In this document: piece after piece, positions 1-64,000 of the stretch
Layout of the letters: each line of letters opens with the position of its first letter
Position numbering within the stretch: position 1 is the stretch's first letter
DNA from: a bacterium
GTDB lineage: Bacteria > Hinthialibacterota > Hinthialibacteria > Hinthialibacterales > Hinthialibacteraceae
DNA: 64,000 bases
Assembly (NCBI GenBank): GCA_963662285.2
Contig: CAXXMV010000001.1
Span: 672,001-736,000 of the forward strand
Direction of reading: 5' to 3'
Made by a program: the position numbers and the translations under genes
The notes under the pieces: model-generated
Database searches by the model: none
What the model was told of the DNA's origin: nothing
What the model saw: the letters and a program-made list of their open reading frames with translations, nothing else

Positions 1-2
1 AT

Positions 3-1118
3 ATCCTCAACTTCAGAGATATATACCCGCAGACGGAAACATTTGTCTTGGATATCAACTATCGCTCAACGCCCCAGATCATTGAAGCCTGTCAAACTCT
101 GATTCAGTTCAACACCCGCAAGATCGATAAACAGGTGCAAGCCCATAATACTGATGGTGATGCGGTTATTACTTTGGATTGTTCCAGTGAAGAAGATGAA
201 GCCTTACAGATCGTCAATGAGATAAGAGACTTGGTTGGTCGAAAGGGATACCATTATTCTGATATGGCGGTTTTGTATCGCGCCAACTATCTCAGCCGTA
301 CCATAGAAGAGATATTCTCACAATACAAGATTCCATACGCCATTGAAAACGGGATGAATTTCTATCAACGCCGCGAAGTTAAATGGTTGTTGGATTACAT
401 GAGAGTGATTAGCGCTCCAGATTCATGTGAAGGAGACGAAGCGTTACGCAGTATCATCAACATACCCAATCGTTACATCGGCAAGAAATTCGTGCAGGAA
501 TTGGAGCAATATGCATCTGAACAAGGCATCCATTTGTATGAAGCGTTGAAGACCATAACGATAGACGCCCCATATCTACGTCGTAATGTCAGGGAATTGG
601 TTCGCTTGCTTGATCCGTTAGTGGCAGAATCAGAATTCATTGAGCCAGCAGAACTGATTCACATTCTGCGTGAGGTACTCGATTATGACCGCTTTGTCGC
701 TGATGACGAGATTCCCAGCCCGGATGACGCCAAGATCGATAACCTCAATCAGTTGAAATTATCCGCCGCCAAGTTCGATGATGTAAAGAGTTTTCTGCAA
801 TATACCGAGACTTTTCAGGATAAAACGGTTGGTTCTGATCAAGAGGGTGTTCAGTTAATGAGCATCCACAAAAGTAAAGGCATGGAATTTTCCGTCGTAT
901 TCGTCATTGGCTTAATTCAGGGAATCCTACCATCCCACAGAGAAGGCGATATCGAAGAAGAACGTCGCATCTGCTTTGTAGGCATATCCCGCGCCATGCA
1001 ACTATTGTATCTCAGCACCTGCCAGGTTCATCTTGGTCAACCCGCCGTCAAGTCCGTATTTATGGATGAGATCGTTGGGAATCAAGAAAACTGCCATACC
1101 TCTTCACAGCAAGATTAG
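3..1118 (+). CDS. UvrD/PcrA-family SF1 helicase, C-terminal part (5' end outside window)
   Basis: NYRS, AVLYRAN, MSIHKSKGMEF and EERRICFVGISRA motifs; frame is open upstream of 48 to the window edge (ILNFRDIYPQTETFVL). Confidence 0.92.
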   Translation: MLNFRDIYPQTETFVLDINYRSTPQIIEACQTLIQFNTRKIDKQVQAHNTDGDAVITLDCSSEEDEALQIVNEIRDLVGRKGYHYSDMAVLYRANYLSRTIEEIFSQYKIPYAIENGMNFYQRREVKWLLDYMRVISAPDSCEGDEALRSIINIPNRYIGKKFVQELEQYASEQGIHLYEALKTITIDAPYLRRNVRELVRLLDPLVAESEFIEPAELIHILREVLDYDRFVADDEIPSPDDAKIDNLNQLKLSAAKFDDVKSFLQYTETFQDKTVGSDQEGVQLMSIHKSKGMEFSVVFVIGLIQGILPSHREGDIEEERRICFVGISRAMQLLYLSTCQVHLGQPAVKSVFMDEIVGNQENCHTSSQQD

Positions 1119-1172
1119 AGCGAAGCATTACACCCAAAACCAAATACAATTTCAAAATCATAGGAGAATAAT

Positions 1173-2102
1173 ATGTCTCAAGTAACCACATTAGGAGAAT
1201 TACGTGCGCAAGTCGAAAAGAAATCCCTGAACCATTGGGATGATTATATTCCAGTGAAGGATATTCAGTTCGTTGGATTACAGAAAAACATTATCCAAGG
1301 TGACGAGCATCTAATGAGACCAGCGGCGCAACGGGCGATCTGTAACCGGTTGGGAATACCAATTCAGTATTTACAGAAATGCGAGCCGTTATTGCAAGCA
1401 GTTAACCTGAACGAATGGCTACCCAAAGAACGCAATGATAATCTGTTTGTGAGATTCGACGGCAATGATATCAGGGCTATATTCACACCGCGTTACAAGC
1501 CAATCGATAACCTGCAAGTGTTGGATCGCTTATACGAACAGGGATACAACGATGATAATAAGATTCAATGCTCATTAGATGATGAGTTCTTTATGCTCAA
1601 TATCCCCGACAAAGAAAAATCCTTTCAAGTCCGGCATGGCGACCGAATGGAACCGGGGATCAGTATCGGAAACAGCGAAGTCGGTATGTCATCACTAACC
1701 ATTGCAGCATTTGTGCTCCGGCTTATATGCACCAACGGTTTGATCTCCACAACTAGCGTTGAATCTTCATACCGGCATGTATCACATCGTATTCTGAGCG
1801 AGTTCCCGCAGGTGCTCAATCAGGTAAGCATGGATCTCAACCGGCAGCGTAACCAATGGGAAATTTCCGCCGATAGCCACGTCGATAATCCAGAAGGCAC
1901 GCTTCGCTCATTCAATAGACAATACAATCTGGATAAGCAAGAAACCGAAGCAGTTGATTGGGCATGGAGTCAAGAATCAGGCGAAACCATGTTTGATATC
2001 GTGAACACATACACCAAAGCCGCGCAGCATCCCCAGTTACCAGCCGAAAGCGAATATCAGTTACAAAAAGTAGGAGGCAATATTCTGGCGATGATAAACT
2101 GA
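1173..2102 (+). CDS. DUF932-like mobile-element protein
   Basis: RY.PIDN, GISIGNSEVG and RLICTNGL motifs typical of DUF932-like phage/plasmid proteins; AGGAGA RBS. Confidence 0.7.
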   Translation: MSQVTTLGELRAQVEKKSLNHWDDYIPVKDIQFVGLQKNIIQGDEHLMRPAAQRAICNRLGIPIQYLQKCEPLLQAVNLNEWLPKERNDNLFVRFDGNDIRAIFTPRYKPIDNLQVLDRLYEQGYNDDNKIQCSLDDEFFMLNIPDKEKSFQVRHGDRMEPGISIGNSEVGMSSLTIAAFVLRLICTNGLISTTSVESSYRHVSHRILSEFPQVLNQVSMDLNRQRNQWEISADSHVDNPEGTLRSFNRQYNLDKQETEAVDWAWSQESGETMFDIVNTYTKAAQHPQLPAESEYQLQKVGGNILAMIN

Positions 2103-2198
2103 GAGCATTTCAAGTCTCCCAGGAAACATGAAATATCAGCCCCAAAAGAACCAGAATTCAAAAAACCGAAATTTAACAAACTAGAAACGAGGTGATAC

Positions 2199-2534
2199 AT
2201 GTCGAAAACCACTGCCCTGATTGATGAGATACGAGATGATTTGCAAAGGTTACAAGCGCTGTCCAATGAAATGAAAGTCAAATACCGTGAACTGGCCGCC
2301 ACACTATTAAGCGCCCGCGCATTGGTTCCAGAAAATCGCTGGGAAGCATGGGTATCAGCCAACCTGGAATTGGATGTATCAGTCGTCGAATCGGTGATGG
2401 AATGCGATATACCAGCGCTAGGCATCAACTCGCTGATGCTGCCATTAACTTTCGATGAAGTACAGCAAGCGTCAGAAAGTTCCAAGCCTAATGGAAGCCG
2501 GATTCACAACAGAAAATCTAAGAAAAAAGTTTGA
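2199..2534 (+). CDS. Hypothetical protein
   Basis: 111-aa ORF with GAGGTG RBS, co-oriented with upstream genes and followed by a terminator. Confidence 0.7.
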   Translation: MSKTTALIDEIRDDLQRLQALSNEMKVKYRELAATLLSARALVPENRWEAWVSANLELDVSVVESVMECDIPALGINSLMLPLTFDEVQQASESSKPNGSRIHNRKSKKKV

Positions 2535-2564
2535 TGCGTTGAAATGAATATTGATTTGCGATTG

Positions 2565-2590
2565 ACTCCATGAATTGTGGAGTTTTTTTT
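2565..2590 (+). terminator. Intrinsic terminator
   Basis: ACTCCA-TGAATTG-TGGAGT stem followed by a T run. Confidence 0.7.
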
Positions 2591-2619
2591 GTTGCATGAT
2601 GATACCTATGAATATGAAA

Positions 2620-2940
2620 TCAATCTGAACTATTTATAATCGCGTCGGGGATTGTGTATGGGAGTAGTACGGTATCTGCGGCGAAACTGAGTGGTAGATC
2701 AATTAATAGAAGCGGCAAAACTATGGGTGATGGTTTGTTTTCCTTATCGCTGGCGATCTCGCCCATTGTGCTTGCGTCGAAGCGTACTCCTGCATAGATT
2801 TTGTTATCAGGGGGATTCGGGAGTGGCGTGAAGCCTTCACCTACCGTCATCCCCATTAACGTGCCGATGCAGCCGGTTTGCATGAAAAGTACAAATGCCA
2901 TCAATGAGGCTGATAAAAAATGTTTGATTGATTTATACAT
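2620..2940 (-). CDS. YceK/YidQ-family small lipoprotein
   Basis: Lipobox-like TGC; IYAGVRFD and IDLPLSFAADTVLLPY motifs. Confidence 0.8.
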   Translation of the reverse strand: MYKSIKHFLSASLMAFVLFMQTGCIGTLMGMTVGEGFTPLPNPPDNKIYAGVRFDASTMGEIASDKENKPSPIVLPLLLIDLPLSFAADTVLLPYTIPDAIINSSD

Positions 2941-3100
2941 ATCAAGATTCTCCTAGATCAAAATATTTTATATAAATATCAATTCAAATTAGGATTGACA
3001 AATCTTTCATAATACAACGTCATCCAAAAAAAGAACGAGCGCCGCGCTTTCGCGTATTCGAGCAGATATTTCATGCTTTAACCGCTGGTTGATGTATTTT

Positions 3101-3198
3101 TGTCTGAATCAGGATTTGCTGGATTAAAGGATGTACTTGATAAAAGCCCAAACCAACATCCTGAGTATCCTTCTATCATGGGTATCCAGATTCAGACA
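3101..3198. repeat. Full-length copy of intergenic repeat family A (TGTCTGAATC...GATTCAGACA terminal inverted repeat)
   Basis: 10-bp perfect terminal IR extended by GGAT/ATCC units; one-armed copies at ~27233, 29436, 30657, 41779 and 62355. Confidence 0.75.
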
Positions 3199-3351
3199 GG
3201 CTTGGTAATCGCCCTGGCAGAACCTTCTGCTTTCGCTTACCAGCCCCGCCAAGGCAGTTTTTTGTTTGCACGGATTCTCACCGTGTCGGGGATGGAACTG
3301 GACTCCTTGTATACTCCTGAACGATTCGCACCGTCCAGATCTGATATTTGG

Positions 3352-3470
3352 GAGTACTGCACAAACGAAAACCCCTGTTGTTTTTCCTGTTGTTGGGGTT
3401 GTTCCTGTTACGATTTGCAGAACGGCAGTTCCTGGTGTTGTTGTTCCAGCTGCCGCCCCGAAGAACCCTG
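3352..3470 (-). repeat. DGR template repeat (TR)
   Basis: 119-bp ungapped match to 4990-5108; AAC-rich on minus strand (reads [39 protein letters not shown]); 24 mismatches at TR adenines. Confidence 0.97.
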
Positions 3471-4541
3471 AGCGTCCATCCCTTCTACTCGTTGGAAAAC
3501 CAACGGGCCTATTACTTTTTCCCGCAACCGCCAACTATCTGCATGAGATACATGAGCAATCCAACTCATAATTCGTTGTTTTGCATCGTTTAAGTTTACT
3601 TCTTCATTGCTATACGCTTTTTGCAATTCTCTGAATCTGCTTCTGGCTTTCTGTACATTGCCAGAGACAACGCGAACATAATTTTGAAATACCCTGTATC
3701 CCAAGAATGTTATACCTTTGGAAACTGAGAAAATTTGGCTCTTGATTGGATGGATAATCAATCGGTTATGCTCTAGAAATCTTTCAATTTGAATACGCCA
3801 TTCTTGTAATTGTTCTTTGGAATCAGATAAAAGTACGAAATCATCCACATATCGTAAATAAGTCTCACATTTCAATGTTTCAATTACAAAATGGTCAAAT
3901 GGATTCAAGAAAATATTGGCGAAATGCTGGCTGGTCAAATTACCGATGGGAATGCCGCGACGGCGTTCGATATGAGTAAAAAGGTCGTCACTTGGGAAAT
4001 ACTCCACGATTTCTTCTTGAGGATTACTGGCGTCAATGATGGTATCCAGGAGCCAAAGTGTATTGGGACACTTGATCTTTTTTCGCAATAATCCTTTGAG
4101 AATTGCATGATCTATGCTGGGAAAATATTTTCGGATATCTGCTTTGAAAACATAGTTATATCTTTTGGCATAATACTTTAGGGCTTGTATGGCCCGATGC
4201 GTTCCATACCCGTTTCGGTTAGCGAAGGTTTTGTTCGTGTATGTGTTTTCAAATATGGGCATCACTATTTGGCAAACCGCGTGATGGATCACTCTATCCC
4301 GGTAAGGCGCGGCGGAAATGTAACGTCTTTTGGTATCGAATACTTCAAAGCAGGTATAATCCCCAGGCCAATACGAATGATTTAGAAGTTCTTGCTGAAG
4401 TTTCATAAGATTCTTTTCCAAATCGTAGTTAAAGCGAAGCACTTGGTCATGATACCGCTTACCCCGTTGAGCGTTTTTTGCGGCGCGAACCAGGTTATCC
4501 CAGGTTACGATTTGAGAGAACAAGTTACTATGTCTTTTCAT
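3408..4541 (-). CDS. DGR reverse transcriptase
   Basis: [33 protein letters not shown] (DGR-type SQ motif), YLRYVDD and FLGY; 377 aa with no maturase or endonuclease extension. Confidence 0.97.
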
Positions 4542-4885
4542 GCTGACCTTCCCTGTTGCCGCAGCCAGCCGCCCAGCATGGAGCCGATTTCATTCATATT
4601 GACGCTGGCGAATTCGTATTGGCGGTTGCTGAAAATATTGAAATCTTTGAGAAGGCGGGTTTGAAATCGAATGACCTCCAAATCCACGTTCAGTTTTCGT
4701 AATATTTCGTTCCGTGCGCGACTATACCTTGCCTGGATAAGGCCTTCCAATAGACCATAAAGCAACGATGTCATCCTATTTCCCAAACCAAAGCGGTGAT
4801 CCCGCGGCATGCGGTTTAGATGGGGTATATACCATAGAATCAAATCGTAAGTTTTTTGTATGATGGGCAGTTCTTTTTCGCTCAT
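4538..4885 (-). CDS. avd: DGR accessory variability determinant Avd (four-helix bundle)
   Basis: 115 aa; ELPIIQKTYDL, PRDHRFGLG and EIGSMLGGW motifs; stop overlaps RT start (ATGA). Confidence 0.93.
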   Translation of the reverse strand: MSEKELPIIQKTYDLILWYIPHLNRMPRDHRFGLGNRMTSLLYGLLEGLIQARYSRARNEILRKLNVDLEVIRFQTRLLKDFNIFSNRQYEFASVNMNEIGSMLGGWLRQQGRSA

Positions 4886-4913
4886 TCTTATATACTCCCA
4901 AAAAAAATCGCGT

Positions 4914-4926
4914 CGGGCTTCGCCCG
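4914..4926 (-). promoter_or_regulatory. DGR target-recognition hairpin candidate (CGGGC-GAA-GCCCG)
   Basis: GC stem with a GAA triloop about 60 bp downstream of the VR stop codon, as expected for DGR homing hairpins. Confidence 0.65.
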
Positions 4927-4984
4927 CATTTTAAAATGGAAAAAATTTAAATGGCAAATGGTAAAATAGTAATATACCAAATGG

Positions 4985-7525
4985 CTACTGAGTCCTGCAC
5001 AAACGAAAACCCCCGCCGTCCCTCCCGCTGCCGGGGACGCTCCCGCAACGATTCGCAGAACGGCAGACCCAGGTGACGTAGTACCAGCTGCCGCCCCGAA
5101 GAACCCTGTACGAGCCAGAACTTGCACCTTCAGGATCATTGTTTGGAGAATTGGCATAATAATTGCTATCATACCAATCATTACACCACTCCCACACATT
5201 GCCGCTCATATCAAACAGACCAAATTCATTTGGTAATTTCGTTCCGACTTCATGGGTCTTTGATCCCGAATTGCTAGTATACCAGGCATAATCGCCAATA
5301 TTTCCATTTTCCCAATAATAATCTGTCGTTGTTCCTGCCCGGCAAGCGTATTCCCATTCAGCTTCTGTTGGCAAGCGAAAAGTCCCATATCCCATCTCAT
5401 TCAGTTTTTGAATAAAGGTCTGGCAATCATTCCAGGAAACTTGTTCTACTGGATGGTTGTCTCCACTGAAACGTGATGGATTGCTCCCCATCACCGCCTG
5501 CCACTGCGCTTGGGTCACCTCATACATCCCCATATAGAAATCTTTAGAGATTGTAACCTCATGAATCGGTTTTTCATCTGAATCACCAGAATTACTACCC
5601 ATATCGAAAGTACCCGCCGGGATTTTAACCATAACCAGTTCCTTCGCCCCGGCGGGGAGAGTTAGGGAAATGGTTTCAGTTTCTTTGTTTTCTGCTGATT
5701 TCAGAACTTCCTGCACCGCATAATAGGCGGATTTGGCATTGTAATTGTCATCGAATAGCAATGGAGTTCCCCAGCCGGGATAGGTTTCGGGAATCCAGGT
5801 ATACTTGTCTGTGAATCCCCACATGATTAATCCCGTACAATTATCCGCTAATAGACAAGCATCTAATATGCTGGCATAGATATTCGCTTGCTCGTCTAGC
5901 ATTGCTTGCGTTGCGGGCTGCTTCAGGCTGACATCCAGTTCTGTAATCTGGCATTCCACACCAATCTCTGCAAAACGATTCATATAAGCGATTAAATCAA
6001 CGGATGATGGCACTGGGGCAGGAGCATGGATTCCAGTGGATGGATCAGACGCATTGACGCCTAGATGCATTTGCAGCCCGACGCCGTCAATGGGAACGCC
6101 ATTTTCTTTGAGCGCTTTCACCAGATCATAGATTCGTTCCGATTTATCCCCCAAACCTTCCGGATCGTAATCGTTGTAGAACAGTTTAATGTCAGCACCG
6201 ATGTTTGATGCGGCTACGTAAGCATACTCAAAGGCCAACTCGACATATTCAGCACCAATCTTATCTGCCCAGAACGAATTTACACTGTTATCGTCTACTT
6301 TAGAACTTAGCCTAATAACAGGATTATCCACGTAATCTAACGCCAAATCTCCTTGATCGGGCACAGCCTCGTTTACCACATCCCAAATGATAACGCGTCC
6401 GGGAAAGTTATCAGCGAAGTGTGTGACGACCGTCTCAATATAACCATGGAGAAGAGCAATTGCATCGACCTTATCTAATTCAACCTGATGTTTCTCAAGC
6501 CACGATGGAAGATTGTTGTATTTCGGGTTGTGCCAAACCAGGGCATGGCCCCGCACATGCATGTCATTGGCGGCGGCGAACTCGACGATTGAGTCTGCAT
6601 CTCCCCAGTTGTAGTCTGAGGCAGTGATGTTTTCCCAGTTAATGTTTGGGTTATACAACAGCGCGTCCATCTTCATCTCATTTTCAGGGGTGATGATGTT
6701 AAACTCACGCGCCAGCGTAGCCTTGTAGTTCTGGTCGTTCCATGGGGTGTTTTGGATAGTTCCGTTACTGTTCCAGGTATTCATACGGATTGAAGAGCCT
6801 ATTTTGAAGTTGGCTTTGTCAGCGTAGGTGCGCAATCTTTCACCATCAGGCTCTATAACTAAAATTGAAGAATTATTCTCATCGGGAACTATACTAATTG
6901 TATTTGGATCATCCCCATCGCCATCCAAAAACGCGCCGTCGTAATATCTACCTGATTCGAGGAGATAGACGTCAAAGTTATCGATGTAAAAAGTTACCGT
7001 TCTACCGCTGTTTTCAGGATTGTGAAGCTGGATGAACGGATCGAATCCCAATCCCGGTGGAACAAACAAAACAGAAACCTGTCTCCATTTGTTGTGAAAT
7101 TCAGATAAACCCGCCGGGCTGTTGGTGGGCACATCGATAGAACCGCTTTTCCCAATCGCCCCTATCGTGATAGAGCCTTCAGTGCCGTCCATTCTTACAT
7201 TGCAGCGAATCAGGGCAGCGTTGATTGCGTTAAACGATTTATTAAAAATCATAACGCCTTCGCCCGGATCGGCGGTGACGCGAACCCCAATCCCATCCGT
7301 AGCGCTCTCGAATGAGTTGTTCGTGGGTATTGTCACGCCAAACTGAACATCGGCTAAAGGTAAAGCGCCAAAACCAGCGCCTTGTATTGTTATGCCATTG
7401 GCTGCTGCGGATTTACCAGCAAAATCAATACGTATAGGATCATCCTGGGCATAGATAGTCTGACATAATATAATACTAATAAATACATATAACACATTCA
7501 CGAATAAATTCTTCATAATAATCAC
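4985..7525 (-). CDS. DGR target: secreted protein with N-terminal unknown domain, GH10 (endo-1,4-beta-xylanase-like) domain and C-terminal FGE-sulfatase/CLec domain
   Basis: Signal peptide; GH10 motifs TPENEMK, RGHALVWH, WDVVNE, YNDY, GLQMH, ITELD; FGE-like motifs F.MGS, EVTQAQW, RLPTEAEWEYACRAG, DMSGNVWEW, RGGSW...GFR. Confidence 0.93.
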   Translation of the reverse strand: MIIMKNLFVNVLYVFISIILCQTIYAQDDPIRIDFAGKSAAANGITIQGAGFGALPLADVQFGVTIPTNNSFESATDGIGVRVTADPGEGVMIFNKSFNAINAALIRCNVRMDGTEGSITIGAIGKSGSIDVPTNSPAGLSEFHNKWRQVSVLFVPPGLGFDPFIQLHNPENSGRTVTFYIDNFDVYLLESGRYYDGAFLDGDGDDPNTISIVPDENNSSILVIEPDGERLRTYADKANFKIGSSIRMNTWNSNGTIQNTPWNDQNYKATLAREFNIITPENEMKMDALLYNPNINWENITASDYNWGDADSIVEFAAANDMHVRGHALVWHNPKYNNLPSWLEKHQVELDKVDAIALLHGYIETVVTHFADNFPGRVIIWDVVNEAVPDQGDLALDYVDNPVIRLSSKVDDNSVNSFWADKIGAEYVELAFEYAYVAASNIGADIKLFYNDYDPEGLGDKSERIYDLVKALKENGVPIDGVGLQMHLGVNASDPSTGIHAPAPVPSSVDLIAYMNRFAEIGVECQITELDVSLKQPATQAMLDEQANIYASILDACLLADNCTGLIMWGFTDKYTWIPETYPGWGTPLLFDDNYNAKSAYYAVQEVLKSAENKETETISLTLPAGAKELVMVKIPAGTFDMGSNSGDSDEKPIHEVTISKDFYMGMYEVTQAQWQAVMGSNPSRFSGDNHPVEQVSWNDCQTFIQKLNEMGYGTFRLPTEAEWEYACRAGTTTDYYWENGNIGDYAWYTSNSGSKTHEVGTKLPNEFGLFDMSGNVWEWCNDWYDSNYYANSPNNDPEGASSGSYRVLRGGSWYYVTWVCRSANRCGSVPGSGRDGGGFRLCRTQ
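4990..5108 (-). repeat. DGR variable repeat (VR) with IMH at 3' end of target gene
   Basis: Encodes [39 protein letters not shown]; differs from TR at 24 adenines plus one non-A site (4994) near the 3' end. Confidence 0.97.
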
Positions 7526-7643
7526 CTTTTTGAGATAATTTATAAACGCCTAACAAATTAGATCGTATTTGAACTGTATAATCAAGTGTGCTCCTTATTT
7601 TTGCGCTTGAGTGGATAATAATTCGATTTATCCAAAATCAATT

Positions 7644-7967
7644 TCACAGCAACCCTTTTACCCACATAATACAATTTTCAACGATTCCAAAGGTGGCAAG
7701 GATGATTGGTTTGACTTGTTCATTCCGCATTGCATATTCAAGCGCCCACAATGTTAGAATCGAATAAATGATTGTTAGAATCTTTATGATCAGTATTTCT
7801 TCCACTATGCGGCGGCATTTGGCGCGGAAGGGCAGTTCACGGAAGGTTGCTTTTCGGCGGCGGGGCCGAGGGATGAATACAATTTCCCCATACTGGTTAA
7901 CCTCATAGTCTCCCCGGCGATCATTGGTCGGCATGGTTCCAAGAGGACTTTGATACAATCGAGCCAT
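7644..7967 (-). CDS. Small membrane protein, last gene of E2-JAB-E1 operon
   Basis: GGAGA RBS, 18 bp after E1 stop; N-terminal DYEVNQYGEI, basic stretch and 1-2 hydrophobic segments. Confidence 0.75.
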   Translation of the reverse strand: MARLYQSPLGTMPTNDRRGDYEVNQYGEIVFIPRPRRRKATFRELPFRAKCRRIVEEILIIKILTIIYSILTLWALEYAMRNEQVKPIILATFGIVENCIMWVKGLL

Positions 7968-7985
7968 CTCTCCATCTCCTTTGGA

Positions 7986-9191
7986 TTAAAAGACTGTTTC
8001 GTGAGGCTTTAATGAATCCCATATACATTCTGGATCATCATCGGGTATTTCATCACATAGCATGGCAGGTTCCGAGTATTCAGGATTTCGCTTATTCTGG
8101 CAGATATCACAATTTGATCGCGGCCCGACAAAGCGCGTAGGGAAAATATCAAACGGTTTCTGAAAAGGATCATGGCCTTTGCAAAACGCTCCGCCAACAA
8201 ACCAAAAACAGCGGTCAGGATTTACAATCTGTGCATAGGCATCGTTGTGATTGCGCAAAAGAACGCCCAAGGCTATCTGGGCTTCCAGACTGGACACAAA
8301 GTTGACGGCTGCGTGCAAACCCGGCTGACCTTCATAATCGTCCCGGCCAGTTGCAGTACTATAATCAATGGGACCGCGTTTCTGTTGGACGACTACGCCT
8401 CCACCTTTTAAGCAACATAGGCAGGGCGTTTCCCATTCGGGAACATAAGCGAAGACCTCGCCGCCGATAGCATTTTCATAACAACCACCAAACACGGCGG
8501 GTGTTCGATGGTTTACCGCCCATTCATTGACCATAAGTTGAACAGCCAATATATCGGTGGATGCGATAACCAGACTGGATTGGGTAAACAAATCGTACAT
8601 AAACGTATCTGAATCGTCTTGAAAGATATCCCGTGGATAGCATTGAACCTGAGCATTGGGGTGAATATCCATAATCCGGTCTTTCACAACGGAGACTTTG
8701 TTGCGTCCAAGATCGCTGAATCCCCCTTCATGCCGCGAGAGGTTGGAGGCTTCCATCGTATCAGGATCAATCAAGATAAAATTCCCAACTCCAGCACGTG
8801 CCAATTCCAGGGCCAGGTAACTACCGCCAGTTCCACAACCGAAGATGGTTACAGTGGAATGTTGTAGAGTCTTCAGGCACGCAGGATCGAAGGGAGTCCG
8901 CGCAAACACATCATGATCTTCAATTACCTCAACCTGTGTGAGTGAAAGATGATTCTGACTCCAAATGAAAACCTTGGGCTGCGATGAGTGTGCGAAGACA
9001 AATAACCAGGGAGACTGGGGAGGCGTTGGAATTGCCTCTCCCCGGTGCAAGACCTGTCCAATTACAGATCGGTCGTGCGTCATTTCAGGAGCGCAGATAT
9101 GAGCCGTGTTTTCCTCTTCACGGATAACGCCATGAATCTTCATACCCGGTTTTAACTGCGACAGTGCGTGAGACGAAATAAACACTCTCAT
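7986..9191 (-). CDS. ThiF/E1-like adenylyltransferase with N-terminal extension
   Basis: IFGCGTGGS, LARAGVG, IDPDTMEASNLSRH and GRNKV motifs; CLCC and CDIC zinc pairs. Confidence 0.92.
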   Translation of the reverse strand: MRVFISSHALSQLKPGMKIHGVIREEENTAHICAPEMTHDRSVIGQVLHRGEAIPTPPQSPWLFVFAHSSQPKVFIWSQNHLSLTQVEVIEDHDVFARTPFDPACLKTLQHSTVTIFGCGTGGSYLALELARAGVGNFILIDPDTMEASNLSRHEGGFSDLGRNKVSVVKDRIMDIHPNAQVQCYPRDIFQDDSDTFMYDLFTQSSLVIASTDILAVQLMVNEWAVNHRTPAVFGGCYENAIGGEVFAYVPEWETPCLCCLKGGGVVVQQKRGPIDYSTATGRDDYEGQPGLHAAVNFVSSLEAQIALGVLLRNHNDAYAQIVNPDRCFWFVGGAFCKGHDPFQKPFDIFPTRFVGPRSNCDICQNKRNPEYSEPAMLCDEIPDDDPECIWDSLKPHETVF

Positions 9192-9197
9192 GATAAT

Positions 9198-10094
9198 TCA
9201 CCCATATTGGACGAGCGCTGATAGGGATTTTCTCATCCGACTATACTGCTGAATCGCTTTAGCTATCGATTCTCCCACTTGACGCTGCATTGGAATAAAA
9301 CGGTTACGCCACGCTCCATAACTTAATTCGATTAACAATTCTTTCGGCTTACTTTTATCAGATAAAACGTAAGCATAATGCTCTGCGCCCCGCTTTGCAT
9401 ACAACGCTGCATATTTGGCTTTGCCCGAATAAAAGACTGTTGTTTCAAAGCCATGAGCATTCATCTCTGATGTTTCGTCATCAATGAAATGTTGGAATGT
9501 AGAATGTATATCTTCTGGTATGGCAAATACATTTGATACAGAACAGGGTGTGGATGATTCGATTTTAAGTGATTGCGCAATATCTTTATGGGTGTCTTCG
9601 ACCCAGTGCAATTGCAAAGGATCGAAACCAGTCAGGTCTTTGCGCAATTCATAGGCGCAAATCCGCCATCCCTGTTTCCCCTTTTTATGATTCATTGTTA
9701 CTATGAATGACAAGAGGGGGCCAATTGAAAGATCCCAGCCGTCTTTTTGCACCATACGCACGGCTTGACGTAGATCGCCCTTGCTGGGCGTATGAAAGGA
9801 GCCTGGGTGTTTATGCCAGTATCCCAGTACATGAACCCTGTTCTGATGATGCCATTTGATGATATTGAGCAGCAGTTGATCGAATTCTGCATCGTTTGAA
9901 CAATGGATAATATCAAGATCCGAATTCGGACCAGCAGGAAAGGCATAGAGCAGCGCTGGATCAGAGCAAGTTCCAACCAGCAAACCGACGGTCTCCTGGT
10001 TGAGGTTTTTGTTGCATTCCGATTCGATGACGGCGAGACAAGACCAGGATGCAGGCATCACTTTGGCGAACAAAGGAATCGAGAGAATATTCAA
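9198..10094 (-). CDS. JAB/JAMM (Mov34/MPN) metallopeptidase with C-terminal extra domain
   Basis: ETVGLLVG and WHKHPGSFHTPSKGD match the E...HxHx7Sx2D JAMM motif. Confidence 0.88.
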   Translation of the reverse strand: MNILSIPLFAKVMPASWSCLAVIESECNKNLNQETVGLLVGTCSDPALLYAFPAGPNSDLDIIHCSNDAEFDQLLLNIIKWHHQNRVHVLGYWHKHPGSFHTPSKGDLRQAVRMVQKDGWDLSIGPLLSFIVTMNHKKGKQGWRICAYELRKDLTGFDPLQLHWVEDTHKDIAQSLKIESSTPCSVSNVFAIPEDIHSTFQHFIDDETSEMNAHGFETTVFYSGKAKYAALYAKRGAEHYAYVLSDKSKPKELLIELSYGAWRNRFIPMQRQVGESIAKAIQQYSRMRKSLSALVQYG

Positions 10095-10097
10095 CGA

Positions 10098-10529
10098 TCA
10101 AGCCCTCCTTCGCAGCAGAGGGTTGGATGATTCCCGCTGATTTTCCCATTTGTTGCCATCTGGCCAATGTTTGGTTCGGCGATACTCCTCATACGACCGT
10201 ATCCATCCACAAGCCCAATCGAGAATCACTTTACCGGACGTTTGAGGCCCAACATCATCAACCCCCCACAAACACAAACGACCATCGCCAAACATGTGGG
10301 GAGCAGGATTGATGCGGGGCGATGTAATGACAACTTCGGGGTGATCGTAGGGAAAACGGTCGGGATAATACATCATTATATTGTACAGTTTCCCTTTCCA
10401 GCGGAATTTCAGATAGACCTCTATCCTCCCTTTGCGTTGAGATATGCGGGTATTGGGATAGACCTTGTTGATTAAATTGGTTTCAAGCCGTAAACGTTCA
10501 GGCAGACGTATATACCAAGGTTTCATCAC
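10098..10529 (-). CDS. Prokaryotic E2 (UBC-fold)-like protein
   Basis: RLRLE helix, YPDRFPYDHPEV and PHMFGDGRLCL (His plus presumptive catalytic Cys, UBC-like spacing); AGGAGGTG RBS. Confidence 0.82.
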   Translation of the reverse strand: MMKPWYIRLPERLRLETNLINKVYPNTRISQRKGRIEVYLKFRWKGKLYNIMMYYPDRFPYDHPEVVITSPRINPAPHMFGDGRLCLWGVDDVGPQTSGKVILDWACGWIRSYEEYRRTKHWPDGNKWENQRESSNPLLRRRA

Positions 10530-10596
10530 TTCACCTCCTAGTAAGGCGTCAGATCAATTGGAAGACGCAGAATAAAGGAATCGATCAGCACACAAA

Positions 10597-10764
10597 TTAA
10601 TGCCAGGTCGTTTTCTTCACATCATCCCGCTGATCCTGCTTATCCAGGTTAATAGTGACAACCTCTCGATCCTGAGGCGACATGTCCCGTCCCAGTAAAG
10701 GGCGTGGTTCCGGAGCGTCGTGGCTTTCTTCTTCGAAATTGGGGGTATTGGGCTGATCAGGCAT
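10597..10764 (-). CDS. Unannotated 55-aa acidic peptide heading the E2-JAB-E1 operon (MPDQPNTPNFEEESHDAPEPRPLLGRDMSPQDREVVTINLDKQDQRDDVKKTTWH)
   Basis: Translated by hand; AAGGAGA RBS 6 nt before ATG; not listed in the ORF track. Confidence 0.75.
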   Translation of the reverse strand: MPDQPNTPNFEEESHDAPEPRPLLGRDMSPQDREVVTINLDKQDQRDDVKKTTWH

Positions 10765-10932
10765 AGTATTTCTCCTTCTATTTTTAAAGTATGATTAAAA
10801 AAAGACAAAACTATCCCTCAGAAGTGATTTATATTTACATAAACCACTCAAAACAATATGGTTATAGATAGAAATAAGGATGGGAAACTTAAAGGATGGC
10901 TCCCGAAGGCAAGGGCATAGAAGATCAATCGC

Positions 10933-10981
10933 ATCGCATTACTTACCCAGGTAATGTAATGCGATAATAAAATAAAGTCAA
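10933..10981 (-). promoter_or_regulatory. Sigma70 promoter (TTGACT-17-TACATT) overlapped by a 33-bp near-perfect palindrome
   Basis: -35 at 10981-10976, -10 at 10958-10953; palindrome ATCGCATTAC-TTACC-CA-GGTAA-T-GTAATGCGAT at 10933-10965. Confidence 0.7.
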
Positions 10982-11404
10982 GCGCTTTTTTCATTTTTTT
11001 ACACTAAAAGATTTGGTGGAATTCTAAGAAGCAACCGTAGAGCTAAAGATGCCGCGATTATCTGACTCCTGAGCTGAGCAAGGAGCAACCAGCACCAATG
11101 ACCACGCAAAGATAACGTATAACAGAAGCATTAATTGAATAGAGCCACGCTGAACCATGATTTCACCCGCATTTCGGAATAGCCAAAATAAATCGAATGA
11201 TAGGATTATCTCAAAAAACAGAAGAAGAGTCTACTTGAGAGAGAGATTTCAACATAAACAGCGGATAATATTTGATTTGCAGACTATTATATTTGTTATG
11301 GGCTGTGGAGGGTGCAATGAGTTATAACCTGACTTGATCCATCACTCCAATTACGATGCGAACGGCGCTTCTATTTTGAAATCGTGCAACGACCGTGCAA
11401 TACA

Positions 11405-11445
11405 GGGGTGGTTTGAGGGGGTCTGAGGGTGGTCTGAGGGTGGTG
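11405..11445 (+). repeat. Short tandem repeat, about 3 x GGTGGTCTGAG
   Basis: GGGGTGGTTTGAGGGGGTCTGAGGGTGGTCTGAGGGTGGTG, about 70 bp inside the att-like site. Confidence 0.6.
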
Positions 11446-11517
11446 TCAACGTGAGGGCAAGATGAGTAAGTGTTTCTAAATGCTTGCTTTACTGATATTT
11501 ACGTGAATTGATGAATG

Positions 11518-11562
11518 TGATTTGTAATCAGCCGGTCGGAGGTTCAAGTCCCCTCGCCAGCT
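11518..11562 (+). pseudogene. 3' half of tRNA-Thr(TGT); probable att duplication
   Basis: TGA-TTTGTAA-TCAG anticodon arm, GGTTCAAGTCC T-loop and CGCCAGC-T acceptor 3' strand; no D-arm or GCTGGCG 5' strand upstream. Confidence 0.85.
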
Positions 11563-11805
11563 TACTTATTTCACTAGACTTATAATGATATCCCCTTAAA
11601 AAATTAAATTTCTCTTACAGCAGTTATGGTAAAAATACTACGATGTTTCTATGTGGGATATCCCATTTAAGAAGCATATATTTTTCTATACGTGAGTTTT
11701 TCGGTTATTTTTTTATTTCTCATAGGTTGTTATTCTTGGACAAATAAGTAATATCATACAAGTATTAGAACAAAAGAGAAATAATACAGTTTTGAGGAAA
11801 TCACA

Positions 11806-12501
11806 ATGCAATTAAATGTCCAAGAGGTTTCACAATTGCTAAACGTATCAGATAAAACGATTTATCGATGGGTTAGCCAGGGTGAAATACCCGCATACAA
11901 ATTCAAGGATCAATATCGTTTCAACGAAGCTGAGATTCTTGAATGGGCGATTATCAGGAAAATCAATATTTCCACCAATTTATTAGACGCATCGGAAACG
12001 AAGAATATCGTAACGCCGAAACTCTCCGAGGTTTTGCAGAATGGCGGTATTTTTTATCGTCTGGAGGGCAATGATTCCAGTGCGGCGATCAGTTCATTGA
12101 TCAAATCTTTACCAATTCTCGATGCACCGGTGCGTCAATTTTTGTTGGAAAGTTACATAGCGCGTGAATCTCTTAATTCGACGGCTGTGGGTGACGGGAT
12201 CGCCATCCCCCATTCGCGGGTTCGCGTGGTGCCTTATATCGTACGCCCGATGGCAGCCTTAGGATTTCTTGAAAACCCGGTTGATTTTAAGGCCCTGGAT
12301 GGTCAGCCTGTCCAGATATTGTTCACTGTCTTAAGTCCCAATTTGCGGGATCATCTGCGCATTCTTTCCCGCTTCATGTTGGCATTAAACGATCCAGAAT
12401 TCCGGGAAGCTCTACGAAAACAGGAATTGCGTGAAACGATTTTGAACCATTGCCGCCGTATTGATGAAAGTTCTACCCCTTCAAAGAATCCTAATCCGTA
12501 A
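11806..12501 (+). CDS. Excisionase-type HTH fused to PTS EIIA(Ntr/Fru)-like domain
   Basis: LNVSDKTIYRWV...IPAYK HTH; RESLNSTAVGDGIAIPH phospho-His motif. Confidence 0.9.
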   Translation: MQLNVQEVSQLLNVSDKTIYRWVSQGEIPAYKFKDQYRFNEAEILEWAIIRKINISTNLLDASETKNIVTPKLSEVLQNGGIFYRLEGNDSSAAISSLIKSLPILDAPVRQFLLESYIARESLNSTAVGDGIAIPHSRVRVVPYIVRPMAALGFLENPVDFKALDGQPVQILFTVLSPNLRDHLRILSRFMLALNDPEFREALRKQELRETILNHCRRIDESSTPSKNPNP

Positions 12502-12509
12502 GTTACCGC

Positions 12510-12545
12510 ATCAAGGGCTGACCGCAATGCGGTCTTGCCCTTGGC
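12510..12545 (+). repeat. Palindromic repeat family B (ATCAAGGGCTGACCGCAATGCGGTCTTGCCCTTGGC)
   Basis: Copies at 12510, 22562, 27347, 31867 and 34466; degenerate copies at ~29551, 50283 and 62473. Confidence 0.9.
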
Positions 12546-12630
12546 GCCCGAATTGATGAAAGTCTTATCCCCTCAATGAATCCAAATTGATGAGTTACGA
12601 ATAATAGAACGCTTATCAAAATTCATATCG

Positions 12631-15489
12631 TCAATCGTATAACAACGGCCCTCCGAGCGCCTCGAATGTTCCGGTTATCTCTGAACAGCGCTTTCCATCT
12701 TTGGTTATGATTTCTACGTTTAAGGTATAATGTCCCGGCGTGATTTTTGATGAATCCAGGATGAGCAGGCGGCTGGCTGTTAAATCCTGTTCAGTGCGGG
12801 ATAGAATTTTTCCTTGATCGTTGATAAGGCTTGTTTTAATTTTATGGCCGCCCGGTTTGATGGAAGAGACGCCCAATACCTCAAAAGAGACAGGTAAGTT
12901 TGAATCGGGCAGCATCACGAAACGCGGCGCCTCAAGCCGGGATATCATCGGAGATGTGAAGCGCAACAGTTTCACTGATCCCACGTCAACAGTTAGATCA
13001 GCGCCATGTTTGTAATCTCCCTCTGAAATATTTAATTGGACTTTGGATATGGTTTTCCATGGCGCCGCTCCCATGCCGGTGGATTTGATCATATCCTGCA
13101 CTGAAAATTGGACTGGAATCCATACGCGCTGCCGGTCTCCCAGGTCTCGCATGCTGGAGAAGAACTGGCGTTGTTTTTGGTGCGAGCCGATTAAAAAATT
13201 CAGTGGAGTTGAGTCGTCATCCACTTCGTCGCGGTTGGAATCAACCCGGACTTTGAATTCAAGATAATCATAGGAACTCATATCGAGCGCATTTTCGCTG
13301 AAATCCCGGTGTACGCGGGGCCATCCGACTGGATATTTGCCGCCTTCACCGCCGTCCAAGTTATGATCAACCTTTACCCGCCAACGAAGGCCTTTGGCGC
13401 CGTCCAGTCCGGCGGCGGTTTTAACCTCAGCCATTCCTTCCTTGGTGTCATTACGCCACTTGGTGAAATCGTCGCTGAGGTCTTTGGCTTCCAGTAGGCC
13501 TTGTTGCATGGCCTGATCAAGGATTGATGGCGCGTCCGAAGCATGCGCGGGGGATATTTGAGATATCAGCACGGACGGCGCAACGGCGTCATTGGTTGCT
13601 GGATATTGCAATAGGGATTCAATCATCAGAGCCAAACGCCAGCGCCGGGCATTGAATTCTTCTGAGGGCCACATGCCATCCGCCAGATATTTCTGTTGAA
13701 CTTCAATCGCGTCCCATGTCTCCTGCAACAACGCTTTGCCGGATTCCACCAGACTGCGACATTCTGGATCACGCGAGTCTACACGCTCACACACCGCCTG
13801 CTGAAGAGTGTAGATATAGCGGGCGTCATCGCGTCCTTCGCGGAAGCATTCCCAATAAACTGCGGGAATTACTTCGCCATCATCGCCGATGCGCTGGCCG
13901 CAGCCCGAACGGCTGCCGCGTAAGTAATCAAACTGATCAGGAGAGGGCGTCCAATTCCAGTTCCAGGGAATAAGGGTGGTGTAGCCGCTCCTCCAGAAGC
14001 CAAAGCCGTATGTCATTCGACCGCCTTTGCACATGACGCGGCGGTCTTTGATCTCACCAGCATTGTGATTGGGGTAGCACCAATACTCATAGCGTTTTTG
14101 GGCGATGATCTTTTCATAGGGCATTGAGTATGGTTGGGAACACCAGATATCAATATAGGGCCGGTAAGGTTCAGCATCGGCGGCGATGGGATTTTTGGTG
14201 GCGTAGGTTCGGACGCCAGCGTCATGCACCGCCTGGTACACCCGCCAACCGAACTCCTTATGGGAGGCGGCTACTTCGTCGATGGGGCAACAGATCACTT
14301 CCGGCCAGCCTTTGGCGCTGCATTCCTTCTGGAAGGATTTGAAAAGCGCTGTGACCTTTTCATAGAACTGCGGCGGGGGCATCTTGCTGATTATCCAGTG
14401 GTTTTCCCGTTTTCCGTCAGGAGTAGTTTCTTGATAAATGCGTGACATGACGCCGCCTCCAGTGACCGGAAGAGGCCCCTTCATACCAGCGGCCAGCATG
14501 CGCTCAAGTTCCTCTGCATTGCTGACAATGATCTTCTGGTTTCGTTCATCGGTTCGAAGAGAGAATGTCGGAAGCATGTCAAGACCGTACTCGACCATAG
14601 TACGGTATTCGTTGCCTGTGGCCTTGTTGATAAAATCTTCGTCTTTTCCTTTGTATTGCACGGAGTTTCGCACATAGTAATAAGACGAGTAATGTTTGTT
14701 CGGATCGGATTTCAACTTGAAGCCAAGCACCCGAAGCGCGAGCGGTATCTCAATGGCTTTATCGAAACCATCATCCCACACCGTTACTTTACCCTGGTAA
14801 AGACCGGGTTTCGCATCTTCCGGTATATGTATTCGAATCCACCAGCGCTGACATTCACCAGCTGGCGATGAGTGAACCGTGACGTGTTCCAGCAGTTCCG
14901 GGGTTCGTCGGTATGCGTCCCGCGAAGTGTAGCGCGGATAACCTACGTTCCAGTAAGTCACTAAACGCGCCGTAATCTGAGAAGCATCAATCACGCTGCC
15001 AGGACCATTCAGGGCGGAGACCTGAATCCGGAAATTCTCCAGGTTACGTACCGGATAAATGCTGAAGGTAACCGGCTCAAATTCGCCCGCCGCACTGAAG
15101 GCAGTGAGATATTGAAGCCGTTCGTGATAAAGGGGCTGTGTGTTGGGATGCACCGGCTCGGTGATGGGACGTTGAAAAAGCAGGTAACCGCGCTGTTTTT
15201 CAATTGCGGTCAGTTCCGGTTGGGGCGCGTTCGCAGTAAATGGCAATTCCCGGTAGTTCGCTGGAACGGTTGGCTGCGTCCGCGCCCGCAGGTCAGATTG
15301 GGCGCTGGCGGGTTTGGGAACATGGTGAATCGATGGCGCCGCATCCGGGATTGCTTGCTTTGCGCCCAGACCAAATGATAGGTACAGGCCAATAATTAAC
15401 GGGATTATCACTCTGCATCCGACGCGCACATTAAACATTTTATCCTCCATGCAAAAGTAGTTCGCTGTCAATTGGAACTGATATCTCAT
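12631..15489 (-). CDS. Large secreted putative glycoside-hydrolase-like protein (true start probably downstream of 15489)
   Basis: Signal peptide after MFNVR; GEFEP, DE and WECFREGRDDARY motifs resembling GH123/DUF4091-like proteins. Confidence 0.55.
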   Translation of the reverse strand: MRYQFQLTANYFCMEDKMFNVRVGCRVIIPLIIGLYLSFGLGAKQAIPDAAPSIHHVPKPASAQSDLRARTQPTVPANYRELPFTANAPQPELTAIEKQRGYLLFQRPITEPVHPNTQPLYHERLQYLTAFSAAGEFEPVTFSIYPVRNLENFRIQVSALNGPGSVIDASQITARLVTYWNVGYPRYTSRDAYRRTPELLEHVTVHSSPAGECQRWWIRIHIPEDAKPGLYQGKVTVWDDGFDKAIEIPLALRVLGFKLKSDPNKHYSSYYYVRNSVQYKGKDEDFINKATGNEYRTMVEYGLDMLPTFSLRTDERNQKIIVSNAEELERMLAAGMKGPLPVTGGGVMSRIYQETTPDGKRENHWIISKMPPPQFYEKVTALFKSFQKECSAKGWPEVICCPIDEVAASHKEFGWRVYQAVHDAGVRTYATKNPIAADAEPYRPYIDIWCSQPYSMPYEKIIAQKRYEYWCYPNHNAGEIKDRRVMCKGGRMTYGFGFWRSGYTTLIPWNWNWTPSPDQFDYLRGSRSGCGQRIGDDGEVIPAVYWECFREGRDDARYIYTLQQAVCERVDSRDPECRSLVESGKALLQETWDAIEVQQKYLADGMWPSEEFNARRWRLALMIESLLQYPATNDAVAPSVLISQISPAHASDAPSILDQAMQQGLLEAKDLSDDFTKWRNDTKEGMAEVKTAAGLDGAKGLRWRVKVDHNLDGGEGGKYPVGWPRVHRDFSENALDMSSYDYLEFKVRVDSNRDEVDDDSTPLNFLIGSHQKQRQFFSSMRDLGDRQRVWIPVQFSVQDMIKSTGMGAAPWKTISKVQLNISEGDYKHGADLTVDVGSVKLLRFTSPMISRLEAPRFVMLPDSNLPVSFEVLGVSSIKPGGHKIKTSLINDQGKILSRTEQDLTASRLLILDSSKITPGHYTLNVEIITKDGKRCSEITGTFEALGGPLLYD

Positions 15490-15505
15490 TTCTGTTTAAG
15501 ACTGA

Positions 15506-16783
15506 TCAATTAGTTTTCAGCGCCTCTGGTTTGGGGCATTGGTTGATAAACTTTAGAGATTGTTCTATAAAAATCTCTCCAGCCATTTCTCCCAGACTGG
15601 TTTGGGTGATGTATTCGTATTTTTTGAAACTGTCATAATCCACTTTGGTCAACAAATAACCGAAAGCGTCATTGGTCAGCCCCAGCAGGAAATTGTGCTT
15701 CCCATGCATATTGCGCCGTAAGTAATAACCGATATTGGGCAGCGCTTCGCCCGGAATGGTGAGCATCTGCGCGTCGCCCAGATTGACCACGTTTACCTGA
15801 GTGGAAACGCTGCCATCCTGGTTGGTCTGATAATTAAGTGGAGAATTTTTTAAGATAAATTGCATTATGGGCGATTCAATCTGGAAGGTGACCGTTGTCG
15901 CTTTGCATAACAGCGCAGGTGATTTTTGTACGCTGGCGCCAGAGACAATGCGCAATGCTTCATCCGCTAAAAGGTTTCCGATGCGGATGCATTCATCCCA
16001 TGTTTGAATATCCTCTCCATCAGCGCTGCGGCAGTCGGCGGTGACCATGCCGCCTTGGGCGCTATTCATGAAAATGGCCGTTCCGCCGCCTTGGGCTGCA
16101 ATGCGGTCATAAAGCGGCCCGCAGAGATCGGGGCTTAGGATTCCTCTATGAGGTCCGAGAACTTCGGGATGAGTGGCGTAGTTAACCAGCGTGGCGATAG
16201 GATTCCCCTGGCCATCAATGCACTGAAGAACCAGGCACCGGGGATCATAAAGTTCATCGGCGTAATAGTTGTAAGCGATTTTGCCTTGCGCTTTTCCGGT
16301 GGCTGTTTTGATTGACGCCGGTTGAAGATTCTGGATGGCGTCATTAATAGCTAGCGCCATTTTTTGGCAAACCATATTGATGTAATCAAGATCGGCTTCA
16401 ACTTTACCCGTCTCTGAGGGAAAGGCATAACAATCCGGCGCGCTATGAGTATGAGTAACTCCAATCAGGATATTTTCGGGTGGAATGCCTTTTACCAAGT
16501 CCCTGACCTTGTCGCCTAATATGGATGGGAAGCCCAGCAAATCCGCGCTGACAATCGCTACGCGCACATCGCCTTGTTCGATTACCAATGCCCGAACGGT
16601 TAAATCGCCCTTTTGCGTATGGGTTGGAATTGATGCGCCAATGCCTCCAGAAACAGGCAGCAATGGATCAGGAGTAATCATCTGAACCGAAATGGCCGCA
16701 CGAAATTCGGCGAACGGCCCGTTAACAAAAACCAACGAAAACAACATGCATGATATAAGTAGACGGAAAATCATTCTATTCAA
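15506..16783 (-). CDS. Neutral/alkaline ceramidase-like secreted hydrolase
   Basis: THTHSAP, NYATHP, NSAQG and IPGE motifs; signal peptide. Confidence 0.75.
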   Translation of the reverse strand: MNRMIFRLLISCMLFSLVFVNGPFAEFRAAISVQMITPDPLLPVSGGIGASIPTHTQKGDLTVRALVIEQGDVRVAIVSADLLGFPSILGDKVRDLVKGIPPENILIGVTHTHSAPDCYAFPSETGKVEADLDYINMVCQKMALAINDAIQNLQPASIKTATGKAQGKIAYNYYADELYDPRCLVLQCIDGQGNPIATLVNYATHPEVLGPHRGILSPDLCGPLYDRIAAQGGGTAIFMNSAQGGMVTADCRSADGEDIQTWDECIRIGNLLADEALRIVSGASVQKSPALLCKATTVTFQIESPIMQFILKNSPLNYQTNQDGSVSTQVNVVNLGDAQMLTIPGEALPNIGYYLRRNMHGKHNFLLGLTNDAFGYLLTKVDYDSFKKYEYITQTSLGEMAGEIFIEQSLKFINQCPKPEALKTN

Positions 16784-16957
16784 CTCCTTATTGTTTCATG
16801 ATTATATGGAAGCCCGATGGGACACGCTGGCGCTTTGTCCCATCATTTGCGCTTAGGTTTACGTCTGTATGTATTTATCTAAAAGCGATGGGACACGCTG
16901 TCGCTTTGTCCCATCCTACCAGATGTTTTTCTATATGATATGGCTTTTGGTTAATTT

Positions 16958-16990
16958 CCCTCACCCTTTCCCTCTCCCGATGGGAGAGGA
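16958..16990 (+). repeat. Palindromic repeat family C (CCCTCACCCTnnCCCTCTCCCnnnGGGAGAGG)
   Basis: Copies at 16958, 18833, 24716 and 42004; degenerate copies at 24802 and 48034. Confidence 0.85.
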
Positions 16991-17049
16991 GAAGTAAATC
17001 CGTTGGTGATAATATATCAATATCTACTCGTTTATATAGATATTGGCGT

Positions 17050-18747
17050 TTATGGGATTTGCGGCGCTGCTATGGTTGGTCGCCTCATTGGCGCTATGTC
17101 TGAATTATCCAGTAGATATTGAAACATCAGATAGTCTACCAGTTCTTTGTAGGCGTATCCGATTTGATTTAGATTGTTTTGTGCATACCCGGTTACGAAT
17201 TTTCCGGCTTCTGCTACGCCCTTTTTCTTGAAGATAGTTTGCGCTTTTTTTTCAAATTCATTTTGTAGATTGAAATAATTCTCTTCTGCGGGTTCGAATA
17301 CTTGCTGGATATCTTTGATGATGTCCTGATAATTCAGGTTATTAGCGATACTGCTGGTCAGGCGAAAATTCCACTGGGTTTGATCGCGGTTTATTTTGGT
17401 GAAATCTGCGGGTTGATCCCAGGAATCAGGGAGATCGGTTACTCCGGCGTAGATGGGCGTGAAGCAGCTGGTGTGCGCCGGGCCATAGGCGAACCATAGA
17501 CAATTGCCGATAGAATCGGGCAGCCAATCTCTTAACTGCGCGACGAATACATATCCACTGGTGGGAGTGCATATAGACCTTTCAGGTTTGACGCCTAACA
17601 GGTCAAACAGTTCAGGCGGCCCCCAGGGACGGGCGAGGGGACTCTTTTTTCCATCAGGATTGAACGCTGGATTTTCGGTGATATCGAACTCTGTTCCCTG
17701 ATAATCATCTCTCATGATATCCATCAGCGTTTGAACCGATATGGATTTATCCGGTTTGACCGAAAAGGGATAGCGGTCTATCAGAGGGTCGCCAGTTGCA
17801 GGGAGGTCTAATGATGGAGCGGCCAGACTTAAGGCTCTCCATTCGCGCAGGGAATTATAATTACTGCCGGGGTTTCCATAGACTTCATACCAGACGAATG
17901 GTTCTCCCTTTTTCCATAAATCGTATTCTTCGGCTAGAGAGTATAGGTTTGGTGAAGCCATGAAGTGGTCTTTGTCTTTCAAGTTCACTTGACTGATCCG
18001 GCTGCGGTTGGCGCTGCATCCAACTTCTCCATCGGGGATTCTTTGAGCGCACCAGACGCCGCCCGGTTTTCCGCTTGCCGCGTTCCAGTTCTGACCAGGG
18101 CCGAAAATTTCCATAAGCCATGTTTCATTCCCGTCAGAAATAGGCAGCGCGACGCCTGCTTTGGGCGCCCGGTAATAGAGGAAGCCATATTGTTCGACCA
18201 TGGAACCGATGAGTTGAATAGCTTCGCGGGCGGTTTTGGTTCTCATCAAGCCATTGGCGATAAGCGAGGTTGTCCAATGATTGCTATTGGGGCCGACAAC
18301 TCCCTTTGGGCTGGCCAATACTGGTTTCATGGATATAAATTCGATGGCGATGTTCAGACCTAACTCGTTTAATCCACCAGTGGTCATGCTTTCTATATTG
18401 CCGCCCAGGATTATGCTTCGATAAGTCTGCTCGATTGGCAAGTAGCCTACAAAGTCATAGCCTTTTCTGATATTGGCCATATATTCACTGTGATTTGTGG
18501 GACGGGGTACATTCCAATACATAGGCAGTTTATGGCCTGCGGGATACTGCATGGCAGGCATGATGGATATGACGCCCATGACGTCGCCGTCGCACGAACT
18601 GCTCATCAGGACAGAGCCATCAATGGTGGCTTTTTTGCCAACCATGAGCGTTGTACAGGCAACGGCTTGCTGGATAATCCAGAGTGAAATTATTAGAATC
18701 ATAATAAATGTTGGAATTATTTTTATTCGGTAATTATTGATATTCAT
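17050..18747 (-). CDS. Peptidase family C69 (dipeptidase, Ntn-hydrolase)
   Basis: Signal peptide then ACTTLMVGKKATIDGS; TAREAI, WCAQRIPDG and YPFSVKPD motifs. Confidence 0.88.
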   Translation of the reverse strand: MNINNYRIKIIPTFIMILIISLWIIQQAVACTTLMVGKKATIDGSVLMSSSCDGDVMGVISIMPAMQYPAGHKLPMYWNVPRPTNHSEYMANIRKGYDFVGYLPIEQTYRSIILGGNIESMTTGGLNELGLNIAIEFISMKPVLASPKGVVGPNSNHWTTSLIANGLMRTKTAREAIQLIGSMVEQYGFLYYRAPKAGVALPISDGNETWLMEIFGPGQNWNAASGKPGGVWCAQRIPDGEVGCSANRSRISQVNLKDKDHFMASPNLYSLAEEYDLWKKGEPFVWYEVYGNPGSNYNSLREWRALSLAAPSLDLPATGDPLIDRYPFSVKPDKSISVQTLMDIMRDDYQGTEFDITENPAFNPDGKKSPLARPWGPPELFDLLGVKPERSICTPTSGYVFVAQLRDWLPDSIGNCLWFAYGPAHTSCFTPIYAGVTDLPDSWDQPADFTKINRDQTQWNFRLTSSIANNLNYQDIIKDIQQVFEPAEENYFNLQNEFEKKAQTIFKKKGVAEAGKFVTGYAQNNLNQIGYAYKELVDYLMFQYLLDNSDIAPMRRPTIAAPQIP

Positions 18748-18781
18748 ATTTATTTTCCTTGGAAGGGAATAAGTGGTTTTT

Positions 18782-18811
18782 GGTGGGTCGATAAGGCCGA
18801 CCCACCCTACG
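18782..18811 (-). repeat. GTAG-type REP family D (hairpin followed by CCTAC on + strand)
   Basis: Copies or variants at 16816, 16887, 18782, 20351, 23146, 23211, 30828, 45079, 47967, 50235 and 63457; opposite-orientation copy at 45003. Confidence 0.85.
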
Positions 18812-18906
18812 CTTAGGTGATTTTATATATTCCCCTCACCCTTTCCCTCTCCCGATGGGAGAGGAGAAATAATTTCGTTGGTGATAGTGTAGCAAAAGAT
18901 TCTTGA

Positions 18907-19575
18907 TTATTGGGTTCCTCCGCCGGTGCGGACTATGATTTCGCCGTTGGATAAGAGTCCATTGGTGGAATCGTAGGGGATGCCCCAGGTTCCATCATCC
19001 ATCTTGCGATCCGGGCCGTATCCCAGCAGCACCCATTCGTTGGTTCGCAGAGGACGGACGCCGAACATGTTGGTTTTGTTGTTCTTGGGATTGTATATCG
19101 GGACATAGAATCCGCCGATATCCGCGTCGAGAATTTCCAGGTCGCCATAGATGTACCAGCGGAAGTTAACGCTATTACCGCCGTGCTTTTCGACGCCCTG
19201 TTTTTCGATGAAGGGATCGGTGGGGATGGATGACATGTAGGAGACCGGCGTGGTCAATGGAGCGAAGACATCCAGGCTGGTGCGTTGGAGTTGATTACTC
19301 TGGAAACCGGCGCCGTTGAATGTTTCGTTGATTCGCTTGGTTCCCCATTCGTAGTCGTCGTCCCACAGATCGATCAGCATAACGCTTTTATCGGCGCGCA
19401 GCATTTCGATGGAGGTTCCCAGGTTCTTCATATCGGCGTAGCTGCGGGCGATTTTGGCGCGGATCTGGGCGTTGATGAAGTTGGGAACCGCGATAGCCGC
19501 CAGGATGCCAATGATTGCCACGACAATGAGCAACTCGATCAATGTGAATCCTCTATAACTGCGCTTATCATACAT
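18907..19575 (-). CDS. Prepilin-type N-terminal cleavage/methylation domain protein (pseudopilin-like)
   Basis: GFTLIELLIVVAIIGILAAIAVPNF; LTTPVSY...DPF and GYGPD...YDSTNG. Confidence 0.92.
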   Translation of the reverse strand: MYDKRSYRGFTLIELLIVVAIIGILAAIAVPNFINAQIRAKIARSYADMKNLGTSIEMLRADKSVMLIDLWDDDYEWGTKRINETFNGAGFQSNQLQRTSLDVFAPLTTPVSYMSSIPTDPFIEKQGVEKHGGNSVNFRWYIYGDLEILDADIGGFYVPIYNPKNNKTNMFGVRPLRTNEWVLLGYGPDRKMDDGTWGIPYDSTNGLLSNGEIIVRTGGGTQ

Positions 19576-19742
19576 AATGACTTAATTCCTGTTAGTATTG
19601 GATTGAATACAATGCCTTCGATAGATCATCCACTATTCATGGCATTAATTCAAGCAAAAAAGCAGCCTGCCATGCAACCTTTGGCCAGGTTGATGGGGAT
19701 GCAGAAGACGTATTTTGGTTAATTCAGGTCATGATTGACCCG

Positions 19743-20114
19743 TTATGCCAGTTTTCTGTTGCGCAAGAATTGGTTGAGACGCGATTTCTTTTTATTCTTG
19801 TCTGTGCTGCATGTAGAATTTGTGTTATTTGATTCAATATCTTTGAAAATGGTTGCGCCAGTGTTAAGCATGTTTTGTACGTCAGAGGATTTGTTCAGAC
19901 TCTGGTTGGTTTTTACAATGGCGCCGGGATTTTTCTTCATGATCATAATCCGGGTTTTGAGAGAAGAGCAGAACAAACGGAATAATGATTTTGATTCTTT
20001 CTCTTCGGGATTGAATTTTTTCTTCAGAGTATCAGCGATTTTCATGATACAGGCATCGAGAGCATCAAAGACTAACTGATCTAATTCGTTTGTGTTAGAT
20101 GTTGTAGAATTCAT
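19743..20114 (-). CDS. Hypothetical basic protein
   Basis: AGGAGA RBS and upstream sigma54 motif support this strand. Confidence 0.65.
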   Translation of the reverse strand: MNSTTSNTNELDQLVFDALDACIMKIADTLKKKFNPEEKESKSLFRLFCSSLKTRIMIMKKNPGAIVKTNQSLNKSSDVQNMLNTGATIFKDIESNNTNSTCSTDKNKKKSRLNQFLRNRKLA

Positions 20115-20172
20115 TTGTCTTCTCCTGATCTTATGATTATTGTTAACCGCTTAAAGCGTTGAAATGTTATAG

Positions 20173-20188
20173 TGCAAGATGCGTGCCA
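20173..20188 (-). promoter_or_regulatory. Sigma54 (-24/-12) promoter
   Basis: Minus strand reads TGGCACGCATCTTGCA, an exact match to TGGCACG-N4-TTGCW, about 60 bp upstream of the 20114 start. Confidence 0.8.
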
Positions 20189-20440
20189 AATCATGAACAT
20201 TTGTTTATTTGATTTATATCCATCATCCTGCGCATTTGTTGCTATTGGGTGATTGTGCTATGATTCAATGTTGGGTATATAAAAATATTTGGGGGTGGAT
20301 TTTTGGCTTTATCGATGGCAAGGGTGGTATTTTGTTGGGGGTGAATTTTTGGTGGGTCGGTAAGGCTGACCCACCCTACGCTAAGGTATTTGTATATATC
20401 AACCAGCGTAAATTAGAGATCATATTAACTAGGGAGTGTA

Positions 20441-21433
20441 ATGATGAAGAAATTATATGGCAGCCTTGTGTTACTATTTTTATTGTCCGGTTTAACTCAA
20501 AGCGTAGTGGCGCAACCAAAAATGGATATCAAAACCTTTCAGCATAATTTCGGAGTTACCTATCCTAACCAATTGCTGCATCATGATTTCGAATTCTCTA
20601 ACCTGGGCGATAAGCCTTTGATTATCACGCAAGTGACAACCACTTGCGGATGCACGGCGGCTGTTCTGGCGGCGACAACAATAATGCCAAGCGCAACCAG
20701 TATTGTTTCAGTTACCATGATAACCCGTTCACCCATTAAAAAGAGTGAATCGGCTACGCTTCATACCAATGATCCCATGCGTCCCAAAGTGACGCTGGCC
20801 ATTGAAGCCATGGTTCGCAATTTATGGTCATTATCACCCAGTCAATATTTCGTGTTTCCCGATCTTCCTTTCAATGAAGAAAAAAGTATAACTTTGATGT
20901 TAGAGAATGAAGATGAGAAGCCATTCAAGATATTGGCTACCTCGGTCATAGAGCCTGAATTATCCGTATCAGTGGGCGAATTCACAGGCAAGGGGTATCC
21001 CATTACTGTAACCATCAAAGCGGGAACCGAAAAGAAATATATCAACGATCAGGTCTTGATCCAGACAGATCACCCAAAGCAGCCCAAAGTAAGCATACAG
21101 GTTATGGGGCGTATTATTGGTTATATCAAGATAAACCGCAACCGGGTCTTTTTCGGTTCAATGCGAAAAGGCGAAACCAAGAAGATCGTGATTACCGCCA
21201 GTATGACGGATATAGAAAGCAAAAAGAAATTGGAAATTATTGAAGTGCAATCCGATTCCACGTCAATTACAGGGAAAGCAATCGGAACCCGCGGCGATGG
21301 CTTCTTGAACATCGAACTGACTTTCACGGCGCCGGATAAAGCCGGTTACACTACGGGAAACCTATCGTTACATACTAATATTGAAGAAGAGCGGGTCGTT
21401 ACGCTGCCATTTTCAGCGCTAGTGCGTAATTAA
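20441..21433 (+). CDS. DUF1573-domain (Ig-like) secreted protein, paralog 1
   Basis: Signal peptide; FSNLGDKPLIITQVTTTCGCT. Confidence 0.85.
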   Translation: MMKKLYGSLVLLFLLSGLTQSVVAQPKMDIKTFQHNFGVTYPNQLLHHDFEFSNLGDKPLIITQVTTTCGCTAAVLAATTIMPSATSIVSVTMITRSPIKKSESATLHTNDPMRPKVTLAIEAMVRNLWSLSPSQYFVFPDLPFNEEKSITLMLENEDEKPFKILATSVIEPELSVSVGEFTGKGYPITVTIKAGTEKKYINDQVLIQTDHPKQPKVSIQVMGRIIGYIKINRNRVFFGSMRKGETKKIVITASMTDIESKKKLEIIEVQSDSTSITGKAIGTRGDGFLNIELTFTAPDKAGYTTGNLSLHTNIEEERVVTLPFSALVRN

Positions 21434-21472
21434 AACCACAGTGGCGATGATAAACAATAAAGCAGGAGTTAA

Positions 21473-22465
21473 GTGATGAAAAAGTTTTATTGCAGTATTG
21501 CGTTATTAATTCTATTCGGTGGATTAACTCAAAGCGCATTGGCGCAACCGATATTTGATATAAAAAACACCCAGCACGATTTCGGGACGGCCTACCCGGA
21601 TCAAATGCTGCTCCATAATTTTGAGTTCGCCAATAAGGGTGACAAGCCTTTAATAATCTCTAAAGTAACCACTACTTGCGGTTGCGCTGCGGCCATCCTG
21701 GCGGCGACGACAATTATGCCAAGTGCGACCAGCATTGTTTCGGTAACCATGGTTGCGCATTCACCCGCGAAGAAGAGTGAATCGGCTTATCTTTATACCA
21801 ATGATCCCAAGAATCCTAAAGTAATGCTTGGTCTTGAAGCTTTGATCCGAAATATATGGTCATTTTCTCCAGATCAGTCTTTTAAGTTTTCCGACTTACC
21901 TTTCAATGAAGAAAAAACCATGACCTTGATGTTGGAGAACATAACTAAAACGCCTTTTAAGATATTGGCTACATCGGTGAAGGATCCAGGTTTGTCAGTA
22001 TCGGTGGGTGAATTCACCAGCGAGGGATGCCCCATTACAGTAACGTTGAAAGCGGGAACCGAAAAGAGAAATGTTACCGATCAAGTCTTGATTCAAACAG
22101 ATAATCCAAACCAGCCAAAGATAAACGCTCAAGTTTTGGGACGCGTTGTGGGATATATCAAGTTCGACCGTCAGACTGTTTTTTTCGGATCAATGCGAAA
22201 AGGCGCCACCAAAAAAATGGTCATTACCGCCAGTATGATTGATAATAATAGTATAAAAACATTTCAAATTTTGGATATTCAATCTGATTCCGACAATATT
22301 GAGGGGAAAGTTGTTGGAGTACGAGGCGACGGGTTGTTGAGCATCGAACTAACCTACACCGCTCCCAACAAGTCCGGTTACAGCCGGGGGCTTCTATCTT
22401 TCCACACTAATATTGAAGAAGAGAAGGTCATCACATTACCCTATTCAGCGCAGGTGCGTAATTAA
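21473..22465 (+). CDS. DUF1573-domain secreted protein, paralog 2
   Basis: Same length (330 aa) and collinear with paralog 1; TTTCGCA. Confidence 0.85.
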   Translation: MMKKFYCSIALLILFGGLTQSALAQPIFDIKNTQHDFGTAYPDQMLLHNFEFANKGDKPLIISKVTTTCGCAAAILAATTIMPSATSIVSVTMVAHSPAKKSESAYLYTNDPKNPKVMLGLEALIRNIWSFSPDQSFKFSDLPFNEEKTMTLMLENITKTPFKILATSVKDPGLSVSVGEFTSEGCPITVTLKAGTEKRNVTDQVLIQTDNPNQPKINAQVLGRVVGYIKFDRQTVFFGSMRKGATKKMVITASMIDNNSIKTFQILDIQSDSDNIEGKVVGVRGDGLLSIELTYTAPNKSGYSRGLLSFHTNIEEEKVITLPYSAQVRN

Positions 22466-22626
22466 AACATACTGAAAATTACGTTAAATACCCGGCATTA
22501 TAATAAGTAAAAGGTCATCCAAATTGTTTTGAATCGCACTAACCTTATACCAAGTGGTTGGATCAAGGGCTGACCGCAATGCAGTCTTGCCCTTGCCACC
22601 CATCAGCGCAGGTGCGTAATTAAAAC
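22445..22626 (+). repeat. 24-bp direct repeat (TCAGCGCAGGTGCGTAATTAAAAC) flanking a family-B repeat insert
   Basis: Identical copies at 22445-22468 and 22603-22626. Confidence 0.85.
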
Positions 22627-22647
22627 CTCATACATTCTGAAATTACT

Positions 22648-23112
22648 ATGATAAAAATATTTAAGCAGGCATCGTATATATTAATAATCTCAGTCATCCT
22701 GGGATTAGTGGTTAATGCTTTTTCGAGTAATCCCTTAAGTTTCATCCGTCCACTGGATACGCGTGAGACAGAATACGTCCCACTAAATGCGGATGATGTA
22801 ATGAAGCATATTGAAGAGGGAAGCGCCATAATTGTAGATGCCAGGGAAACTAAATATTTTGAGGAAGGCCGCTTACCGGGCGCCATAAACCTTCCCGCTC
22901 ATCAGTTCGGAGAGTATTTCGCTGAAATTGGAGAATCGCTGCCCCGTGATTATCCCCTGATTATTTACTGCCAGGGCAGCCCATGCGATGAGAGTTTAGA
23001 TGTGCTGGAAAATCTCAAGTTATTGGAATTCGAGAAACTATACCTATATCCCGGCGGATGGCAGGAATGGACTAATAAGGGTTTAATGGTCGAATCTGAT
23101 CAAATGCCTTGA
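22648..23112 (+). CDS. Rhodanese-like domain protein
   Basis: IVDARE, GRLPGAINLP, IIYCQG and YPGGWQEW motifs; N-terminal TM segment. Confidence 0.9.
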   Translation: MIKIFKQASYILIISVILGLVVNAFSSNPLSFIRPLDTRETEYVPLNADDVMKHIEEGSAIIVDARETKYFEEGRLPGAINLPAHQFGEYFAEIGESLPRDYPLIIYCQGSPCDESLDVLENLKLLEFEKLYLYPGGWQEWTNKGLMVESDQMP

Positions 23113-23282
23113 TGTGGTTGATTTCAACAACGGGTATTCAACATCGGGCAACCATGAAGGATTGCCCCTACGGTATTGGGGGAGAGGTTTGATACCGGGG
23201 GTGGATTTTTGATGAGTCGGTGAGGCGTGATCCACCCTACGCTTTGGTGGATTATTGTTTTAGGGTGTTTTTTTTGATTGCT

Positions 23283-24671
23283 TTAATGTACTACCTGTTT
23301 AAGGAAGAGGTCGTACATGCCGTCGAATTTGGGGCTGTCTTTTTTGGTGTGACATTGGGCGCATAGTTTTTTGTCTGGCGTACGGCGGATGATCCCCAAG
23401 CCGTATTCATCTACATGCTTCTTGCCCGGTCCGTGGCAGGTCTCGCATTGCACATGGAATAAATCTTTGGATAATGGTTGAAACTTGAAACCCTTTTTAT
23501 GTCCGAATCCGGTGACATGGCATTGGGCGCATTGCGGCGCCCAATGGCGATTGACATTCAATAATTGGTTATAGGTGTAGGAGTGTTTGGTTTTCCGCCA
23601 TTGTTCGTATTGTTCAATATGACAATTCTTACATGTTTTGACTCCCATATAGCCATTGTAAGCATCCTTTTCCATATCCAAATTCATAAGCACTGGAACT
23701 GTTGTCAACTCCAGTTTAAGTTCGGAAGTCATCGCTGCATAAGAATTGTTCAGAAACTCGCGCATGGCGGGATTAGCGTATTGTCCGGGATTAAGAGATA
23801 CGCGGTTATAAGCGGGATTAACGATTCCTACGCCTTTCACAACATCGAATGTTATTGCACCCAGCGCCCGGCCTTTTGACGGAGCGTTAGCCAGGTAGCA
23901 ATCACCGACTTTTTCCAGTTTGACGCCGAAATCGAGTGCAATAACCAGGTCAATTTTCGGCCCCTTATAGTTTGACAGCCATTGTTTGGCGATAGGAGGC
24001 GGTTCGTGAGCGAGCAGAACCACAGCATCCACTTTTTCTATGGAACGTAATTTTTCAACTGCTGGAGTAATGCTGGACGTTGCTGGCGTGAAAACAAATT
24101 CCTGATTTACACGAAAGGTTTTTGTTTTAAGCGAAGAAGCGCCGATGATTCCAATCTTCACACTACCTATTTCTTTAACAATGTATGGATGAATCCAGTC
24201 AGGGGAATCTTTGATATTAGCGCCCAGTAATAATTCCCGCGCCGGAAGGTTCGACTTAAAGAACTTTGAGCCGAACATTAGATCATCTGATCCAAGCAGA
24301 ACCGCGTCGTAATTCATCATATTCATGGCAGCCAGATTGACTGCGCCGATGGCTGAATCAACTTTATTTTCATTAGGAAGGGAAAAATTGGACTTAGCGT
24401 TTTTTTTAATATCGGGCATAAAACCGCCTAAATCGACCAAGAGAGAATGGGGATTCATTTCCCTGGCGCTTTCCATAAATCCAGCACGCGCTTCAAGCCC
24501 TCCTTCGATAGAGGCGCAGCCGCATTGTTCAAAAAGGCTCTTGGTTTTGCTGGTGGCATAGATAGTAACTGTCTCGGACCATACGCATTGAATTAGGGAA
24601 AACATACAAAAAACCATGATGTAAAGATGACGCATATTAAAAAAATCCTGCTTGTTTGGAGTGGATGACAT
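23283..24671 (-). CDS. 5'-nucleotidase/metallophosphoesterase-like domain fused to tetraheme c554-like cytochrome
   Basis: CGC...GGLEARA, VDLGG and MNYDAV motifs; four CxxCH motifs (CKNCH, CAQCH, CETCH, CAQCH). Confidence 0.85.
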   Translation of the reverse strand: MSSTPNKQDFFNMRHLYIMVFCMFSLIQCVWSETVTIYATSKTKSLFEQCGCASIEGGLEARAGFMESAREMNPHSLLVDLGGFMPDIKKNAKSNFSLPNENKVDSAIGAVNLAAMNMMNYDAVLLGSDDLMFGSKFFKSNLPARELLLGANIKDSPDWIHPYIVKEIGSVKIGIIGASSLKTKTFRVNQEFVFTPATSSITPAVEKLRSIEKVDAVVLLAHEPPPIAKQWLSNYKGPKIDLVIALDFGVKLEKVGDCYLANAPSKGRALGAITFDVVKGVGIVNPAYNRVSLNPGQYANPAMREFLNNSYAAMTSELKLELTTVPVLMNLDMEKDAYNGYMGVKTCKNCHIEQYEQWRKTKHSYTYNQLLNVNRHWAPQCAQCHVTGFGHKKGFKFQPLSKDLFHVQCETCHGPGKKHVDEYGLGIIRRTPDKKLCAQCHTKKDSPKFDGMYDLFLKQVVH

Positions 24672-24956
24672 GAAAACCTATGTAATATCGTTTATCTTAA
24701 GATGTATAAAAGTCGCCCTCACCCTAGCCCTCACTCCCGGTGGGAGAGGGGAATTGTTTTCGGGGGTGAATTTTGCTGGGGGTAGATTAGTCTAAGCACA
24801 ACCCCCTCTAACTCCCCTCAGGCTTGGGGGGAGAATTCTATCACCAATGTTTTGTATAAAGCATAGTTATTTCTTATCTATCCATATAGTTTATAATTAC
24901 AAATGTAATTATAAACCAATACTAAGAGAATGTTGAGAAGCGTCTGGGGTAGGATA

Positions 24957-25796
24957 TCAGCGGGCTATTTCGACTACCTGTCCGGGGTAATGCTGGATAG
25001 AGATGGGTTTCTCTCCTATAAGCGACCAACGCTGTTCGTTCGCTCCGGCTTCTTCGATGGCGCGTTCATAATCGTGATCGGTGAAACCATAATCCAAGGC
25101 GCGACCTATATTTGCCGATGGGAGGAATCCGACATTAGATTTTTCCTCTTCATTAACGAAAAAATAGCATTGCAACTGTTCTTTACCGCTGATATATAGG
25201 CTCAAGTTCCTATCGACGCTGATATCCAAAACATAATCGATCTGCGCCGCTTCGACTTCAGCGCAAGGGGTACGATGATGCAGCACCATGTGGGCGCGGT
25301 CGCCATCAGCTTGAGTGAGTCCATAAACATAACAACGCGCCCCGGGGAAATATTGCAGAAATTCATGCGCCCGTGGAGATGAGATAGCAATCTTATATAT
25401 TTCTTTGGGATTAATTTCTACACGCCGTTCTTTTGATCGCTTGCGCCCGACAGACATTGTTGGAATAATGACGCCAACAAATACCGCAATGCCCATAGTA
25501 GGCCATAGCGGAGTATCGAACCAATAACATGGGATAGTCACCAAAATTATTACGGTCGCCGCCATAGCGATATATTTATCCTTGGCCAGCGAGGCGGGAG
25601 TTCTTTTATCCCAATTCAGCAGCATATCGATGGGCCACCAGAAGAAGATAAAACCAAGCAGCGTGAAATATATCTTGTAATATATCGAGGGAATTTCAGG
25701 CATTAAATTGCTAACCTGAAGGATTATGCTCATGAAGAACATGAAGACCGATAATCCTATACAAATAAGTATTATGTTTGGAGACAATCTAATCAT
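24957..25796 (-). CDS. Hypothetical membrane protein (4 TM plus soluble domain)
   Basis: Four hydrophobic N-terminal segments. Confidence 0.7.
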   Translation of the reverse strand: MIRLSPNIILICIGLSVFMFFMSIILQVSNLMPEIPSIYYKIYFTLLGFIFFWWPIDMLLNWDKRTPASLAKDKYIAMAATVIILVTIPCYWFDTPLWPTMGIAVFVGVIIPTMSVGRKRSKERRVEINPKEIYKIAISSPRAHEFLQYFPGARCYVYGLTQADGDRAHMVLHHRTPCAEVEAAQIDYVLDISVDRNLSLYISGKEQLQCYFFVNEEEKSNVGFLPSANIGRALDYGFTDHDYERAIEEAGANEQRWSLIGEKPISIQHYPGQVVEIAR

Positions 25797-25893
25797 GATA
25801 GTGTAAAATAAACGTATGAAATCGATTTTTGTTACTAAAAGATTTTTTTTACTATTCCGTAATATACTAATAAATCATTAAATAATAATCTTT

Positions 25894-27222
25894 ATGAGGA
25901 TAATAATGGATTTAGAGCATGATCGTCAATCAGTAATGACCAAAACTTCATTTAATTGGAGCGACAGGTTCTCTGAAATCGCTCAACGGACTGCGCCCCC
26001 ACAGATAAGCTGGCTTATGGCGCAAGCCTTGGAAACTCCGGGGCTTATCTCTTTGGCGGCAGGTTTTGTTGATCAAAAATCTCTGCCTCATAAGCAAATT
26101 GCTGAAGTGATGCGGCAAATGTTACTCGATCCTCACAGCGGTCAGGCGGCTTTGCAATATGGCACGACTCAGGGCGACCTGGATTTGCGCACCCTTTTGG
26201 TGGATCACTTAAGAGAGGAAGACGCTTTTCACCCGGATGCACAGATTTCCCCTGAGCATTGCATTATTGGTTCAGGATCGCAACAGATTTTGTATCTGGC
26301 GGCGGAAGCATTGTTGAATCAAGATGATATCGTATTGATGGAGGCGCCAACCTATTTTGTGGTATTGGGCGTTTTTCAATCACGCGGAGCGCGTACGGTC
26401 GGCATTGATACAGATAAATACGGGCTGGTTCCAGAAAAATTAGAGCAATGCCTGGAGACGCTTAAAATTGCGGGTCAATTATCCCGCATTAAAATGCTTT
26501 ACCTGATGTCTTACTCGACTAATCCACTGGGCGTCACGCTGACGCAGGAACGGCGCAAAGCCATTTTCTCTATACTGCAACGTTATAAAGATGACGGTTT
26601 TCCCATTCTTTTAGTGGAGGACGCCGCATATAAAAGGCTGGTTTTTGATGATGATAGCCCGGTTCCTATAAAATCTGATGACGAAGATAATGATCAGATT
26701 CTATATACCGAGTCGTTCTCAAAATCACTGTCTCCCGGATTCCGTCTGGGGTTCGGCATAGGGCCAAAATCATTAATCGATAAAATGACTGACTTGAAAG
26801 GCAATCATGATTTCGGCAGCGGTAATTTCGCGCAACACGCCCTGAAATCAGTGATTCAATCGGGATTATTCGACCGTCATCTGGATATCATCAAGCAAAT
26901 TTACCACCAGAAACGCGATGCGGCGTTGGAGACGCTCAAGCAACATTTCCCGGCGGACGCCAGGATACTGCACCCTAACGGGGGATTGTATATCTGGATC
27001 ACTCTGCCCGATCACCTGGACACCGGCCCCCAGGGAGAGATTTTCAAAGCGGCGCTGGAAGAGAAAGTTCTCTACGTACCGGGCTGTTTATGCTATTCGC
27101 CGGACCGCCCTGAATCGCGCAGATCATCTTCTATACGTTTATCTTACGGCATGATTGATCAAGAACCATTGCGCGAAGCCTGTATACGTTTGGGGAAGGC
27201 TTTACAGAGGTTTGTGGGGTAG
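25894..27222 (+). CDS. PLP-dependent aminotransferase class I/II (2-aminoadipate transaminase-like)
   Basis: LQYG, MEAPTY, NPLG, EDAAY and SFSKSLSPGFRLG motifs. Confidence 0.92.
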   Translation: MRIIMDLEHDRQSVMTKTSFNWSDRFSEIAQRTAPPQISWLMAQALETPGLISLAAGFVDQKSLPHKQIAEVMRQMLLDPHSGQAALQYGTTQGDLDLRTLLVDHLREEDAFHPDAQISPEHCIIGSGSQQILYLAAEALLNQDDIVLMEAPTYFVVLGVFQSRGARTVGIDTDKYGLVPEKLEQCLETLKIAGQLSRIKMLYLMSYSTNPLGVTLTQERRKAIFSILQRYKDDGFPILLVEDAAYKRLVFDDDSPVPIKSDDEDNDQILYTESFSKSLSPGFRLGFGIGPKSLIDKMTDLKGNHDFGSGNFAQHALKSVIQSGLFDRHLDIIKQIYHQKRDAALETLKQHFPADARILHPNGGLYIWITLPDHLDTGPQGEIFKAALEEKVLYVPGCLCYSPDRPESRRSSSIRLSYGMIDQEPLREACIRLGKALQRFVG

Positions 27223-27413
27223 GGATTTAGTTTGAATCTGGATACGCTGGATTTATTGGATTTTTTGGTTGCGAAGTTATTGTAGATACATCCTTCATTG
27301 GCAATGTCATTAAGTTAAGGATTTTTACCCTATCGTTGGTGGTTTGATCAAGGGTTGACCGCATTGCAGTCATGCCCTTGGCACCCGGCAGGATGCTTAT
27401 TACCAAGAATTAT

Positions 27414-27447
27414 AAAGAAGAGGAAGAATAGGTTCTCCCTCTTCTTT
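27414..27447. terminator. Hairpin/terminator between convergent genes
   Basis: AAAGAAGAGG...CCTCTTCTTT inverted repeat. Confidence 0.6.
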
Positions 27448-27466
27448 GAATTAACTTAAAAGAGAA

Positions 27467-28249
27467 TCAGTACAGAGACCAATTGGAAATCGATGTTGGT
27501 CCGAAAACGACTATGTTATCAATGATGCATTGGTTGCCTTCAAAGGTAGCATCTGAAACATCTTCCCACAATGCTAAGCAGTTGAGACCTTCGTTTTCGG
27601 CGCTGGGCAAGCGGCGAAAACCGAAGTCCCGGGCTATTTCAATCTCTTGTTCGCCTTCACGCTGAGCATACACAGTGTAGATCCAATCTTGAATATTGAT
27701 TTCAGCCCGCATAAATATTTTGACGCCGTCCTGGTATTTAACTTCGTTGGTAATTGAATAACTTCCGCCGCCATCCCAATCGCCATCACGCACGTCAATG
27801 ACGCCCTCGCCATTGGCCAAGTCGTGGGTCATGCGAATCATGGCGCCTTGTTCGTTCCAGGTTAAGTCTGGATTACTATCAAGATTGAAATTCGCCGAAT
27901 CGCTGAAGTTTATTCCCGTATCGACCATGCCGTCGGCCGGTCCAACATAGCGCCAATCCCATGTTGCGGTGATGGATTCCTTTTGTAGGGGAAACATGAT
28001 GTATACCCATTTTGAGCCGCTAAGATCAACTGTTGTAACCAGGGCTTCATCGACCAATTCAAAATTAACTGCTGGAGTATTGGCAACTCCATCAACCCAC
28101 AATTCGGATGCACCAGCGGGTTGATCCACTAATAGTCCATCTGTGTATCCTTCGGCGCTGGAGAAATCTGCTGAAAAAATCACTTGCGCGTGTACATTTG
28201 CGACGCATAACGCTAAAGACATAAGACTGTATACCAATATCCTTTTCAT
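27467..28249 (-). CDS. Secreted acidic hypothetical protein
   Basis: Signal peptide (AHA-like cleavage, VHA-Q); AAGGAG RBS; C-terminus SISNWSLY. Confidence 0.75.
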   Translation of the reverse strand: MKRILVYSLMSLALCVANVHAQVIFSADFSSAEGYTDGLLVDQPAGASELWVDGVANTPAVNFELVDEALVTTVDLSGSKWVYIMFPLQKESITATWDWRYVGPADGMVDTGINFSDSANFNLDSNPDLTWNEQGAMIRMTHDLANGEGVIDVRDGDWDGGGSYSITNEVKYQDGVKIFMRAEINIQDWIYTVYAQREGEQEIEIARDFGFRRLPSAENEGLNCLALWEDVSDATFEGNQCIIDNIVVFGPTSISNWSLY

Positions 28250-28433
28250 GCTCCTTTTTCTCCTTATGTTTAATGAATAAGAGACTCTAATTCAATTGAT
28301 CATATCAAATAATACAAAAAAATAAAATGGGAGATTGCAAAAATATTTTGATGAGCCTTAATTTTGCAGTTCATCAGATTTTCATATATTTTTAGGCGCA
28401 TTTATCCAACTGCTACATCGTCTGCATTTAATG

Positions 28434-29366
28434 CTACTTTTCTAATGGAACGGGGGCTGGTTGAGGTTTTCCTCTAGTGGCTTTGCCGTGGAGGACGCCT
28501 TTATCGTCAAACCATAGTGGATCGATGCAGATGAAGCGGTTCCAGGGCTTGGTATCATCCTTCTGCTGGTGGTAGACCGACCATAATTTGCCCGCCCCGT
28601 CTTTGACGACGCAGCCGTGTCCCGGCCCGAAGGCGTCATCGTTGCGCTGGACGATGGGGTTGCCGGGGTGTTTGATAAATGGTCCGGTGGGGCTTTTGGA
28701 TGTTGCATAACCAATGGCGTAATTGAGCGAATTGGCGCCGGTGCCTGAATAGAGCAGGTAGTAGGTTCCCTGGTGTTTCAACATCCAGGGACCTTCGGTG
28801 ACGTGACCGCTGATTTTTTCCCAGGGTTCGGTGGGGTGAATAATTTCGATGGGGTTGCCATGTTTCTTGAGGGGCGTCTCCATTTTCTGGACGTGGATGC
28901 GGAATCCGGGGAATTGGACGTAGTAGAGATAGTATTGACCGTCAACGTCGCAGAACATGTGGGCGTCGATGGCGTTTTCGTATAGGGGAGCTTGATCCAC
29001 AAAGGTTCCATCGGGACGGTCAGCGACCGCGACGCCGATGTTTTCGCTGACGGTGTAATAGAGATAGAACTTGCCGTCTTTGGGATCGTGGAAAACATCC
29101 GGCGCCCAGACGCCTTTCGGCCCCGGCTGAAAGACACGCTTACCTTTGGTCCAATGCACCAGATCGGTTGAGGTGTAGACGTGATAACTGACGTTGTCGC
29201 CAGTGGGGTACATATAATAGACGCCCTCGAATTGCACGATGGTGGGATCGGCGGGGCCGATTTCATCAATCACCGGATTGGTATAGGTTTCTGCGGCGGT
29301 GGAGTCGAGGGCTACGAGATTGATCAGAGCTAGTAATACTACGACAACAAGGATTTGTTTTTTCAT
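28434..29366 (-). CDS. Glycoside hydrolase family 43
   Basis: YTNPV...ADP, WAPD, AIDAH, TEGP and GPGHG motifs. Confidence 0.92.
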   Translation of the reverse strand: MKKQILVVVVLLALINLVALDSTAAETYTNPVIDEIGPADPTIVQFEGVYYMYPTGDNVSYHVYTSTDLVHWTKGKRVFQPGPKGVWAPDVFHDPKDGKFYLYYTVSENIGVAVADRPDGTFVDQAPLYENAIDAHMFCDVDGQYYLYYVQFPGFRIHVQKMETPLKKHGNPIEIIHPTEPWEKISGHVTEGPWMLKHQGTYYLLYSGTGANSLNYAIGYATSKSPTGPFIKHPGNPIVQRNDDAFGPGHGCVVKDGAGKLWSVYHQQKDDTKPWNRFICIDPLWFDDKGVLHGKATRGKPQPAPVPLEK

Positions 29367-29591
29367 TTTAGGATACCTGTGTTAGAGATGGGTTATTTTA
29401 CATCGCAGGAGTTGGATTGTGGAAGGTTGCTTGTAGTCTGAATCTGGATATGCAGGATTTAAGGATGAGCAGGATTCTTATTATTATTGGGTATTTTTTT
29501 GTATGAGGTTCATTGGTTTACGCGGGTGATTCTTATCAACGCCTGGGCGCTAAGGGCAAGACCGTGAAGCAGTCTCGCCCTCTCTAGTATT

Positions 29592-30488
29592 CTACCAACC
29601 GAGATGATCATAGGCGGCTATTTTACCTGTTTCAGCATCGACGTAAACATATATTTCAGTTATTGCATATTCATGTTTGCCTGATTTTGTTTTAATTTTC
29701 TCCTTTAACTTATATAGATATTTCCATGCTAATAAACCTTCTGTTTCAGCATCAGAGACAAGATTGCGCTTAATTGGATCCATTACATAAGAAAGATTAA
29801 TGACCATAGGATAAACATCCTTCAGTTCAATCCCGACATTTGAATTAGGGTATCCTTTTTCCAGTAAATCCTCCGCAAAGGCCCTGGTTTTTTTCAAACC
29901 TGCTTTCTTATCGACCTTTATTGATTTATTCAGAATTTTTCGAGTTACAAAAGACTGAGTTATATACACTAATTCCTGTTTTGAATTGTATGACAGAGCA
30001 ACACAATCCAGATCATGCTGATAAGGAATTCCATCTTCCGTCAATTTCTGCCAAGTAACAATCCATTGAGGACCTCCTTGATGACAATATTCAGCCCACC
30101 TGATTTCCGGTTCACCCAAGTTAACATTTGGTAGAGAGAAAAAGACTTCCCCATCTTTCTTCGCTCGATCAAATATTTTTTCCCGAAGATATACCGGTTC
30201 TTTTTTAAACTGTTCATCATCACCTGGATAGTATGCTAAATCAACCTTGATTTGTTGGAGATCATCAGAATAAATCATATTATATTTTTTTTCACCAATA
30301 TAAAAACTGCCTGAATACCTCTTGATGTTATCACTATTTTTATCAAGATTCTTCTTATAATCAGAAATTTTCATTTCTTTTGAAAATAAAGAAATATATT
30401 TTTTAACCATATCTGGCTCATCACCCAAACCACCCATAGCTGTCGTGCATAGGTAGAAGATAATAATATTCTTAAGAGAGAAAATCAT
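29592..30488 (-). CDS. AT-rich hypothetical secreted protein with PepSY-like C-terminus
   Basis: Hydrophobic N-terminus; LAW...YVYVDAETGKI. Confidence 0.65.
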   Translation of the reverse strand: MIFSLKNIIIFYLCTTAMGGLGDEPDMVKKYISLFSKEMKISDYKKNLDKNSDNIKRYSGSFYIGEKKYNMIYSDDLQQIKVDLAYYPGDDEQFKKEPVYLREKIFDRAKKDGEVFFSLPNVNLGEPEIRWAEYCHQGGPQWIVTWQKLTEDGIPYQHDLDCVALSYNSKQELVYITQSFVTRKILNKSIKVDKKAGLKKTRAFAEDLLEKGYPNSNVGIELKDVYPMVINLSYVMDPIKRNLVSDAETEGLLAWKYLYKLKEKIKTKSGKHEYAITEIYVYVDAETGKIAAYDHLGW

Positions 30489-30920
30489 AACTATACATCT
30501 CCTTAATTATTGAGATTATAATCTACTTTGAAATTTCCCTGACCGATTTTTCTGAATTTATCTTGATATAGTATTACATTCCTCAACATCTGTCATAATA
30601 CTTAACGGAACATGAACAACGAATCATTTTTATTTGATCCGGTTATTATTTATATTTGTCTGAATCTAGATAAGAAGCAGTTTCTATTATTGAGATACTT
30701 AGGAATTACGAAAAAATATCTATAGTTGTATCATTATTTGATTTAATCCGTTTTGTCGAGTGTAGTTTTAGATTATTCCTCACACTAACAGGGGACTTTG
30801 TTAAATCAAAAGTAATTACACCAAACAGGGCAACCACAAGGGATTGCCCCTACGGGTGATTAGAAGGTGATTTATAATCGTATTAGATATATAAAATACA
30901 AATAATCGTAAAGTGGACTT

Positions 30921-31847
30921 ATGTGGACATATACCTTAAAACGATCATTGCATACTATCCCGGTTTTAATCGGGGTTACTTTGTTGACATTTCTTTTGTT
31001 TCACGCCATTCCCGGCGATCCGGCGCGGATGATGCTGGGGATGCGGCCTAATGTCGCCACTATGGAGATGCTGCGCGAGCAATGGGGATTAGATAAACCA
31101 TTGCATGTACAGTATCTATTATTCATGGAAAAAGCGGTCACCGGAGATTTGGGGCGATCTACCAACGACAACCGGGTAGTGTTTGACACTATTATAAACC
31201 GCGCTCCAGCCACGGGTTTACTGGCGGTGTTCGCGCTGATTTTCGCTGTGATTATTGGAATCCCGGCGGGCATAATGGCGGCGGTTAAGCGTAATAGCTG
31301 GGTTGATTTCAGTTCGATGTTCGTCGCCTTAGCGGGCATATCTCTGCCTATATTCTTTCTGGCGATTTTGTTGGGATGGGTTTTCGCCTATGAGTTGCGC
31401 TGGTTCCCTATGACCGGGTATATATCCAACCGGGGCTGGTTGGCCATCGTACTGCCCGGCGTCGCTTTGGGCACGCGCCCTATGGCTATTATTGCGCGGC
31501 TCACCCGCAGCAGTATGTTGGAAGTGCTGCGCAAGGACTATATTTTAACCGCCCGCGCCAAGGGACAGAATGAAATAATAGTGCTGCTCAAACATGCTTT
31601 CCGCAACGCCTTTAATCCGGTTTTTACGGCTATATCAGGTTCAATGGCGGGATTGATGGTGGGCAGTTTTTTTGTGGAGTTTATCTTCGGATGGCCGGGA
31701 GTGGGACTGCTGGCTATTCAGGCGATCCAAACCCGCGACCTGCCCATGATACAAGGGACGGTTTTATTTGCGGCTTTGATTTTTGTGGTTATTAATCTTT
31801 TGGTTGATATCGGGTACCGGCTTTTGGATCCTCGGGTTAAGTTATGA
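30921..31847 (+). CDS. dppB: Peptide/nickel ABC transporter permease (DppB/OppB family)
   Basis: PGDPA, GLDKPLHVQY, RLTRSSMLEVL..DYILTARAKG. Confidence 0.9.
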   Translation: MWTYTLKRSLHTIPVLIGVTLLTFLLFHAIPGDPARMMLGMRPNVATMEMLREQWGLDKPLHVQYLLFMEKAVTGDLGRSTNDNRVVFDTIINRAPATGLLAVFALIFAVIIGIPAGIMAAVKRNSWVDFSSMFVALAGISLPIFFLAILLGWVFAYELRWFPMTGYISNRGWLAIVLPGVALGTRPMAIIARLTRSSMLEVLRKDYILTARAKGQNEIIVLLKHAFRNAFNPVFTAISGSMAGLMVGSFFVEFIFGWPGVGLLAIQAIQTRDLPMIQGTVLFAALIFVVINLLVDIGYRLLDPRVKL

Positions 31848-31939
31848 TGAAAATTAAGGTGGTTTGATCAAGGGCTGACCGCATTGCGGTCTTGCCCTTG
31901 GCACCCGCGCGGGATTAAGGTTTTACGGAAATAGTTTAT

Positions 31940-32839
31940 ATGTCGATTTTACTTAAGCAGAAAATGGCGTTGGTCGGTGCTATCCTTACCGGCGCGCTTA
32001 CCTTGCTGGCTGTGTTCGCTCCATTGCTCAGTTCGTATCGTTATGACGGGAGTATGCCTGACAGCGTTGAAGGCATGGCGCAGACTGATAATGCGGATCA
32101 GTTGCGTCAGTCGTTGCAGGCGCCATCTGGTCAACACTACCTGGGGACGGATAAATTCGGACGCGACGTATTCACCCGCGTGCTTTACGGGGGACGCATC
32201 TCGTTGTTCGTCGGTTTTATATCACAGGGTATCGCGTTGGCCATCGGGGTTCCGCTGGGTTGTCTGGCAGGTTATTTCCGCGGTAAGACCGATGCGGTGG
32301 TTATGTGGCTGGTTAATGTGTTCTGGTCGTTTCCTTACTTGCTGCTGGTGCTGGCTATGAATATCGCCATGACCCATCTTATTGAATCATCTATTGTGCG
32401 GGTGTTTATAGCGGTGGGGCTGGTCAGTTGGGTGTTGATCGCCCGTATTGTGCGCGGGCAGGTGATGTCGATTAAAGAAAACGCTTATGTGGAAGCGGCG
32501 CGGGCTTTTGGATTTAATCCAGCGCGTATCATCATCCGGCATCTGTTGCCTAATATCATCACCCCTATCTTCGTAGTGGTGACGCTGGGATTCGCTGAAG
32601 CTATCATCGCTGAAGCGGCGCTCAGTTTTCTCGGTTTGGGAGTTATGCCGCCTACGCCCAGCTGGGGACGCATGATCTATGAAGGGTATTTTTATATTTA
32701 CACAGATATGGGGTGGTGGGTTGCAGTATTTCCAGGTTTTGCCATAATGGTTGCCGTTCTAGGTCTCAATTTATTGGGTGATGGGCTGCGCGATTATCTT
32801 GATCCTCACCTGAAAGATGAACTGGAAGGCGTCAGGTGA
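31940..32839 (+). CDS. dppC: Peptide/nickel ABC transporter permease (DppC/OppC family)
   Basis: LGTDKFGRD, YVEAARAFG, LSFLGLG..PPTPSWG and NLLGDGLRD. Confidence 0.9.
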   Translation: MSILLKQKMALVGAILTGALTLLAVFAPLLSSYRYDGSMPDSVEGMAQTDNADQLRQSLQAPSGQHYLGTDKFGRDVFTRVLYGGRISLFVGFISQGIALAIGVPLGCLAGYFRGKTDAVVMWLVNVFWSFPYLLLVLAMNIAMTHLIESSIVRVFIAVGLVSWVLIARIVRGQVMSIKENAYVEAARAFGFNPARIIIRHLLPNIITPIFVVVTLGFAEAIIAEAALSFLGLGVMPPTPSWGRMIYEGYFYIYTDMGWWVAVFPGFAIMVAVLGLNLLGDGLRDYLDPHLKDELEGVR

Positions 32840-34416
32840 TACGGCAATCAGAAGATATCCCATATAATTCCTTACGAGCAAAACCATTCTTAGCATATCT
32901 GCGCGATCCTTACTTGTGGGTAATCGCGCTGGGGCAGATTGCCCTGAATATAGGCTTCATGGCCAGACGCACCCTGTGGCTGGATGAGGCCTATTCAGCC
33001 TTAATGGCGCGACGTTCGATCACTGAAATACATAAAGCATTGCGCTTCGACGCCGGACCGCCGCTGTATTACGACCTGCTGCATATATGGCGCATGATGG
33101 CGGGTGAATCGGAACTGGCCTTGCGTTCGCTATCGCTTTTATGCAGCGTTTTTGCGGTGATAGTAATTTATTATTGCGCGGCGCGGTTTTGGAATCGCCA
33201 TGCGGCGTTGCTGGCGGCCGGCCTGTTCGCCTTCACTCCATTGACTACTGCTTATATACATGAAGTACGCAATTACACCTTGCTGGCGGCGCTCAGCGCG
33301 GCATTGGTTCTGGTTTTGATGGAGCATTTAGATAAACCAGGGCGCTGGACTGTGATACTATGCGGCGTGATTGGATTGGGAGTGGTTTACACTCATAACC
33401 TGGGGTGGTTCCTGATGCCCGGCGTTTTGCTGTGCGTGTGGTTGTATGCTAAAAAAGTCAAGGATTTGACCGGACTACTGATTTGCGGGATTGGAGCGCT
33501 GGTTTTTTATGCTCCCTGGATTCCAACTTTATTGGCGCAGATGCGCAACAGCGAACGCTCCATCGCCTGGGCGGCGAATTTCTGGTCACCCTGGTCTTTG
33601 ATTTATACCTTCAGCGCCTATATCCCCGGTGGGATGACGCCATCATATCTTGACCTGCCTAGTTTCCCCAATGGGCTGCAAGCCATCAACGCTTTAATGT
33701 GGATTACCATATTCGCTTTAGCGTGCATCGCCGCATACCGCAAACGAGACAGGAAAGCGGCGCTTATATTAATCATCTTAGTCAGTGGATTGGTTGGTCC
33801 ATATTTATATTCATTAATTAGGACGCCGATCTATCTGGTAGGTAGAACCGATTATGGTTTATTGCCTTTTTGGTGTTTATTCACCGGATACGGTATATCA
33901 AAGATTCCCTGGCGCAGAGCGCAGATGGGCTTTGCTATAGTATTCCTGCTTCAGGCGGGTTATATCAATTATGAATTACTGACGCGGGATGATCCCCTAT
34001 CGGAACGCGATATCATTGTTTACCTGCAACGCAACACGCAACCAGGCGATGTTGTATTGTTCACCGGATTGACCCGGCCTTCGTTGGAGTATGCTTTAGA
34101 TGAGCAAGGCTTAAGATTTGAATCCTATCCACGTGACATGAACAAACATCTGGCTCATCTCAACGAGTCGTGGTACATGGAAAATATCGATTTAGATAAA
34201 GAGGCCGAATCTGTCTTAACAGATATCAGCCGGAATATTCCCGACGGCGCCAGTATTTGGGTGGCCGCCAGCCGCCGTCCTGTCAATGGGGCGCTATTAA
34301 CCCTGATTAAAGAAGAACGCCTGACGACCTTAGTTAAACGGATTTCCACGCCCAGTATGGGTTTACGGAAATTGAATGAACCTGTTTTTCTGGTTAAATT
34401 ACAAAAATTACGTTAA
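32836..34416 (+). CDS. GT-C fold membrane glycosyltransferase (GT39/PMT-like)
   Basis: LWLDEAYS, PPLYY and EVRNY motifs; many TM segments. Confidence 0.82.
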   Translation: MIRQSEDIPYNSLRAKPFLAYLRDPYLWVIALGQIALNIGFMARRTLWLDEAYSALMARRSITEIHKALRFDAGPPLYYDLLHIWRMMAGESELALRSLSLLCSVFAVIVIYYCAARFWNRHAALLAAGLFAFTPLTTAYIHEVRNYTLLAALSAALVLVLMEHLDKPGRWTVILCGVIGLGVVYTHNLGWFLMPGVLLCVWLYAKKVKDLTGLLICGIGALVFYAPWIPTLLAQMRNSERSIAWAANFWSPWSLIYTFSAYIPGGMTPSYLDLPSFPNGLQAINALMWITIFALACIAAYRKRDRKAALILIILVSGLVGPYLYSLIRTPIYLVGRTDYGLLPFWCLFTGYGISKIPWRRAQMGFAIVFLLQAGYINYELLTRDDPLSERDIIVYLQRNTQPGDVVLFTGLTRPSLEYALDEQGLRFESYPRDMNKHLAHLNESWYMENIDLDKEAESVLTDISRNIPDGASIWVAASRRPVNGALLTLIKEERLTTLVKRISTPSMGLRKLNEPVFLVKLQKLR

Positions 34417-34559
34417 ACCAGGCATTGATAGTATGATAAAGGTTATCTAGATATTGAGTGGCTTAATCAAGGGCTGGCCGCAATGCGGCCTTGCCCTTGG
34501 CACCCATTCTTGGCGCACATACTTGGCGCCCGTTAATCCGGCGGCAAGGGCGGTCAACT

Positions 34560-36245
34560 ATGATGCATGAGATACCCAAACCAAGAGACGCACAGTTTAA
34601 CCGTATGGCGGAGATCACGGCGCTGGGCGTGGTATTGCTGCCAGTGATGCTATTGCGCGTCTTTTATATCAATGCATATCTTGAATTGATGCCTTACGCC
34701 ATCCATCCGTTGAACGACGCCCGCATGTATTGGGATCTGAGCCGCGCCATATTGCAGGATGGTTGGCTGCTGCCCGGTGAGGGACCTTTTTATCAGGCGC
34801 CATTGTATCCATACATGCTCGCCCTGCTGCAAAGTTTTGGGATTTACCAGATCGAATCGATCATACGGCTGCAAAGTTTGCTGGGGGTTATTACTACGCT
34901 TCAGGTTTATCTTTTAGCGCGCTTTATGCTGCCGATCAGATGGTCAACCGTTGCCGCCTTGTTATTCGGGCTTTGCCATTATCCGCTCTTTTTTGAAAGC
35001 AAGGTTCTGGCTGCCGCTCCGGGCATGGCGCTGTTTCTGCTTTTTGCTTTGAGTTACGCTTTATGGTTGAAGAAGCAGAAAACTATTTGGTTGATGAGCA
35101 GCGCGATGATATTCAGTCTTGCCGTATTGTGCCGCGCTAACCTGATATTCGCGCTGCCGTTTCTGTTGATTCACATTGCCGGGCCTTGGTCGAAATCTTT
35201 TGTTTTAAGAAATGAATGGCGGGGCGCTTTAACCAGAGTGATGATCTTTCTGGTTATTTTCATCGCCGGGATTCTGCCCGTTACGCTGCGCAATTATTTT
35301 GTTGGTGGAAGTTTGGTTCCCATCAGCGCCAACTCGGGCGTTACGCTTTATATGGGAACCAATAGCCAGGCTGCTGGAGGGCTGGCGCCGGTGACAGGTT
35401 TATCGAACGACATCGCTCAACAGAAAACCGGCAGCATCGCATTGGCTTCGAAATTGGCAGGGGAAGATTTTACGCCCGCTGAAGCGTCAAACTTCTGGGT
35501 GAAGAAAACCGTGAGATGGATTATGCATAACCCGGCGAGTTTTATTATTCTGGAAGGGAAAAAATTACTCTGGTCATTATACCAGGCGCCCCCGGCGGTA
35601 AATTATTCATCGCATTTCGAGGAGCAATGGATAGCCATACTGAGAGTGATGAAATGGTTTACCGGGATAACGGTGTGGGCTGGTTTGGTGGGATTGCCCT
35701 TATTGCTAATCAACGGCAACCGCAACAAGACATTCTTGCTCAGTTTGCTGGGCGGATATGTATTATTGTGCCTGGTGTTTTACGCTTCGGATCGTTTTCT
35801 ATGTTCAGCGCTTCCCTTTTTGGCTATAAGCGGCGCTTGCGCTGGAGAACAGTTTGTTAAAATGATTCATGACAAACGGGAATATTTTTCACTGCATAAA
35901 AAAGTAGTTTTATTGTTGACGTCTTGGATAATACTCTCAGCAGGTTTCGTGTTCAATCCAACCTTGAATTTTAATACGGAAAAAGAGATCGGAATGGGGT
36001 GGTATAATCTGGGAGCGTATTACGAAGGACGCAATAATCCAGTTGAAGCATTGCAGGCTTATGAGAATGCGATTGACTACCTGCCGGAGTTCCCTTCTCT
36101 TTTGCTGAACCTGGGCGTGTTGTACGGCCGTAATAATGACCTGGAGAGATCGACGGATTTATTCAAACGCGTATTGCAAATTGATCCCGCCAACCAGAAA
36201 GCCAAGGATAACCTGCGCATCAATCATAACCGCCAATACCGTTGA
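34560..36245 (+). CDS. GT-C membrane glycosyltransferase with C-terminal TPR (ATG at 34560 preferred over TTG at 34491, which lies in a repeat)
   Basis: DARMY, FYQAPLYPY and RNY...NSGVTLYMG motifs; TPR WYNLG...ALQAYENAI. Confidence 0.8.
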   Translation: MMHEIPKPRDAQFNRMAEITALGVVLLPVMLLRVFYINAYLELMPYAIHPLNDARMYWDLSRAILQDGWLLPGEGPFYQAPLYPYMLALLQSFGIYQIESIIRLQSLLGVITTLQVYLLARFMLPIRWSTVAALLFGLCHYPLFFESKVLAAAPGMALFLLFALSYALWLKKQKTIWLMSSAMIFSLAVLCRANLIFALPFLLIHIAGPWSKSFVLRNEWRGALTRVMIFLVIFIAGILPVTLRNYFVGGSLVPISANSGVTLYMGTNSQAAGGLAPVTGLSNDIAQQKTGSIALASKLAGEDFTPAEASNFWVKKTVRWIMHNPASFIILEGKKLLWSLYQAPPAVNYSSHFEEQWIAILRVMKWFTGITVWAGLVGLPLLLINGNRNKTFLLSLLGGYVLLCLVFYASDRFLCSALPFLAISGACAGEQFVKMIHDKREYFSLHKKVVLLLTSWIILSAGFVFNPTLNFNTEKEIGMGWYNLGAYYEGRNNPVEALQAYENAIDYLPEFPSLLLNLGVLYGRNNDLERSTDLFKRVLQIDPANQKAKDNLRINHNRQYR

Positions 36246-36640
36246 TCAGGAAAACTCTCAGAAATTCCCCGATTTTTTTTATATTTTTTTTGAATTAAAA
36301 AATAAAACCGCTCGTATAAGTATGTGAATGCCATGGCAAGCAATTGAAAACTCAAGATGACATAGGAGGAAGAACCGATGAGATTTCTAGCCGCTTTGCC
36401 AATAATAGGTTTCTACTTGTTTCTAATGGTTCAGATGTTGGCCATGCTGTAGATAGAATTACTTCACCAAGATCATTCTCAATAATTATTGATTGCCCTT
36501 CTCATATAGTGTTAAAGGTTCATATCGAAAGTTCAAGGTCTAATTGTAAGGGCTTTGAACTTTCGTTGAATAAGGGGTTATCAATAAACCTGTGATCAGG
36601 AATAATGCGCAGAAGAACAACAGGCATCGGCAGGGAACTA

Positions 36641-37345
36641 TTAGTTCGATATCCATAAACTTCTTAGGTAGAGGCTTATTATGGTTATAATACTTCCTGT
36701 TAAAAATGCAATAATCCAATTAATAATTTTTTCTCTGTTTCTTTTTTGATCTTTTTCAGTAATCTCTTTCTGCTCTTTATCACTGAATTCGATCAAAGCG
36801 TCGTTATGACTCAATACATCATCTAAAAAAGCAAGAAGTTCATTTACGATATCATAATATTGACTTACTTCATCTAATAAAGAATTCCCACTTTTTCCTA
36901 TATCTTTTCTTGTACGGATATCAGATATTTCCGTCGATATTTTTATTATTCTTGGTTTTGTAATTGTGTAGTAGGTAGGAATTACTGATTTGATACACTC
37001 ATTTGAATGAGGATTTATAATATCTAAAATTGATTCCTTGATTGTTACGCCCAACCAATCAGCTGCATCAAAGAAGGCACGATACAAATGGCCTATCACC
37101 TTTTCATATTGTTGTTCTATATATTTTTCTTTTTTTTCTTTTTCATCTAATCCTATTTCAACTGCTTTGGCTCGCATAAAATGATCGAAGGCATCTCTTT
37201 GCTCTAGAACAGGCTGTAGGAAATCATCAGTTTTAATCCCAAGCTCTTCTGCTCTGATGATCATTTTTCGTAGATTATGGTATAAATTAATTATCTTCAC
37301 CCATGGTACTTTAGACATTTCATTAGTACACATAAATACCCTCAT
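36641..37345 (-). CDS. AT-rich hypothetical helical protein with C-terminal TM segment
   Basis: 234 aa; RDAFDH and GHLYRAFFD motifs; terminal hydrophobic helix. Confidence 0.75.
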   Translation of the reverse strand: MRVFMCTNEMSKVPWVKIINLYHNLRKMIIRAEELGIKTDDFLQPVLEQRDAFDHFMRAKAVEIGLDEKEKKEKYIEQQYEKVIGHLYRAFFDAADWLGVTIKESILDIINPHSNECIKSVIPTYYTITKPRIIKISTEISDIRTRKDIGKSGNSLLDEVSQYYDIVNELLAFLDDVLSHNDALIEFSDKEQKEITEKDQKRNREKIINWIIAFLTGSIITIISLYLRSLWISN

Positions 37346-37390
37346 CCTTTTTAATTGATAAAAGAAGTTATGATTGGAAAGAATAATTAG

Positions 37391-37603
37391 TTATTTTGCA
37401 GCGAAAGCTTTGGAGATTTTCCTGCTATGCTCTTCGTATTCTTTGTCAGTAAAGAATCTTCCTGTTGAGACGCGTACGCTTCCTCGGAAACGTATACTTT
37501 CGCGGTTAGATATTACCCTAGTTTTTTCGGTTATTTCTGATGGTTTGTAATCTCTGTCTAACATGTCAACACTCTGCTTTTCTCCCATGTTACTCAACCC
37601 CAT
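37391..37603 (-). CDS. Small basic hypothetical protein
   Basis: 70 aa; RGSVRVSTGRFFTDKEY; co-oriented 45 bp upstream of the 234-aa gene. Confidence 0.6.
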   Translation of the reverse strand: MGLSNMGEKQSVDMLDRDYKPSEITEKTRVISNRESIRFRGSVRVSTGRFFTDKEYEEHSRKISKAFAAK

Positions 37604-38004
37604 TTTCTTAGAAGATTAAAACCTCAAAAAGATATAGCCTTTAAATTCTTTGCTGAAATTTTAACCACAATGACACCCAGGATGTGTTTGGGACAAAAAA
37701 AGGTGATGAATACATGAAGCATATAAATACCCTAAAATCTGGATATACTGCTTCTTTACTCCGACAACCCTAATTTATACGTAAATAATCATATTAGATA
37801 CATACCTCGCGCAGCCCTAGATGTCAAGCTCAAATATTGAAATTATTTATTTTTTCAATCCAGCCCGATGACAACTCAGACATGAGTCAAAATATATTTC
37901 AATTACTAAATATTAACATCAATAGACGACAATGATAAGGCAGCAAAGCATTTAGCCCTCAAGCAATCACAAAAGGAATCTTTCAATAGAGTATTCATAA
38001 AATC

Positions 38005-38448
38005 TCACTTCAAAAAATGCAGCAGCCGGATATACCAGGGCTTTTGATAAATCAACGCCTTTTCGATAGTTTTCGAGAACTGATCCGGATCCAATGGTCT
38101 TTGCAGAATATAGCGGATTCGATATTTACGGAAATGCTTCAAATCCTGCGGAGAACAATTGGAGGTAACGATAATTAACTGCGATGGCTTCATGACGTCT
38201 TTCATCAGCCAGGTGAGGTAGTTCATATCCAGGTTATCTTCGGCTTGACCAATGATGCCGAGATCGTATTTCTCATTCTCGGCGTGATCCCATCCATCCA
38301 TATCCGATTGGGAAAAGAACACCACCCACGAACGGTCGGCGGCGCAATCCTCCAGGAATGTTTTTTCCGAGTCGTTCAATCCGATTGCCAGGATGTGGAT
38401 ATTGAGATCCTTACGATTGATTTTCAAACGCTTCGACATTAAGCCCAC
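38005..38448 (-). CDS. Degenerate receiver (REC)-like protein
   Basis: YDLGII, LIIVTS and YILQRPLD pattern; conserved Asp and Lys replaced. Confidence 0.55.
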   Translation of the reverse strand: MGLMSKRLKINRKDLNIHILAIGLNDSEKTFLEDCAADRSWVVFFSQSDMDGWDHAENEKYDLGIIGQAEDNLDMNYLTWLMKDVMKPSQLIIVTSNCSPQDLKHFRKYRIRYILQRPLDPDQFSKTIEKALIYQKPWYIRLLHFLK

Positions 38449-38810
38449 CTCTTCAAACTATAATGGTATTTCAAATCATCACCATGCGGCGAGGGGACGC
38501 AAATCTTTTTTTCTTTGTCATACTCCATTCTAGCCTAATTCACGTATCTCAAGTATTAAAAAAAAACATACACTTCGTTTAACCGCGATAACTCTGCGAT
38601 TCAAAAATTTCATGTCACGCTAAACCAAGGCATTTTGAAAAAGTTAATGATATATGAGACGTGGAGACAAATGATTATATAAAATAATAATGTTTTTTAG
38701 CAAAAAGTTTTGACAAAATCAAATTTGAGCGATTTACTTATTTCAGGATCAACTTTACTAGCGCTAGCAAGCAATGTGAGGAGCAATTAAAATCACAGGA
38801 GGTTAAGACT

Positions 38811-38894
38811 ATGAAATTCGTTGCGTTTCTTCCGTTAATTGGCGTTTACGTTTTTCTTATGGTTCAACTCATCCAATTGCTAGCGCTGCTGTGA
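38811..38894 (+). CDS. Unannotated 27-aa hydrophobic peptide (MKFVAFLPLIGVYVFLMVQLIQLLALL)
   Basis: AGGAGG RBS; TTGACA at 38710; downstream hairpin with T run at ~38936-38990. Confidence 0.65.
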   Translation: MKFVAFLPLIGVYVFLMVQLIQLLALL

Positions 38895-39226
38895 AGTGAA
38901 AAAACGTAATTAACATATATTTTTACTTAAAATACGGAAAAGGCTCTGTTCGGTTCGCTTTTTGGAGGTGAATCGGATATGCCTTTTTTCGTGTTTTTGT
39001 TTCGGGGTAAAAGCGAATATCCCCCGATAATTATAATGATCGAATGATAAACTAATGTTCAATAGAATTTGGCCGATATTCATATTACTAACTGTTTTGA
39101 AATTCCGAGGCCATTTGCAAGAGTGAAAATGATATTGTTTTTAATCAATTATATCTATATAATACCCTCTTGCATGATGCTTTAGCGTATATTTCTTAAA
39201 GGTAATACTTAATCTCGGATAGAGAT

Positions 39227-41758
39227 TTGCCGATACTCATTCAAGAGGAACCAATGGCAACGCGAAAACCCAAAAAAAAGAAGAGTTCCAGCCCAAAAGC
39301 CTTCTGGTTTTGGAGGGTATCGGAGACTGTACATAAAATGAGCAATCAAACCCAGGACGCTGTCCATGAGGCATGGCAGAATCTTGAGGAAGAGCGCAAG
39401 CGGGAAATAATGTCGATTCCGCTGATCGCTTTTTCTCTTATTTGCTTTTTAGCCCTTTTTTCATATTCGACTTCAGATTTATTAACCTATTCGTCTGCGG
39501 ATGGGCAGGCGCAGCAGATTCATAACTGGATCGGCAAGCCGGGAGCATTTCTGTCGCATTGGATAATATCCCTGTTCGGCGCCTCTGGTTATTGCATCCC
39601 TGCTTTATTGATTTTGTGGGGCATAGATAGAATTCGCCAAGGCGCCAAGTCTCCTATCCGCAAAATCAGGATTATAGGCTGTGTAAGTTTATTAATCAGC
39701 GGATCAAGTTTGATGGGCCTGTTGACGGAGATGTTAAATTCATCTGTCGGGGGAGAGCGTATTTTTAATGTATGCGGCGCTATCGGATTTTTTCTGAGCC
39801 GTCGTTTGTTGGAATTTGGCAACGCCGGCGCTTTGATCACTAATATTACGCTGCTGGCAATATCCACGCTTATCTGTACGCCATTTTTATTCACTAATTT
39901 TTTCAAACGGATATCGGAATTTCTATTCTCATCGCGAAAAAATGATGAAGATATGGACCTTTGGGAAGGCGATGACGATGAAACGGAGGATCCATTCTGG
40001 GAACCAATCGTACCAGGTTTGAAATGTGATCAATACCGTTTAAAACCGTTGCGTGAAGTTGATGAAAGCAGGGCCTATCCTCCCGCCATAACTACCCATA
40101 AAAACGATTGGGAGTTCGAACCGTTTGAAGATGATGATGGCGGCCTGCCTCCGCTTGATGTCAGTAATATAATAGAAGTTGAACTGCCCGATGCGGAGAT
40201 CAGTGAACTGAATGATATTAGTGAACCAAAGATCGTAACTCAGGAAGCAGAGACATCGCGAGAGATCGATTTGGGAGTTAACCTGGTTTCAACTCCAAGC
40301 CATATTGATTATCAGATTCCCCCCATCACTTTATTGGAAAAACCTGTACAAACGCGTCCGGAAGTTGCGCGTGAGGAGATTATTTACAACTCCAAGATGC
40401 TGGAGCAAACCCTGAGTGATTTCAATATTCCCGTCAAAGTGGTCGAAGTCAATTATGGTCCGACTATTACCTGTTATGAGTTAGAACCGGCGCCGGGTAT
40501 TAAGATCAGCCGCATCGAGAATTTAGCCAATGATATTACCCGTTCGTTGAAAGCCGAAAATGTGCGCATCGTGGCGCCTATTCCTGGCAAGGGAACGGTG
40601 GGCGTAGAGGTTCCGAACCAGCATCGTTCGGATGTTTTACTGCGGGAAATGATCGCCTGCGAAAAGTATCATAATAAAAAATCCAAATTAAAAATCGGCT
40701 TGGGCAAGAAAATAAGCGGCGAGCCTTTTGTATTTGATCTGATAACAGCGCCGCATATTCTGGTAGCGGGAGCGACCGGATCAGGAAAATCGGTTTGCAT
40801 CAACACCATAATTACCTCCATACTCTATAATGCGGCGCCTCATGAAGTAAAACTGCTAATGATCGATCCCAAGCAGGTCGAACTGGCGGTATACAAAGAT
40901 ATCCCTCATCTTTTATCGCCAGTGGTGACTGATCCAATGAAAGCGGGCGCCGCGTTGCGCTGGGCGGTGGAAGAGATGGAACAGCGCTACCGTTATTTGA
41001 AAAAAGCAGGAGTCAGGAATCTGGTAGAGTTTAACAAGAAACGAATGTCGCAACAGAACGGAGAAAAAGAGGAGACTGCATCTTCTCTGATTCTGCCTGG
41101 CTTTCTACCTTATATTGTGATCATTATTGACGAACTGGCCGATTTGATGATGGTTGCCAGAGTAGATGTAGAAGCATCCATATCACGGCTGGCGGCTATG
41201 GCGCGCGCGGTCGGGATACATCTGGTGCTGGCTACGCAACGGCCTTCGGTGGATGTTCTGACTGGCGTTATAAAGAATAATTTCCCTTCGCGCATTGCGT
41301 TTCAAGTTTCTTCAGTAGCCGATTCGCGGACTATTCTGGATATGAAAGGCGCGGATACGCTAATGGGTCGCGGCGATATGCTGTTTACTCCCGGAGGCGC
41401 CGGAAAGCCGATACGCTTGCAATGTTCTTACATCTCCACTGAAGAATGCGAAGAAGTAACTGATTTCGTCAAACAACAGCAGAAAGTGGAATATGTACAG
41501 GAAGAGTTCATTCCGCTTGACAGCGGCGCGGGAGGTTCATCCAGCAGTGATGGAGGTTCCGCCGACGATGAACTTTATGATCAGGCCATATCATGCGTCT
41601 TGGATAATGATGCAGCCTCAACCTCACTGCTGCAACGCAGACTTAAGATAGGTTATGGACGCGCAGCGCGTCTGCTTGACCTGATGGAAGATAATGGCAT
41701 TGTGGGTCCGCCGCGAGGCAGCAAACCCCGTGAGATTGTATTGAATAAGATTAATTAG
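39227..41758 (+). CDS. ftsK: DNA translocase FtsK/SpoIIIE
   Basis: N-terminal TMs; PHILVAGATGSGKS, IIIDELADLMM, LATQRPSVDV; gamma domain LLQRRLKIGYGRAARL. Confidence 0.97.
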   Translation: MPILIQEEPMATRKPKKKKSSSPKAFWFWRVSETVHKMSNQTQDAVHEAWQNLEEERKREIMSIPLIAFSLICFLALFSYSTSDLLTYSSADGQAQQIHNWIGKPGAFLSHWIISLFGASGYCIPALLILWGIDRIRQGAKSPIRKIRIIGCVSLLISGSSLMGLLTEMLNSSVGGERIFNVCGAIGFFLSRRLLEFGNAGALITNITLLAISTLICTPFLFTNFFKRISEFLFSSRKNDEDMDLWEGDDDETEDPFWEPIVPGLKCDQYRLKPLREVDESRAYPPAITTHKNDWEFEPFEDDDGGLPPLDVSNIIEVELPDAEISELNDISEPKIVTQEAETSREIDLGVNLVSTPSHIDYQIPPITLLEKPVQTRPEVAREEIIYNSKMLEQTLSDFNIPVKVVEVNYGPTITCYELEPAPGIKISRIENLANDITRSLKAENVRIVAPIPGKGTVGVEVPNQHRSDVLLREMIACEKYHNKKSKLKIGLGKKISGEPFVFDLITAPHILVAGATGSGKSVCINTIITSILYNAAPHEVKLLMIDPKQVELAVYKDIPHLLSPVVTDPMKAGAALRWAVEEMEQRYRYLKKAGVRNLVEFNKKRMSQQNGEKEETASSLILPGFLPYIVIIIDELADLMMVARVDVEASISRLAAMARAVGIHLVLATQRPSVDVLTGVIKNNFPSRIAFQVSSVADSRTILDMKGADTLMGRGDMLFTPGGAGKPIRLQCSYISTEECEEVTDFVKQQQKVEYVQEEFIPLDSGAGGSSSSDGGSADDELYDQAISCVLDNDAASTSLLQRRLKIGYGRAARLLDLMEDNGIVGPPRGSKPREIVLNKIN

Positions 41759-42167
41759 AGTGATTCGGTTCTGTTTTTTGTCTGAATCTGGATAACCAGG
41801 ATTTATAGTATGCTCAGGATTTTATATTCCTGAGCATCTTTTTTATTTCCCGGTGTTTTCTTTACGGAATGATGCCGCAACCATCCAGGATCCAATCCAT
41901 TAATCCATACAAAAACAATAGCTTATCTGGTGTTTTATCGATTTATAAGTAGAATATAAGTGTTAGGTTCACCTTGTTCTATCGGGTAGTGTTTCTTATT
42001 TCGCCCTCACCCTAGCCCTCTCCCGGAGTGAGAGGGGACTTTGGGCGCCCGACATTTTTATCGGTACAGTCATTTTTATTTGTACAAAATTTTAGAATCA
42101 TATTGGTAGTTGCTCTAATAGGATCAATCCGGGGGGGGAATTAACTTTATTCATTATCGAGGCTTCC

Positions 42168-42959
42168 ATGGACCACTTGGCTGGTTATGACAATCGATTT
42201 ATTGCCGGGACTTATGATTATGTTGTTCCATATCAAAATAGAAAAGACGTTGATTTTTTTGTGGATATGGCGAAAGAAGCCAATGGAGAGGTTCTTGAGT
42301 TGGGCTGCGGCACCGGGCGGATTTTGATTCCAACCGCGCGGTCGGATGTTCATATTACTGGTCTTGATTCATCTGCTGAAATGTTAGAGGTATGCCGTAG
42401 CACGCTTGAGAAAACATTACCCAATATTCAGAACAAGGTTAATTTGATAGAAGCGGACATGCGTGATTTCAGTATTGATCAAAAGTTTGCTCTGATTACT
42501 ATTCCCTTCAGGACTTTTCATCATTTGATAGAAAGCAAAGATCAGATTGCCTGTTTATCATGCGTTTATAACCACTTGCTTGATGGAGGAAAACTTATCA
42601 TTGATCTGTTTAATCCGTCGCTGCCTTATATCTATGACAAGCGATTCCGCAAAAACAAGGAAGAAGAACCGACCTTTATTCTACCAGATGGCCGGAAAAT
42701 GCTGCGCCGCAGCCGATTGGTTAAGAGCGATCTGGTAAACCAAGTAGTTAAAATTGAATTTATTTATGAATGGAAAAGCAAAAAGGGTAAAGTTAAGCAG
42801 CGCTCCCACCAATTTCTTATGCGTTATTTGTTCCGCTATGAAGTGGAGCATCTATTAGCGCGCACAGGCTTTTCTATGGAAACGGTTTATGCGGATTACA
42901 AGAAAGCGCCTTTCGGGTCAGAATATCCTGGTGAATTAATCGTAATTGCCAGAAAATAA
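42168..42959 (+). CDS. Class I SAM-dependent methyltransferase
   Basis: VLELGCGTGR, GLDSS and ADMRDF motifs. Confidence 0.92.
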   Translation: MDHLAGYDNRFIAGTYDYVVPYQNRKDVDFFVDMAKEANGEVLELGCGTGRILIPTARSDVHITGLDSSAEMLEVCRSTLEKTLPNIQNKVNLIEADMRDFSIDQKFALITIPFRTFHHLIESKDQIACLSCVYNHLLDGGKLIIDLFNPSLPYIYDKRFRKNKEEEPTFILPDGRKMLRRSRLVKSDLVNQVVKIEFIYEWKSKKGKVKQRSHQFLMRYLFRYEVEHLLARTGFSMETVYADYKKAPFGSEYPGELIVIARK

Positions 42960-43042
42960 TATTGATAAAAAATCGAAATAATTTAGAGAGTCAAGCAGCG
43001 CTCTGCCAGAGTGATTTGTCCTGCCATTGAGAAGCGAAATTC

Positions 43043-44980
43043 ATGATTCAAATTATCGAGGGAACATTACAATTCGGCGCACGCACCATATTTTCCAATA
43101 TATCGTGGCGTATAGATTCAGGCAAACGCATAGGTCTGGTCGGTCCCAACGGAGCAGGCAAAACCACGCTTTTACGGGCGCTGACAGGTGAATATTCGCT
43201 GGATGAAGGCGTCGTCGAATCTTCTAAAGATTTAAGCATTGGATACCTGCCTCAAGACAGTCCGGAATTACCCAAACAGCTGGTGCGTGAAATTCTTTGG
43301 CAAGCTCATGAACCTTTGAATCGGATGGAACGTAAGATGGAGTTGCTGCTGGAGAAGGTGCATTCCACAGATAGTGATTCTGCTGAACACGAAAAAGCGC
43401 TGCATCAATACAGCGATATGCAGGAAGAATTTCAAAACCGAGGTGGATATCAAAGAGAGTCGGATGCGCTCAAAGTTCTGTTGGGTCTGGGATTCAAGCA
43501 TGAAGATTGGGAGCGCCCCGCAGCCGAGTTCAGCGGCGGCTGGCGCATGCGGCTGATTCTGGCCAAACTTATTTTACAGAAGCCGGATATTCTACTGTTG
43601 GATGAACCGACTAACCACCTTGATCCACCCTCGCTGGCCTGGTTTGAACAGTATTTGATGTCGAGCGGAACAGGCATGGCTATGGTGAGCCATGACCGTT
43701 ATTTTCTAGACCGCACGGTGGAAGAGATTGCCGAGATAGAACAAGGCCGTTTTACGATATTTAAGGGCAATTACTCAGATTACAAACGACAAAAAGCCGC
43801 CCTGCGCGAGCAACTGCTGGCTCAACAACGCAACCAGGATAAAGAGATTGCCCATCTGCAATCCTTCGTTGACCGTTTTCGCGCCAAGAACACCAAGGCG
43901 ACCCAGGCGCAGTCGCGTATGAAACGTCTGGAAAAGATCGACCGGGTGGAACTGGCTTCAGAAGGGCCTACTATCTCCATCCCCATGCCGGAGACTCCCC
44001 GCAGCGGCAAAGAAGTATTGATAATGGAAAATCTGGGACATTGCTATGGCGAAGTCCGCGCCTTGCATTCGTTTACCGCCACCATTTATCGAGGCGAGCA
44101 TATCGCGGTGTGGGGATCAAACGGCGCTGGCAAAAGTACGCTGCTGTCGTTGATGGCGCAGGTCTTCGAGCCAAGCGAAGGCAGCGTCAAATGGGGTCAC
44201 AATACTCATATCGCCTATTTTTCTCAGCATCAGGCGGAGCTGCAACAATCGAATAAAACGGTTCTGGATGAACTGGCCGCCGTAGCGCCCATTGAAATGC
44301 AAGGGCGGTTGCGCGATATTCTGGCGCCTTTTTTATTCAGAGGAGACGATGTCTTCAAATCGGTGTCGGTGCTTAGCGGAGGCGAAAAGAGCCGGTTGGC
44401 TTTAGCCAAACTGCTGGCGCGTCCGGTTAATGTTCTGATAATGGATGAACCGCTCAACCACCTTGACCTAAACACAGTAGAAACTCTGGAAGAGACCTTA
44501 CGTAAGTTTACCGGCACTTTGATTTTTGTGTCGCACGACCGCTATTTCGCAGACCGCCTGGCCTCTTATGTATGGGAATTAAAAGAGGGGACAGTCGAAA
44601 GGTTTCCCGGAACTTTTCAGCAATTTGATTATGCCAAACAATTAAGAGAAGAGGCTGGGAAAAATTCTAAACAGGAAGATATAAAGGTTGATGCGCCACA
44701 GGAATCGCGCAAGGAACAAAAAAGACGCGAAGCCGAAGAACGAAACCGCAGCAACGCCGAAAAGCGTCAGAAAGAAAAAAAGTGCAAAGAGATCGAAAAG
44801 AATATTCATGAGACTGAAGAAGAGATCGACGAGTTGGAAAAACTTTTGGCGTCCGGTCAGTTAATCAAGAATCCAACCGAGATGACCAAGACCAGTAAGC
44901 GCTATAAAACTCTTCTTAAAATGAAAGACAAACTATATGCGCAGTGGGAGAAGGAGATTGAGAAGTTGGAAGTGGAATGA
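43043..44980 (+). CDS. ABC-F family ATPase
   Basis: Two ABC domains (GPNGAGKT, FSGGW, DEPTNHLD; GSNGAGKS, LSGGE); no TM; C-terminal coiled coil. Confidence 0.95.
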   Translation: MIQIIEGTLQFGARTIFSNISWRIDSGKRIGLVGPNGAGKTTLLRALTGEYSLDEGVVESSKDLSIGYLPQDSPELPKQLVREILWQAHEPLNRMERKMELLLEKVHSTDSDSAEHEKALHQYSDMQEEFQNRGGYQRESDALKVLLGLGFKHEDWERPAAEFSGGWRMRLILAKLILQKPDILLLDEPTNHLDPPSLAWFEQYLMSSGTGMAMVSHDRYFLDRTVEEIAEIEQGRFTIFKGNYSDYKRQKAALREQLLAQQRNQDKEIAHLQSFVDRFRAKNTKATQAQSRMKRLEKIDRVELASEGPTISIPMPETPRSGKEVLIMENLGHCYGEVRALHSFTATIYRGEHIAVWGSNGAGKSTLLSLMAQVFEPSEGSVKWGHNTHIAYFSQHQAELQQSNKTVLDELAAVAPIEMQGRLRDILAPFLFRGDDVFKSVSVLSGGEKSRLALAKLLARPVNVLIMDEPLNHLDLNTVETLEETLRKFTGTLIFVSHDRYFADRLASYVWELKEGTVERFPGTFQQFDYAKQLREEAGKNSKQEDIKVDAPQESRKEQKRREAEERNRSNAEKRQKEKKCKEIEKNIHETEEEIDELEKLLASGQLIKNPTEMTKTSKRYKTLLKMKDKLYAQWEKEIEKLEVE

Positions 44981-45129
44981 TTAATTTGGTATAATATCTG
45001 CTGTAGGGGCGCCTTTCATGGGCGCCCGATTTGTCGGCCGGCCTGTGGAATTAGAAACACAAAAGGAGATTCGTAATCGGGTAACCACAAGGGATTACCC
45101 CTACGGTTATCCTAGACAAGGAGAATGAT

Positions 45130-46086
45130 ATGCCTATTTCATTGTTAAAAAAACAAACGATATCACGACGCAGTTTTTTGGCCAGCGGGGTTGTAATGGG
45201 GGCAGTTGCTGCGGCGCCATCATTGGCCTCTGTTAAACAAACCAAGCCGTCGGTTATTTGTTTCTCCAAGCATCTTCAGTTTTCGCGCAGTTATGATGAA
45301 CTGGCCGACATGCTGGCAGAATTGGGATACGATGGCGCTGACCTGACAGTTCGACCAAAGGGGCATGTACTGCCGGAGAATGTGGAACGCGACCTTCCCA
45401 AAGCGGTGGAGGCGATCCGTAAAGTGGGTCTGGATGTGCAGATGATTACATCCGATATTTCCGACCCGGACGACAAACTTACTAAGCCCGTATTGGAAAC
45501 TGCATCAGCACTTAAGATTCCCTACTACCGCATCGGTTCATGGCGCTACAAAAGAGACCGCCCCATCATAGAGCAGTTGAATGAATACAAGCCCCGGCTC
45601 AAAGAACTGGCCGCTATGAATAAGTATTACAATATGATAGCCGGTTATCACAACCACTCAGGCAATGGTTACATCGGCGGCTCGCTGTGGGATGTCTATG
45701 AGATGTATAAAGAGGTTGATCCTCAGTCTATCGGTTATAACTATGACGCGGCTCATGCAGTAGCCGAAGGCGGCGCCGGTTCATGGGAGACCACCTTCAG
45801 ACTGATCAATGACCGCATCTTCGGCGTTGCGGTTAAAGATTGCGCCTGGGAGAACGACGCAGAGAAAGGCTGGATACGCTCTTATCCACCAGTGGGTCAT
45901 GGTATGGTTGACTGGCCGCATGTACTGCAACTGCTGAAGGGCATTAATTACAGCGGCGTGTTCTCGATGCACTTTGAATATGAAATCCCCGGAGAAGGCG
46001 CAGAGAAAAATAAGAACGAACTTAAAGCGATTAAACGCGACCTGGATAATTTCATGGCGATGGTAAAACAAGCGGGGATGAGATAA
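45130..46086 (+). CDS. Tat-exported sugar phosphate isomerase/epimerase (xylose isomerase-like TIM barrel)
   Basis: SRRSFL Tat motif; FSKHLQ, YHNH and SMHFEY motifs. Confidence 0.85.
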   Translation: MPISLLKKQTISRRSFLASGVVMGAVAAAPSLASVKQTKPSVICFSKHLQFSRSYDELADMLAELGYDGADLTVRPKGHVLPENVERDLPKAVEAIRKVGLDVQMITSDISDPDDKLTKPVLETASALKIPYYRIGSWRYKRDRPIIEQLNEYKPRLKELAAMNKYYNMIAGYHNHSGNGYIGGSLWDVYEMYKEVDPQSIGYNYDAAHAVAEGGAGSWETTFRLINDRIFGVAVKDCAWENDAEKGWIRSYPPVGHGMVDWPHVLQLLKGINYSGVFSMHFEYEIPGEGAEKNKNELKAIKRDLDNFMAMVKQAGMR

Positions 46087-46088
46087 CT

Positions 46089-47435
46089 ATGAAAACTCTA
46101 AATATACTTTCTATATTGGCCGTTCTCTGCTTATTACCCTTTATTACATTGAACAGCGACGCGGCGGAGAAGACTGAAGGCTTTTTCGATGTAAAAGATG
46201 TGGGAGAACCAGGCGGCGACGTTCCCCTAGTGCAACCCTGGAAGACTATTGCTCTAGACAAAGATTATGGCGGCTTATGGATTGTGTCCGGTGATGTTGA
46301 CAGCGACGGCGCTGCGGATATCGTCAGCGCGGAAAACTTCAATGAAGGCGACGTGCATTACACCAGCGCTGTGGTGGCGCAGAGACTTGATGGATCGGTT
46401 ATATGGCGCTGGGGAGACCATAAAGCAGGCCGCAAGATATGGCATCACGATGTAGCCTGTCAGATTCATGATTGGGATGGAGACGGCGCCAACGAAGTGA
46501 TTCTTTGCTCTGAAAGCCATATTGTTGAACTGGATGGAAAAACCGGGCTGGAAAAGCGCCGTTTACCCATCGAAAAAGAGGCCAGCGATTGTCTGGTCTT
46601 TTGCGACCTTTCCGGTAAAGGGCGCCCCACTGACGCGCTGGTCAAAAACCGCTATAACCAGATTTGGGCTTATAACTACAATGGCGAATTATTGTGGACC
46701 GTAAAAGATCCCGGTGGATACCGCACGGCTCACCAACCACGCCCCATTGATTTAGATGGCGACGGACGCGATGAGATCATGGCCGGTTACGCCATGTTGA
46801 ACGCCGATGGCAGAGTACGCTGGGTTTATCAATCAAAAACAGTCGATCAAAAACGCGGCCATTTGGATTGTGTGCGCGTGGTTAAACATGCGAAAAAGTT
46901 AGAAGACATGCGTCTGGCGTTAACCTGCTGCGGCGCCAATAACATTGCCATGATTGATGGCAATGGCCAGGTAATCTGGGAAAAATCGGGTCATCATTTT
47001 GAATCGATTACGGTGGGAAAGATTGATCCAAAACAAACTGGGATGCAAATACTGGTTGATATCGATCACACGCCTCTGGGACAAAGCCCCATGTGGGTGC
47101 TTAATGAAAATGGCGTGCAGTTGGGGCAGATAACCGCTGATTATTGCCGCCACCATCGCTTGATCGATTGGACGGGCGACGGATTTTGTGAAATATTCGT
47201 AGCTCATAACCGGGCGGTTTATAACTACCAGGGCCAACGCATCGCAACTTTGCAAGCGCCTAAGAATAATCCCAAGGGTGAAGACAGTCTGCTGCCCGCT
47301 GATATGGATGGCGATGGCGTTCAGGATGTTTTATTAGCCACGCCGGAAGCTGTTTATATTTATAAGAATATAGATGGCAAGCGGATGAGCGATTCGGTTC
47401 CTTTGGGAACTGGTTTGAATGTTACGCTTTACTAG
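46089..47435 (+). CDS. Secreted FG-GAP/beta-propeller protein (PL11 rhamnogalacturonan lyase-like)
   Basis: Repeated DxDGDGxxE/D motifs; signal peptide. Confidence 0.7.
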   Translation: MKTLNILSILAVLCLLPFITLNSDAAEKTEGFFDVKDVGEPGGDVPLVQPWKTIALDKDYGGLWIVSGDVDSDGAADIVSAENFNEGDVHYTSAVVAQRLDGSVIWRWGDHKAGRKIWHHDVACQIHDWDGDGANEVILCSESHIVELDGKTGLEKRRLPIEKEASDCLVFCDLSGKGRPTDALVKNRYNQIWAYNYNGELLWTVKDPGGYRTAHQPRPIDLDGDGRDEIMAGYAMLNADGRVRWVYQSKTVDQKRGHLDCVRVVKHAKKLEDMRLALTCCGANNIAMIDGNGQVIWEKSGHHFESITVGKIDPKQTGMQILVDIDHTPLGQSPMWVLNENGVQLGQITADYCRHHRLIDWTGDGFCEIFVAHNRAVYNYQGQRIATLQAPKNNPKGEDSLLPADMDGDGVQDVLLATPEAVYIYKNIDGKRMSDSVPLGTGLNVTLY

Positions 47436-47459
47436 ATAACCTGTATCGGGAGATAAGCG

Positions 47460-47858
47460 ATGAAGAAGGAAACTATCAGTATTCGCACTGGTTCACGCAC
47501 TGATTTTGTAACTATCACCCGGCAAGTGCAGGAGGCCTTAACCAGGATGGGCGCGGGCGACGGCGTTTGCACTCTGTACACGCCGCATACCACCGCCGGG
47601 ATATTTATCAACGAGGGTTACGATCCCGATGTGATGCGCGATGTGGAAGCCGCTCTGGAAAAAGCTATTCCCTGGCAAGCCGGATACAAACACAGTGAAG
47701 GCAATGCGGCGGCGCATATCAAAGCCATCCTGACTGGCAACAGCCAGCAAGTTCTGGTTGAGGCGGGACGTTTGGCGATGGGTCGATGGGAAGAGATATT
47801 CTTCGCCGAATTCGACGGTCCGCGATCCAGGAATCTGGTGGTGGCTTTTATTGAATAA
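47460..47858 (+). CDS. yjbQ: YjbQ/UPF0047 family protein
   Basis: PHTTAG..INE, HSEGNAAAHIK and EFDGPR motifs. Confidence 0.92.
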   Translation: MKKETISIRTGSRTDFVTITRQVQEALTRMGAGDGVCTLYTPHTTAGIFINEGYDPDVMRDVEAALEKAIPWQAGYKHSEGNAAAHIKAILTGNSQQVLVEAGRLAMGRWEEIFFAEFDGPRSRNLVVAFIE

Positions 47859-48146
47859 AACATGTTTCTCTACTTGAAGATATTCGATAGATAATTAAAT
47901 AGTGCTACTATCCACATTCTTGCGATATCGTTTTTTGGGGTGATAGTTTGTGGAGGATTGTTCTTTGGCGGGTCGATACGGCTGAACCATCCTACACGAT
48001 GGTGGATTAAGATTTCAGGGTTATTTTTATCAACCCTCTCCTAACCTCTCCCAATCTTGGGAGAGGAATGTTGTTTCCAAGCGTCTTTTTATAAATTCAA
48101 TGCGATATTTTTTGAATCGTTCTAGATACAGAATTGAGGGAATATT

Positions 48147-50159
48147 TTGGGATTCAAGAAAGAATTAAATCCCCAGCAATACGAAGCTGTCACCCATGAA
48201 TCAGGTCCATTGCTTATCCTGGCCGGAGCGGGCAGCGGCAAGACCCGCGTAATCGCATATCGAATCGCTTATCTGGTTCAGCGCTGCAAAATTCATCCAT
48301 CGCAAATTCTGGGCGTGACCTTTACCAATAAAGCCGCCAACGAGATGCGTGGGCGAATTACATCATTGATTGGCAAGAAATCCACGGAATTGACGCTTGG
48401 CACTTTCCATTCCCTGGGTTTACGCATCCTACGCCAGCATTGCGGAAATATCGGCTACCGGCCTAATTTCACCATCTACGGTGAAGGCGACCAACTCTCC
48501 ATTATCCGCACTCTGCTCCGGGAACACCCCCAGAAGCGTGAGAAATTCGATGTCGGTATATTGCTATCGCAAATCAGCAATCATAAAAATAATGCGGTTG
48601 ACGGTAATGCTGGTTATCCGACTTTCGGCGACAAATACGATCTGGTTTTTTCGGATATTTATGAGGGATACCAGCAGCAACTACACGCCTGCCAGGCGGT
48701 TGATTTCGACGATCTGATTCTGCTGCCCATTCAGTTATTGCAGAATCATTCTGAGGTACGCGCCGAATACCGCATTCAATATAAATATCTGTTGGTTGAT
48801 GAATATCAGGATACTAACCACGGCCAGTATAAACTGATACAGTTGCTGGCCGGGAAAGACCCGAACCTGTGCGTGGTAGGCGATGACGACCAGAGCATCT
48901 ATGGCTGGCGGGGCGCCCAGGTAGAGAATATTCTGCGCTTTGAGAAGGATTTCCCTAATGCCAAAGTAATAAAACTGGAGCAGAATTACCGATCCACTCA
49001 AGTTATTCTGGAAGCCGCGCATAATGTCATAAAAAACAACTATAAACGTCAAAGCAAGCAACTGTGGACAGCACGGGGACGCGGGCGGAATATTGATGCA
49101 TTCGTGGCTCAAGACGAAAACGATGAAGCCAAGACTATCGCCTGGCGCATCCGGACCATAAAAGAGAACGCCAACGCCCTGTGGAGCGATTTCGCGGTGC
49201 TATATCGCAGCAACCTACAGTCGCGCTCTATCGAGAGCGCTTTGCGCATCAACGAGATTCCCTATGAGGTGGTGGGAGGCTATGAGTATTTCGAGCGCAA
49301 AGAGGTTAAGGACATCGTGGCTTATTTAAGGACTATCAATAATCCCGGCGATGATCTCAGCCTGTTGCGCATCGTGAACTATCCCCGGCGGGGCATCGGC
49401 AATAGTACAATTGTGAAACTATCTGAAGAAGCCCATGCTAAAGGCGTTTCGATTCATCAAACTTTGCGCTCAGCCAGGGATGACGTTAACCTGAGTAAAC
49501 AAGCCCGTAGCGGCATCCATTCTTTTGTGGAGATGATCGATGACCTGCATGACTACCGTGAATCATGCAGCATCCCCGATCTGGTGAAGAAGACTATTGA
49601 GCATTGCGGCTATAGGGATGAGCTGATGCGCACTATCGACGATGCAACCACGGTGGGCATCAAGATTGAAATGGTGGATGAGTTGGTTTCTGCAGCTGCG
49701 GCGTTTGTAGAGCATCGCCCCAAGGGACGATTGATTGATTTCATCGACGCCATATCTCTGGGAGATGAACCTACGCAAAACAACGACAAGCGGAAGAATG
49801 ACAACTCCGTGTTGCTGGTCACGCTGCACAGCGCCAAGGGTTTGGAGTTTCCATTCGTGTTCCTGTGCGGGATGGAGGAAGACCTGCTGCCCCACTCTCG
49901 ATCAATGACGGAACTGAGCGAAGTAGATGAAGAACGGCGCTTGTGTTATGTCGGCATGACCCGCGCTCAGCGCCATTTAACCTTGAGTTTCACAAAAGTG
50001 CGTAATAAATTCGGCCGTAAATCGAACCGTAAGCCCTCGCGTTTTGTGAAAGAGATTCCCGAACATCTTCTATGCAAGCAATTCAGCCATAGCCCGTTCT
50101 TTTTCGACAAACAGAAACTACCTGATATAAAAGCAGAAGAAGAGATTTCTGAAGATTGA
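48147..50159 (+). CDS. uvrD: UvrD/Rep/PcrA ATP-dependent DNA helicase (host copy)
   Basis: AGAGSGKT, TFTNKAA, VDEYQDTN, VGDDDQSIY, NYRS, TLHSAKGLEF and EERRLCYVGMTRA. Confidence 0.93.
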   Translation: MGFKKELNPQQYEAVTHESGPLLILAGAGSGKTRVIAYRIAYLVQRCKIHPSQILGVTFTNKAANEMRGRITSLIGKKSTELTLGTFHSLGLRILRQHCGNIGYRPNFTIYGEGDQLSIIRTLLREHPQKREKFDVGILLSQISNHKNNAVDGNAGYPTFGDKYDLVFSDIYEGYQQQLHACQAVDFDDLILLPIQLLQNHSEVRAEYRIQYKYLLVDEYQDTNHGQYKLIQLLAGKDPNLCVVGDDDQSIYGWRGAQVENILRFEKDFPNAKVIKLEQNYRSTQVILEAAHNVIKNNYKRQSKQLWTARGRGRNIDAFVAQDENDEAKTIAWRIRTIKENANALWSDFAVLYRSNLQSRSIESALRINEIPYEVVGGYEYFERKEVKDIVAYLRTINNPGDDLSLLRIVNYPRRGIGNSTIVKLSEEAHAKGVSIHQTLRSARDDVNLSKQARSGIHSFVEMIDDLHDYRESCSIPDLVKKTIEHCGYRDELMRTIDDATTVGIKIEMVDELVSAAAAFVEHRPKGRLIDFIDAISLGDEPTQNNDKRKNDNSVLLVTLHSAKGLEFPFVFLCGMEEDLLPHSRSMTELSEVDEERRLCYVGMTRAQRHLTLSFTKVRNKFGRKSNRKPSRFVKEIPEHLLCKQFSHSPFFFDKQKLPDIKAEEEISED

Positions 50160-50327
50160 TCAGATTTCCGCTACTTGCTTTTCGGGCTGCTTTCCCGCAC
50201 TATATTTATTGGATTGTATTCATAGGTTATTCTTGGTGGGCTACGCTTCGCTTTTAGCCCACCCTACGCGTAGGCGTGTTTAATCAAGGGCAAACAAAAC
50301 ACTGGTGATGGCTATTGGAGGAATACT

Positions 50328-51569
50328 ATGCAGTGGCGTGAATCAGCGAATTTGAGTTTGACTATCCGGGGAATTTTCTTTGCATTTCTTTCAGGAGTAT
50401 TATTAATGACTACATCCAGCGGCGCCGCCGAACTTACAGTTAATGATTTTTCTTTTGATCAACCTCTTGGCTCAGCAGGAACCAGGATTGAACAAATCGC
50501 TGAAAACCACTTTCTGGTAAAACTGGGACATGCTCCCCAACATACTGATTGGAACAATAAACTGCAATTCAAAATTCTGCGCAACGCCAAAGGCAAGCAG
50601 TTGCGTCTGGATGTTGTCTTTGAAGGCGGCGATGCGTATATCTTCAATGAATACTATAATTCCTGGTCTTATGACGGAATCAACTGGACTCCCATACAGT
50701 GGCAAGAGCATAGCAAAGATTCCCAAAAAGGTGATACGCTATTTTTCCCTGTTTTTAATGAAGATGTGGTTTATGTAGGTCATCAAACGCCGATGTCTTA
50801 TGAAGATTCATGTTCATTGATCGAAGGTTGGCGCCAAAGCCCATACGTCAGCGTTCATCCTATTGGCGAATCACTCGGAGGCCGGATGATTCAACGGATT
50901 ACTATCACCGATCCCCGGAGTCCACATGATGCAGCATCCCGCTGGGTGCATTATTTCGCCAATCAACATCCCGGCGAGCATAACTCGCAATGGCGCATGG
51001 CCGGTATGGTGGATTGGCTGCTGAGCGACGAAGCGGTTGATGCGCGGAAACGTAGTATATGTCATTTCATAATGATGATGAGTCCTGATGGTCCATCAAA
51101 CGGGTGGTACCGGGTTAATGGTCAGGGAGTGGATATGAACCGCTCTTATAAAGTGGATGGCGCCGGTTCTGATAATCAGGCCCATGAAGCCGCATTGTGT
51201 CAAAAAGATTTGGAATCGCTGATGGCCTCGGATTCGCCCGTGGTTGATTTATGGAGTATGCACACCTGGGGAGGCATTGTAGAACCAATCGTGATCCCCG
51301 GACCGGAGATGGGCTCAGCTGTCGGCCCCTGGACCGACTTAAGGGACCTGATAGAGAGCAAAGACTCAGAGAACCTGGTTAAACCATTGGCTGAGAGTAC
51401 AGCCCAAAGAACGCCCAGCCATTGGACCTGCGGCCCTCACCTGCAATTTGGTATAACCGCTGTTTTATGCGAAGGCGGCGGCGCGATTTATACCAAGGAA
51501 GAGCATATAAAATCCGGCGTCGCCTTGATACGCGGGGTGATTGAGTATTATAAGGGCGTTAAACAGTAG
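50328..51569 (+). CDS. M14 zinc carboxypeptidase-like protein
   Basis: QHPGE, PDG...R.N...DMNR, SMH and terminal CEG motifs. Confidence 0.8.
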   Translation: MQWRESANLSLTIRGIFFAFLSGVLLMTTSSGAAELTVNDFSFDQPLGSAGTRIEQIAENHFLVKLGHAPQHTDWNNKLQFKILRNAKGKQLRLDVVFEGGDAYIFNEYYNSWSYDGINWTPIQWQEHSKDSQKGDTLFFPVFNEDVVYVGHQTPMSYEDSCSLIEGWRQSPYVSVHPIGESLGGRMIQRITITDPRSPHDAASRWVHYFANQHPGEHNSQWRMAGMVDWLLSDEAVDARKRSICHFIMMMSPDGPSNGWYRVNGQGVDMNRSYKVDGAGSDNQAHEAALCQKDLESLMASDSPVVDLWSMHTWGGIVEPIVIPGPEMGSAVGPWTDLRDLIESKDSENLVKPLAESTAQRTPSHWTCGPHLQFGITAVLCEGGGAIYTKEEHIKSGVALIRGVIEYYKGVKQ

Positions 51570-51589
51570 GGGATAACGTCAAGCAGTTG

Positions 51590-52468
51590 CTACCGCTTTT
51601 TGACAGGGTAAATCATTCGAGACGAAACAGTCATGGTTCGTGGTTTAGTAACAGGATTAATGACGGTTTCTAGTTTTGCTATTACTTTTTCGAGGATGGC
51701 AATCAACTTATACAAATTATCGTAATCCACCCGTCTTTTATTTAGTTGTTTATCCAATGAATGCATAACATTCTCGAAGGCGACAACATCCATAGGGTCT
51801 ATGTCGTCGGGAACATTGATCTGGTTATCTTTGATAATAGAGAAAGCCCATTCGATAGCCCGCACCGCAGAAGACTCAGGTTTAATTTTTTTATCTTTAA
51901 ACTTGCTGCAAAAGAACTGCTGCACAGATGAAGAGAATTGATCGCCTAAATACACTTCACACTTAAAAATATCTTTCTGGGCTATTAGTTGTCCAACCAC
52001 GGATTGTAGAAAAACCATTAACAATTCATTAATAACAGACCTTTCCGGAGTAGCATCACCTTTTAGTAGTGCGGCGAATTGCTGTTTGGCCTGATATAAC
52101 GCCAGCCCATGCCGGGAGCAGATATCCATCTGCTCTTTCAAATATTGCGCATTGTCTTTATTGTCTTGCTGGGTAAAATCGGTAAACCGTGACATAGAGA
52201 GCCACTGAATATATTGAGTTGAACTTTGAATCGAAGTTTGACATGCGGCGTAACGCTCATCCTCTTTCTTCGCTAGTTCATCTAAATTATCACGGTCGCC
52301 TTCATCATCAACTACCTGCTGCATTGTATTCTGAATAGAATCCGAGATTATATTACCCTGAGCGGTTGACTCGAAAACATCATGAGACGCTATGTAAGGA
52401 TTCTCTTCTACATAGTGATTAACAATGCTCTCTTTAACCTTATTAGCTGCATATACATGAACACGCAT
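51590..52468 (-). CDS. Hypothetical helical protein
   Basis: 292-aa ORF filling the intergenic gap; no recognised motif. Confidence 0.65.
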   Translation of the reverse strand: MRVHVYAANKVKESIVNHYVEENPYIASHDVFESTAQGNIISDSIQNTMQQVVDDEGDRDNLDELAKKEDERYAACQTSIQSSTQYIQWLSMSRFTDFTQQDNKDNAQYLKEQMDICSRHGLALYQAKQQFAALLKGDATPERSVINELLMVFLQSVVGQLIAQKDIFKCEVYLGDQFSSSVQQFFCSKFKDKKIKPESSAVRAIEWAFSIIKDNQINVPDDIDPMDVVAFENVMHSLDKQLNKRRVDYDNLYKLIAILEKVIAKLETVINPVTKPRTMTVSSRMIYPVKKR

Positions 52469-52697
52469 TTAAGTTCTTTCTAAAATAATAAGAAAACCTG
52501 AATGATAATTGATATGATGGTTCATACTAAACCTATAAAGAAAAATATTCAATAAAAGCACAACCATCTAAACATATTAACTTATAGAATAAACCATGAT
52601 CCTTCATGATCCATCTTGCAAATAACGGTAAACATATAGAATATGTATTCAGACTTTACTTTTCAATAAATGATGAGTCGGCCTTAAAGACTAAACA

Positions 52698-54113
52698 ATG
52701 GGAGAATACGCTGTGACGCAAAAAAACCGACGAGAATTTTTATCACTAGCCGCAGGCGCCACCGCTGGAATTATGACTACAGGTTGCATTCATACTCCCG
52801 CCATCAAAAAAGGCGCCTCATCAAAACAACGCCCCAATATTCTCGTAATTCTGGTAGATGATCTGGGATATGGTGATTTAAGCGCATACGGCGCCCCGGA
52901 TTTAAAGACGCCCTACATTGATCAGTTAATCGCTGAGGGTATGCGATTTAATTATTTTTACGCCAACTGCCCGGTATGTTCGCCGACCCGCGCTTCACTC
53001 TTGAGCGGTAAATATCCTCACAAGGTCGGTGTCCCCGGCGTAATCAGGACTCATGCAGAGGATTCCTGGGGATATCTTGATCCTAATAGCGAGTTGATAC
53101 AGGAGACGCTGCAATCAGCTGACTACACAACTGCCTTGATAGGTAAATGGCATTTAGGCCTAGAAAAGCCGAACACGCCCAATAATAGAGGCTTCGATCA
53201 TTTCCATGGCTTCCTGGGCGATATGATGGACGACTATTTCACTCACCGGCGCCATGGCATCAACTACATGCGCCTTAATGATAAAGAGATTGATCCCAAA
53301 GGTCATGCGACTGATCTGTTCACCAAGTGGAGTTGCGATTTCCTACGCCAGCAAAGCAACGCAGAAAAACCCTTCTTTATGTACCTGGCTTACAACGCTC
53401 CACACAGCCCGATTCAACCGCGTGAAGACTGGCTTAAGCGAATCCAAGAACGTGAGCCGAATCTTGATCCACAACGAGCCAAGTTCGGCGCTTTAACCGA
53501 GCATCTGGACGATGGCATCGGCCAAGTTATGCGATGCCTCAAAGAGATCGGGCTAGACGACAATACTCTGGTTATCTTTTCAAGCGATAATGGCGGAAAA
53601 ATACATTATGGCGCCAGCAACTATCCACTGCGCGGTGAAAAGGGCAATCTCTATGAAGGCGGCATCCGAGTGCCAACCGCCGCGCGATGGCCGGGCAGGA
53701 TATGCCCCGGTTCCTGCTCTGAGCGAATCGGACTAACTATGGATATCATGCCCACCATTCTTGAGGCGGCGGGCGTTAAGTTAAAAAAGGAAATCGACGG
53801 AGTCAGTTTTTTGCCGACCCTCAGGGGATGTTATCAACCTGAAGAGATACGTGATATTTTCTTCATCCGGCGTGAAGGCGGCGCCTATAAAGGCGGGACA
53901 GTCGAGGCCATTCGCCGGGGCGACTGGAAAATCATGCGCCCCATGCCGGGCCAGCCGCTTGAGTTATATGACCTGAGCAGTGACCCGCGTGAATATATGA
54001 ATAAAGCGACAGTTGATGTAAGGAAATATATCGAGCTTAGTAAACGGCTTCATGCTGAGATGGAGACATATAATGACACTCCCTGGCAGCCGACTGACAG
54101 ATGGAAAAAATAA
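52698..54113 (+). CDS. Tat-exported Cys-type sulfatase
   Basis: RREFL; PNILVILVDDLGYGD, CSPTRASLLSG, GKWHLG and SDNG motifs. Confidence 0.95.
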   Translation: MGEYAVTQKNRREFLSLAAGATAGIMTTGCIHTPAIKKGASSKQRPNILVILVDDLGYGDLSAYGAPDLKTPYIDQLIAEGMRFNYFYANCPVCSPTRASLLSGKYPHKVGVPGVIRTHAEDSWGYLDPNSELIQETLQSADYTTALIGKWHLGLEKPNTPNNRGFDHFHGFLGDMMDDYFTHRRHGINYMRLNDKEIDPKGHATDLFTKWSCDFLRQQSNAEKPFFMYLAYNAPHSPIQPREDWLKRIQEREPNLDPQRAKFGALTEHLDDGIGQVMRCLKEIGLDDNTLVIFSSDNGGKIHYGASNYPLRGEKGNLYEGGIRVPTAARWPGRICPGSCSERIGLTMDIMPTILEAAGVKLKKEIDGVSFLPTLRGCYQPEEIRDIFFIRREGGAYKGGTVEAIRRGDWKIMRPMPGQPLELYDLSSDPREYMNKATVDVRKYIELSKRLHAEMETYNDTPWQPTDRWKK

Positions 54114-54176
54114 TTGCCGCCTGAAGATTAAGAATAATACAAGCAAAATATCGAACCGCTCATCGAGTAAAATAAT

Positions 54177-55337
54177 ATGAGAGAGAAATACCTGGTTTTT
54201 GGCGCGCCTGAGATTACCAGCGCGGATATCAAAAAAGTTACAGCCGCCCTCGAAAGCGGTTGGATCGGCACAGGTCCACAGACCGCAGCTTTGGAACGTA
54301 CATTCTGCGAATACAAAAAGGTCCCTTTCGGAGCTGCGCTCAGTTCGTGTACTGCAGCGCTGCACCTGAGCATGATGGCCCTGGGAGTAAAAGCAGGCGA
54401 CGAAGTTATCACCAGCCCGATGACTTTCTGCGCTACAGCTAACGCTATCGTTCACACCGGCGCCCGGCCCGTCTTCGCTGACATTGATCCATTGACAGGC
54501 CTGATTGATCCTGAGGATATCACCAGACGCATCACGCCGCGCACCAAGGCTATATTGCCCATCCACCTGTGCGGACGACCATGCCCTATGGATGCTATCG
54601 TGGATATCGCTCAAAAACATAAACTGCAAATTATTGAAGACTGCGCCCACGCCATAGAGACCACCTATCACGGACGCCATGCTGGATCATTCGGCGCCGG
54701 GGGCTGCTTCAGTTTTTACGTCACCAAAAATATCACCTCTATCGAAGGAGGCATGCTGATCACGCGCAACCAGGAACTGGCTGATAAGGTCAAGACTCTA
54801 GCGCTGCATGGTATGACAGCTGATGCATGGCAGCGCTTCTCGGACAAGGGATATAAGCACTATGAAGTTGTGCAGCCCGGTTATAAGAATAACCTGTCTG
54901 ATGTCCAGGCGGCGCTGGCGTTGTCGCAAATGGAAAGGATTGAGACAAATCTCAAGCGGCGTGAAGCGATATGGCTCAGATATGACAAGGCTTTCTGCGA
55001 CCTGCCCTGCCTGATCCCTCCAGCGCAGCAAGCCAATACCCGACATGCGCGGCATCTTTATACTTTGCTATTGAAACTGGAAGAATTGAGCATCACCCGC
55101 GATAAATTCCTGGAAGAACTGCATAACAGAAATATCGGCGCCGGAGTTCATTACCGCTCGCTGCACCTGCATAAATATTACCGGGAGACATTTGATTATA
55201 ACGCTTATGATTTCCCCCATGCGCTATGGCATTCAGACAGGACGGTATCATTGCCCCTGTCTCCCGCTTTATCAGAACAGGACGCAATGGACGTTATTGA
55301 AACCGTAACGGATATATTAAATGAATTCAAACGATAG
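54177..55337 (+). CDS. DegT/DnrJ/EryC1/StrS sugar aminotransferase
   Basis: SSCTAALHL, IIEDCAHA and FSFYVTKNITSIEGG motifs. Confidence 0.95.
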   Translation: MREKYLVFGAPEITSADIKKVTAALESGWIGTGPQTAALERTFCEYKKVPFGAALSSCTAALHLSMMALGVKAGDEVITSPMTFCATANAIVHTGARPVFADIDPLTGLIDPEDITRRITPRTKAILPIHLCGRPCPMDAIVDIAQKHKLQIIEDCAHAIETTYHGRHAGSFGAGGCFSFYVTKNITSIEGGMLITRNQELADKVKTLALHGMTADAWQRFSDKGYKHYEVVQPGYKNNLSDVQAALALSQMERIETNLKRREAIWLRYDKAFCDLPCLIPPAQQANTRHARHLYTLLLKLEELSITRDKFLEELHNRNIGAGVHYRSLHLHKYYRETFDYNAYDFPHALWHSDRTVSLPLSPALSEQDAMDVIETVTDILNEFKR

Positions 55338-55521
55338 TTTTTTGCTATTATATTAACGTCACAACCAAAGGCATATAAAAAATATTCTTTTTTTTATATC
55401 AAATATTTTGAATGGTTTTCCTGTGATATAATTATAATATATTCCAAACCATTGAATTGGAATATATCGTTTATGAACATTTTATTCGTTTAGAAGACGC
55501 TCCAAGGACAATACGCCAAAT

Positions 55522-56547
55522 ATGAAAACGAACGAAGAAATTCTTAAAGAACCATATGTAATAGTCGCCGATTTGAGCGGCGCTCCATTACCGGCAACTC
55601 TAATCAAGATGGATAATACCCTCGCTAGTTTCACGGTTGACGGGTATTTGGATTTGAGTGATACCGTGCTCTGCTGTCCTCTTGACGAGGAATATTACTC
55701 CAGTCTTCCTCCACTCGAAGAAATACGCAATCACGCCCAACGTATAACGGGTAAGATCATTCGTATTGAGGGGAATGATAAATACACTATCCGCATAACC
55801 ACTCAATCAAATAAAACACAATCTGTTTTCAGTTCAGGAAGCACAGTTATCGAGAAAAACGAAGAAGATGATTACTCTGTCAAAGCAATACTACGGGGAA
55901 GCCCTAATCTGGATAAGTTCGTCCGTTTCCATGATCTCATCAAAGAATTATCCACCAGGCGATTGAATATCATAATTGATCTATCTGGAGTCGACCGATT
56001 ACCACAGACAGCGTCAGCCATATTTTCTGACTTAATAAATCAATTAACAAGCATAAAACGACGCATCGCTATAGTAAAAGGGGATATCATAGGCTCTCGT
56101 TTTATGGACGAGCAATCCCAAAATAAATATGTTCATCATTTCCGGACATCCGAAGATGCGACCAGATACTTTCAACGCTTCCCCATCAGCATCTTGGTTG
56201 TTGAAGATGATCCAACTACCCAGAAGACCATCAAAGAATTATTGAAAAAGCAAAAATACTATCCCATCATCGCCTCCAGCGGAGAAGAGGCGTTGCAAGA
56301 ATTGCAAGACCAGGATGTAAATCTAATCCTGATGGATTTTTACCTGCCGGGCATGAATGGCATGGAGACCGTGGATCAGATCAGAAAAATCAAAGCCCAT
56401 TCCGATACGCCCATCATTATGGTCACGGTGGAATCTAACCGTGAGATTGTAAAATCCGGGCTTGAACTGAAACTGAATGGCTATGTTCTTAAGCCTTACT
56501 TGCCGGATGTCCTGTTCCGGAAAATAATCGCCGCTTTGACCGATTAG
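55522..56547 (+). CDS. Response regulator with STAS-like domain and C-terminal receiver
   Basis: IIIDLSGV (STAS-like); ILVVEDD, LILMDFYLPGMNG and YVLKP. Confidence 0.85.
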   Translation: MKTNEEILKEPYVIVADLSGAPLPATLIKMDNTLASFTVDGYLDLSDTVLCCPLDEEYYSSLPPLEEIRNHAQRITGKIIRIEGNDKYTIRITTQSNKTQSVFSSGSTVIEKNEEDDYSVKAILRGSPNLDKFVRFHDLIKELSTRRLNIIIDLSGVDRLPQTASAIFSDLINQLTSIKRRIAIVKGDIIGSRFMDEQSQNKYVHHFRTSEDATRYFQRFPISILVVEDDPTTQKTIKELLKKQKYYPIIASSGEEALQELQDQDVNLILMDFYLPGMNGMETVDQIRKIKAHSDTPIIMVTVESNREIVKSGLELKLNGYVLKPYLPDVLFRKIIAALTD

Positions 56548-56561
56548 AACGGTTACAAGTA

Positions 56562-57311
56562 TCAATCGAGTATCAACCGTTCACGCTTGAAACGTCTGGT
56601 CAAGATTTTGATAAAGACCAGATCGACCAATAATATTGCACTCAATAAAACCACCAGAAACATATTCAATCCCAGGTTTTTCAACATCTCTTCGATAGGC
56701 TTCATACTTTGTTCGGGGATGTATTTTGAAACCAAAGGAACAACGAAGATTGGCAAAAACCAAATGCTCATCATGATCAGCCCGATGGCCTGCTGGGCCT
56801 GCTTCACCGTTGCCGCCCGCAGAGAAATGAAGATGCCGATACTGGTGGCGAAAACAGCAACCAGAATACTGGCGATCACATTAGCCGCCGCAATTGTAAG
56901 AGGAGGCAGGATCAGTTTTTCATCGCCATGAATAATATTTACGCTGATCAACATTAAGATAAAAATCAGCATTGACATGCCCCAGCCATAAAGCACAATG
57001 GTAGTTATTTTGCCAAAGAGAATTGCTTTATCCGGCAGACGCGTGGCCAGCATGGTTTCGAGAGTATGCCGTTCGCGCTCTCCGGCGAACGAATCGGCCA
57101 CGATTTGCATAACGATAAACAAGGGCATAAAAGAGAAAATGAACATAACGGCGGGAAATTTTTCTATGGAATCCCCCATTTGCAGCGGTATGAACACGCC
57201 GAAAATTCCAAAGAAAACCGCCAAGCCTATCCATTGAGCGCGGGTTCCAGCGATTATGTGAATCAGTTCGGTTGCTTCTTTCCAGACCACAGATTTGATA
57301 TCCTGAATCAT
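56562..57311 (-). CDS. ABC-2 type exporter permease
   Basis: ADSFAGERERHTLETMLA..LFGK; about 6 TM segments. Confidence 0.9.
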   Translation of the reverse strand: MIQDIKSVVWKEATELIHIIAGTRAQWIGLAVFFGIFGVFIPLQMGDSIEKFPAVMFIFSFMPLFIVMQIVADSFAGERERHTLETMLATRLPDKAILFGKITTIVLYGWGMSMLIFILMLISVNIIHGDEKLILPPLTIAAANVIASILVAVFATSIGIFISLRAATVKQAQQAIGLIMMSIWFLPIFVVPLVSKYIPEQSMKPIEEMLKNLGLNMFLVVLLSAILLVDLVFIKILTRRFKRERLILD

Positions 57312-58240
57312 TGGTTGTCCTCCATCAGCGCCAGGTAAGCGTCTTCCAGGCTGGAACTGCCCTTGCGGATTTCTTCTATCTCCGCGCCTTGCTCGATCAT
57401 CAACCGAACCAGCGGCGCCATGCGGGAGTCAGGGTTCAACTGAAGCGTCAGGCAACCCTCTTTTACTGAAGCGCTTTGCACTTCGTTGAGGTCATGCAGG
57501 CTGGCTAATAAACCGTCAGAAAAGTTATCGCCGAACACTTCGACCTGCGCCGATCCGGTTGATGCGCGTAGTTGGTCGGGACGTCCCATCGCGATCAGTT
57601 TACCTTTGCGAATAACGCCCACCTGGGAACATAATTTTTCCGCTTCGGCCAGATTATGAGTAGTTATAAATACCGTCACGCCTTCCTGCGAGGTGAGGGT
57701 CAAAAGGTCTTCGCGCAGTGCGGCGGCGGCTTCCGGGTCGAACCCGGCGGTTGGTTCATCAAGAAAGAGCAGCGCGGGACGATGAAACAGGGCGCGGGCG
57801 ACCGCCAGCTTTTGCTTCATACCCCGGCTCCATGTTCCAACCCGTTCTTTGCGCCGATCCCATACATCCAACTGAGTAAGCAACTCTTTGATGCGAGATT
57901 GGCGTTCAGCGCTAGACATGCAGTAGATGCGCCCCATGAACTCCAGGTTCTGCTCAGCGGTCATGCGTTCGTATAATCCGGTATGCTCCAGAAGAGCGCC
58001 GGTGTTTTGACGAACCATATCCGGCTGAGTCTTGACATCGACTCCCATGACATTGGCATTACCAGCCGTCGGCGCCAGAAGCCCCAATAAGAGCCGTATA
58101 GTAGTCGTTTTGCCTGCGCCATTAGGTCCGAGAAAGCCGAACACGCTGCCAGCGGGGATTTCCATTGTAAGGCCATCCACAGCGCGTATGGTTGCAAAAT
58201 CAATCGTCAATCCATCCGTTCTAATCGCGTATTCGCTCAT
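57308..58240 (-). CDS. ABC exporter ATP-binding protein
   Basis: GPNGAGKTT, WSRGMKQK and LDEPT motifs. Confidence 0.93.
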   Translation of the reverse strand: MSEYAIRTDGLTIDFATIRAVDGLTMEIPAGSVFGFLGPNGAGKTTTIRLLLGLLAPTAGNANVMGVDVKTQPDMVRQNTGALLEHTGLYERMTAEQNLEFMGRIYCMSSAERQSRIKELLTQLDVWDRRKERVGTWSRGMKQKLAVARALFHRPALLFLDEPTAGFDPEAAAALREDLLTLTSQEGVTVFITTHNLAEAEKLCSQVGVIRKGKLIAMGRPDQLRASTGSAQVEVFGDNFSDGLLASLHDLNEVQSASVKEGCLTLQLNPDSRMAPLVRLMIEQGAEIEEIRKGSSSLEDAYLALMEDNQ

Positions 58241-58320
58241 TCAACTCTCCATTTTTTATTAAAAAAACACAAGAGGATCATCATATATAAAGACGTTCAG
58301 TATTCAGAAAAGATTCAAAA

Positions 58321-60996
58321 TTATTCTTTAGCCTCAGAGACCAGTTCGGCGAGAATATGCAGCGCATCGATTGGAGTAAGGGTATCGGGATCAATATCAG
58401 CCAGCCGGGCGCGCAGGGGTTCATCCATCATACTGAAAAGCGATACCTGATAATCGGCATCTTTTTTTTGCGCCTGTTGAGCGCCGAGATGCTCGCCCCG
58501 TTCCAGGCGGCACAGTATCTTGCGGGCGCGGGCGGTGACCCGTTTAGGCACCCCGGCCAGATCGGCGACGTGGATGCCATAGGAATGATCGGTGTAGCCC
58601 CGGCCAATGCGGTAGAGGAATTTCACCTTGCCATTCTCTTCGCTGATCTGGACATGGTAATTAACCACCCGTTTATGGGTTTCCTCTAACGCGGCCAGTT
58701 CGTGGTAGTGAGTGGCGAACAGGGTTTTGACGCCCTTGCCGCGCAGACCGTGTAGATACTCGACGATAGCCCAGGCTAACGAGACGCCGTCAAAGGTGCT
58801 GGTGCCGCGTCCGATTTCATCCAGGATAACCAGGCTCTTAGGCGTAGCGTTGGTGAGAATATGGGCGGCTTCGCTCATTTCAACCATAAAGGTTGAGCGC
58901 CCACGCGACAGATCATCCGAAGCGCCAACGCGGCTGAATAGACGGTCAACCACCCCGATGTTGGCGGCGCAGGCCGGGACGAACGAACCAGTCTGCGCCA
59001 TAAGCACAATCAAAGCCACCTGACGGATATAAGTAGATTTACCCGCCATATTCGGCCCGGTTATGATGAAAACCTGTTGGCTCTGCTGATCGAGTTTGCA
59101 ATCGTTGGGCACGAACTGATCCACTACCGGAGCGCATTCCAGCACCGGATGGCGGCCATCATGAATTTCGAGCGCCCCGTCTTCACTGATTTCCGGGCAA
59201 ACATACCCGTGACGTGAAGCCGCTTCGGCCAGGCTTTGAAACACGTCCAGCCGGGCGAGAATATGGGCGACGTTTTTTAACCGGGCGCCGTATCCCCGCA
59301 CGGCTTCAAGTAAGGTTTGCAGCGCTTTGAATTCCAGATCGTTGATGCGCTCTTCGGCGTTTAGCACCTTGGCTTCAAACTCTTTCAGTTCTGGAGTAAT
59401 AAAGCGCTCGGCGTTGGTCAGGGTTTGCTTGCGGATATAAGACTCCGGCGTTTTATCAGTGTAGGATTGAGTAATCTCGATGTAATAACCGAAGACCCGG
59501 TTATAGGCCACCTTTAGATTGGGGATGCCAGTGCGGACGCGTTCTTCTTCCTGCAGCCGCGCTATGAATCCCTTGCCCTCGCGGCGGATGATGCGCAACT
59601 CGTCCAGCGCTTCATCATAACCATCGCGGATCATACCGCCGTCGCGCACGGTCAGAGGCGGTTCATCGACCAGAGCGGCGGCCAATAATTCGCGCACCTC
59701 CATCACTGGATCAATTAATTCACCGGTTGGAGAGACTGTTTCAGATTTCTCTCCAGACTCATCATCACGCGACAGGGCGCGGCGAATCAACGCGGCTTCT
59801 CCGGCGCCGTTCAGCAGCGTATTCAAGACGGGCAGTTGATCTAAAGATTCGCGCATCCCCACCAGGTCGCGGGCGTTGGCGTTGCCGAATGTCACCCGGC
59901 CTAACAGGCGTTCCATGTCATGTATCGAACGCAGCGTTTTACGTAAGTCATCGCGCAGGTTGGGCTGATCAAAGAACAGGCGCACTATGGATTGGCGTAG
60001 TTGTATCTTTTTTGCGTCAATCAGAGGCCTTAGAAGCCATTGCTTTAGTAGGCGGCCTCCCATTGAAGTTGCGGTTAAATCCAGGACTCCGAGCAGCGAG
60101 AATTTTTTGCCGCCATCTCCGGCGCTGGTTAAAAGTTCCAGGTTGCGTTCGGTATTTTTATCCACAATCATGAAGGCGCTGCGACGGTAGAGATGCAGCA
60201 ACTCCATATAGGCTAGGGTTTCCTGCTGATGAGAATCCAGATAAGCCAACAAGGCGCCCGCCGCACTGAGGTAGAGGTCGCGGTCGGCGTTGGGGCGCTT
60301 GATATCTTCAGAGACAAGCAGTTCTACCTTATGCTTTTCGAATGACTCTATAGAAAAATCTTCGCCGGGGATGCCAGTGATCATGCAATCGGCGTGCGAT
60401 TGAATTTGTTTGCGGAATTCCTCATCCTGACTGACCGATTGATCAACCAGGATTTCGCTGGGATTAATAGTCCCTAGTTCAGCCAGGATCGAACGCCATC
60501 CATCGGCGCCATTTTCCCAGGTTGCGCGAAACTCGCCAGTGGTTACATCGACGCAAGCCAATCCCCAGCCCGCCATATTGCCGTCAAACAGCGCCGCGAG
60601 GTAATTATTATCTTTACTTTCAATGACGTCTGAATCGATAATGGTTCCCGGAGAGACGGTGCGCACCAACTCGCGGTGGACAATTTTCTTGCCTTTTTGC
60701 GGCTCTTCCATCTGCTCGCAAACCGCCACGCGGCATCCCTTGCGGGTCAGGCGGTAGATATAAGTCTGGGCGGCGTGGAATGGGATGCCAGCCAGGGGAA
60801 CGGTTTTATTATTGCCGACAGCCTTGCGGGTAAGAGCGATATCAAGCAAGGCCGACGCTTTGACGGCGTCATCCATGAACATTTCATAGAAATCGCCGCA
60901 ACGGAAAAATAGAATAGCATCACCACACTGCTCTTTCATGGTGAGATACTGCTGCATCATGGGAGAATAATTTTCGGTTTCCTTACAATCACTCAT
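58321..60996 (-). CDS. mutS: DNA mismatch repair protein MutS
   Basis: PMMQQY, GDFYEMF, TGPNMAGKST, STFMVEM, DEIGRGT, FATHYHEL and SYGIHVA. Confidence 0.98.
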   Translation of the reverse strand: MSDCKETENYSPMMQQYLTMKEQCGDAILFFRCGDFYEMFMDDAVKASALLDIALTRKAVGNNKTVPLAGIPFHAAQTYIYRLTRKGCRVAVCEQMEEPQKGKKIVHRELVRTVSPGTIIDSDVIESKDNNYLAALFDGNMAGWGLACVDVTTGEFRATWENGADGWRSILAELGTINPSEILVDQSVSQDEEFRKQIQSHADCMITGIPGEDFSIESFEKHKVELLVSEDIKRPNADRDLYLSAAGALLAYLDSHQQETLAYMELLHLYRRSAFMIVDKNTERNLELLTSAGDGGKKFSLLGVLDLTATSMGGRLLKQWLLRPLIDAKKIQLRQSIVRLFFDQPNLRDDLRKTLRSIHDMERLLGRVTFGNANARDLVGMRESLDQLPVLNTLLNGAGEAALIRRALSRDDESGEKSETVSPTGELIDPVMEVRELLAAALVDEPPLTVRDGGMIRDGYDEALDELRIIRREGKGFIARLQEEERVRTGIPNLKVAYNRVFGYYIEITQSYTDKTPESYIRKQTLTNAERFITPELKEFEAKVLNAEERINDLEFKALQTLLEAVRGYGARLKNVAHILARLDVFQSLAEAASRHGYVCPEISEDGALEIHDGRHPVLECAPVVDQFVPNDCKLDQQSQQVFIITGPNMAGKSTYIRQVALIVLMAQTGSFVPACAANIGVVDRLFSRVGASDDLSRGRSTFMVEMSEAAHILTNATPKSLVILDEIGRGTSTFDGVSLAWAIVEYLHGLRGKGVKTLFATHYHELAALEETHKRVVNYHVQISEENGKVKFLYRIGRGYTDHSYGIHVADLAGVPKRVTARARKILCRLERGEHLGAQQAQKKDADYQVSLFSMMDEPLRARLADIDPDTLTPIDALHILAELVSEAKE

Positions 60997-61150
60997 TCGT
61001 TTTCATCATCCTGTTACCACAGTTATCGGGCAATACTTAATTCACGTTCATTCAACAACCACAATAATTCACTCCTGGCTCAAACTAAAATCCAGTATAA
61101 TCCTATAAGATTATAGCAAGCTGCCGCTATGGTGAATACTTATCAACGGT

Positions 61151-62341
61151 ATGATAGATTTTCACCTAAGCTTTATGCATAATATATGCATATTCAGATT
61201 CAAGGAGAGAGATGCAATGAAAAGACTTTGCGGCTTAACCATATCATTATTGATCATTTTAGCGCCAGCCATCATGGCTGAAGAGAATATCACTCCATTA
61301 CCGATTGGCTCATCGGCGCCGGAATTTGCATTGCCCGGAGTAGACGGCAAGACATATAGCCTGGATAATTTTAAGGAAGCCGGTATTCTGGCCATTATTT
61401 TCACCTGCAATCACTGTCCCACAGCGCAAGCCTATGAAGAGCGGATCATTCAAATGGTGAAGGATTATACGCCGAAGGGAGTCGCTTTCGTCGCTATATC
61501 GCCCAACGATCCCCTATCAGTTCGCTTGGATGAATTAGGCTACTCCGACCTGGGCGACTCGCTGGAAGATATGAAAATCCGCTACAAAGATAAAAAATAT
61601 AATTTTCCCTATCTCTATGATGGAGAGACTCAAGTTATATCCAAGAAATACGGACCCACCGCGACGCCACATCTATTTCTGTTTGATAAAGAGAGAAAAC
61701 TGAAATACCGCGGCAGAATCGACGACAATGATCGCGACGCCAAAAAAGTTAAGGTGCATGACGCCAAAAACGCGCTGGACGCCATGTTAAGCGGAAAGCC
61801 GCTAGATCTGGAAACTACTAAACCAGCTGGCTGCTCAATCAAATGGTCATCCAAAAGAGATTGGGTAGTAAAAGGCAAGGCTGATTGGGCTAAAGAAGCG
61901 GTCGAAATGCAACCAATTCAGGTTGATGGCGTCAAAAAACTGGTGGCTAACCAGACAGAGAATTACCGCCTGATCAATGTTTGGGCTACCTGGTGCGGCC
62001 CATGCGTTATTGAATTTCCCGAACTGGTAACCATTAACCGCATGTACCGCAAGCGCCCCTTTGAGTTCGTAACCGTCAATGTGGATGGCCCGGACAGCGA
62101 AGATAAGGTTTTGAATTTTTTGAAAGAGCAACAGGCCTCAAGCCTTAACTATTATTTCGATTCCACCGAGCAGGAAGCCTTTATCGAGGCAATCGACCCG
62201 GCATGGCAAGCCAACCTGCCCTTCACTATCCTGGTTAAACCGGGTGGAGGAATCGTGTACCGCCATTCGGGCATTATTGATCCACTGGAGTTGAAGCAGG
62301 AGATTGTGGAGCGCATCGGTCGGACATACGCCAGTAATTGA
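61151..62341 (+). CDS. Two-domain redoxin/thioredoxin-like protein (start probably 61217)
   Basis: FTCNHCP...GCSIKW and WATWCGPC motifs; signal peptide from MKRLC with AGGAG RBS. Confidence 0.88.
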   Translation: MIDFHLSFMHNICIFRFKERDAMKRLCGLTISLLIILAPAIMAEENITPLPIGSSAPEFALPGVDGKTYSLDNFKEAGILAIIFTCNHCPTAQAYEERIIQMVKDYTPKGVAFVAISPNDPLSVRLDELGYSDLGDSLEDMKIRYKDKKYNFPYLYDGETQVISKKYGPTATPHLFLFDKERKLKYRGRIDDNDRDAKKVKVHDAKNALDAMLSGKPLDLETTKPAGCSIKWSSKRDWVVKGKADWAKEAVEMQPIQVDGVKKLVANQTENYRLINVWATWCGPCVIEFPELVTINRMYRKRPFEFVTVNVDGPDSEDKVLNFLKEQQASSLNYYFDSTEQEAFIEAIDPAWQANLPFTILVKPGGGIVYRHSGIIDPLELKQEIVERIGRTYASN

Positions 62342-62562
62342 ACTAGCGGATTTTTGTCTGAATCAGGATTTACTGGATGTGAGGAAGAGCAGGATTTTTT
62401 TATAATTAGATTTAATTCTACTTTCAACGTGAATGGTTAATAAAAACTATGGAAAAATATCCGGTGAACTGAATCAAGGGCAGAAAATACACTGCCCTTG
62501 GCACCCGATATTGTCTAATCCTCAATTCATAAGGTATTATTAATAATTACTGGAGTTTTCTG

Positions 62563-63422
62563 ATGATCCGGGTTAAACCCGTTTATTGCATATTGATCGG
62601 CATTCTGCTGGCGGGCTTTTTCTTCAGCCAGACCATCAACCGCATGATCTACGGCAACTGTATGTTCCGCTATGTGCTGCCGCGGTGCGATTACGCCAGT
62701 TACGTTCGGGCTTCAAACGAAATTCTCCGGGGAGAGACTCCCTATTATCAGGATACGTGTTATATCTATTCGCCGCTGTTGGCTATGGTAATGATTCCCT
62801 TGACGCGGCTTAGCGAGGTTGCGGGTTTTTGGATATGGACAGTAATGAGCATAATAGGGTTCGGCTATGGAGCGTACCGCGCCGGACGGTTATAGCCGTT
62901 GCGCTGGCAGTTTTCTGGTTGCCGTTTTACGAAGCCCTGGTTCATGGGCAGATAACTCCGGTTATCACTTGCATCCTGGCGCTGGGGATTGGGCGACGCC
63001 CGTTTTTACGGGGATTTCTGGTAGGACTGGCGGCGGCGCTTAAGTCTCCCTTCGCCATCATGATTCCATTCATCTCGATATCCTTCGGCTGGAGGGCGCT
63101 GCTGGGTTGCATAGCAGGCGCATCTCTGGCGCTGATTCATCCACCATTATTTTTAGAATACCTGGATCTGCTGGCCAACCTGGCTGAACGCCCCTATGGC
63201 GATATCGGATTGGTGCGCTGGCTTGGTCTTGAAGTGTGCCTGCCGCTAACTATGGCAGTCTGCCTGATTGCCTCGATCAGGTGGCGGGAGACCGAGGCCT
63301 CTTATATGGCGGTCATCGCCGCAGTGGTGATTGGGACGGCGCTTTGGTTTCATTCTTATACGCCGCTAGTGTTGCCTGTTATTTATTTCGTTAATAAGGC
63401 TGTTGATAGGTATTGGAAATGA
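62563..63422 (+). pseudogene. GT87/DUF2029-like membrane glycosyltransferase split by a frameshift near 62880-62895
   Basis: ORF1 (D...Y, PY...YIYSPL) ends at 62895; ORF2 in another frame continues with PFYEALVHGQ and GLAAALK.P. Confidence 0.7.
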
Positions 63423-63509
63423 GCAGTCGGGTGATTCTATGATTGGGTGGTTTTTTGGTGGGCAGATAAGGCTTGCCCACCCTACGCGAAGGTGGGGATT
63501 TTGTAATGC

Positions 63510-64000
63510 CTAATAATTATCATGGCGCCGTTGGGAAGTGGTTTCTGATATAAATTTTACCGCCGTATCCAATGTACGCTGAGTTATTGCCAGTTGATCA
63601 ACTGTGATTTGCTCTTCGTATTGTTTGTAGAATTCGAGCAACGACTTATCCCCGCCCTGATTATTGAAGTCGTAGATATGCTCAAAAAAGACCTTCTTGA
63701 TCCCTGCGCTGATCAAGACTTTGAAACAGTTCATGCAGGGAGATAGTGTACAATATATAGTTCCGCCTTCAATGATGATGCCTTTACGCGCGGCATGGGC
63801 CATAGCGTTCATTTCAGCGTGAATGGCGCGTGACAGGTCTCTCGGCTCCATACCCGGAACATGATTTTCCGGCTGACGCCAGTAGCATTGACGTTTATCG
63901 GTGCAATGCCACGATCCCGGCGCCGCCCCGTTATAGCCGGTGGCCAGGATACGCCGGTCGCGTACAATGACCGCCCCGACCGGACGGGAGAAGCAGGTCG
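63510..64000 (-). CDS. dCMP deaminase (ComEB-like), 5' end outside window
   Basis: Frame open to the window edge: TCFSRPVGAVIVRDRRILATGYNG...HAEMNA...TLSPCMNC. Confidence 0.92.
   Translation of the reverse strand, partial: TCFSRPVGAVIVRDRRILATGYNGAAPGSWHCTDKRQCYWRQPENHVPGMEPRDLSRAIHAEMNAMAHAARKGIIIEGGTIYCTLSPCMNCFKVLISAGIKKVFFEHIYDFNNQGGDKSLLEFYKQYEEQITVDQLAITQRTLDTAVKFISETTSQRRHDNY

Follow-up and report, generated by a model that had tools for sequence, protein, structure and literature searches.

Organisation of the cassette

The locus at 3352-7525 of the window (the whole 64,000-nucleotide stretch of DNA analysed) raises the question of whether a diversity-generating retroelement (DGR) can be used to re-aim an enzyme. 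A complete DGR acting on a fusion between a GH10 glycoside hydrolase and a C-lectin (CLec) domain had been proposed in the initial annotation, and the variable repeat (VR), avd, RT and template repeat (TR) were all found intact on the minus strand, in the order target-VR, avd, RT, TR and RT-14-like RNA (Table 1). Taken as a whole, the locus is best explained as a complete, probably active DGR that would re-aim a GH10 enzyme, predicted to be secreted, by means of its lectin module, a reading to which we assign a probability of about 0.6.

Table 1. Features of the cassette and of its target, in window coordinates
Feature	Positions	Strand	Support and remarks
Structured RNA, RT-14-like (RF02921)	3211-3356	-	Directly 3' of TR
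TR	3352-3470	-	37 A; 12 AAC and 1 AAT codons in the frame of the target
DGR RT, 377 aa	3408-4541	-	RVT_1 E 2.4e-24; IGNLTSQ and YVDD
avd, 115 aa	4538-4885	-	PF22296 E 1.7e-22; NF033474
Short G+C hairpin CGGGC-GAA-GCCCG, then T run	4914-4926	-	Centroid structure; between target and avd
VR	4990-5108	-	Codons 807-845 of 846; substituted positions 5014-5083
VR 3' invariant end, IMH-like	4990-5013	-	Identical to TR except G (VR) for T (TR) at 4994
Target gene, 846 codons from GTG 7525	4985-7525	-	ORF list; Pfam
N-terminal beta-sandwich, residues ~27-225	6851-7447	-	AF2 and Foldseek; CBM/MAM-like fold
GH10 catalytic domain, residues ~225-606	5710-6852	-	Pfam, 1xyz_A, Foldseek
FGE-sulfatase-type CLec, TvpA-like, residues ~619-846	4988-5671	-	Pfam, PDB 2y3c

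The cassette is a real DGR, with all of its parts at the positions of Table 1. The bAvd protein matched the NCBIfam model DivGenRetAVD (NF033474) with 126.4 bits, compared to an equivalog cut-off of 80, and its gene overlaps the start of the RT gene by 4 nt. The RT carries the [ILV]GxxxSQ motif, which is a hallmark of DGR RTs, and matched the PADLOC RT model with an E of 1.6e-50, whereas its matches to other RT classes in NCBIfam were all under their cut-offs; its last 21 codons extend into the TR.

Downstream of the TR, the RT-14-like RNA was matched over the full length of the model with 39.3 bits, under the Rfam gathering score of 48.1 (E 0.014 when 12 kb were searched, 0.0007 over 601 nt). 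In a related locus (L031), the RT-14 family was found with 62.4 bits, and there too it immediately follows the 3' end of the TR. For this Rfam motif, so far an orphan, a likely function would be that of 3' element in the RNA of those DGRs whose TR comes after the RT. The hairpin that had been listed among the parts of the cassette is weak: its 5-bp stem with a GAA loop lies 64 nt past the VR, and the 125-nt stretch that contains it folded no better than shuffled sequences (z -0.87), and a terminator scan made no call at its position.

The TR/VR pair and its variability

The TR and the VR, of 119 nt each, differ at 25 positions, 24 of them at adenines of the TR (24/37 A changed); with mismatches scattered randomly along the 119 nt, these 24 would all fall on A with a probability of approximately (37/119)^24, or ~7e-13. 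The remaining mismatch is a T>G marker five bases from the 3' end, the single difference in an invariant end of 24 nt. The same adenine-specific pattern was found in three related DGRs, with 16/17 (G011), 21/23 (G032) and 23/25 (G020) mismatches at A, and each of them also has a one-base 3' marker, located as in the window; RT relatives are 63%, 51% and 48% identical. The codon make-up of the TR, rich in AAC, is the usual design for such elements: just one (AAA) of its 23 A-bearing codons is able to mutate to a stop, and the upper bound for the protein variants that it could encode is ~1.6e20. A single VR for this TR was detected in the 7.29-Mb genome when up to 6 non-A mismatches were allowed, and the GH10-CLec fusion is the only target of the DGR.

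Variation at the VR was also followed in the short-read contigs of two runs. The contigs of run X2 fork over 5014-5083, which is exactly the mutable 70 nt, and two pieces span 4984-5113, one identical to the assembly (depth 5.7) and the other with 19 differences, counted without regard to adenine positions, plus a 1-nt gap. This alternative version comes from one of the two runs on a single sample, at depth 3, and the contig of run X1 crosses the VR unchanged. That unchanged contig, and the existence of one assembly with one VR, would fit a recently silenced or fossil DGR, with a frozen VR and a protein working as a modular xylanase of the ordinary type, whose lectin module no longer changes. 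However, all the open reading frames of the cassette are intact, the 82 non-adenine positions of the repeats show no decay except for the conserved marker, and a second version of the VR appears in run X2, which makes a fossil element improbable. In our view, this is a full chromosomal DGR of a type already known, probably active, whose enzyme-bearing target had not been described.

Architecture of the target protein

The likely start of the target is the ATG at codon 4 (base 7516), which yields a protein of 843 aa, as in its database copy P0002. The target is composed of a predicted signal peptide, a lineage-specific CBM-like beta-sandwich, a GH10 domain and a TvpA-like C-lectin of the FGE type. 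Its secretion is predicted from an N-terminal hydrophobic helix in the model (residues 2-22) and from the domain of family members, which starts near residue 25.

The N-terminal domain had no Pfam match, and was modelled by AF2 with a pLDDT of 89.7 from a 40-sequence alignment. Foldseek matched this model in the PDB to CBM61, CBM4, CBM22, CBM15 and CBM16, and equally to MAM and toxin domains, with E values of 1e-5 to 1e-6, TM of 0.4-0.63 and identities of 9-18%. With such a CBM-like fold at the N-terminus, the layout of CBM-like domain, GH10 and binding module resembles that of ordinary modular xylanases.

The GH10 domain matched PF00331 (Glyco_hydro_10) at residues 258-606 with an E of 7.3e-87 and 291.9 bits, compared to a cut-off of 22.1, and was aligned residue by residue with PDB 1xyz_A (E 1.6e-66). 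Both catalytic motifs read earlier from the translation, WDVVNE and ITELD, are present, and align with WDVANE and FTEID of the solved GH10 1xyz; together with ENEMK, GHALVWH, YNDY, LQMH and WGFTD, they could all be aligned with 1xyz and 1vbr. WDVVNE contains the acid/base Glu and ITELD the nucleophile Glu, and ENEMK, GHALVWH, LQMH and WGFTD hold conserved residues of the -1 subsite. The model of the domain, with pLDDT mostly of 85-97, is a (beta/alpha)8 barrel, with a Foldseek TM(target) of 0.89-0.93 to GH10 structures (0.92 for 3niy/1xyz). These intact motifs predict a catalytically competent domain. As it stands on a long branch (1.01 compared to a median of 0.2) and has an insertion of ~18 residues right after the acid/base Glu, modelled at low confidence, its substrate may not be xylan.

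The C-terminal domain matched the Pfam family FGE-sulfatase at residues 632-843 (E 7e-52) and PDB 2y3c, the variable protein 1 of T. denticola, with an E of 1.2e-38, in an alignment that runs through the VR-encoded C-terminus. From the Pfam match, and from weak NCBIfam matches to PvdO, EgtB and GldK, all far under their cut-offs, it could be argued that this domain functions as a formylglycine-generating enzyme or a related oxidase and not as a lectin, which we find barely credible. Its closest solved relative, TvpA, is a binding protein, stated in the text of Wu et al. (2018) to be devoid of FGE activity, and an active site, which has to stay fixed, could not be maintained on a hypervariable face. 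Furthermore, a fixed FGE catalytic cysteine pair was not found in the CLec domain: the only candidate pair includes a Cys (codon 827) that is encoded by the VR and corresponds to AAC in the TR, being therefore mutable, which argues against FGE chemistry. The domain is classed as a member of the FGE fold, not as an enzyme member.

The integrity of this fusion was checked against chimeric assembly. At the GH10/FGE junction, where a chimera had been considered from the start, independent short-read contigs of both runs cross ~5632-5710 without differences. A second possible join lies closer to the VR, at a 41-nt exact repeat (5295-5335) common to a paralogue at C1:444286-444326. This is the only exact repeat of at least 31 nt in the target gene, and in both runs the short-read contigs end within 5306-5324, so the VR-bearing segment 4985-5294 might have come from another CLec gene. 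Such an error is very improbable, as 41 nt is a trivial repeat for the 1.25-Mb contig of an 8-contig genome in which the window lies, depth is similar on either side of the repeat (11.3 and 12.5), and both ends of the protein resemble P0241 (61-68% identity in the N-domain and 48-49% in the CLec, with the same C-terminal GGFRxCRTQ). Even if it had occurred, the GH10-CLec fusion itself would still be crossed by contigs.

A lineage-restricted N-domain-X-CLec family

The target belongs to a lineage-restricted family, newly described here, with the architecture N-domain-X-CLec. The N-terminal domain was found in 25/25 other genomes of families f1-f3 and in 0/9 of those in other families of the phylum, and it is multi-copy. 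Among the 62 representatives scanned, 37 carry FGE-sulfatase and one, the protein of the window itself, carries GH10. The middle domains found in other members are VWA, Lectin_C, L-type lectin and CarboxypepD_reg, all of them binding and not catalytic modules. A relative of 489 aa has both ends as in the target, with GH10 absent.

The orthologous DGR of a sister genus (G011) has an RT 63% identical and a TR 87% identical to those of the window, and shares with it the cassette and the 3' marker; its target likewise has an N-domain of this family and a C-terminal CLec (42% and 46% identity, respectively). That target, of 1505 aa, differs in having an L-type lectin, its only recognised middle domain, and ~750 unassigned residues where the target of the window has GH10. 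Therefore, from the GH10-less relative and this lectin-bearing target, GH10 appears as one payload on a conserved scaffold.

Membership in this adhesin-like family makes a retargetable xylanase one of two live readings of the locus, so that, of the early proposal, the complete DGR and the intact GH10 stand, and the function is shared with an alternative. The alternative is that the DGR is real and active, but that the protein is primarily a surface adhesin or receptor whose diversification serves attachment or contacts with cells, particles or phages, as proposed for TvpA and for most cellular targets, with GH10 as an accessory payload for glycan binding or local matrix trimming and not the thing aimed. 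The lineage restriction and copy number of the N-domain, the scarcity of GH10, the other middle domains of the family and the G011 target, in which no enzyme domain was recognised, fit this role at least as well, as does the account in Roux et al. (2021), in which most cellular targets are anchored in the membrane and bind substrates outside the cell. However, the conservation of every GH10 catalytic and -1 subsite motif is unexpected for a purely binding role, and the two readings overlap, since the tethering of an enzyme already amounts to adhesion. We regard the adhesin reading as serious but unlikely.

Comparison with known systems

The DGR of Bordetella phage BPP-1, on which the mechanism of these elements is modelled, has an RT and Avd, adenine-specific TR/VR changes and an invariant 3' end with marker bases that differ between TR and VR, and the window has the likes of all three. 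BPP-1 (mtd-avd-TR-brt) differs in that its DGR belongs to a phage and has a receptor-binding tail protein as its target. In addition, its TR precedes the RT, with the structured RNA RT-10 between them, as described in Weinberg (2017), whereas in the window the RT comes first, then the TR, and the structured RNA resembles RT-14. The DGR of Treponema denticola shares with the window its cellular nature, the FGE-type C-lectin fold of TvpA and a VR at the extreme C-terminus. In contrast, the order in the window is target-avd-RT-TR plus the RT-14-like RNA, and the solved TvpA chain, of 294 residues, aligns with the CLec domain only, which in the window comes fourth among the modules of a GH10-bearing protein of 843 aa.

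Modular GH10 xylanases, such as XynZ of C. thermocellum (catalytic domain 1xyz) and Xyn10B/Xyn10C with CBM22, have the same barrel and motifs, and the N-terminal beta-sandwich of the target resembles CBM22, CBM4 and CBM61. The differences are in the C-terminal module, which is a DGR-diversified C-lectin instead of a fixed CBM, and in the N-terminal one, which belongs to no Pfam family and is common to non-enzymatic proteins.

A second protein with GH10 and CLec/FGE was not found among the best matches listed, and our literature search returned no description of a glycoside hydrolase as DGR target. GH71+FGE fusions were found in 12/30 of the loci examined, where a DGR link was absent, and in ESM Atlas clusters of 77 and 54 members (Lentisphaerota/Verrucomicrobiota). 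These proteins, of 815-966 aa, are like the target in that an FGE-type domain stands C-terminal to a glycoside hydrolase, but they have another GH family and a less closely related CLec (E 1e-10 to 5e-29). No DGR-like RT was detected at E<=1e-10 in 7/10 of the GH71+FGE genomes, and in the other three no TR-like match connects the RT locus with the GH71 gene; of these loci, two have their own local TR/VR and the third is a truncated contig end with no visible TR.

In the text of Wu et al. (2018), category 'b' comprises targets with a CLec1 VR within a C-terminal FGE-sulfatase domain, as in the target of the window, in 13 compositions of appended domains that include protease-related and kinase ones; the word 'hydrolase' does not appear in the main text. 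As enzyme-bearing FGE/CLec targets are already catalogued there, the target of the window is a new composition and not a new principle. The claim that it represents an unusual use of a DGR thus holds for the GH10 composition, and has to be narrowed by those catalogued targets and by the recurrence of GH71+FGE.

Proposed mechanism and implications

By homology with the BPP-1 and Treponema DGRs, an RNA holding the TR and the 3' structured element would be copied by RT/Avd with misincorporation opposite adenines; guided by the unchanging 3' end, where the T/G marker lies, the resulting cDNA would then take the place of the VR. The DGR would rewrite only the last ~40 codons of one gene, which should encode the ligand-binding face of the C-lectin, and as many as ~1e20 sequences would be open to the lectin module, with no change in catalysis. 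The enzyme would likely be tethered to changing glycan or surface ligands, with the lectin as a hypervariable substitute for a carbohydrate-binding module.

More tentatively, and with some doubt, we propose that the DGRs of this lineage act on a conserved scaffold for display, made of signal peptide, CBM-like N-domain and hypervariable C-lectin, which takes up varied payloads, and that the payload here is a working GH10, so that the protein would be a natural enzyme with a targeting module under constant re-evolution in vivo, a self-retargeting glycanase, and the first case of a DGR serving polysaccharide degradation and not adhesion, infection or conflict. The payload swap, GH10 here and an L-type lectin in G011, is a concrete case of DGR targets gaining new functions.

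DGR targets are read almost entirely as binders, namely phage receptor-binding proteins, adhesins and sensors. If the reading of a hypervariable lectin joined to an intact polysaccharide hydrolase is true, the FGE-type C-lectin would be nominated as a CBM-like module, because the GH71+FGE fusions show the pairing recurring without DGRs. The locus would also provide a naturally occurring model for the in vivo evolution of modules that target enzymes, and the biology of DGRs would reach into nutrient acquisition or matrix remodelling.

A complete DGR with a single target

The DGR cassette is of textbook form and spans 3211-7525 on the minus strand. As the initial annotation had claimed, it is complete, with the target and its VR, avd, the RT and the TR all identified on the minus strand and all ORFs intact. 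The hairpin, which had been counted among the intact parts, is the weak one: a G+C stem of 5 bp capped by a GAA loop, in a stretch that folds no better than its shuffles.

Features in and around the DGR cassette
Feature	Position	Strand	Basis or remark
UvrD/PcrA-like helicase, C-terminal part	3-1118		TR side
DUF932	1173-2102		TR side
DUF1375 small protein	2620-2940		TR side
RT-14-like RNA	3211-3356	minus	Rfam RF02921
TR	3352-3470	minus	sole 119-nt pair from the repeat finder, with VR
RT	3408-4541	minus	Pfam RVT_1, E 2.4e-24; IGNLTSQ and YVDD in translation
avd	4538-4885	minus	Pfam bAvd, E 1.7e-22; DivGenRetAVD (NCBIfam equivalog), 126.4 bits (cut-off 80)
G+C stem, GAA loop	4914-4926		5 bp
target ORF	4985-7525	minus	ORF list
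VR	4990-5108	minus	sole 119-nt pair from the repeat finder, with TR
hydrophobic ORF	7644-7967	minus	107 aa
E1/ThiF	7986-9191	minus	operon upstream of target
JAB	9198-10094	minus	operon upstream of target
E2-like	10098-10529	minus	operon upstream of target
952-aa ORF	12631-15489	minus	weak GH123 N-terminal domain matches

When read on the minus strand, TR and VR differ at 25 positions, 24 of which are TR adenines (17 A>G and 7 A>T), and 24 of the 37 TR adenines are altered in the VR. The only non-adenine difference, T in the TR and G in the VR, lies five bases from the 3' end. In the frame of the target, the TR contains 12 AAC codons and one AAT; adenine is present in 23 codons, which puts an upper bound of about 1.6e20 on the protein variants reachable. 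The 7.29-Mb genome was searched with the TR pattern, leaving every A free and allowing at most six other mismatches, and only the TR itself and the VR of the target were recovered. The DGR therefore has one target, which is enzyme-bearing; the element is complete and of the TvpA/CLec type.

The RT frame extends 63 nt into the TR (3408-3470), so that its last 21 residues are TR-encoded; this is probably incidental, as the RT/TR overlap is just 8 nt in a relative (locus L027). Just past the TR of the related DGR of genome G011, a G+C-rich unit of 92 nt occurs three times in tandem (L026 949-1225, G011:C79); these copies are absent from the window. A second RT, 27% identical and within a 438-codon frame, is encoded in the window's genome (G000) at C8:1292124-1293044; no adenine-specific repeat pair was detected around it, from about 17 kb upstream to 19 kb downstream, and a diverged tandem repeat block lies nearby (C8:1288458-1290181).

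An RT-14-like RNA directly 3' of the TR

The Rfam motif RT-14 matches the minus strand over the full length of its model, beginning within the final bases of the TR, with a score of 39.3 bits, short of the 48.1 required for gathering (E 0.014 in a 12-kb search space, 0.0007 in one of 601 nt). In the DGR of genome G020 (L031), whose RT is 38% identical, the motif scores 62.4 bits, above gathering, and is also located directly 3' of the TR (L031 1187-1340). In the parts of Weinberg et al. 2017 consulted, RT-10 sits between the TR and RT of BPP-1, and a DGR role for other RT motifs is merely speculated. The arrangement in the window differs from that of BPP-1, since the TR comes after the RT and RT-14 directly follows the TR, whereas RT-10 lies between TR and RT. 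Because it occupies the same position in two DGRs of this lineage, RT-14, so far an orphan 'reverse-transcriptase-associated' motif, probably gains a role in the DGR RNA; it would be a 3' priming or scaffold element where the TR comes after the RT.

The fusion in short-read assemblies

The locus was found in short-read contigs from two sequencing runs of one sample (X1 and X2). Contigs of both runs span the GH10/CLec junction (about 5632-5710) with zero differences, X1 covering 5306-7600 and X2 covering 5306-6181, so the fusion described in the initial annotation is independently confirmed and not chimeric. All short-read contigs end at 5306-5324, owing to the exact repeat 5295-5335, the only one of at least 31 nt in the target gene, which recurs in a paralogue at a distance of 233 kb that has a CLec 73% identical to that of the target. 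The link between the GH10 gene and the VR-bearing last 100 codons thus rests on the window's own 1.25-Mb contig. These contig ends at the repeat are what an assembly chimera, with a GH10 gene mis-joined to a VR-bearing end, would have in its favour; such an error is very improbable, as the 1.25-Mb contig links both parts and the fusion itself is spanned.

The paralogue (L013, G000 C1:443973-446258) is a 762-codon frame with Lectin_C and CLec domains and carries the shared 41-mer. Its 3' end is TR-like, but the mismatches, 16 of 29 at A, lack adenine specificity; the gene may once have been a target, or may be a partner in gene conversion.

Domains of the target protein

In the model of the 843-aa form of the target, residues 1-22 make one hydrophobic helix, read as a signal peptide. 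The following domain (residues ~27-225) has no Pfam family; its model, built from a 40-homologue alignment, is a beta-sandwich with pLDDT 89.7, and Foldseek matched it to CBM61, CBM4, CBM22, CBM15 and CBM16, and equally to MAM, at TM 0.4-0.63. By its predicted fold alone, this N-terminal domain is CBM-like.

Glyco_hydro_10 was detected at residues 258-606 (E 7.3e-87) and FGE-sulfatase at residues 632-843 (E 7e-52). The GH10 domain aligns with the solved structure 1xyz at E 1.6e-66, and the catalytic motifs said to be retained are indeed kept, as ENEMK, GHALVWH, WDVVNE, YNDY, LQMH, ITELD and WGFTD all align; its model superposes on GH10 structures at TM 0.89-0.93. With motifs aligned and the predicted fold matched, the domain is likely to be catalytically competent. 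It contains loop insertions, the largest of about 18 residues directly behind the acid/base Glu and of low model confidence. In a tree of 44 rows (39 outside matches, P0122-P0160, and five of the window's lineage), the target is on a long branch and the base is unresolved. Given the insertions and the long branch, its substrate may not be xylan.

The C-terminal domain could alternatively be a catalytic FGE, as its Pfam name suggests; this is highly implausible, since one Cys of the only candidate pair in the target is encoded by a mutable codon and the best structure match is TvpA (PDB 2y3c, E 1.2e-38), in an alignment that extends through the VR-encoded C-terminus. The CLec is therefore taken as a binding module and not as an FGE enzyme.

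Possible signs of VR diversification

The X2 contig graph forks at the mutable stretch, where one contig ends at 5013 and another starts at 5084. Since substitutions in the VR run from 5083 to 5014, the fork matches the segment that the DGR can mutate. Two pieces fill the interval, both covering 4984-5113: at depth 5.7 a piece that agrees fully with the window, and at depth 3 an alternative that has one gap and differs at 19 positions. The X1 contigs show no fork at the VR. The fork, of low depth and in X2 alone, is a suggestive sign of VR diversification. The alternative piece has a 1-nt deletion at 5038 that would shift the last ~17 codons; at this depth of 3 it could reflect either an error or a VR allele with a frameshift.

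We favour, with a probability of roughly 0.6, an active DGR acting on the binding face of a lectin module that would tether a working GH10 to changing ligands; rewriting of the VR would vary this face, and the lectin would hold the enzyme on ligands that shift. The element might instead be a fossil, which is improbable in view of the alternative VR piece in X2, the intact ORFs and the lack of decay at non-adenine positions, as the 82 such positions of TR and VR show zero differences besides the T/G marker.

One scaffold family with different payloads

The N-terminal domain is present in all 25 other genomes of families f1-f3, usually in several copies, and in none of the nine genomes of other families in the 35-genome phylum. 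A profile search of 1.84 billion representatives gave only 462 proteins at E<=1e-3. The 62 proteins scanned were the best 60 of these, including the target (P0002, which re-entered as first row and is counted twice), and P0241, a relative of 489 aa; FGE-sulfatase was found in 37 of the 62, and GH10 in the window's protein only. The usual form is N-domain plus CLec, at ~460-600 aa. Identity between P0241 and the target is 61% across residues 6-219 and 49% across 623-846; P0241 shares the C-terminal GGFRxCRTQ without having a GH10. Where longer members have middle domains, these are VWA, Lectin_C, L-type lectin and CarboxypepD_reg.

The orthologous DGR of G011 has an RT 63% and a TR 87% identical, with 3 of 15 TR-TR differences at A. 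Its target, located via the TR on another contig, is a 1505-aa family member with the VR at its 3' end, an L-type lectin domain and no recognisable enzyme domain; 16 of 17 TR/VR mismatches are at A, and the T/G marker is as in the window. Adenines account for 21 of 23 mismatches in the DGR of G032, where the contig holds just the last 126 codons of the target, and for 23 of 25 in that of G020, both with this same single-base marker; the contig of G006 ends at the cassette. From the family survey and the G011, G032 and G020 DGRs, it follows that the proteins diversified in this DGR lineage belong to one scaffold family, GH10 being a payload peculiar to G000.

The family could also be adhesin-like, with diversification serving attachment and the GH10 as an accessory, which is the main rival reading, though clearly less probable than ligand-directed tethering of a working GH10.

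The FGE-sulfatase/CLec domain is much expanded in G000 and its relatives, with up to three copies per protein. G000 has 29 such ORFs (e.g. C8:1036267-1042611, C8:1305534-1307558 and C2:1386860-1389679), and the fusion partners in the 10 scanned include BNR_2 (sialidase-like), KAP NTPase, Lectin_C and HZS_alpha.

Rarity of the GH10-CLec composition

The rarity searches gave best-match lists and were no enumeration of domain architectures. The best 120 of 7472 matches to the whole target were mostly multi-copy FGE proteins, so this search was blind to fusions. Among the best 120 of 209 matches to the GH10 region, PF03781 was found in none besides the window's protein, and the highest identity was 40%. 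Pattern scans with target residues 4-625 yielded 80 metagenome and 57 genome loci, none of them above 41% identity across the full GH10 domain (two short partials reached 49%) and none matching the N-domain; tblastn of 6-kb flanks detected CLec, RT, Avd or N-domain in 0 of the 137. GH10+FGE was likewise absent from the 62 scanned N-domain proteins other than the window's own. In relatives of the same family, GH10 is found as stand-alone genes (361-374 codons, 45-47% identity).

At lead level, the ESM Atlas returned clusters of GH71+FGE only (scores 0.82 and 0.81) and nothing more when GH71 was skipped. Fusions of GH71 with a C-terminal FGE-type domain, of 815-966 aa, were found in 12 of 30 GH71 loci (L228, L230-L233 and L236-L242) drawn from 401 genomes of another phylum, that of G061. 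A DGR-like RT at E<=1e-10 was absent from seven of the ten genomes with such fusions, and in the other three the RT locus did not match the GH71 gene. Of these three RT loci, two come with a local TR/VR pair of their own; in the third (G213), a truncated RT lies at the end of a contig and no TR is visible, which makes it a weak test. A GH71 search in the window's phylum gave none in 35 genomes, but is uninformative because control genomes also gave none. These fusions indicate that glycosidases repeatedly have the FGE-type lectin as an accessory module; among the genomes examined, one under DGR control was seen in G000 only.

Neighbourhood of the cassette

The operon adjoining the target upstream (7644-10529) matches the PADLOC E2, JAB and E1-E2 models, with the hydrophobic ORF coming after these genes; no cyclase or ubiquitin-like gene was recognised in it. 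Possibly it encodes a ubiquitin-like conjugation system of the defence type, and together with the genes on the TR side (3-2940) it looks like an island. With a ceramidase-like ORF and a C69 peptidase beside it, the 952-aa ORF points to a glycan- or glycoconjugate-degrading neighbourhood.

Discussion

The literature was consulted in part (PMC5758913, PMC8144416, PMC11661182, PMC7443923 and PMC5737381). In the portions covered, Wu et al. 2018 list 13 domain compositions for FGE-type targets, protease-related and kinase ones included, in a catalogue that is not saturated, and the main text has no occurrence of 'hydrolase'. The main texts of Roux et al. 2021 and PMC11661182, in the parts consulted, mention no glycoside hydrolase target, and in those of PMC7443923 DGR and glycoside hydrolase appear unrelated. 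Full-text literature searches, with supplementary target tables outside their scope, returned no title or abstract on a glycoside-hydrolase DGR target.

The mechanism and the variable fold are already known. The view of the initial annotation that GH10+FGE is an unusual target stands insofar as no second one appeared in the best-match searches, and is weakened by the recurrence of GH+FGE with GH71 and by precedents for enzyme passengers. The FGE-type lectin may have gone unrecognised as an accessory module of glycosidases. What is new here is an undescribed and functionally suggestive target composition, with a clear history of payload swapping.

Follow-up and report, generated by a model that had tools for sequence, protein, structure and literature searches.

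A short conserved peptide gene heads an E2–JAB–E1 operon in a tRNA-Thr island: a possible conjugation pathway with a modifier that is not ubiquitin-like

The locus of interest lies in a 64,000 nt stretch of bacterial DNA (GCA_963662285.2 CAXXMV010000001.1:672001-736000), hereafter called the window. Positions 7644..10764 carry, on the minus strand, five open reading frames (ORFs) that encode, in 5' to 3' order, an acidic peptide, an E2-like protein, a JAB protease, a ThiF-type E1 and a small membrane protein (Table 1). All five had been listed in a first-pass annotation, whose statement that the last four genes are 3–18 bp apart agrees with the gaps measured here: 3 nt (E2–JAB), 6 nt (JAB–E1) and 18 nt (E1–membrane protein gene). 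The peptide and E2 genes are separated by 67 nt. A promoter had also been proposed; this part is no stronger than a chance match, as the region contains 11 consensus sites compared with 9.9 +/- 3.2 in shuffles (i.e., not above chance).

The operon occupies the right end of an island of ~41 kb that is inserted in tRNA-Thr. An integrated element had been noted, and is confirmed by a complete tRNA-Thr(TGT) gene and a repeat of the 3' part of that gene, the latter marking the right end. Pfam also identified a type I R-M system, a Schlafen/AlbA ATPase and a DGR on the island, which fits a mobile or defence context. Among other copies of the operon, the one in genome G023 is adjoined by a GmrSD-type gene, and two metagenome copies are adjoined by an integrase or transposase. 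From this setting, a possible role of the operon in warding off phages or other mobile DNA can be proposed.

Table 1. Features of the operon and its island (window positions unless a contig is given).
Feature	Position	Strand	Basis or remark
Small membrane protein, 107 aa, hydrophobic C-terminal half	7644-7967	-	ORF
E1, 401 aa: beta-rich N-domain (1-~90) and single ThiF/MoeB-type adenylation domain with CxxC...CxxC zinc site	7986-9191	-	
JAB/JAMM metalloprotease (~10-165) with C-terminal alpha-beta-alpha domain (~198-297), 298 aa	9198-10094	-	Motif, model, fold search
Stand-alone E2 (UBC-like), 143 aa, H78 and catalytic C86	10098-10529	-	Family scans and profile
Acidic peptide, 55 aa, proposed modifier, ends ...VKKTTWH	10597-10764	-	ORF; AGGAGA 7 nt before ATG
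Promoter-like hexamers TTGACT-17-TACATT	10981-10953	-	Consensus match only, chance-level
tRNA-Thr(TGT), complete	G000:C1:642297-642369		Insertion site of island
47-nt exact copy of tRNA-Thr(TGT) 3' part	11518-11564	+	Island right end; 41.2 kb downstream of tRNA

The E2, which contains the sequence PHMFGDGRLCL, falls below the cut-off of Pfam UQ_con (E 0.006) and matches the PADLOC E2 model at 2.7e-11; its close relatives bear the precomputed Pfam label PF26395. A profile search of the PDB returned UBE2W (1e-6) and a CBASS E2 (8hsb; 5e-6). Residues E16, H78 and C86 are invariant in a profile of 43 E2 relatives; a His ~8–10 residues before the catalytic Cys is characteristic of the UBC superfamily. 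It had been considered that this ORF might lack a UBC fold; the UBE2W match and the invariant His and Cys point to its presence. A search of 1.84 billion representatives gave 334 relatives of the E2 (E<=1e-3), relatives of the E1 number at least 60, and metagenomes were scanned with an 11-sequence E2 alignment (A3). Relatives of neither E2 nor E1 were found in viral contigs, and the plasmid collection gave no E2 match (two Bradyrhizobium ThiF genes in it match the E1 core only). The only locus from a single-protein scan of genome contigs (L002) was a false positive, a UvrA gene that shares one word. The E2's own N-terminus carries a K-x-W-[YF] element, similar to the peptide motif described below, which would fit a structural or docking role.

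The JAB protein has a complete JAMM motif (H94-x-H96-x7-S104-xx-D107), and residues E34, H94, H96, S104 and D107 are invariant in nine sequences. It matches Pfam Prok-JAB at 28 bits (cut-off 25) and the PADLOC JAB model at 6.6e-9. The top Foldseek match of its predicted structure (pLDDT 82) is BRCC36 (E 2e-8), followed by Rpn11 and CSN5; zinc site and MPN fold together place the protein among the JAMM/MPN+ proteases. Its C-terminal domain aligns with the E2 profile (hhalign probability 69%, E 4.4e-5), resembling the N-terminal half of E2, and lacks the catalytic His and Cys. The protein ends in a single Gly, and the first-pass statement that no product of the operon ends in GG stands. This Gly was considered as the end of a hidden ubiquitin-like protein (Ubl) and rejected: it is not conserved, and the domain that precedes it looks E2-like, not beta-grasp.

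The E1 matches Pfam ThiF (E 1.6e-34) and the PADLOC E1-E2 model (5.5e-29). Its Rossmann domain, GxGxxG motif, Arg/Asp set and zinc site are those of a ThiF/MoeB-type E1; a 39-sequence alignment retains GxGxxG, NxSRHE, D213, C257/C260 and C361/C364. In the same alignment the crossover loop has no conserved Cys, and Tyr277 and Ser278 are invariant. The best solved sequence matches are ThiF and MoeB, then PaaA and MccB. In the predicted structure (pLDDT 84), residues 89-365 align with MoeB/ThiF (VIA-align, Z 27), and the N-domain (residues 1-~90, modelled with pLDDT ~90) is mostly beta; the fold search, whose rows span residues 89-378 only, gave no match for this domain, and its matches in the Protein Atlas are all sub-threshold. 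Being beta-rich, this domain appears unlike the usual RRE peptide clamp. Assignment to the PRTRC system was rejected because its ThiF model reached 15 bits (E 0.008), where the cut-off is 145. Judged by their intact catalytic, JAMM, nucleotide-binding and zinc motifs, E2, JAB and E1 all look active.

The membrane protein begins with N(Q/E)YGEI(V/I), continues with a basic stretch and ends in hydrophobic helices; neither it nor the peptide has a match in the family-model scans. Homologues lie directly after E1 in three related loci (L023, L008 and L010) and are absent from this position in L011. Among the operon's own products it is the best candidate for a target, anchor or effector.

At first pass the operon had been said to contain neither a beta-grasp Ubl nor a CD-NTase, and the Pfam and PADLOC scans bear this out: members of either family are absent from the 25 island ORFs scanned with Pfam (1e-5), the 12 scanned with PADLOC and the five operon products, the scanned ORFs outside the operon being of at least 100 aa. 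The related loci lack both kinds of gene as well. If homologous loci had retained such a gene, the window copy could have been the remnant of a more complete system; what they carry is a short ORF upstream of E2, as in the window. This peptide-type ORF is present in 6/6 related loci with upstream sequence (L023, L008, L009, L010, L011 and L013), which answers the neighbourhood check that had been recommended. Together with the window, these six loci represent about four lineages, since L009 and L010 are identical here and L011 and L013 are close. The five- or four-gene layout thus recurs, without Ubl or CD-NTase, in about four lineages, which are also the only ones for which context is known.

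The length of the first ORF ranges from 47 to 82 aa across loci, with a conserved core of ~25–30 residues. Its front is acidic and poorly conserved; its end is conserved, and every copy contains a C-terminal motif consisting of a hydrophobic residue, K, three residues and [W/F][H/Y], followed by 0–2 further residues. The stand-alone peptides end in WH, WH-IM, WY-EG, FY-H or FY-C, with the Trp replaced by Phe in L011 and L013; peptides of the L008 and L010 types have two additional residues. A Shine-Dalgarno-like sequence precedes 5/6 of the peptide starts printed, the exception being the start chosen in L013. Between the window and L023, the last 12 codons of the peptide gene differ at eight synonymous and no non-synonymous positions, while the last 36 codons show 15 synonymous versus 13 non-synonymous differences. 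By its conservation and codon pattern, the peptide gene is a real, selected gene whose end is under purifying selection. All characterised Ubls end in Gly, and the bulky aromatic–His/Tyr C-terminus of the peptide differs from this. Its conserved Lys and aromatic residues might just as well form a docking motif.

Distant relatives encode the peptide module as part of E2, joined to its N-terminus, sometimes in three head-to-tail copies. An N-terminal extension of at least 18 aa is present in 54 of the best 150 E2 relatives. The motif [ILVM][KR]x2-4[WF][YHFAWGR] occurs in the last 25 residues before E2 in 24/54 of these extended relatives, compared with 79/2700 shuffles; so defined, it is absent from the other 30/54. 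The motif Lys is Arg in 3/28 proteins with a motif match. Two proteins, P0020 and P0043, contain three copies of the module, each ending in RW[HFY] and each followed directly by the next. The head-to-tail modules of these two proteins, with their sharp borders, resemble polyubiquitin, and the stand-alone peptides, which stop 0–2 residues past the aromatic pair, resemble Ubl precursors. The conserved peptide may be the modifier of the pathway.

Our main reading, to which we give a probability of about 45%, is that the peptide takes the place of a Ubl: it would be trimmed by JAB, adenylated by E1, carried by the E2 Cys and attached to a target, probably in defence. The steps can be set out as follows. 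JAB would remove the 0–2 residues after the aromatic pair and, in relatives, cut the module from E2 or separate tandem repeats. The homodimeric ThiF-type E1 would hold the peptide, perhaps via its N-domain, and adenylate the C-terminal carboxylate. The activated peptide would then pass to E2 Cys86, either directly or through an oxyester; the latter route is considered because the E1 crossover loop offers no conserved Cys and does offer the invariant Tyr277 and Ser278. Finally, E2 would join the peptide to an amine of the target, an attachment that JAB could reverse. The reading gains support from PaaA and MccB being the next best solved matches of E1, since both adenylate short peptides. A complex prediction with two E1 chains and the peptide (alignment inputs) scored 0.41, 0.43 and 0.38 versus 0.33 for a control, which gives no answer on contact.

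Several of these observations can also be accommodated if the peptide is never conjugated. It could be a detached N-terminal arm of E2, with a docking, regulatory or auto-inhibitory function, that binds E2, the E2-like domain of JAB or E1; the substrate of E1 would then be another C-terminus supplied in trans, from a host or phage protein or from the membrane protein. The module is, after all, usually fused in cis to E2 in relatives, the E2 has its own similar K-x-W-[YF] element, the inactive E2-like domain of JAB could bind the same module, and the GEI(V/I) hairpin-like motif of the membrane protein resembles the first half of the fused modules. Accounts of CBASS add that what is activated can be something other than a dedicated small protein. 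We nevertheless regard the detached arm as rather unlikely: sharply bordered head-to-tail repeats and ORFs that end 0–2 residues past the motif are traits of a processed modifier, no other operon product has a conserved C-terminus, and the JAB protease would be left without an obvious substrate. The peptide might otherwise be the precursor of a RiPP-like product, with E1 acting as MccB, PaaA or IndF do and adenylating the C-terminus so that it is cyclised within the peptide (for instance onto the conserved Lys or the indole) or joined to a small molecule, JAB removing the acidic leader, and the membrane protein exporting the product or conferring immunity. Both PaaA and MccB, among the best solved matches of E1, have an extra N-terminal domain; a poorly conserved acidic front before a conserved end would suit a precursor, as would multiple copies, which are common in RiPPs. 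One streptococcal RiPP is reported to owe its Trp-indolylamide macrocycle to ThiF-like enzymes. This route is distinctly improbable, however, given an E2 that is present with its invariant His and Cys in every locus and for which known RiPP chemistry offers no function. A term search of a 2025 review of ThiF-like enzymes found no mention of JAB, JAMM, E2-like proteins, CBASS or Cap2. Fusion of the peptide to E2 in many relatives would be odd for an exported product, the residues proposed for cyclisation vary (Trp to Phe, Lys to Arg), and there is no conserved transporter.

Simple decay can be dealt with more briefly. If the operon were a CBASS II or Bil operon that had lost its CD-NTase or Ubl, with a meaningless upstream ORF, the PADLOC matches of E2, JAB and E1 to E2, JAB and E1-E2 models would be expected, as would the match between E2 and the C-terminal part of the PADLOC oligonucleotide-cyclase model. 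Such a remnant is hardly tenable: it is already contradicted by the recurrence of the layout in about four lineages without Ubl or CD-NTase, by the intact catalytic residues and by purifying selection on the peptide's end, and E1 and E2 are separate genes, unlike in Cap2.

The first-pass annotation had proposed a different conjugation or peptide-modification pathway with a non-Ubl modifier. This proposal is supported by the conserved short ORF in the related loci and by the UBC-like E2; in addition, the literature search returned no description of the system in the accessible texts, so that the operon matches no system described there. Tentatively, the reading can be extended to an E1–E2–JAB cascade that uses a short, disordered, non-beta-grasp tag with an aromatic end, encoded free, in tandem or fused to E2. 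Such a tag would join Ubls and CD-NTases as a third type of E1/E2 substrate, convergent with Pup, and might act through an E1 Tyr or Ser oxyester and be attached to a small membrane protein or to phage proteins. The substrate of every characterised E1/E2 system is, to our knowledge, a beta-grasp Ubl or, in the case of CBASS, a cyclase tail. If the extended reading is true, the E1/E2 cascade would predate the ubiquitin fold and be more general than it; the operon would provide a genetically encoded way of tagging with peptides, minimal in size, that could be studied and perhaps turned into a tool; and bacterial mobile-element and defence biology would gain a new class.

Measured against CBASS II, Bil, Bub and 6A-MBL, the operon lacks what defines each of them, and it has the gene order of Bil. 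As far as the accessible descriptions of Bil (types I and II) go, its order is Ubl (BilA), E2 (BilB), DUB/JAB (BilC) and E1 (BilD); the window operon resembles it in the order modifier position–E2–JAB–E1, in separate genes without an E3, in its defence-island setting, and in a JAB expected to pre-process the modifier. BilA, however, is a beta-grasp protein ending in Gly, while the peptide here has 55 aa, ends in WH and has no core of beta-grasp size. The E1 also departs from that of Bil, with one adenylation domain after a beta-rich domain of ~90 aa and no conserved crossover Cys, and the extra E2-like domain on JAB is a feature of the window operon.

In Bub ('6E'), again following the available portions of the published accounts, a Ubl–E2 fusion (BubAB) is cut by a JAB domain, freeing the Ubl, and E1 uses a Tyr oxyester and E2 a Ser. 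Type I Bub is paralleled by the modifier-like module fused, in one to three copies, to the N-terminus of E2 relatives, and by an E1 without a conserved crossover Cys and with an invariant Tyr/Ser there. The differences are the invariant Cys of the window E2 (43 sequences) in place of the Ser of Bub E2, a modifier that is not beta-grasp, and separate JAB and E1 proteins versus the JAB–E1 of BubCD. No BubE DUF6527 protease was detected among the five products (Pfam E<=0.1) or the scanned island ORFs. 6A-MBL consists of an E2–E1–JAB triple fusion beside a metallo-beta-lactamase (MBL) gene; the window operon has separate genes, the scanned island ORFs include no MBL gene, and the NCBIfam 6A-MBL model, whose cut-off is 320 bits, gave 23 and 63.

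The likeness to CBASS II (CD-NTase, Cap2 E2–E1, Cap3 JAB) lies in the best HMM matches of all three enzymes in PADLOC, whose E2, JAB, E1-E2 and oligonucleotide-cyclase models we take to be CBASS-associated. The operon differs in that the scanned island ORFs include no CD-NTase and no cyclic-nucleotide effector, and in that E2 and E1 are separate proteins with the JAB gene between them, whereas Cap2 is a fusion. MccB and PaaA share with the window operon, as read here, a short ribosomal peptide substrate, a homodimeric ThiF core and an extra N-terminal domain; their pathways contain neither E2 nor JAB, and the window E1 has a beta-rich N-domain. Tagging of proteins with a short, intrinsically disordered peptide is also the principle of Pup, although Pup tagging proceeds through the side chain of a C-terminal Glu and a glutamine-synthetase-like ligase rather than E1 and E2. 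For an E1 that activates a flexible, non-beta-grasp C-terminal tail, the precedent is CBASS Cap2, as presented in the accessible part of its description.

The operon consists of five ORFs that share one direction. As the first-pass annotation had described, the last four are tightly spaced (gaps of 3, 6 and 18 nt); the gap between the peptide gene and the E2 gene is 67 nt, and AGGAGA stands 7 nt ahead of the peptide ATG. The promoter named in the same annotation did not hold up: it is one of 11 promoter-type consensus matches in the region, compared with 9.9 ± 3.2 in shuffled sequences, and so does not count as evidence. Pfam recognizes the E1 (ThiF, 1.6e-34) and the JAB protein (Prok-JAB, 28 bits against a cut-off of 25), and offers for the E2 a single match, UQ_con, below threshold. 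PADLOC models match all three enzymes (E2 2.7e-11, JAB 6.6e-9, E1-E2 5.5e-29). An NCBIfam scan of the operon products gave no match above cut-offs, and the peptide and the membrane protein have no family match in Pfam, PADLOC or NCBIfam.

Features of the operon, the integrated element and selected neighbours (plain coordinates are window positions; G000 is the source genome)
Feature	Position	Strand	Basis
~41-kb element in tRNA-Thr(TGT)	G000:C1:642297-683564; right end = window 1-11564		tRNA and fragment copy
tRNA 3' fragment, 43 nt	11519-11561		
Acidic peptide, 55 aa	10597-10764	minus	ORF
E2-like protein, 143 aa	10098-10529	minus	ORF; PADLOC E2 model; sub-threshold UQ_con
JAB protein, 298 aa	9198-10094	minus	ORF; Prok-JAB; PADLOC JAB model
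ThiF-type E1, 401 aa	7986-9191	minus	ORF; Pfam ThiF; PADLOC E1-E2 model
Small membrane protein, 107 aa, hydrophobic C-terminal half	7644-7967	minus	ORF
Diversity-generating retroelement (DGR), complete	3352-7525	minus	
DGR target protein, GH10 + C-terminal FGE-sulfatase/CLec domain	4985-7525	minus	
DGR variable repeat, 119 nt	4990-5108	minus	
DGR bAvd	4538-4885	minus	
DGR reverse transcriptase	3408-4541	minus	
DGR template repeat, 119 nt	3352-3470	minus	
HTH_17 (excisionase/MerR-like) + PTS EIIA-2 fusion	11806-12501	plus	
GmrSD-type (DUF262) restriction-like gene	L023 9641-11398	minus	
Distant E2 relative (165 aa) and following protein	L028 (G004:C93) 604-1768		

A word-based search with the E2 returned only three close relatives; Pfam family PF26395 is attached to the close E2 relatives. 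With a profile of the three, an HMM search among 1.84 billion representatives found 334 proteins at E ≤ 1e-3, 77 at ≤ 1e-10 and four at ≤ 1e-30, making the E2 family a rare one. Prok-E2 families were reportedly defined in a 2011 Mol Biosyst survey. Residues E16, H78 and C86 are invariant across 43 aligned members, and the best solved matches of the profile are UBE2W-type E2s (1e-6) and the CBASS E2 8hsb (5e-6); the invariant H78 and C86 and the UBE2W-type match mark this ORF, called E2-like in the first-pass annotation, as a true E2 relative.

In the JAB protein, E34, H94, H96, S104 and D107 are invariant in nine sequences, and the model (pLDDT 82) matches BRCC36, Rpn11 and CSN5. Its C-terminal ~100 residues are modelled as a helix, a meander of 4–5 strands and a helix; a profile of this domain aligns with the E2 family over the latter's N-terminal half, as far as the YP..P motif (hhalign probability 69%, E 4.4e-5), and distant JAB members have PPEYPLNPP at the same position. 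With moderate confidence, the domain is probably an inactive E2/UEV-like domain. The E1 has 60 relatives at E ≤ 1e-20, and across 39 aligned sequences RTPF, GxGxxG, NxSRHE, D213, C257xxC260 and C361xxC364 are invariant or nearly so. Its model (pLDDT 84) superposes on MoeB and ThiF over residues 89–365 (Z 27), preceded by a confident, mostly beta domain (residues 1–90). The crossover-loop region (264–275, pLDDT <50) contains no conserved Cys and is followed by Y277 and S278, both invariant in the 39 sequences. Next after ThiF and MoeB among the solved sequence matches of the E1 come PaaA and MccB, two enzymes (covered in a 2025 review of ThiF-like enzymes) that act by adenylating short peptides and that each possess an extra N-terminal domain. 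Judged by their sequences, the E2, JAB and E1 all appear to be active enzymes.

The phylum also contains a second, different E2 architecture (L025, L026 and L027, three copies in G012; L029 in G033; L030 in G032), made up of a JAB protein of 355–409 aa, an E2 of 149–161 aa, a small protein, an E1 and a protein of ~1000 aa. The small protein, fused to the E1 N-terminus in L026, has a helix-hairpin-like start that recalls the fused modules described below, and lacks the aromatic end motif. Separately, the product encoded directly after the distant E2 relative at L028 has a patatin-like GGG.KG motif, which suggests a pairing of E2 and phospholipase, not the system of the window.

The peptide gene recurs at all six related loci whose sequence extends upstream of E2. 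When metagenomes were scanned with an alignment of 11 E2 sequences, 28 stretches matched and seven loci were confirmed. At two of these, L007 and L012, the sequence breaks off where E2 starts; at each of the other five (L008, L009, L010, L011 and L013) a short ORF ends just ahead of E2. Of 35 genomes from the window's phylum, seven (the source genome counted) match the E2 family at 1e-5, and G023 alone shares the window's operon, its copy (L023) again including the peptide gene. The conserved upstream short ORF that the first-pass annotation suggested looking for is thus present. Six peptides align at their ends: ...VKKTTWH (window and L023), ...VKPTTWH-IM, ...VKKSTWY-EG, ...IKQHRFY-H and ...IKQHRFY-C. 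Here L009 equals L010 and L011 is close to L013 which, with the window and G023, leaves about four lineages. Between the window and G023, the last 12 codons of the peptide gene show eight synonymous and zero non-synonymous differences; over the last 36 codons the counts are 15 versus 13.

In relatives, the same module is found fused to E2. Among the top 150 E2 relatives, 54 have an N-terminal extension of at least 18 residues. The motif [ILVM][KR]x2-4[WF][YHFAWGR] lies 25 or fewer residues before E2 in 24 of these 54, versus 79 of 2700 shuffled extensions; as defined, it is absent from the other 30. In two relatives, P0020 and P0043, a ~42-residue unit (helix, hairpin, ...IKPxRW[HFY]) is present three times, head to tail, and its aromatic pair is directly followed by the next unit or by E2. 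These comparisons indicate that the peptide is a conserved, selected module, free in the window and fused or repeated in relatives. About ten longer relatives (P0030-P0034, P0038, P0041, P0046, P0051 and P0080; 325–395 aa) have several zinc-ribbon motifs ahead of the peptide-like module. In L008 and L010, the proteins encoded past the operon are likewise Cys-rich and have hydrophobic helices at their C-termini; these proteins and the zinc-ribbon regions may represent related modules with an accessory or target role.

An ORF of the membrane-protein type is present at four of the five loci reaching past E1 (window counted): the membrane protein and the ORFs directly after E1 in L023, L008 and L010 share an N-terminal N(Q/E)YGEI(V/I) motif, while at L011 their place is taken by an excisionase-like HTH and a tyrosine integrase. 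Further neighbours are a GmrSD-type gene ~1.5 kb upstream of the L023 peptide gene, and an rve transposase and a winged-helix regulator at L010; no recognized gene family adjoins L008.

A ~41-kb element has inserted into tRNA-Thr, and the operon is located at its right end. The 3' part of this tRNA is repeated 41.2 kb apart: the tRNA fragment has one further genomic copy, upstream, within a complete tRNA-Thr(TGT), and the two stretches have 47 identical bases in common. The earlier placement of the operon inside an integrated element is thereby confirmed. By Pfam, the products of the island include a family-A DNA polymerase, an NrS-1-type primase-polymerase, SSB, a UvrD helicase, a nuclease of the PD-(D/E)XK type and an AAA regulator of the sigma-54 type. 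The island also has type I restriction-modification genes, accompanied by those for a Schlafen/AlbA ATPase and a YgjP peptidase. A 416-aa ORF adjoins the tRNA, where an integrase would be expected, and has no Pfam or PADLOC match at 1e-5. Directly downstream of the operon lies the DGR; 25 positions distinguish its template repeat from its variable repeat, and at 24 of these the template has an adenine. Just beyond the island is a regulator of unusual architecture, the HTH_17–EIIA-2 fusion. No CD-NTase or Ubl family was detected among the island ORFs (25 by Pfam, 12 by PADLOC), in line with the earlier statement that neither is present.

The most economical reading, to which we tentatively assign a probability of about 0.45, is that it is the peptide which is activated and transferred. 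It is suggested by (i) four resemblances to Ubl biology, namely the Bil-like gene position, the fusion to E2, the tandem copies and the ORFs ending 0–2 residues past the conserved end, and (ii) the presence of three apparently active enzymes in an operon where no other product has a conserved C-terminus. The main rival, in which the module would serve the E2 as a docking or regulatory arm, draws on the similar K-x-W-[YF] in the E2's own N-terminus and on the extra E2-like domain of the JAB protein; we consider it rather unlikely. A RiPP-like pathway, which the E1 would fit but the conserved catalytic E2 does not, is more doubtful still. A decayed CBASS or Bil operon is highly improbable, given that the layout recurs and the peptide end is under purifying selection. 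As for the peptide as activated moiety, the first-pass annotation had proposed a non-Ubl modifier pathway; nothing it named as contrary evidence was found, and conjugation is still hypothetical. With a conserved module that is free, fused or repeated, a non-Ubl modifier becomes a concrete, testable hypothesis.

Comparison with published operon types found no match to a described system. Iyer et al. 2006 (PMC1779556) list operon types 6a-6e and, in the accessible text of this and later reports (PMC10557695, PMC11601596, PMC11601603, Cap2 preprint), each described type has either a beta-grasp Ubl or a CD-NTase, or else a triple fusion with metallo-beta-lactamase, and none has a short peptide. 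Nor did we find an E1-E2-JAB operon with a peptide in the main text of openly accessible papers. The Bil order reported in PMC10557695, Ubl-E2-DUB-E1, is that of the present operon, with the peptide in the Ubl place. In Bub, as described in PMC11601596, the Ubl-E2 fusion BubAB is cut by JAB after the Gly of the Ubl, and here it is the peptide module that is fused to E2 in relatives; Bub E1s form a Tyr oxyester, and the present E1 lacks a conserved crossover-loop Cys and has the invariant Y277/S278. Among bacterial E1/E2/JAB conjugation systems, the operon represents a variant not described before; should the peptide prove to be conjugated, its use as the modifier would be new in category as well.

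What the first reader, a model, noticed from the sequence alone, without database searches (positions are those of the whole stretch)
10597..10764. Hidden 55-aa peptide ending VKKTTWH as candidate modifier or substrate
Seen: not in the ORF track, but it has a good AAGGAGA RBS and is the first gene after the promoter. It is rich in D/E/P/Q/N, probably disordered, and ends in Trp-His with no Gly near the C-terminus. Known: ThiF-family enzymes can adenylate non-Gly peptide C-termini (MccB), and disordered tags exist (Pup, which uses a different ligase). Inference: E1 activates this C-terminus, perhaps after JAB trimming, and passes it to the E2 cysteine.
Basis: partly seen in the sequence, partly recalled or inferred. 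Interest (0 to 1): 0.8.

Follow-up and report, generated by a model that had tools for sequence, protein, structure and literature searches.

The report
Conserved small peptide heading E2–JAB–E1 operon
A real, conserved 55-residue disordered peptide sits where ubiquitin-like proteins sit in bacterial ubiquitination-type operons, so it may be a new, non-ubiquitin-fold tag, though this is not yet shown.

Summary
The ORF exists as described: window 10597-10764, minus strand, 55 aa, AAGGAGA six bases before the ATG, acidic and Pro-rich, ending KKTTWH, with its only Gly at residue 25.

It is a real gene. Five distinct sequences are known, in two genomes of different families and three metagenome contigs. 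All end in the invariant motif DQRDDVKKTTWH. Between the two genomes these last 12 codons carry 8 synonymous and 0 non-synonymous changes.

It heads a conserved five-gene cassette: peptide, E2 (catalytic Cys), JAB peptidase (intact JAMM motif), ThiF-type E1, small membrane protein. The enzymes resemble split Cap2 and Cap3 of type II CBASS. The gene order is that of Bil operons (Ubl-E2-DUB-E1). No cyclase or beta-grasp protein is present.

The peptide matches no Pfam, NCBIfam or PADLOC family and gives no confident fold.

Best reading (about 0.45): it is the cascade's own substrate or tag, activated at its invariant C-terminus. This rests on context, conservation and a weak E1-binding prediction (median score 0.32, controls 0.00). 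Nothing shows the chemistry.

Rivals: a non-covalent regulator, JAB cleavage at RPLLG, a ribosome-arrest leader, or RiPP-type chemistry.

It is a new variant of a known kind and moderately to highly interesting.

The parts
10597..10764 (-). 55-aa peptide gene (stop included). N-terminal half is variable and acidic. RPL[LI]G[RH]DM lies at residues 21-28. The invariant C-terminal motif DQRDDVKKTTWH lies at residues 44-55.
10771..10777 (-). Shine-Dalgarno AAGGAGA, six bases before the ATG
   Evidence: G020 has GGAGGT at the equivalent place.
10098..10526 (-). E2 (UBC-like), 142 aa from the ATG that follows AGGAGGTG. Invariant H77 and catalytic-type C85 in PHMFGDGRLCL.
   Evidence: PADLOC CBASS 'E2' models down to 2.7e-11. 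Pfam UQ_con is below its cut-off. Alignment A2. PDB E2 hits at 5e-5.
9198..10094 (-). JAB/JAMM peptidase, 298 aa, with a C-terminal extension of about 140 aa. E34 and H94-x-H96-x7-S104-x2-D107 are conserved.
   Evidence: Pfam Prok-JAB 28 bits, above its cut-off of 25. PADLOC JAB models. Alignment A6.
7986..9191 (-). ThiF/MoeB-type E1, 401 aa: an all-beta N-terminal domain (1-95), one adenylation domain, and CxxC...CxxC.
   Evidence: Pfam ThiF 1.6e-34. PADLOC 'E1-E2' 5.5e-29. Alignment A3. AF2 model pLDDT 82. Foldseek top hits ThiF, MoeB, UBA5, MccB.
7644..7967 (-). 107-aa protein with hydrophobic C-terminal segments and a conserved N-terminal motif YE[VI]NQYGEIV. Last gene of the cassette; possible effector, anchor or target.
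   Evidence: No Pfam, PADLOC or NCBIfam family.

Best explanation
The 55-aa ORF is a genuine, translated small protein. It is the cassette's own substrate: a largely disordered, Pup-like tag that takes the place held by the ubiquitin-like protein in Bil operons and by the CD-NTase tail in type II CBASS.

Proposed steps, all inferred:
1. The conserved C-terminal third docks on the homodimeric ThiF-type E1.
2. The E1 adenylates the terminal carboxylate (His55).
3. The acyl group passes, possibly through an E1 cysteine, to Cys85 of the E2.
4. It then passes to an amine on a target: a phage or host protein, the peptide's own invariant Lys50/Lys51, or the membrane protein.
5. The JAB peptidase reverses or edits the conjugates.

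The cassette as a whole is most likely a mobile conflict or defence module.

Shown: the gene is real, conserved and syntenic; the enzymes have intact catalytic motifs; no other conserved C-terminus, beta-grasp protein or cyclase is present.

Not shown: any of the chemistry.
For: 1. Conservation. Five distinct peptides of 54-55 aa all end in DQRDDVKKTTWH, while the N-terminal half varies. The last 12 codons show 8 synonymous and 0 non-synonymous differences between window and G020.

2. Synteny. The same five genes lie in the same order in G000 and G020, which belong to different families of one order. The flanking genes differ. The peptide and this E2 were found in the same 2 of 35 genomes of the phylum.

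3. Position. The order peptide-E2-JAB-E1 equals the Ubl-E2-DUB-E1 order of Bil operons (section 5 of 10.1101/2023.09.26.559546).

4. Enzyme type. E2, JAB and E1 score best against CBASS Cap2/Cap3-type PADLOC models. Cap2 acts on a disordered tail, not on a beta-grasp fold (passages).

5. Conserved C-terminus. It is the only cassette protein with one; the ends of E2, JAB, E1 and the membrane protein all differ between genomes. The tail is 12 of 12 identical, while the enzymes are 37-56% identical. This is the pattern expected of a modifier read by several enzymes.

6. No alternative substrate. 0 of 14 neighbouring ORFs match a cyclase. The only other cassette protein without an enzymatic assignment is the membrane protein.

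7. Complex prediction, weak support. E1 x2 + ATP + Mg + peptide gave ipSAE 0.56, 0.32 and 0.28, median 0.32. The best of 3 controls was 0.00. In the tool's calibration the mark was reached by 58 of 80 solved complexes and 2 of 110 mismatched pairs. A score of 0.60 or under, however, was seen in only 7 of those 80 solved complexes and in both mismatches that passed. The runs agree in at least 36% of contacts, and the partner's pLDDT is at least 41. No contacts were given.

8. Fold. Predicted alone, the peptide has no confident fold: pLDDT 62.7, pTM 0.25, residues 1-24 coil, a low-confidence helix at 30-49.
Against: - Activation of a terminal His by a Cap2-type or ThiF-type E1 has no precedent that I found. 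Characterised tails end in Gly or Ala, and G436E abolishes V. cholerae CBASS defence (passages).
- The complex support is weak by the tool's own calibration. It comes without an interface, so nothing places His55 in the active site.
- Only five closely related peptides exist. A profile search of 1.84 billion representatives gave 2 hits at E <= 0.001.
- The genomic contexts of the roughly 60 further E1 homologues (36-55% identical) could not be fetched. It is therefore unknown whether a peptide gene accompanies the wider family.
- The distant operon in G113 has only a doubtful, dissimilar upstream ORF.
- No expression or proteomic data exist.
- The conservation pattern is also what a ribosome-arrest leader would show.
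Confidence: 0.45

Rival explanations
1. The peptide is a non-covalent regulator or adaptor. It binds E1, E2, JAB or the membrane protein, as an inhibitor, an antitoxin-like brake or a decoy for a phage trigger. It is never conjugated itself.
For: Small, acidic, disordered proteins at the head of conflict operons are often regulators (general knowledge). The weak predicted E1 binding (median 0.32, controls 0.00, weak by calibration) fits binding without chemistry equally well. A terminal His is a poor fit to known E1 substrates.
Against: The cascade would then have no substrate encoded in the cassette. This is unlike type II CBASS, Bil and Bub, whose substrates are operon-encoded. Invariance up to the very last residue before the stop is typical of C-terminally activated proteins.
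Confidence: 0.2
2. The peptide is a pro-peptide. The JAB cuts after the only glycine, within the conserved RPL[LI]G|[RH]DM, and exposes a Gly C-terminus. The acidic N-terminal 25-mer is then the tag, and the conserved C-terminal 30 residues act as a removable docking or inhibitory piece.
For: R21, P22, L23, G25, D27 and M28 are invariant in 5 of 5 sequences. Bil and Bub DUBs do pre-process their Ubls after a conserved Gly (passages). A terminal Gly is what known E1s accept.
Against: The supposed tag (residues 1-20) is the least conserved part. The discarded part would be the most conserved, invariant to the stop codon. Known pro-pieces are short: up to nine residues in type II BilA.
Confidence: 0.12
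3. The ORF is a ribosome-arrest or leader peptide. The conserved last 35 or so residues act inside the exit tunnel. They stall the ribosome at or near the stop codon and so control expression of the downstream E2-JAB-E1 genes.
For: It is the first ORF of the operon. Conservation is confined to a C-terminal stretch of about tunnel length and runs up to the stop codon, which is TAA in both genomes. The N-terminus is variable. These are features of known arrest peptides (recalled, not tested).
Against: The stretch from the ORF's 3' half to the E2 start shows no significant or shared RNA structure: z = -0.99 in the window and -0.72 in G020. The tail has no Pro-rich motif of the kind recalled for most arrest peptides. 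The cascade would again lack a substrate. The E1-binding prediction, though weak, exceeded all controls.
Confidence: 0.1
4. The ORF is a RiPP-like precursor. The ThiF-type enzyme modifies the C-terminus chemically, as MccB or PaaA do. The JAB removes a leader, and the membrane protein exports the product or gives immunity.
For: MccB and PaaA are among the solved relatives of the E1. The precursor is small and is followed by modifying enzymes and a membrane protein.
Against: An E2 with a catalytic cysteine has no role in known RiPP routes (recalled). ThiF and MoeB score better than MccB. The N-terminal domain is all-beta in the model, unlike the winged-helix peptide clamp recalled for MccB. A full-text search for papers with at least 5 of the 6 terms ubiquitin-conjugating, ThiF, JAB, precursor peptide, RiPP and bacteria found 1 paper, a natural-products review seen in the listing only.
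Confidence: 0.05
5. The ORF is a chance ORF or a decayed remnant without function.
For: ORFs of this length are common by chance: 99 of at least 40 aa in 14 kb.
Against: The last 12 codons show 8 synonymous and 0 non-synonymous changes. An RBS is present in both genomes. There are five conserved sequences and conserved synteny.
Confidence: 0.02

Closest known systems
Type II CBASS regulatory module (Cap2 E2-E1 fusion, Cap3 JAB; substrate is the disordered C-terminal tail of the CD-NTase)
   Same: E2, JAB and E1 score best against CBASS-derived PADLOC models. The E1 has a single ThiF-like adenylation domain of the homodimeric type. The substrate recognised by Cap2 is an extended, disordered, highly conserved C-terminus rather than a beta-grasp fold (passages).
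   Different: E2 and E1 are separate genes here. No CD-NTase lies in or near the cassette. The candidate substrate is a free 55-aa peptide. It ends in Trp-His instead of Gly or Ala. A small membrane protein is the only possible effector.
Bil (BilABCD) bacterial ISG15-like ubiquitination operons
   Same: Identical gene order, modifier-E2-JAB-E1. The proteins are separate. The JAB can pre-process the modifier.
   Different: BilA is a beta-grasp Ubl with a conserved Gly, and this peptide is not. [quoted passage not shown]
Pup / UBact (prokaryotic ubiquitin-like protein)
   Same: Small, acidic and intrinsically disordered. The N-terminal half varies and the C-terminal part is conserved. A helix is predicted only at low confidence. 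The Pup properties are recalled.
   Different: Pup ends in Gly-Gly-Gln/Glu and is ligated by Dop/PafA, which are enzymes of the glutamine-synthetase fold (recalled). No such genes are in the cassette, and the peptide has no Pfam hit.
MccA/MccB (microcin C7)
   Same: A ThiF-family enzyme adenylates a non-Gly peptide C-terminus (recalled). MccB is among the structural relatives of the E1.
   Different: MccA is a heptapeptide ending in Asn (recalled). There is no E2 or JAB. The N-terminal domain is predicted all-beta.
6A-MBL anti-phage system (fused Cap2-Cap3 protein)
   Same: JAB and E1 give weak partial matches to NCBIfam NF058523: 23 and 63 bits.
   Different: The scores are far below the cut-off of 320 bits. 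The proteins are not fused, and no metallo-beta-lactamase gene is present.

Membership tests
Beta-grasp ubiquitin-like modifiers (Ub, ThiS/MoaD, BilA, BubA) | Beta-grasp fold | tested here: not met
   55 aa. The AF2 model has no strands, pLDDT 62.7 and pTM 0.25. No Pfam hit at E <= 1.
Beta-grasp ubiquitin-like modifiers (Ub, ThiS/MoaD, BilA, BubA) | C-terminal Gly (or Gly-Gly), at the end or a few residues before it | tested here: not met
   Ends in Trp-His in 5 of 5 sequences. The only Gly is 30 residues from the end.
Beta-grasp ubiquitin-like modifiers (Ub, ThiS/MoaD, BilA, BubA) | Encoded next to its E1, E2 and DUB | tested here: met
   First gene of the peptide-E2-JAB-E1 cassette in two genomes.
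Type II CBASS | CD-NTase (cyclase) gene in the operon | tested here: not met
   No cyclase among the 5 cassette proteins or among 14 neighbouring ORFs.
Type II CBASS | Cap2-like E1 and E2 plus Cap3-like JAB | tested here: met
   PADLOC: E2 2.7e-11, JAB 6.6e-9, E1-E2 5.5e-29. Here E2 and E1 are split into two genes.
Type II CBASS | Substrate tail ending in a small residue (Gly or Ala) | tested here: not met
   The peptide ends in His. The rule comes from passages of 10.1101/2022.03.31.486616.
Bil (BilABCD) | Gene order Ubl-E2-DUB-E1 | tested here: met
Bil (BilABCD) | [quoted passage not shown] | tested here: not met
   One ThiF match, residues 101-317 of 401. The model shows an N-terminal beta domain plus one adenylation domain.
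Pup / UBact | C-terminal GGQ or GGE, with Dop/PafA ligase genes nearby | tested here: not met
   The tail is KKTTWH. The neighbours are E2, JAB and E1. No Pup family hit. The defining features are recalled.
MccA-type peptides (MccB substrates) | Heptapeptide ending in Asn, and an operon without E2 or JAB | tested here: not met
   55 aa ending in His. E2 and JAB are present. The defining features are recalled.
Ribosome-arrest leader peptides | Translation stalls at a defined codon and controls the downstream gene | not testable with these tools
   Only indirect evidence: no significant RNA structure around the E2 ribosome-binding site.
E1-E2 cascade substrate (functional class) | ATP-dependent adenylation and thioester transfer of its C-terminus | not testable with these tools
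   Only a weak complex prediction without contacts.

The most novel reading that the evidence does not exclude
This would be the first E1-E2 cascade whose modifier is not a beta-grasp protein and not the tail of an enzyme. Instead it is a free, intrinsically disordered 55-residue peptide, activated at a C-terminal histidine: a Pup-like tag handled by ubiquitin-type enzymes. It would belong to a rare mobile defence cassette that has a small membrane protein as its only other component.
Probability: 0.35. Interest if true: 0.85.

Novelty: new variant of a known kind. Interest (0 to 1): 0.62.

Why it matters
All characterised bacterial ubiquitination-type pathways move either a beta-grasp protein or the tail of a signalling enzyme, and they activate a terminal Gly or Ala. 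These pathways are type II CBASS, Bil and Bub.

A cassette in which the only candidate substrate is a disordered peptide ending in Trp-His would matter in three ways:
- It would widen what E1 and E2 enzymes can activate.
- It would suggest that the fold of the modifier is dispensable for the chemistry.
- It would give a very small, portable tagging system.

Even if the peptide turns out to be a regulator or an arrest leader, it is a conserved, unannotated family tied to a new arrangement of Cap2/Cap3-like enzymes. The question can be tested directly with four small proteins and one peptide.

Tried and rejected
- **Family searches for the peptide.** Pfam, PADLOC and NCBIfam gave 0 families.
- **ESM Atlas.** The best feature scores were 0.81-0.83, below the tool's level for a lead.
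- **Word-indexed protein search with the peptide.** 1 hit, 96% identical.
- **Viral contigs.** The peptide profile and the E1 alignment both gave 0 relatives.
- **Plasmids.** tblastn with E1 homologue P0019 gave only 2 partial ThiF hits in Bradyrhizobium.
- **Metagenome scan with the E2 alignment.** One locus, L032. It starts inside the E2 gene, so no upstream sequence is available.
- **Genome-collection scan.** Only the G020 contig.
- **Genome searches.** 401 genomes searched with the E1 gave 4 matches at E <= 1e-30. These were the window's own genome, G020, and two distant ones.
  - G113 has an E2-JAB-E1-membrane-protein operon whose JAB is split over two frames. It has only a doubtful 71-aa upstream ORF with no similarity.
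  - G249 carries a gene below its E1 whose product I read as a nucleotidyltransferase, which would make the locus CBASS-like. This was read by eye only and not scanned.
  - G113's phylum holds 12 genomes, and none of the others has the operon.
- **G005 (same family as the window).** It has a different E2-E1-JAB operon without a similar peptide.
- **Contexts of the roughly 60 E1 homologues.** These could not be fetched.
- **PF26395.** This is the precomputed Pfam label of the E2 homologues. It is not in the local library and appears in no held paper.
- **RNA runs.** No RNA holder is listed for the stretch.
- **RNA folding between the peptide stop and the E2 start.** Not significant.
- **Literature.** Full-text searches found no paper describing a non-beta-grasp peptide as an E1-E2 substrate. 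Supplementary tables of the Bil, Bub and CBASS papers, which list operons, could not be seen and might contain this family.
- **Tail-only matches.** A match of DQRDDVKKTTWH at the end of a larger protein would fall below the reporting threshold, so it is not excluded.

Full report
**1. Observation**

The ORF lies on the minus strand at window 10597-10764, stop codon included. It encodes MPDQPNTPNFEEESHDAPEPRPLLGRDMSPQDREVVTINLDKQDQRDDVKKTTWH. AAGGAGA sits at 10771-10777, six bases before the ATG. D, E, P, Q and N make up 27 of 55 residues, GRAVY is -1.57, and the only Gly is residue 25.

An ORF of this length is not remarkable on its own: 99 ORFs of at least 40 aa lie between 6 and 20 kb. The promoter is not established either, since promoter-like sites are at the chance level, 11 found against 9.6 +/- 2.7 in shuffles. 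The ORF falls below the usual 60-aa cut-off of an ORF list. Public pipelines have called it nonetheless: this exact sequence is in the protein collection from NCBI and ENA.

**2. It is a real, conserved gene**

A word-indexed search found one 96% identical 55-mer, P0002. A search of 61 genomes with the neighbouring E2 found a 56% identical homologue in G020, which is in the same order but another family.

Upstream of that E2 lies an ORF ending in DERDQRDDVKKTTWH. Its Met29 is preceded by GGAGGT and gives a 54-aa product. An HMMER profile search over 1.84 billion cluster representatives found exactly two hits at E <= 0.001, P0006 (54 aa) and P0007 (55 aa).

All five sequences share the invariant residues R21, P22, L23, G25, D27 and M28 and an invariant tail at D44-H55. 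The first 20 residues vary. Between window and G020, the last 12 codons carry 8 synonymous and 0 non-synonymous differences, and both ORFs stop at TAA. This shows selection on the protein sequence.

Within the phylum, which holds 35 genomes, the peptide was found only in G000 and G020. These are the same two genomes that carry this E2.

**3. Surroundings**

Five genes lie on the minus strand.
- **Peptide**, 10764-10597.
- **E2**, 10526-10098. PADLOC CBASS 'E2' models score down to 2.7e-11. H77 and C85 in PHMFGDGRLCL are invariant.
- **JAB**, 10094-9198. Pfam Prok-JAB scores above its cut-off. E34 and H94-x-H96-x7-S104-x2-D107 are conserved.
- **E1**, 9191-7986. Pfam ThiF scores 1.6e-34 and PADLOC 'E1-E2' models 5.5e-29.
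- **107-aa protein**, 7967-7644. It has hydrophobic C-terminal segments and a conserved motif YE[VI]NQYGEIV.

G020 has the same five genes in the same order, but its flanks are different. The window has a diversity-generating retroelement, DUF932 and UvrD next door. G020 has an IS200-type transposase, a weak sub-cut-off GmrSD_C-like match and a STAS protein. The cassette therefore moves as a unit.

No cyclase or other known defence sensor is present in the cassette or among 14 neighbouring ORFs.

The AF2 model of the E1 (pLDDT 82) shows an all-beta N-terminal domain at residues 1-95 and one adenylation domain. Its closest structures are ThiF, MoeB, UBA5 and MccB. By sequence it matches ThiF, MoeB, UBA5, MccB and Cap2.

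The E1 belongs to a wider family of about 60 clusters at 36-55% identity, and the N-terminal domain is conserved across them. Their genomic contexts could not be fetched.

**4. What the peptide is not**

It has no Pfam, PADLOC or NCBIfam family. Predicted alone it has no confident fold. pLDDT is 62.7 and pTM 0.25, residues 1-24 are coil, there is a low-confidence helix at 30-49, and there are no strands. It is therefore not a beta-grasp protein. It lacks the terminal Gly of Ubls and the GGQ/E of Pup (the Pup motif is recalled).

**5. Most likely mechanism**

In every characterised bacterial E1/E2 pathway the substrate is encoded in the operon.
- In type II CBASS it is the CD-NTase tail, which is disordered and highly conserved and is bound in the Cap2 adenylation site (passages).
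- In Bil and Bub it is a beta-grasp Ubl (passages and section).
- The Bil gene order, Ubl-E2-DUB-E1, is the order found here, with the peptide in the Ubl's place.

The peptide is also the only cassette protein with a conserved C-terminus. Its tail is 12 of 12 identical, while the enzymes are only 37-56% identical. That is the pattern expected of a modifier constrained by several partners.

A complex prediction of the E1 dimer, ATP, Mg and the peptide gave weak support.
- The runs scored 0.56, 0.32 and 0.28, median 0.32. The best of three controls was 0.00.
- By the tool's calibration the mark was reached by 58 of 80 solved complexes and 2 of 110 mismatched pairs.
- Scores of 0.60 or under were seen in only 7 of those 80 solved complexes and in both mismatches that passed.
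- The runs agree in at least 36% of contacts, and the partner's pLDDT is at least 41.
- No contacts were given.

I therefore favour, at about 0.45, that the peptide is the cascade's substrate or tag, activated at its own C-terminus. Every chemical step is inferred.

The main objection is the terminal His. Known Cap2 substrates end in Gly or Ala, and G436E abolishes V. cholerae CBASS defence.

**6. Rivals**

- **Non-covalent regulator or adaptor (0.2).** This fits the binding prediction equally well but leaves the cascade without a substrate.
- **JAB cleavage after Gly25 in RPLLG|RDM (0.12).** This would expose a Gly, as DUBs do for BilA and BubA. It would, however, throw away the most conserved part and keep the least conserved part.
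- **Ribosome-arrest leader (0.1).** Conservation confined to a C-terminal stretch of about tunnel length and running up to the stop codon fits this. No significant or shared RNA structure links the ORF to the E2 ribosome-binding site, with z = -0.99 and -0.72.
- **RiPP-type chemistry (0.05).** This does not explain an E2 with a catalytic cysteine.
- **Chance ORF (0.02).** This is contradicted by the conservation data.

**7. Comparison and novelty**

The enzymes work like a split Cap2 plus Cap3. The layout is that of Bil. The candidate modifier resembles Pup in physical character. It fails defining features of each family:
- no cyclase and no terminal Gly or Ala (CBASS);
- no beta-grasp fold and no two-domain E1 (Bil);
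- no GGQ/E tail and no Dop/PafA genes (Pup);
- not a heptapeptide ending in Asn (MccA).

Six full-text searches found no description of such a peptide. Supplementary operon tables were not visible. I rate it a new variant of a known kind.

**8. Limits**

- Only five closely related peptides are known, and DNA context is available for two of them.
- Equal contig lengths suggest that P0002, P0003 and P0008 share one 3854-base contig. This would be a third instance of synteny, inferred and not seen.
- No expression data exist.
- No interface was returned by the complex prediction.
- The wider E1 family could not be examined in its genomic context.

Noticed in passing
window 3352-7525: A diversity-generating retroelement lies directly downstream of the cassette. 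It has a reverse transcriptase (3408-4541, minus strand), a bAvd-like protein (4538-4885, minus strand) and a target gene (4985-7525, minus strand) encoding a GH10 xylanase fused to an FGE-type C-terminal domain. A 119-nt template/variable repeat pair at 3352-3470 and 4990-5108 is 79% identical.
   Followed up: partly
window 3-2102: A UvrD-type helicase C-terminal part matches GajB and DRT helicase models in PADLOC, followed by a DUF932 protein. This suggests a mobile or defence-rich neighbourhood.
   Followed up: no
window 11806-12501: A divergently placed regulator has an N-terminal HTH_17/MerR-like domain and a PTS EIIA-2 domain. Whether it controls the cassette is unknown.
   Followed up: no
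L038 (G113:C1:3222000-3234000) 5180-7570: A distant operon (E1 30% identical) has the same order, E2-JAB-E1-small membrane protein. Its JAB reading frame is split in two. The only upstream candidate is a doubtful, dissimilar 71-aa ORF.
   Followed up: partly
L006 (G005:C215) 1026-3131: A genome of the window's own family carries a different E2-E1-JAB operon. Its E2 is 220 aa with a 100-residue N-terminal extension, and the E2 domain is 34% identical. No similar peptide is present.
   Followed up: partly
window 7986-9191 and alignment A3: The E1 belongs to a family of about 60 protein clusters, mostly from metagenomes. They share a conserved N-terminal beta domain and the motif RTPF before the ThiF domain. 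The family's partners and substrates are unknown here.
   Followed up: partly
window 11024-11158: A 44-aa ORF upstream on the same strand has a signal-peptide-like hydrophobic core. It has no PADLOC family. I did not see it in the G020 ORF list by eye, and no formal comparison was made.
   Followed up: no
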